This document shows, piece by piece, positions 1-21,420 of a DNA stretch of 21,420 nucleotides. Source of the stretch: an uncultured Actinomycetes bacterium (GTDB lineage: Bacteria > Actinomycetota > Acidimicrobiia > Spongiisociales > DATADW01); contig CAWGRK010000002.1 of assembly GCA_963824995.1 (NCBI GenBank), positions 310,001 through 331,420 of the forward strand. Direction: 5' to 3'. Below the pieces are notes generated by a model. That model was not told where the DNA came from, did not search any database, and saw only the letters and a program-made list of their open reading frames with translations. A program made the translations under genes and the position numbers. The first letter of the stretch is position 1; every line of letters starts with the position of its first letter.

Positions 1-2189
1 TCTGCCCTGCGGGGACCTTGCACATGGCGCTGGTTCGCAGCCCGTACGCCCACGCCACGGTTGAGGCGATCGACACATCGGAGGCGGACCACGCCGAAGG
101 TGTAGTGCTCGTGTTACGACCCGAGGATGTCGCCGACGTCCACGGGCCGCCTGCTCGGAATCCTCGGCGCAACATCCCCCCGCGCAGCCCGTTGGCACAG
201 GGCCGGGTGCTGATGGTGGGAGACCCGGTGGTGGCGGTGATCGCCGAGACCCCGCAGCAGGCGGTTGACGCCGCCGAGTTGGTGATCGTCGACTATGAGC
301 CTCTCCCCGTGGTGAACGACCCCGAAGAGGGGGTCGAAGCACCACCGATCCATCCGGAGATGGAGGGGAACGTCGCCTACGAGCGCAAAGGGGGGGATTC
401 GATGGCGCTCGACGCCCTCGCCGCCGCCACGGTGGTGGAGGGGACGATCGAACATCCCCGGGTGGTCCCGAGCCCCATCGAGACCCGGGCGGTGCTCGCC
501 GAATGGCGCGACGAGGTCCTGACCGTCCATCTCGGTAGCCAGGCACCCCATCTGATGGCGGAGGAGCTGGCGAAGGCGTTCGATCTCCCTCAATCGTCGG
601 TCCGGGTGGTGACGCCGTTCGTCGGTGGCGGCTTCGGCTGCAAGTTCGACCTGGCCGAGGAGGAAATGCTGGCGGTCATCGCCGCCAGGAGGTGCTCGCG
701 TCCGGTGCGCTGGGTGGAGTCACGCCGCGAACACATCGCCGTGATCGGCCATGGCAGGGCTCAGCGGCACCATTTCCGGGCAGTGGCGGGTCCCGACGGT
801 CGGATACTGGGGCTCTGGGTGGATTCGATCGTCGATTTGGGGTGCCGGCAGCGCTACCTGGCGCCGGTGCCCTCCACCCCCCGCATCGGGACAGGGCCAT
901 ACGACATCGGGGTGTATGCCTGGCGGCAGCGGGGGGTCTACACCAACAGGGCGCCGATGGGGATCTACCGGGGGGCGGGGCGACCCGAGGCGACGTTGAC
1001 ATTGGAGCGGGTGATCGACCGTGTCGCCGCCCAGCTGAGCCTTGACCCGGCGGAGGTGAGGAGGGTCAACCTGGTCCCGCCCGACCGGTTCCCGTATGCC
1101 TCGGCCGGGGGATATACCTTCGACTCGGGTGACTATCCGGCCGCGCTGCAACGGCTCCTCGAGTTGTCGCGCTATGACGACCTGCGACGTACCCAGGAGC
1201 AACTGCGTCAGGAGGGGCGGTATCTGGGGATTGGGTTGGGCGCGTACGTCGAGGCCTGTGGGTTCGAGGAATGGGAAGCGGGCCGGGTCACCGTCCACCC
1301 CGACGGATCGGTCACGGCGTCGGCGGGGACCCTCGATCAGGGTCAGGGTCACCGCACGGTCTTTGCCCAGATCGTTGCCTCCGAACTGGGGATCGAGCCA
1401 GGCAAGGTACGCGTGGAGCAGGGCGACTCTGCTGCAGCGCCATACGGCTGGGGTACGTCGGGCTCGCGTTCGGTGGCGCACGGTGGCAGCGGGGTGCTCG
1501 GCGCCGCCCGCCTCGTGGCGGCGAAGATGCGGCGGGTCGCGGCCCACGCTCTCGAGGCGGCACCCGAGGACGTCGTCCTCGCCGATGGGCAGGCAACGGT
1601 CAGGGGGACCGATGTCGCCGTCGGCTGGGAGGAGTTGGTCGGGAAAGCGTGGTCTGCCCGCCAGCTACCACCGGGCGATGAGCCGGGGCTGGAGGAGGAG
1701 CACCACTTCGTCTCGGGCGGCCTGAACTTCCCGTTCGGGATGCACCTCGCCGTGGTCGAGGTCGATGCCTCCACCGGTGACGTGGACCTGCAACAGATCT
1801 GGGCAGTGGACGACGCCGGGGTGATCGTCAACCCAATGCTCGCCGCCGGTCAGAGGCACGGCGGGCTCGCCCAGGGGATCGGCCAGGCGATGTGGGAGGA
1901 GGCGCGCTACGACCCAGAGGGGAACCTACTCACCGCCTCGATGGTGGACTACCTGCTCCCCACTGCCGGCCGGCTGCCCAGCTTTGGACTGGGGGAGACC
2001 TGCACGCCGAGCCCGACCAACCCGCTCGGGGCCAAGGGAGTAGGCGAGGCGGGAACCGTTGGCTCGACCCCGGCGGTCCTCAACGCGACGATCGACGCAT
2101 TGGCGCCACTTGGTGTCACCGATCTGCAGATCCCGCTCCGTGCAGAGAAGGTGTGGCAGGCGATACGCCGGGCCACGGGCGGCTCATAG
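1..2189 (+). CDS. Xanthine dehydrogenase family molybdopterin-binding subunit (CoxL form II/CutL-like), 5' truncated by the window
   Basis: 723+ aa ORF with VRSPYAHA, VGGGFGCK, YRGAGRPEA, GQGHRT, GTSGSRS, GGLAQGIG and GAKGVGEAG motifs; the frame is open to the window start. Confidence 0.93.
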   Translation, partial: CPAGTLHMALVRSPYAHATVEAIDTSEADHAEGVVLVLRPEDVADVHGPPARNPRRNIPPRSPLAQGRVLMVGDPVVAVIAETPQQAVDAAELVIVDYEPLPVVNDPEEGVEAPPIHPEMEGNVAYERKGGDSMALDALAAATVVEGTIEHPRVVPSPIETRAVLAEWRDEVLTVHLGSQAPHLMAEELAKAFDLPQSSVRVVTPFVGGGFGCKFDLAEEEMLAVIAARRCSRPVRWVESRREHIAVIGHGRAQRHHFRAVAGPDGRILGLWVDSIVDLGCRQRYLAPVPSTPRIGTGPYDIGVYAWRQRGVYTNRAPMGIYRGAGRPEATLTLERVIDRVAAQLSLDPAEVRRVNLVPPDRFPYASAGGYTFDSGDYPAALQRLLELSRYDDLRRTQEQLRQEGRYLGIGLGAYVEACGFEEWEAGRVTVHPDGSVTASAGTLDQGQGHRTVFAQIVASELGIEPGKVRVEQGDSAAAPYGWGTSGSRSVAHGGSGVLGAARLVAAKMRRVAAHALEAAPEDVVLADGQATVRGTDVAVGWEELVGKAWSARQLPPGDEPGLEEEHHFVSGGLNFPFGMHLAVVEVDASTGDVDLQQIWAVDDAGVIVNPMLAAGQRHGGLAQGIGQAMWEEARYDPEGNLLTASMVDYLLPTAGRLPSFGLGETCTPSPTNPLGAKGVGEAGTVGSTPAVLNATIDALAPLGVTDLQIPLRAEKVWQAIRRATGGS

Positions 2190-2210
2190 GCACACCGCCG
2201 CCCGGTTGGC

Positions 2211-4276
<2,066 letters not shown>

Positions 4277-4393
4277 CGAGGTCCTTCCATAGTGCGCGCG
4301 GCGCGACCCTAATAGCCTCCAAACGGCTCACTTCCGGCCGGTGCCATCCTGGGGTACGTTGAAGGAGGGGACGGGGGAGAGGTGTGACCCGAG

Positions 4394-4870
4394 ATGCGAG
4401 CCGTGGCTTGCCTAGTCCTGGCGATGGCCACCCTTGCTCCTGCGTCCGAGATATGCGCTGGACTCGCCGGACCGGTTGACGGTCCGGTGGTCGCCGGTTT
4501 CGCCCCTATCGGGCGGTGGGCCGGCCACTGGGGAGCCGACTTCGGGGTCGTCCCGGGCACCGAGGTGCGCGCTGCGGGTTACGGGGCCGTCAGCTTCAAC
4601 GGGATCGTGGCGGGGAACCGGACGATCACCGTGGACCACGGCGGCGGGCTCCAGACCAGCTATTCGTACCTGGAGGCTGTCACCTGGAACGGGGGAAGTG
4701 TGAGCACCGGCGAGGTGATTGCTCGCTCAGGACTGGCTCACGGCACAGAGGCACTCCACTTTTCGGTCCGGATCGACGGCAACTATGTCGACCCCATGAG
4801 CGCCCTCGGGTGCGTGCCGGTGGACATCACCAAGGCACTCTGGCTGCTGCCGCCACCCGACGGATCGTGA
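4394..4870 (+). CDS. M23 family metallopeptidase with N-terminal signal peptide
   Basis: HWGAD (HxxxD), VRAAGYGAV, ITVDHGGGLQTSYSYL, ALHFSVRIDGNYVDP; hydrophobic N-terminus; GGAGAGG upstream. Confidence 0.88.
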   Translation: MRAVACLVLAMATLAPASEICAGLAGPVDGPVVAGFAPIGRWAGHWGADFGVVPGTEVRAAGYGAVSFNGIVAGNRTITVDHGGGLQTSYSYLEAVTWNGGSVSTGEVIARSGLAHGTEALHFSVRIDGNYVDPMSALGCVPVDITKALWLLPPPDGS

Positions 4871-4930
4871 TCGGCCTGATCACCCAGTGGGACTGACCCT
4901 GGAAGGTGGAGGCGGTCCTAGGCTGCAGGC

Positions 4931-5521
4931 GTGAGGAGGGGGCTTCTCGGTGGCACTTTCGACCCGGTCCATGTCGGTCATCTCGTGGCGGGGGCTGCGG
5001 CGCGCCACCAACTCGACTTGGAAGAGGTGCGGTTCATCCCTGCCGGGGATCCCTGGCAAAAGGCAGGGCGTGATGTCACGCCTGCGGCTCATCGAACGGC
5101 CATGACCCGGTTGGCCGTCGAGGAGGCGGCCGGCTTCGAGCTGGATGAGCGCGAGGTGGTCCGGCCCGGATGGACTTTCACCGCCGACACGCTCGCCGAG
5201 TTCGACCGCGGCGACGACTTGGTTCTGATACTCGGCGCAGACTCGGCTGCCCGCCTTCCCACATGGGAACGTGCTCGCGAGGTGGTGCGGCGAGCTCGGA
5301 TCGCGGTGGCACCCCGCCCCGGCACTCCGCAGAGCGTCGTCGAGGAGGCACTCGATCAAGTGGGCAGCACTGAAGTGGTGTGGCTCGATATGCCCGACCT
5401 CGACGTCAGCGGCACCGACATTCGCGCCCGCGCCGCCGAGGACCGTCCCTTCCGGTTCCTGGTGCCCGACCCGGTGTGGAGATACGTGCTTCGTCACGAT
5501 CTCTATCTGGCTGAACGGTGA
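4931..5521 (+). CDS. nadD: Nicotinate-nucleotide adenylyltransferase
   Basis: GGTFDPVHVGH (HIGH motif), PAGDPWQK, ILGADS, VSGTDIR; conserved nadD-rsfS synteny. Confidence 0.96.
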   Translation: MRRGLLGGTFDPVHVGHLVAGAAARHQLDLEEVRFIPAGDPWQKAGRDVTPAAHRTAMTRLAVEEAAGFELDEREVVRPGWTFTADTLAEFDRGDDLVLILGADSAARLPTWERAREVVRRARIAVAPRPGTPQSVVEEALDQVGSTEVVWLDMPDLDVSGTDIRARAAEDRPFRFLVPDPVWRYVLRHDLYLAER

Positions 5522-5594
5522 GTCGACGGCAAATCCGGTGAAGCCCGGGGTCTCACTATGATCCTTCCGAGATTCGGAACAGGAGGTAGGGACC

Positions 5595-5968
5595 GTCACT
5601 GGAAGTGAATTCGAGAGCAGGATCCTCGCCGAGGCCGCCGCAGATGCGATCGATGCCAAGAAGGGCGGGGAGGTCGTCCTCCTCGAAGTGTCCCGCCTCA
5701 TACAGATCACCGACTGGTTCGTCATCGCCACCGGCACGTCCCAGCGCCACGTCCAGACGCTCGCCGAGGCCGTGGAGGAACGCCTCGACTCCTTTGAGCG
5801 CAAGCCAATCCGGATCGAGGGTCGCCAGTCGGGCTCATGGCTCCTGATCGACTACGGCGACTTCGTCGTCCACCTTTTCCTCCCCGAGACCCGTGCCTAC
5901 TACGACCTGGAGCGCCTCTGGGGCGATGCCCCCCGCATCGAGCACCAAGCCGTCAGCAGCGAAGCCGA
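5595..5968 (+). CDS. rsfS: Ribosome silencing factor RsfS (start and stop uncertain)
   Basis: AAADAIDAKKG..VVLLEV, ITDWFVIATG, RIEG, WLLIDYGDFVVHLF, YYDLERLWGD. Homology extends upstream of the called GTG at 5688. As sequenced the frame stays open to 6113, through the tRNA; the expected stop is near 5966. Confidence 0.92.
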
Positions 5969-5981
5969 CTTCGTCACCCAC

Positions 5982-5990
5982 TGGTACAAT
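5982..5990 (+). promoter_or_regulatory. Extended -10 promoter (TGnTACAAT) for tRNA-Ala
   Basis: TGGTACAAT ends 15 nt before the tRNA 5' end. Confidence 0.7.
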
Positions 5991-6005
5991 CCTCCCCTCA
6001 TCCTG

Positions 6006-6082
6006 GGGGCTGTAGCTCAGCTCGGCAGAGCACTTGCATGGCATGCAAGGGGTCAGGGGTTCAAATCCCCTCAGCTCCACCA
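6006..6082 (+). tRNA. tRNA-Ala (GGC)
   Basis: Acceptor stem GGGGCTG/CAGCTCC with G3:U70; D stem GCTC/GAGC; anticodon arm CTTGC-ATGGCAT-GCAAG; T arm AGGGG-TTCAAAT-CCCCT; encoded CCA. Confidence 0.98.
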
Positions 6083-6084
6083 AG

Positions 6085-6111
6085 AAACCCGCTGGTCACG
6101 GCGGGTTTTTT
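6085..6111 (+). terminator. Rho-independent terminator after the tRNA
   Basis: AAACCCGC-8 nt-GCGGGTTT hairpin running into a T6 tract. Confidence 0.85.
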
Positions 6112-6148
6112 GATGTCGGGTCACTTCAGGGCGCCTGCTGATCAGCTC

Positions 6149-6170
6149 TCTGGTTGCCATTCTGGTTGCC
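6149..6170 (+). repeat. 10-bp direct repeat TCTGGTTGCC x2, candidate integrase arm-type sites
   Basis: Exact copies at 6149-6158 and 6161-6170, about 70 bp from the tRNA 3' end. Confidence 0.6.
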
Positions 6171-6364
6171 TATCTCTAGCGGAGTGGCAGTCTGAATCAG
6201 GGAGTTGCAGGGCGAATCCCAAGCGTGTAGTTCCTACCGGGTTTTAGGAAGCCACCGGCGTCCCAGTTCGGCACCCGGTCCGGTCACCGAAAGAGCGGTC
6301 GTTCCTCGGATACGAGGGGAGGGGCACCCGGCGACATCGAGGCGCCCATCAGAGGAGGATTGTG

Positions 6365-6563
6365 ATGAGTACCCTACCAACGGCGAGCGACTCGCCTACT
6401 CCATCGATGAGGCGGCCTTCGCCTTGTCTGTCAGCAAAGCGACCATCTTCAGGTTGCTGCGACGCGGTGAGTTGAAGGTGTTCAAGCTCGGCAGCCGGTC
6501 CCTCGATCCCCAGTAAGCGAGATCTAGCGGCTCATCGAGCAGCGCACCGGCGTTCGTAGGTGA
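6365..6563 (+). CDS. Excisionase-family HTH (HTH_17) protein, frameshifted as sequenced
   Basis: RBS GAGGAGG then ATG 6365; ERLAYSIDEAAFALSVSKATIFRLLRRGELKVFKLGSRSL, then RLIEQRTGVRR* in another frame. Confidence 0.85.
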
Positions 6564-6566
6564 CCG

Positions 6567-6838
6567 GTGGCACCCCCAAGAGAAGACCGGCCCCCCGCTG
6601 AGGCCGGTCTCCAAGCCATCGATAGCCGTTCCGGCGCACAGGCTACCCGAGGACTCAATCACCGTCCCAGGAGAAGATCCTCCTCGCCGCCGAGTTGCTC
6701 GACCTGGCCGCTCATGCCATACACCGGGCGAAGCGGGAGCTCGGTCCCGGCGTCGTAGCCGACGAGCTGGGAATCCTCCTTTGGCGGGCCGGCCGGGTCG
6801 CCTCGGTGCTGCACCAACTGGTGCGCAAGGCGTCGTGA
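6567..6838 (+). CDS. Hypothetical protein (frameshifted)
   Basis: Helical segment KILLAAELLDLAAHAIHRAKRELG; stop overlaps the next ATG (TGATG at 6836-6840). Confidence 0.5.
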
Positions 6839-8319
6839 TGAGCGGGCGGACGCTCGATGTTGCCTTGCTCGATCTGTGGGAGAAGCTCGATCCCGGTCAC
6901 ACACCGCCCGGTTGGCCGCCCTGGAACGGCTCCGGCAGGCCGGTCACGGTGCTGTCCTCGACGGTCCGGTGCCCGAGTTCAACGGTGACCTCGCTTGGTT
7001 GGATCTCTATCTCGACGACCCGGCCGTCCTCGAGGTTTACGACGGCAACCGTGCACGGGCGCGCGGTGAGGTCGAGGCTTTCCTCGCTCTCGGCGGGATG
7101 CCGACCCCTGACCCTGCCTCCGTCCCATCGGCTCAAGGCGACCGTCCGATGCTCCACAAGGCGGGCCTGCACGGAATACCCGGCAAGGTGGTCCGCACCC
7201 TCGACCCTGCGCACCCGAGGCTGACCCGGCGGCGCTGCTCCTCGGATTCCTGGCCGCCTTCGGCAGCGTCGTCGGCAGGGGCCCGCACATGACCGCCGGC
7301 GCCGATCGGCATCCGCCCCGGCTCAACGTGCTCATCGTGGGCCGCACCTCGCGCGCTCGGAAGGGTTCGGCGTGGTCCGAGGTGGAGCGGGTGATGACCG
7401 TCGCCGACGATGCCTGGGTCGAGTTCAACCTGCAGTCGGGGCTCGCCTCGGGCGAAGGGCTCATAGCCCACCTGGAGAAGCTCGAGGACCGGCGGCTCCT
7501 CATCGTCGAGCACGAGTTCGTCCGGGTGCTTCGGGTCAGCCGGCGGGACGGCTCGATCCTCTCACCGGTGCTGCGCGATGCGTGGGACGGGCGGGTGCTT
7601 CAGAACCTCACCAAGCAGCAGCCGCATCGGGTGACGGGGCGCACGTCTCGATGGTGGGGACTATCACCGCCGCCGAGCTGCGCCGCACCCTCGACGACAG
7701 CGAGATCGCCAATGGCTTCGCCAACAGATACCTGATGGTGTGGGCGGAGCGATCGAAGCGGCTCCCCGGCGGAGGCAACCTCGATCCGCTCGTGCTGAAG
7801 GACCTCGGTCTAGAAGTGGGGAACGCCATCGCCCGTGCCAAGACGATCGGAACGATGTCGAGGTCCCCGGCAGCGGAGGCCGCATGGCGCGAGGTGTACG
7901 GGGCTCTCCGGGATGACGTCCCCGGGCTCGTTGGCGACCTGCTCGCCCGACTCGAGGCCCAGCTGCTCCGGCTCCAGGTCATCTATGCGCTCGCTGCGGG
8001 CTCCGCCGTCGTCGAGATGTCCCACCTCCAGGCGGCATGTGCCGTCGCCGACTACTGGATGGAAAGCCTGGTGGAGATCTTCGGTGAGCACACCGGAGAT
8101 CCCGACGCCGAGAAGGTCATCGGGTTCCTCGCCGAACGAGGCGACCTGACCCGCAACGACCTGTACCAGCTCACCGGCAAGCACTGGAGCACGGTCCGGA
8201 TCGACAACGTGATCGCGTCGCTGTTGGAGGCGGGGCGGATCGAGGTTGAGGAACGCGACACCGGAGGCCGCCCGGTCACCGTGCTCCGCCGTGCGTCTAA
8301 AGCGTCCTATGCGTTCTAA
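6838..8319 (+). CDS. DUF3987/YfjI-family putative replicative helicase with C-terminal winged helix; about 3 frameshifts
   Basis: Stitched frames give EADPAALLLGFLAAFG, LNVLIVGRTSRARKGS (Walker A-like), SGEGL, LLIVEHEF (Walker B-like), LRDAWDG, SMVGTIT, NGFANRYL, ARLEAQLLRL, LTRNDL..TGGRP. Confidence 0.82.
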
Positions 8320-8376
8320 AGCCCCCGCTGTCGTCGGCGGGCACACCCTTATGACGCTTCTGACGCATAAGACGCA
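8292..8376. repeat. Two inverted arrays of three 9-bp iterons, putative replication origin
   Basis: Plus strand TGCGTCTAA/AGCGTCCTA/TGCGTTCTA (8292-8318); minus strand TGCGTCTTA/TGCGTCAGA/AGCGTCATA (8350-8376). Confidence 0.75.
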
Positions 8377-8397
8377 CCGGGAAACCGGGCGGTCCTG

Positions 8398-8994
8398 ATG
8401 GCTCGTCCGGTCGCCGCTGTGCAGTCCTGGCGGACCAACGCCGAGCTCATCGTTGACGTCGCGCGACTCGGCTACCTCGAGGGGCGGGTCCTCGATGTCA
8501 CCTACGGGCTCGGGGCCTGGTGGAAGCTGTACGAGCCGCCGGGTTTGATCGTTCCACCCCGGGGCACCGACTTCACCGACCTCCCCTATGCGGACCGCTC
8601 GGTCGATGTGGTGGCATTCGACCCGCCTTACCGGTTGAACGGCACCCCTGACCGCGGCCTCTTCGACGTTCGCTACGGCATCCAGGTGCCGACGCGCTGG
8701 CAAGACCGGCACGCGCTGATCCGCGCTGGGATCGTCGAGCAGGCGCGGAAGCTTCGACGCGCCGGGCGGCTGCTCCTCAAATGCCAGGACCAGGTGTGCT
8801 CGGGCAAGGTCCGCTGGCAGACGATCGAGTTCGCCATGACAGCCAAGAACGCCGGACTCGACCTGGTGGACCGATTCGACCTGGTGGGTCCCGTCCGCGC
8901 CCAACCACCAGGACGCCGCCAGATCCACGCCCGTCGCAACGCTTCGACTCTGCTCGTCTTCCGACTTCCGCCCAACGGGCGCGGGACAAGATGA
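8398..8994 (+). CDS. Phage-type SAM-dependent DNA amino-methyltransferase
   Basis: VLDVTYGLG (motif I), DFTDLPY, VVAFDPPY (motif IV), LRRAGRLLLK. Confidence 0.82.
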   Translation: MARPVAAVQSWRTNAELIVDVARLGYLEGRVLDVTYGLGAWWKLYEPPGLIVPPRGTDFTDLPYADRSVDVVAFDPPYRLNGTPDRGLFDVRYGIQVPTRWQDRHALIRAGIVEQARKLRRAGRLLLKCQDQVCSGKVRWQTIEFAMTAKNAGLDLVDRFDLVGPVRAQPPGRRQIHARRNASTLLVFRLPPNGRGTR

Positions 8995-9320
8995 TCGAGG
9001 TCGGGCGCTCCGCGATGAGCGAGAGGGACCTCGACCGCGCAGTCGCCGACATCGCTCGCCGCACCCACTGGTTGAGGTACCACACCTATCGGTCGCAGCG
9101 ATCCCCGTCCGGGTTCCCCGACTTGTGCCTGGTGAGGCCGCCCAGGGTGTTGTTCATCGAGCTCAAGAGTGAGAAGGGCAAGCCGACTACCGACCAGGCG
9201 CGTTGGCTCCAGCTGCTCGAGCGTTGCCCCGGCATCGAGGTGTACCTGTGGCGGCCAGCGGACTTTGAGCGGATCGCCAAAGTCCTCTCGCCTCGTTGGC
9301 GCGATGGGCCACCATCGTGA
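8991..9320 (+). CDS. VRR-NUC domain nuclease
   Basis: SGFPDLCLV, LFIELKSEKGKPTTDQARWL, YLWRP; ATGA overlap with the MTase. Confidence 0.88.
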   Translation: MIEVGRSAMSERDLDRAVADIARRTHWLRYHTYRSQRSPSGFPDLCLVRPPRVLFIELKSEKGKPTTDQARWLQLLERCPGIEVYLWRPADFERIAKVLSPRWRDGPPS

Positions 9321-9697
9321 CCGCCGTGCGCGCCGCCTGGACCGAGAGGGAGCTGCATCTCAAGGAGAAGGTCGAATCGGGTCGCTCGGTCCTCGCCAAC
9401 GAGAGCACCGACAAAGCCCTCGTCGCCTGGGCGCAGTCGGAGGGGCGTTACCGCTACATCGGCCGGCCTACACGTCGGCACAAAGGCAGCCGATGGGCCA
9501 ACCCCTACCGCATACCCCAGGACGGCGACCGGAAGCAGGTCATCGCGCTCTTCGTCGAGATGCTGCGGCGTGATCGCGATTGGCTTGAGGGGATCGAGGA
9601 TCTCGGTGGCGGGAAGGTGCTCGCTTGCTGGTGCGCCCTTGAGGACTGCCACGGCGACGTCCTGCTCGAGAAGCTCAGCGAAAGGAGGCCGTCGTGA
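9317..9697 (+). CDS. DUF4326 domain protein
   Basis: YIGRP..GSRWANPY, LGGGKVLACWCALEDCHGDVL; GTGA overlap. Confidence 0.85.
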   Translation: MTAVRAAWTERELHLKEKVESGRSVLANESTDKALVAWAQSEGRYRYIGRPTRRHKGSRWANPYRIPQDGDRKQVIALFVEMLRRDRDWLEGIEDLGGGKVLACWCALEDCHGDVLLEKLSERRPS

Positions 9698-10309
9698 CAT
9701 TCATCGATCGCTCGGTCATGTTTTCGGGTGGGGTCATGGCCAGGATGGGGGAGTACGGGAGTGGTCTCTTCCGATTCGACGGGACCGGGGTCCTCCACCC
9801 GGATGTCCCGCCCGCCCGGTGGGGTGAGGTGGTGGGCATGCTCCTCGACGACGCCGGAACCGAGAGCCGCTTGGGCATGGTCACAGCCGATGCTCGTGCT
9901 CTCCCGTTCCGGGATGCGACGCTCGCCGCGGTCGCCTATGCCCTCGTGTCGCCTGTCGATCCCGACGACAACGGCGCCATTCCGTGGGGATCGAGACAAC
10001 CGCGACTTCCACCGTGCCGCCTGGCTCGAGGTGAGCAGGGTGCTCAGACCGGGCGGTGTGCTCCTCCTCAACTGGCAGCACTTCATCCGCAAGGGCGCGG
10101 GCGGCGCGGTGAGCCGCTGGCACTTCAGCACGCTCACCGGTCTCGGGTACGAACCGATGACCCGGGCGGCGCTGGACCGGGCGGAGGAGAAAGCTCCGGG
10201 GCCGGAGTACGCCGCCGCCGTCAAGGAGATGATGACCCTTCGGCGGCCGACGACCATCCGCCACGGTGGCGACGCCCAGGACGACAATTACGAGACCGAG
10301 GAGGACTGA
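9694..10309 (+). CDS. Class I SAM-dependent methyltransferase (phage type), frameshifted or degenerate
   Basis: ADARALPFRD in one frame and DFHRAAWLEVSRVLRPGGVLLLN..HFIRKG in the next. Confidence 0.7.
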
Positions 10310-11215
10310 TGTTCGGATCGAGCAAGCGACCGAAAGAGGAACCCGAGAAGCCGTACCGGTACGAGCCTGATCGTCCCGAGGTGCCCGAGTACCAGCCCCT
10401 CCAGCCCGCTCGTTTCATGGCGGGGATGCCCAACCTCGCCGGCCACCTCGCCGCCCTCAACGGCATCAACCGGCCGATGCTGCCCCCGACAGATCTGGCT
10501 CGCCGCCACCTCCCCGAGCTGGCCGACGTGATCAAGGAGGTGGGCGACGCCGACGCTGCCGCCTTTTACGCGGCGCGGGAGTGGATGAGCGCCCAAGCCG
10601 GCGAAGGATTCAAGGACGCTCTAACCGCCGATGCGGAGTGGGTCGCGCCCCTGGCTGGAGGAGGGGGAACGTCCGCCGTCCGACGACGGCCCGCTCTTCA
10701 CCCACATGACCAAGGGGATCCCCGAAGCGTTCGCCGAAGCGTTCCACGCCCAGGTCGCAGCCGACCTCGCCGACCGCCGCGCCCGGCAGTTCGGCGCCAG
10801 CGACGCGGTGCGGAAGCCTTTGGATGAGATGACCGACGACTTCGCCTTGCAGATCCAAGGCCGACTCGAGCGAGCCAGGGACCACAAGGACCGGCGCGCC
10901 TACGACGATGCACTTGACATCTGCGGTACGTGGTCGGAAGCGAGCGCGCTGTGGGAGTGGAGCGCCAACACCTCCAAGGCGTTCCGGAACCGCAGCCCCC
11001 ACTCCGCTCCCCGCCACCTGGCAGTCCTGGAGTTCGAGGCGGCAACCGAGATCGGGCTCAACCCGAGCGTGGTCCCCGTCGAGGTGCTGGAAGACCCGGC
11101 TGCTCCGCCCAGCAAACTGTTCCCCGCCACGCGACCCCGGGCCCCGTTCCAGGTCATCGGCGAAGAGCCGAAATGGGGACCGGACGGGCCACCCGGCTCC
11201 CGGAGGGGAAGCTGA
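10309..11215 (+). CDS. Hypothetical protein (~300 aa, one frameshift near 10650)
   Basis: GAGGAG RBS and TGATG overlap; MFGSSKRPKEEPEK..DAEWVAP joins WLEEGERPP..RRGS*. Confidence 0.7.
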
Positions 11216-11641
11216 TGGGCAATTGGCACGTCGTGCTCCCCGCGGGACCTCGAGCCCGAGTGGCTCCCGGTGATCCCGGCAGGCTGATGGTGTGGGGTCC
11301 CGGCGAGTACAACGGCGCCGGCATCGGCATCGCCAGCCGCGGTCGTCGGGCCCGACGGCCTGGTGGTGAGCATGGACGACTCCACCTTCACCGACCACTG
11401 CAGCGGAGGGTCCAAGGACGATCCCTACGCCAAGCCCCACAGTCACGCCCTCGATATCACCAACGGTGTCACCAGGTATGCGCGACCGCTCCTGGTGGAG
11501 ACACCGACCGGGTTCGGCCTGGTCGGCTTGGAGTTGTGGGGGGTGGACTTCGAGGGCGGCAACGAGGTCGAGCTGCAGCCAGGGTCACAACCAATGCCGT
11601 CGATCCCACCACGGCCCCGGGTCACGGTCTTGGGTGAGTAG
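11215..11641 (+). CDS. Hypothetical beta-rich protein (~140 aa, frameshift near 11340)
   Basis: TGATG overlap; MGNWHVVLPAG..GIGIAS joins VVSMDDSTF..VTVLGE*. Confidence 0.62.
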
Positions 11642-11664
11642 GTCGCAGCGAAAGGAGGAACGAG

Positions 11665-11883
11665 ATGGCCGAGACACTGACCACCGAGCAGATGTGGAGC
11701 GAGCTGGCGATAGCGGGTTGGAGCAGAAGAGGATCCGGCTCGTGGCATTGGCAAGATCCACTGCACGGCGTCGGCGAAGGTCCCCGTTTGGAAACGCCCG
11801 AGGCTCATGCCGAGATGATCCGCCGCCAAGAGGAGCAGGCCAATCAGGCAGAGAAGAGGCAGAAGGCTCGGCGGCGATCCTGA
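11665..11883 (+). CDS. Hypothetical protein (72 aa)
   Basis: Strong RBS AAAGGAGG; stop overlaps the HNH start. Confidence 0.7.
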   Translation: MAETLTTEQMWSELAIAGWSRRGSGSWHWQDPLHGVGEGPRLETPEAHAEMIRRQEEQANQAEKRQKARRRS

Positions 11884-12128
11884 TGACCAGCAGCGTCAGC
11901 GCCCGGGGCAGCACCTGGAAGTGGAGGAAGCTGCGGGCCGCCATCCTCCAGCGGGATGGCTACGCCTGCGTCCTGTGTGGTGAGCGTGCCGTCGAGGTTG
12001 ATCACGTCGTGCCGAGGCACCTCGGCGGCGGCGACTCGCCGCACAACTTGCGATCGCTCTGCCATCGGTGCCACGCCACGAGACGCCATGAGATCCCGAC
12101 CACGCCGATCCCGAGCAGGGTGTGGTGA
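11883..12128 (+). CDS. HNH endonuclease (phage packaging-associated type)
   Basis: WRKLRAAILQRDGYACVLC..EVDHVVP..GG.D..NLRSLCHRCH. Confidence 0.92.
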   Translation: MTSSVSARGSTWKWRKLRAAILQRDGYACVLCGERAVEVDHVVPRHLGGGDSPHNLRSLCHRCHATRRHEIPTTPIPSRVW

Positions 12129-12278
12129 TCACCATCGTCACTCGATGACGATGGTCATCGTGATCACGATGCGGTATCGCAGCCGAGACAAAACCCCTGG
12201 TCAGCGGCCCATTTTTTCTGAGCCGACGGTCGATCCAGACAGCTTGCGCTCCTGTCTGTTTGCCCCCGATGTTCAGCC

Positions 12279-12569
12279 GTGACGGAGGGATCATCCCGTA
12301 GCCTGCCGGGAATGGACCGATGGCGACGGGGGACAAGGAATCCCGCCGGAAGTCGCTTCCTCCACGGTGGCGGGTCCCGCAGCTGCGGCTGTCGGGAGTG
12401 CCGGGGCTTGATGAACCGGGTGGCGCTGGCCATCCGCTTCGAGAGCTACCAGGAGCCAGCCCCCTGCCCGGTGTGCGGGGTCGAGGTGGTCCCCGGACCG
12501 AGAGGCAAGCGCTACTGCAGCGACCGCTGCCGCCAGCGGGCGCATCGGGCCCGAGTCGGGGTGTCGTAG
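12279..12569 (+). CDS. Small Cys-rich zinc-finger protein
   Basis: HGG..CGCREC, CPVCG, YCSDRCRQRAHRAR. Confidence 0.65.
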   Translation: MTEGSSRSLPGMDRWRRGTRNPAGSRFLHGGGSRSCGCRECRGLMNRVALAIRFESYQEPAPCPVCGVEVVPGPRGKRYCSDRCRQRAHRARVGVS

Positions 12570-12788
12570 CCAGGTATCGATTCGCAAGCTACGAGGGGCG
12601 CCTCTCTCTTCCTTTCCGAAGGGCCGGGAAAATTTGCTACCGATATCTCGGCATGACGGCTGCCATGCAGCCTATGTTTGATTCCCTTGCGGTAGGACGA
12701 GTAGCGCCGCCGCCCCCCTTCCAACGGGCTCCGCTTAGCCATTTTTCGCCCCCTACGCGCCCTTACTTGGTGTATTATTTCCCCCACG

Positions 12789-13190
12789 ATGCTGCTACCC
12801 GCAGTGGCTCTCGCCGCCCTGCTACTCGCCCCCTCCACCTGCACCTACCGCGAAGGGATCAACGCCACCACCTGCACCTTCGGCATCGTCGCGGATCGAA
12901 TTGCCGACCCCGGAGAGGTGGTGGTGGTCAGAGGCCAAGTGCGTTCCCTTGACGGCACCGTGCAGCGGCTCTCCATCGCGCTTGGCTCCCACGGCAGCAA
13001 CGGGGAAGTCGAAACCCTGCTCGACCGGTCCGCGGTGGCAATCAGCGAAAATGGCTGGCGCACCTGGGGTTCGGTCAGCCACCCCCCTGGAATTGATTCC
13101 CATTTCCGCTGGAGCTACGCCGCCTTCGCCGGGAACGAAGTAGGCAACGTCCGCATCCGCACCAGCGCGGTGATACGACCCGCCAACTAA
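12789..13190 (+). CDS. Hypothetical secreted protein
   Basis: Signal-peptide-like MLLPAVALAALLLAP; uninterrupted 133 aa beta-rich ORF after an AT-richer spacer. Confidence 0.6.
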   Translation: MLLPAVALAALLLAPSTCTYREGINATTCTFGIVADRIADPGEVVVVRGQVRSLDGTVQRLSIALGSHGSNGEVETLLDRSAVAISENGWRTWGSVSHPPGIDSHFRWSYAAFAGNEVGNVRIRTSAVIRPAN

Positions 13191-13196
13191 CCAGGC

Positions 13197-13572
13197 TCAG
13201 ATACCGGCCAGGTCGAACGACTTCTCCAGGTCAGCCGGGACCAGAGGCTCCGGCTCAGCCTCGGCCAGTTCCCCGGCAGGGGCGAACCACAGAAAACACC
13301 GGCAGTTGGCCGTGGCGTCGGGTCAATACCCGCAACCCGGATAGGCCAGCTTCTCCCCGGTGCCAGGCCAGCGCCAGAAGGCGTCTTCCAAGGCACGATT
13401 ATCCCCATGCAGCCGACGGTGCAGCGTGCGTACCTTCTCGTCGCCACGGGGCACCGACAGCTTGCGTAGCTGGACCCCCTCGAACGCCCCGCCCGGACCA
13501 CGCAGCACATCGGCCAGGGCCAACTGCTGCTGGGCTCGTCGCCCGGCAACGGTTCGGGCGATACCTTTGCCC
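13197..13572 (-). pseudogene. Phage minor head (MuF/gp7-like) domain fragment
   Basis: GIART..A, KL..RGDEKVRTLHRRLHG..LEDAF..LAYPG, then after a frameshift DATANCRCFL..DLAGI*; no clear start. Confidence 0.68.
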
Positions 13573-13574
13573 TT

Positions 13575-13790
13575 GTGACGAATCGCGCATGGTGGGATCA
13601 CGCCGCTTGCCTCGATGCGCCGCTCGACTGGTTCTTCCAAGCACGGTCACAGCGTCCGAAAGGCCAAGGAGCTCTGCGCCAGCTGCCCGGTGACGGGAGA
13701 GTGTCTTGAATCGGCACTCAAAATCTTCAGCAGTGGGATCTGGGCGGTACTTCGGAACGAGAACGGCGACGGATACGGTCGAAGCTGTAA
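13575..13790 (+). CDS. WhiB-family Fe-S transcriptional regulator (2 frameshifts as sequenced)
   Basis: WWDHAAC..DWFF / AKELCASCPVTGECLESAL..GIW / GGTSERERRR; all four Cys present. Confidence 0.85.
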
Positions 13791-13843
13791 ACATCGACCA
13801 CGCTTCCGGTCTTTCCTCCGTCCGGTGTCGTTTCGAACCAGCC

Positions 13844-14007
13844 GGGGGATCCCCCTGTCCGGAAGCCACCGCCCCCCGGTCCCTTTCGTCCGGGGGGCGG
13901 GGCGCGCCGAAGGCGGCGTATGGTGCCCCCCACCGTTGGCCCTAGCGCTCTAGACAGGTGAGGGTCCGTCTAAGAGGGGGATCGGCTAGGGCCAACAGGT
14001 TGGGGGG
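13844..14007. other. Cluster of GC-rich inverted repeats (structured noncoding segment)
   Basis: GGGGGATCCCCC palindrome; CCGCCCCCCGG/CCGGGGGGCGG; GTTGGCCCTAGC/GCTAGGGCCAAC. Confidence 0.65.
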
Positions 14008-14050
14008 TCATTCGTCCTCCCCTTCCTTCACGGCGGCATCCCCAAAGTTG

Positions 14051-14332
14051 ATGATTTCGGACGACGTGTCATCCCCACGACGTAGCGTGCCCCGGGATGC
14101 GTGCCGCCCCCTTACCAGTGACGAAGGGGCGGTCCTCGAAGCGTCGGCGCCGCGCCCGGCCACCATCGACTATCTCGCCGACCTGCTGCTGTGGTATAGC
14201 GCCCAAGTGACGCTTGTCGTCGATCGTCTCCACGCCGACGGGTTCGTGTTCGGTGGCAACCACCTGGAGCTGTCCGGGTCGGGGCGCTATCACCTGCCGG
14301 GTGAGGAGAACCGTCGGATCGATCCGTCTTAG
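14051..14332 (+). CDS. Possible small MarR-like winged-helix protein
   Basis: LTSDEGAVLEA..PATIDYLADLL..AQVTLVVDRLHADGFV..LELSGSGR pattern. Confidence 0.45.
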   Translation: MISDDVSSPRRSVPRDACRPLTSDEGAVLEASAPRPATIDYLADLLLWYSAQVTLVVDRLHADGFVFGGNHLELSGSGRYHLPGEENRRIDPS

Positions 14333-14748
14333 CCCACTCGGTCGGTTGGTGACGATGACTCCTCGGTCGCGCTCGGTTGTCCCGCACTGCGCTTCTTGCG
14401 CTTCTTATCTGCCTCCATATGTTCAATTGCGGTCCCTCCACGCCTCCAATCAAGGCCACGGCCCTCTGCCGCTCGCTTATGTTCCACGGTCCCTTGTAGC
14501 CAAGCTTCCTCAACTGGCCTCGCTGACATCCCCTTCGCTGTCGGCACCCTCAGCAGGCTCGGGTCGTCGGTGGAGCGTCGGAATCCGCAGCCGTGCTCAG
14601 CTGAACAAGCACCCTTGCATGCGCCACGCGTCATCGACCTCGTGCCTGGCGGGGCACAGCACAGCTGAGCCCGAAGCCAATCGTCGCGATTGGACCGGTC
14701 CCATTCCCACCGCTGTCACGACCCCGACTCCCATTCCACCCGAGACTC

Positions 14749-14771
14749 TTGTCGGTGGCAACTGATACGTT
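14749..14771 (+). promoter_or_regulatory. RecA-NDp / PafBC-dependent promoter motif
   Basis: TTGTCGGTG-GCAACTGA(8 nt)-TACGTT matches tTGTCRgtg-N8-TAnnnT, 30 nt before the ATG at 14802. Confidence 0.78.
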
Positions 14772-14801
14772 CGCAGCCGACTTACTGGAAGGAGCGGTCC
14801 C

Positions 14802-15291
14802 ATGGATGCCCGTACTCAAGCCTGGCTCGACCAAGAAGATTCACGGATGAAAGACATGGTCCGCCAACACGGGTGGGCAATCGAGTACATCGGTGGTGGC
14901 GCGTGCACGGTGCCCGGGTGCGAATCATGCGACGACGAGGTGGCATTCGCCTACACGGTTGGGCTCTTTGGGCTGGGCCACCCCGAGCTGCTCGTCTTCG
15001 GGCTTGGCATGGAGGAGGCAGGCGCCCTGCTCAACGGGCTCGCCACCCGGGTCCCTCGCGGGAGAGGACATCATTCCCGGCCAGTTGATCAGCTTCGACG
15101 GGTGGCCGCAGAGGCTGGTGGCCGAGACCGTTCCCAATCCAGGGGAGATCGTGTTCTCGGCCAACCGGTTCTATCAGCGTCCCGATGAGTTTCCGGTCCC
15201 CGTACTCCAGATCACGTACGACGATGCCGGCGGTCCTCGGGGAGAGGGCAATAAGTCAACACAACCCAGACCGGGGACATTCATAGCATGA
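14802..15291 (+). CDS. DUF4262 domain protein (frameshift near 15050)
   Basis: RBS AAGGAG; HGWAIEYI, FAYTVGLFGLGHPELLVFGL, ANRFY..PVLQITYDD. Confidence 0.82.
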
Positions 15292-15402
15292 CCGCCCTGC
15301 GGCCGAGCGCTATACGGCCGACCTGGAACGCCCTGATGGCAATGGAGACGAGAGCGCAAAGCGGTCGAGGAGGAAGCGTGCTGTACCCATAGGAGGTCGG
15401 GT

Positions 15403-16096
15403 GTGAGCGAACAGGGGTGGCAGGCGTTTCTCGTCGCGGGATGGTGTCGATGATTGGGTCGTCTCCAGGTGGTGCAACGGCGGCATTCCGTGTCGGATCG
15501 GTCCGCGAGGGCGGCGCGGCTGGCCGAGGCGAATCGCGCAGGTCCCCCGTCTCGAAGGGTCGGAGCGCTGCTGACGATCGCGCGAGACCGCCTCACTGTG
15601 CGGTTTGAGCCGCGACTTGTGGCGACTCGAGTCGCAGCACGTTGACCTCGCCCGTGCTTGTCTCGGCGGTCGCCCGGCGGACGGTTTGCAGTGGCGCAAC
15701 TCGCGCAGCTTCGTCCACGAGGTGCCGACGTTCGCCATCGCTGCCAAGCCCGGCACGATCGACCTCGGCTTCTGGTGGCCGTCTTGGCTACGGGCCGATC
15801 GCCGACGACAAGCCGGTCGATCCGCTCGGACATCGATGACGGTGTCGATACAGCCACTCGATGATGCCAAGCAGTTGCGGCACGCCATGCACATTGACGT
15901 GTCGGTGGCGCGCGAACACGTAGCGACCCGGCTCGAAGCGGCGCTGGCAGCAGGGGGCCGCATCGTGGACGACTCAGGGGCGCCGGGGAGTTGGATTCTC
16001 TCCGACCGGGCGGGCAACCGCGTCTGCATCGCCGCATGGCCAGACGGGTCCACCGGGCTTCCCGACGATCCCGGGCAGTCCACCCCCGAGCGGTAG
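15403..16096 (+). CDS. VOC/glyoxalase family protein (possibly with a PCD-like N-domain), multiple frameshifts
   Basis: AGGAGG RBS; DLGFW, VDPLGH, MHIDVSV, ALAAGGRIVDD, WILSDRAGNRVCI. Confidence 0.78.
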
Positions 16097-16118
16097 CTCC
16101 CGTCCCTGGGCTGACTGC

Positions 16119-17466
16119 TCAGCCCGAGCCGCGCACCTCGTAGAGCTGCCACTCACCCGGGACACCCTTCAGCGTGAAGCCACCACGCGAAGCGAATTCG
16201 ATCTGCGATCCGGCAACCAGGTCCTTCACCGTCGCCGAGACCAGGACCCCTCCCTCTTGGGCCTGGTCCATCACTCGGGAGGCGATATGAAGCCCGAGAC
16301 CACCGACCTCGCCGTTCCTGACCTCGATCTCCCCGGTATGGATGCTGCCCGCACGGCGATCCCGATTGCGGACGGCATCGGTAATGGCCACTGCGCAGAG
16401 GACGGCCGTGCCGGTCCGTCGAAGGTGGCGACGCAACCGTCGCCGGTCATGCCGATCTCCCGGCCCCGGAAACGCTCCAGTTGGGCTCGGACGATGCGGT
16501 CGTGCTCGCCGAGGAGGTCGAGCCAGCGTTCATCGCCGAGCGAGACCGCTTTGGAGTGGAGTCGACGATGTCGGTGAACAACACTGTCGAGAGGACTCGC
16601 TCGACCGCGTGTCGACTCGCGTCTACGGTGAGGAATTCCTCCACGTGGTCGAGGGTCGGCCCGAAGTCGCCCGCGTGGAACGGGAGAGTGTCGGCGCCTT
16701 CCACCACGCGCAGTTCGGCTCCCTCGATGTGCTCGGCGATGTACTCGCCGTACTCCGGTCGGTGGTAGCGGGCATCGCGTCGTGCTACGACGAGGGTGGG
16801 TACGTGGATGAGGGGCAGTGCCGCCCTGGCGTCAACTCGGTAGAACCAGCTCGAAGGTGCTCTTGACCAACCCGTGCGAGTTCGCCAGACGCTGATACCT
16901 CGTGAACCACGCCCGAAAACGCGCGTCGTCGGCGACGCTCGGAGCGGTCAGCCGCAACATGTCACCCGTGGTGCCGTGCTGGGCGATGTATTGCTCGGAC
17001 AGGGCGTCGGCCACATTCTGCGGTGCCCCGATCGGGTAGTCGTCGGCCGCGGGATCCGCGGCACGGCGTTGACGAGGACGAGTGCGCTGACCCGCTCCGG
17101 ATGGGTGGCGGCGAGCATCATGGCCGACAATCCGCCCTCGGTGTCGCCGTATATCACGGCCCGCTCGGACCCGGCAGCATCCAGCACAGCCCGAACGTCG
17201 TCCATGTTCCCCTCGAGCGGGAGCCAGGTGTTGTCCCCCGGTATGGGGTCCGACACCCCGGAGCCCCGCATGTCGTATTGGATTACCCGGCCCAAGCTGG
17301 CGAGCCGGTCGTAGAAACGGACGGCCGACGGCTCGTCCCAGATAGCGTCGACGTTGGAGATCCCGCCGTTGATGAACATGATGTCGCGCTCGCCTGCGCC
17401 AAAGACCTGGTACGCGAGGTAGCCGAGACGGGGTCTCCAGGTAGCGGGTCTGGGGACGACCACCAA
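16119..17466 (-). CDS. Alpha/beta hydrolase fused to class III adenylate/guanylate cyclase (LipJ-like), multiple frameshifts
   Basis: LAYQVFG, YDMRGSGVSD, GDTEGG, HPERVSALVL; RVLSTVLFTDIVDST, IHTGEIE, GLGLHIASRV, LKGVPGEWQLY. Confidence 0.88.
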
Positions 17467-17504
17467 GCGGCAGCGCTGACATGGTGCGAACCGTAGTGAA
17501 CGCT

Positions 17505-18390
17505 TTATCCGCGTCCGTTGACCGGGTAGTCGACGGTGTCAACGTCTTCGTAGCCGTTCCTCTCGATCCGCGGTGAGGACCTGGCGCAGCTGGTTGCGAA
17601 CGCTCGGTCACCGTCTCGGCCGTATTCGCCGCCGAGGGAGCCAGCGTGGTTCGGCTCGGAGAAGGCGATGGCCTCGGTACAGCGTTCGGCGACGGCGTGT
17701 CGCCACGGTTGGCCAGAGTCGCCCTTCAGACCCTTCACGGCCACCATCACGATCCGCGTCGAGCAGCGCAGGGCGTCGTCGTCCGCTTCGTCGTCGGTAC
17801 ATCTTGATCATGTTCTGCCGGCGTCGTATTCGTCCAGTTCATCATTCCTCAGTTGGCATCCCGGACATTCTCGGTATCGCAGCGGCTGCTCGGCCGCTTT
17901 CTGTCCTGAACGGTCCACGATGGCTGACGATGACGATGAGTGCGCCATCCAGCCATCCGCTGCGCTGAATGGTGGTGTTCGGCGCGCGCCTGCACAGCTC
18001 ATCGGCGCCTGCGGGGCGAAGATGGTTCCATGGGCTAGAACCTGGAGCGTCTCCGGGTGCCTGGCGACCGATGAGGAAGTTCGCCGCCGCGCTGCTGGCG
18101 AAGAGGTCGACCGGGCCCACGACTTCCTCGATGAGGCGATGCGGATCGTCGGCGTGTACTGTCAGCGATACCTCGGGCAGGATGGTCCACTTCGCCTCAC
18201 TCCGTCCACGGATCGTATGTGACGACAGTTCGGTCAACCAAGAAGTGGCAACGGGCTCGATCCCGCCGCGCCCATCGGCGAAGCAGTGACAGGCAGCGGC
18301 TCCATGCTCTCGGCTGGCGACGTCGTAGGTCGACGTGGCGCCGGGCACTTCCGGTGCTCTCGCAGTCTTCGTCGTGGTCGTAGTGGTCAC
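17505..18390 (-). CDS. Unidentified protein, heavily frameshifted
   Basis: GAGGAG RBS and GTG (MTTTTTTK..); coding-like fragments ending ..YEDVDTVDYPVNGRG*. Confidence 0.4.
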
Positions 18391-18416
18391 AGTGTCTCCT
18401 CGAGAGGCTGGCGGCT

Positions 18417-19331
18417 CTATCGTCGAGGCACCGCGAGATCGATCTCGTCGGTCATCCACGGCGGTATCGCGTCGATCTGACCCAGACCACCTGCTGGGCC
18501 TCCTCCATGCCCATGGCCGCCTTCTTCATCGCCTCGGCGTTGGAGGACGCTGCTGATCGACCTGCTCATCCGCTGCGTCACGATCTCCTCGATGGTCGCC
18601 CAGCGGTGCGACCGGAAGGTCGTGGTTGGTGCCATTCATCGTTGAAGCCGTCGCGGAAGCGGCCGTTCGGTGCGTACTGCCTCGACGATCTTCCCGCCGG
18701 CCACCGCGTTGATCAGCCTCGGCGTCATGTCGTACTCGATACAGCTCCCGTTCCAGGTCGTACTTGGTCGAGGTTCCGGGTAAGATCAGCAGAACCCGCC
18801 GCGCTCCAACATCGTCGATCCGCCCACCAGCTCCAGATGCGCTCGGTCGGCGTCGAACTCTGCCTCATCGTCATCGTCGAGTTGATACTGATCCTTGCGG
18901 ACGGCGGTTGACGGTCGTTGGTTGCTCCTTCGTCTCAGCGACAGCTGGTCGTCCGGTCGATCCCGACGCGCCACAGCTCCTCGTACTGGTCCAACGGTCG
19001 GTCGGCCGCCAGCCGCCGCGGGCTGGGTCCGTTGCAACGGTCTTCAATGCGCGCTTCGTAGCCAGGCTGAAGCCCTCTCGGGATCGCGACATCTTTCTCC
19101 ACGCCCGCAAAGCTCATCGGGTCGTCGCTCGGCCAACGAAGACGCCCTTCCTTCACGTCGATGGCACGGCGCCCACTATGCCGCCTGGTCGCGTCGCGGC
19201 GCAGCCGGAAGAATTGATGAGAAGATCATCATACCATCTCGTTCAACCGTTCATCAGATTGTATCGAAGTTCTTCTCGAAGAAGTTCACCTGCTCGTCGT
19301 AGTTTCGAAGGCCTTCATCCGCCTGGCTCAT
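18417..19331 (-). CDS. Unidentified protein, heavily frameshifted
   Basis: Starts MSQADEGLRNYDEQVNFFEKNFD directly after the SDR; ends ..QIDAIPPWMTDEIDLAVPRR*. Confidence 0.45.
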
Positions 19332-20039
19332 GATCCAGGCCGCCCGTCCACGTTGATGGTCTCGCCTGTCAAGGGTAGGCTTCGAGGCCGAGGAACGACA
19401 CCACGGCGCCAGTTCTTCGATCAGCTCCTGGCCTCTTCGTCCCTGGATCGAGATCAGCCGTTCGGTAGGCCTCAAGATTCCAGTACTCTATCGTTCAGGC
19501 GTTCGTCGGAATCCGCCGAACAGCGTGGCCGGAGTCCGTCATTCCCGACCCGCGGGCCCAGGCACGTATCATCGCCACGACCACCCCTTCGTCGACACGT
19601 AAGGCGGCATCTCAGCCCACCCGCATGCCAGCGGTGGAGCAATGTGACCATCGCTCGCCTTCTCAGCGGATCATCGAACGACGACCGCCTGCACCACGAA
19701 ATCCGCGCGCTCGTTGACCCGCCTCGTGAGTACCTCCTCGGTGACCTCGAGGAAGACCGACCGGGAACACTGCGGCGTGGCTCTAGAACCGCCAACGGTC
19801 CGAGGTCGTGCTCGACCCGATCGAGACGGCATCGATCAGGCCGAGACGTCGCGCGGTCGCAGCCGAATCGACCGCCTCGCCGTCGTTGTCTGCGATCAGT
19901 GCCGCCGTTACTTTCCGACGCCACCGAGGCATCGACATCCACCACCGCCACCCGAGTCCGTCGGACGCCAGTCGAAGGGCGACGGCACGACCCGATGCAC
20001 CGCCGCCACCGGTCACCACCACGCTCGATATGGCTCCAT
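19328..20039 (-). CDS. SDR family oxidoreductase, heavily frameshifted
   Basis: VVTGGGG..GRAVALRLA, AVVDVD, RVEHDLGPL, YVSTKGG (YxxxK), TGETINVDG. Confidence 0.78.
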
Positions 20040-20129
20040 CAGCCTGGTATCACCCACATCCTGACAGGGGAAAGGCGCTTCGATCGAGCGCGTTCTGATC
20101 TACCGACCCAGCTACGCCAGAATGGCCGG

Positions 20130-20980
20130 GTGGCTGAGTCGATTCACCGTCTTCCCGGTATCGAGGGGCGGATGGCTCTCGTCACCGGTGGCAACCACGG
20201 GATCGGGGCTGCCACGGCGAGGTCCCTGGCGAGCCATGGCGCCCGGGTCCTCATCACCTACCTGCGTCTCGACGACGATCCAGGACCGGGTACGCCCGCC
20301 GAGTACGCCGCGGGTCGAGCAGGGGCGCCGCCGCCGTCGTGGAGGAGATCCGACCGCGATGGCGGGCACGCCGAGGCGGTCGAGGCCGACCTGGCGGAAG
20401 AGGCGAGGCATGCGCCCTCCTCTTCGATGCTGCCGACCACCCCTGGGTCCGGTCGAGATCCTGGTGAACAGCCAGCGGTGGGTGCCGGACACCTTTCACC
20501 GAGCTCTAGCGGTCGACTTCGGACGCAACGTACGACGGTCAGCGCCTCCAGTTTGACAAGGTCTCGGGGTCGATGCCCGCGCCGCCGCTCTGCTCATCGC
20601 CGAGTTCGCCCGAGCACGTGGCTAGAGAAGCGACGTGGGGTCGCATCATCGGGCTGACCTCAGGCGGCCCTCTCGGGTTCCCCGAGGAGGAGTGTCGTAC
20701 GGGGCGGCCAAGGCCGCCAGGTGGACTACACGATCTCGGCCACCGTTCGAGTTCGGCAGTTACGGCATCACCGCCAACGTCGTACGCCGCCTGTCACCGA
20801 CACGGGAGGGTGACCCCGGCCGTCGAGGCGTTCGTGGCGAGAAGATGCCGAAGCCACTTCCATGTCGCCCAACCGGAAGAAGATGGCAAGGTCATCGCCT
20901 TGCTCTCCTCCGATCTCGCCCGTCTAGTCACCGCCAACGTGATCCAACTCCGTCGCTGGCACCTCGGTGCAGAGACCTAA
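20130..20980 (+). CDS. SDR family oxidoreductase, frameshifted
   Basis: ALVTGGNHGIG, EADL, GPVEILVN, WGRIIGLTSG, SYGAAKAA, GITANVV, LVTANVIQLR. Confidence 0.85.
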
Positions 20981-21420
20981 ACGAGCGGCGCGATCCCGAT
21001 GGCGGGCGGATGGCGTCGGCGAGGATCGGCGGGGCGGAGGCCCGCCCCGGTGCCCGCGATGAAGCCGAGAGCGAGGACTATCCCCGGAACAACCCCCTGC
21101 CCATCCGGGCCAGGCGGGGGCGAGGGTCGTGATGATGATGGCACCGCCAGGAAAATCCAGACCCGTAGGCGCTCGACAGTGGAAGACATGGATGGCGCGG
21201 ACCATCGGCTCCACGCCTCGTATCCAACGGGTCCGCGCCGACTCACGGGTCTGTGCCGCCCACTCCTGCACCGTGAGACGGAAGATCAGCGCGACCAGCC
21301 AGAGCGCCCCGCTCCCAACCCGAAGAGACCCAGCGCCGGATCGACGACGTCGTCTCACCGTTCGGTGATCAGCAAGGCCGCCAGAAGCGCCATTCCGAGC
21401 GTCGTGACCGTCACCCCTAC
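20977..21420 (-). CDS. Membrane protein, partial and frameshifted
   Basis: Several hydrophobic segments (GMALLAALLI, ALWLVALIFRL, GIVLALGFIAG); runs off the window. Confidence 0.5.

Follow-up and report, generated by a model that had tools for sequence, protein, structure and literature searches.

The block of phage-like genes, about 8 kb long, that lies 3' of a tRNA gene in this soil actinobacterium raises the question of whether it is a satellite of a helper phage, what is left of a larger phage or capsid-bearing element, or an element that moves by other means. The window referred to below is the whole stretch of 21,420 nucleotides that was analysed. It seems probable, with some reserve, that the element is a PICI-like phage satellite sitting at tRNA-Ala(GGC), probably stranded by the loss of its integrase/repressor part and right att site. 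The direct observations concern the insertion site, the accessory status, the gene content, the replicon, the ori layout and the absence of integrase, attR and head genes.

Place, extent and ends of the element

The features of the element, from left to right, are:
6006..6082, + strand: tRNA-Ala(GGC), the insertion site (tRNA call; other islands at the same tRNA in sisters)
6085-6108: terminator-like hairpin directly after the tRNA
6149..6170, + strand: tandem 10-bp direct repeat, likely the integrase arm-type sites of attL (shuffles, island comparison)
6365..6560, + strand: xis/AlpA-like HTH_17 gene, fragmented, with breaks close to either end and an approximate end coordinate (HTH_17, excisionase PHROGs)
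6626..6838, + strand: small ORF, start uncertain (coding score; no family match)
6838..8319, + strand: replication helicase of the DUF3987/YfjI type, with some three frame breaks (relatives, profile matches)
8293..8376, no strand: predicted replication origin, three 9-bp iterons against three inverted ones (motif-free array test)
8398..8994, + strand: DNA methyltransferase 1, DPPY motif, intact (profile match)
8991..9320, + strand: VRR-NUC nuclease (profile E 8e-9)
9317..9697, + strand: DUF4326 protein (profile E 2.5e-17)
9694..10309, + strand: probable methyltransferase 2, one frame break (hhalign, moderate support)
10309..11215, + strand: uA, about 300 aa, all-helical, of an unnamed family; reading frame broken once near 10645
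11215..11641, + strand: uB, about 141 aa, beta-rich, paired with uA; reading frame broken once
11665..11883, + strand: uC, 72 aa, good ribosome-binding site (no family match)
11883..12128, + strand: HNH endonuclease of a type seen upstream of terminase/portal genes (profile E 8e-9; viral relatives)
12125..12278, no strand: structured region between genes, putative packaging site (hairpins, one viral likeness)
12279..12569, + strand: Zn-finger gene, first of the right-end module common to other islands of the genus (weak treble-clef Zn-finger match, 0.0055)
12789..13190, + strand: cargo, predicted secreted protein, no family, not in the C17 sister element
13197..13540, - strand: cargo ORF in two pieces
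13557..13800, + strand: WhiB-like regulator, in pieces (profile matches, island comparison)
13917-14014, no strand: long inverted repeat, conserved in islands of the genus
14040-14064, no strand: 25-nt motif, conserved in islands of the genus
14098..14332, + strand: small ORF with a weak winged-helix signal, the final gene recognised

The gene chain is real. The first-pass annotation, made from the sequence alone, had placed the tRNA-Ala(GGC) at the left end, as is indeed found at 6006-6082, and had described a chain joined by ATGA/GTGA/TGATG overlaps; these are present at all seven of the junctions named (6838, 8991, 9317, 9694, 10309, 11215 and 11883), but non-overlapping gaps separate the genes at 8319-8398, 11641-11665 and 12128-12279. 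Its right limit of 12569 has to be moved to at least 14332, because the WhiB gene, the long inverted repeat, the conserved motif and the small ORF reaching 14332 share the element family, and the right border lies somewhere in 14332-15383. The 25-nt motif has five matches in three of the seven family genomes and none in viral and metagenome contigs, and the right-end DNA gives short, chance-level matches only with 300 genomes of the class. The middle block is absent from relatives (0/40), showing that it is accessory and not core. The frameshifts within the element are mostly assembly errors; in uA, a short-read piece covering 10578-10729 shows one gap relative to the window sequence. Neither this origin of the frameshifts nor the missing integrase and attR had been remarked on in the first-pass annotation. 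Against the satellite reading, the complete gene order is found at none of the 328 loci fetched, and reads from four low-depth soil runs of a single study contain no circular junction. An apparent joint 10117-14217 (run X2) is taken to be spurious, with just 22 nt on one side, and an Rfam scan passes no threshold except for the tRNA.

At the left end, the direct repeat of 6149..6170 is matched by none of 200 shuffles, and tandem repeats of 11-12 nt are present at the same position in three of the five other tRNA islands examined. The tRNA-Ala(GGC) of sister genomes is occupied by other islands with att repeats. In six relatives (L050, L141, L149, L151, L152 and L172), among others, a layout recurs in which the tRNA is followed by an integrase and a regulator on the minus strand and by xis and the helicase on the plus strand. 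The window fits this layout minus the integrase/regulator part, with the arm-like repeats still present. A search of the window in six frames finds no integrase of either the tyrosine or the serine type, this copy has no divergent repressor, and the downstream search for attR gives best scores of 18-22, as compared with a shuffled mean of 21.6 and with 56-60 for true att controls. With neither integrase nor right att repeat, this copy is probably unable to excise; it has probably lost the integrase/repressor module together with the right att site and is hence stranded. It is quite improbable that the element is still mobile, either by means of an integrase supplied in trans from the related 3-kb C17 island or with an integrase and attR that were lost only in an error-rich assembly. 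The C17 island carries an integrase and has the right-end module in common with the element, its att core is identical to the 3' end of the element's tRNA in 29/30 nt, the assembly is noisy right of the tRNA and no short-read piece covers the tRNA-xis junction. However, the attR search stays at background, the arm repeats of the C17 island and the element differ, and the removal of 1.5-2 kb goes beyond small indel errors.

The replication core

With its HTH_17 xis, DUF3987-type helicase and ori of 3+3 inverted iterons, the core is the replicon already known from PICIs and PICMIs. The xis gene matches HTH_17 with E 7e-6 (26.6 bits, slightly below the cut-off of 27) as well as excisionase PHROGs, and thereby provides the AlpA/MerR/Stl-type regulator of PICIs. 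The helicase is 32-45% identical to five relatives within the order and has a primase/helicase profile match (E 6.5e-6). Its assignment to DUF3987 stands for the family, in that one of the six members of the helicase alignment matches, but not for the window piece itself, which is unmatched; the HTH_17/AlpA plus DUF3987 primase pair of PICMIs is thus present by way of a family member. No other array of 3+3 inverted 9-bp iterons exists in the window, which confirms the proposed ori. This layout is found near 35/114 helicase relatives, 0/114 controls and nowhere in 300 kb of the own genome, such that the primase-replicase module with ori of PICIs is also present. A fixed-motif test (25/114 versus 0/114) missed the window itself and is superseded by the motif-free test. 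For the large class of DUF3987 elements, this ori of 3+3 iterons offers a simple signature across phyla.

The helicase/ori module resides mostly in small integrated elements, not in complete prophages: an integrase is nearby at 61/119 loci of helicase relatives and head genes at 17/119, and TerS-like genes occur near three of the relatives (L050, L153 and L198). The two results that the first-pass annotation had named as speaking against a satellite, a block that is core in relatives and homologous blocks confined to complete prophages, are therefore both absent; it is the lack of the integrase and attR, which define an active satellite, that does not agree with its reading. The flanks fetched for 53/119 helicase loci contain an integrase but no head gene. 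This count, together with the observation that nothing viral matches uA and uB, would also suit a small integrative element that moves without phage packaging, through vesicles or a conjugative helper, and in which uA-uB serve for defence or as cargo. Such an explanation has a low probability, as the HNH is of the packaging type, the early genes are of phage type and the gene order is PICI-like; no relaxase or FtsK/Tra is found among the Pfam matches of the window ORFs scanned and PADLOC finds nothing for uA/uB.

Phage-type genes, the HNH endonuclease and the uA-uB pair

Genes for MTase, VRR-NUC and DUF4326 are commonplace in phages. The profile matches agree with the earlier naming of xis, VRR-NUC, DUF4326, HNH and the first MTase (E 2e-17 for the latter), xis being just below its cut-off. 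For the second MTase, hhalign gives a probability of 80% for the C-terminal piece but 1.8% for the N-terminal piece, and the Zn-finger keeps only its weak treble-clef match. The MTase family is found mostly on full phage contigs, which counts against the satellite reading; in its favour, two small metagenomic elements (L246 and L279) carry int, xis, the same MTase family and a helicase, one of them also WhiB and HNH. As stated earlier from the sequence, no capsid, portal or large terminase gene is found in the window, nor is a protease, tail, holin or head-tail gene; TerL_ATPase and Phage_capsid are not found elsewhere in the 85%-complete genome either. No TerS gene is detected in the window with PHROG and a small TerS profile, at a sensitivity reduced by the frame breaks, and the phrog_4581 match is confined to the HNH stretch.

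The palindromic site noted after the HNH gene is recovered as hairpins at 12125-12171 (z -5.1 versus mononucleotide shuffles). The stretch 12125..12278 resembles the post-HNH DNA of one viral locus (z 5.0, among 15 comparisons); this cos candidate has no match in 50,697 phage records, and neither a cos sequence nor a helper phage is identified. Relatives of the HNH lie upstream of TerL or portal genes at 8/9 viral loci, as would also be expected if deletions had reduced a cf-PICI or temperate phage to the present element, removing the integrase/repressor on the left and, immediately after the HNH, the terS-terL-portal-capsid cluster. In agreement with this, the MTase, VRR-NUC, DUF4326, Zn-finger and WhiB genes are common phage early genes, islands of the genus decay through internal deletion, and in a quick helicase tree the window has a long branch and its 10-row group (SH-aLRT 93) includes three capsid-bearing contigs. 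A remnant is nevertheless unlikely: the block is tightly coupled, no structural-gene fragment is found within it, and uA and uB have neither a PHROG match nor a match in the 50,697 phage records.

Contig sizes also speak against a remnant. Relatives of uA (about 38 clusters at 50% identity) are on 8-10 kb contigs in 12/30 cases versus 4/119 controls (Fisher p 6e-7, the bin having been picked after the data were seen), and the wider bin of 7.5-10.5 kb gives 12/30 versus 8/119 (p 2e-5). This peak, not shared by the phage-borne MTase control, fits unit-length elements of 8-10 kb, and the other copies may, by their contig size, belong to satellites.

The uA-uB pair, which co-occurs in other sequences too, is the new part of the element, unlike the known replicon, and may mark an undescribed satellite subfamily. 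The pair has no family or fold match. Searches of Pfam, PHROG, NCBIfam, PADLOC and PDB sequences assign uA to no family, and its atlas matches are unnamed clusters only. Its confident structure model retrieves nothing at E <= 0.001 from PDB and BFVD (Foldseek), and the best VIA-align match (Z 7.8) is to generic helical hairpins. The scaffolds Sid and TcaP are not among the uA fold matches listed; Sid is similar in length to uA. The pair is unmatched in plasmid records, IMG/VR and 400 genomes each of the order, class and phylum (overlapping samples), and its profiles match in the own genome only over the 328 fetched loci. The model of uB is poor (pLDDT 51), and its assignment as a prohead protease is unsupported (best fold E 0.12, T4 gp21 Z 2.8, hhalign 0.1%).

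If the element is a PICI-like satellite, an intact relative of about 10 kb would be excised by integrase and xis on helper-phage induction and replicated by the DUF3987-type helicase from the iteron ori, and the MTases may shield or mark its DNA. Because the element has no terminase or capsid gene, the helper terminase would package it at the structured site that follows the HNH of the element, and this HNH may aid cleavage as in cos phages. The uA-uB pair would most likely act on how helper heads are assembled, and uA may be a helical scaffold by which capsid size is set. The packaging and head-assembly steps are hypotheses suggested by position and fold class only, and we infer the cos site, the helper phage and the hijacking. 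The importance of this copy is limited because it is probably defective; uA is a concrete marker for fetching complete elements and for probing a new redirection of capsid assembly. A tentative and somewhat doubtful extension is that uA(-uB) is the hallmark of undescribed actinobacterial satellites of 8-10 kb, which lack TerS and capsid, supply both the packaging HNH and its site themselves, remodel helper heads by a new scaffold of all-helical type, and are missed by SatelliteFinder-type models and by the IMG/VR scans made here, the short tRNA islands of the genus, such as C17, being internally deleted derivatives that keep the ends.

Comparison with known satellites

Among the literature listed on Acidimicrobiia, satellites, integrases and phages no such element appears, the topic found being marine vesicles and virus-like particles. 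PICIs (SaPI/EcCI type, by the SatelliteFinder definition), with a median size of 9.5 kb and with the described actinobacterial ones being mainly mycobacterial, share with the element a regulator, a primase-replicase and an ori followed by late genes, as well as a size of about 8-10 kb with no structural or lysis genes, according to the sections consulted of PMC10085698. Compared with these PICIs, the copy is without integrase, attR, TerS and a known capsid-morphogenesis gene, the latter two being usual in PICIs and their absence counting against the satellite reading; it has, in addition, its own HNH, two MTases and the uA-uB pair. PICMIs, described in the portion available of PMC10803314 as Vibrionaceae elements of about 6 kb at fis with an integrase, have the HTH_17/AlpA plus DUF3987 primase core in common with the element, and likewise no terS or capsid-remodelling gene. 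PICMI DNA is packaged as concatemers into helper heads of full size. The element is larger, actinobacterial and anchored at tRNA-Ala, not next to fis, with no integrase and with a late module.

The proposed packaging logic, with no full terS and a helper-like site, is that of cos-type SaPIs such as SaPIbov5 (PMC5052747, in part), in which cos is demonstrated and, going by a title cited there, a phage encodes the HNH; here the HNH is on the element itself and cos is only a candidate. The external scaffolds Sid (of P4) and TcaP (of PLE), as presented in part of PMC10945586, would resemble uA in their long helices and late region, an analogy only, with no sequence or fold match to uA among the matches listed. 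Unlike the cf-PICIs in the part consulted of PMC10085698 (for example L320), the element is without capsid, portal, protease, TerL and head-tail genes, and it shares with them the HNH, the regulator, the primase and a similar size.

Extent of the element and its insertion site

The first-pass annotation had described a compact, capsid-less satellite-like gene block beside tRNA-Ala(GGC). Its same-strand gene chain is borne out, as all seven junction overlaps are present in the sequence, the gene family assignments are upheld with differing strengths, and no head, terminase, tail or lysis genes are found in the window. The features considered here are, in window positions:

6006-6082, tRNA-Ala(GGC)
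6149-6170, arm-like repeats
6838-8319, chain strand, helicase gene (DUF3987/YfjI-type)
8398-8994, chain strand, first methyltransferase gene (MTase 1)
10309-11215, chain strand, late gene uA
11215-11641, chain strand, late gene uB
11883-12128, chain strand, HNH gene
13917-14332, right-end module

The right limit of 12569 in that annotation is too short: the element reaches at least position 14332, a length of about 8.3 kb, because a 3-kb island at tRNA-Ala(CGC) of the same genome (G000:C17:72681-75742, fetched as L016:4682-7743) shares DNA up to window position 14330. Identity between the island and window 12365-12571, 13557-13755 and 13927-14330 is 76-79%, and the island contains an integrase, an HTH-like regulator, a Zn finger, a WhiB piece, an inverted repeat, a small ORF and an att repeat. 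It has parts missing from the window element and is without the middle of the latter.

The right-end module, consisting of a long hairpin, a 25-nt motif and a small ORF, is genus-restricted and has no match in Rfam. It persists in several short islands or remnants (L035, L036, L037, L038 and L039) in four of five sister genomes, and four of the five same-genus genomes match the window only near positions ~13900-14350.

That the block might be core in related genomes, as considered earlier, is not what is observed: the middle block occurs in 0 of 40 relatives (G021 being counted as a no-match row), one other genome giving a weak 50-nt match to the window. The tRNA-Ala(GGC) site is an integration hotspot, since two sisters hold different small inserts, followed by homologs of the window genes at 15383 and 16123 onward, and further relatives hold islands with att repeats at the same tRNA. 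A clean empty site, proposed earlier as something to look for in sisters, is not seen among the relatives compared. In the sister-species islands at this tRNA (L018:600-3390, L017:9510-17500 and L019:11980-15290) there is cargo and no more than a remnant of an integrase; loss of the integrase seems to be common at this site.

Integrase, helper phage and assembly quality

Profiles based on 63 tyrosine recombinases and 9 serine recombinases detect no integrase in the window, and a search for attR in the window found none. The xis gene (HTH_17) begins ~280 bp past the tRNA, a place taken in relatives by int and a repressor; the arm-like repeats are kept. The whole genome (85% complete) has three PF00589 matches, one in the C17 island and two on contig C6, which are likely XerC/D. 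It is rather improbable that the element is still mobile in trans, or that its present form reflects mis-assembly.

Contig C2 of this 2.9-Mb genome ends with the window. Frame-shifting gaps relative to sister genomes number 7-26 per kb to the right of the tRNA versus 2-4 per kb to its left, and sister-versus-sister comparison over the same genes gives 2 gaps in ~2 kb. Near-identical short-read contig pieces occur along the element at depth 2-4, comparable to that of the flanks, in four soil runs of one study, and several of these pieces differ from the window by indels. The element DNA is real and most of its frame breaks are likely assembly errors, so that these breaks are uninformative on pseudogenization. 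Window 14330-21420 has DUF4262, glyoxalase, hydrolase/cyclase and SDR-like genes with frame breaks dense toward the contig end, likely reflecting low-quality consensus; two tandem GAPDH-like genes lie at 2211-4276.

No resident helper phage is evident, because resolvase, TerL_ATPase and Phage_capsid give no matches in the 85%-complete genome. Mobilization by non-phage means is given little probability.

Replicon, packaging region and the uA-uB pair

The helicase family is widespread, being found in at least 558 of 600 candidate genome stretches (80 kept) and in 36 viral loci. When considering 119 helicase loci, many of them on short contigs, an integrase is nearby in 61, head genes in 17, and an integrase without head genes in 53; three tested loci carry TerS-like genes. 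An array of 3+3 inverted iterons lies behind the helicase in 35 of 114 loci versus 0 of 114 controls. These 9-bp iterons overlap the 3' ends of DUF3987-type helicase genes in many phyla (L100, L133, L135 and 32 other loci) and provide a usable ori signature.

MTase 1 has 528 relatives, mostly on phage contigs (45 viral loci, and 80 of 178 metagenomic loci taken), and it rarely co-occurs with other window genes. The small metagenomic elements L246 and L279 have int(-), regulator(-), xis, MTase and helicase genes, with WhiB and HNH also in L279, and head genes are detected in neither. Two late proteins of L279 (260 and 170 aa) are without assignment and unrelated to uA, as checked for the first of them. 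Capsid, portal or protease genes are present on small cf-PICI-like contigs or islands (L320, of 9,167 bp, L097-L100, L104, L144 and L159) outside the usual hosts.

The HNH gene is followed by TerL in seven of nine viral relatives and by a portal gene in one more, the ninth locus ending right after the gene. The DNA behind the window HNH forms hairpins, and its resemblance to one viral post-HNH region (z 5.0 in 1 of 15 comparisons, against mononucleotide shuffles) may be taken as a hint and not as a cos site. With the phage-type settings of HNH and MTase 1 relatives in view, a remnant of a cf-PICI or prophage has a modest chance of being the correct reading.

The word-index search with uA finds only itself, and the full HMMER search gives 40 matches: itself, one low-complexity false match and 38 relatives, mostly of 230-300 aa, one being from Jatrophihabitans. 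The model of the uA family is all-helical, with a confident pLDDT of 87, and searches give neither a named family nor a specific fold. Of 30 relatives looked up among the 38, 12 are on contigs of 8.0-9.9 kb versus 4 of 119 MTase relatives, in a size bin chosen after seeing the data. Such a peak is as expected for unit-length elements, which could be free circles or else islands at whose two att sites assemblies break. The uA-uB pair is present in at least two other records, because the longest contig of a uB relative has the same length (9,335 bp) as that of P0128, a relative of uA, and in a further relative of uA the reading frame continues into a uB homolog. One uA fragment is a fusion with a xis-like HTH.

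Comparison with known satellites

The element is probably a PICI-like satellite that became stranded when int and attR were lost. In intact relatives, replication would start at the iteron ori, packaging by a helper terminase near HNH would follow, and uA-uB would act on head assembly. By analogy, uA may have a role like that of the external scaffolds Sid and TcaP of P4 and PLE (PMC10945586). The replicon layout matches that of PICIs as described in PMC10085698, and the PICMI definition (PMC10803314) rests on an HTH_17 and DUF3987 core. The window element differs from PICIs in that no integrase or TerS is found; otherwise, its proposed working is PICI-like. Defective proto-hitchers are a recognized state (PMC11389934).
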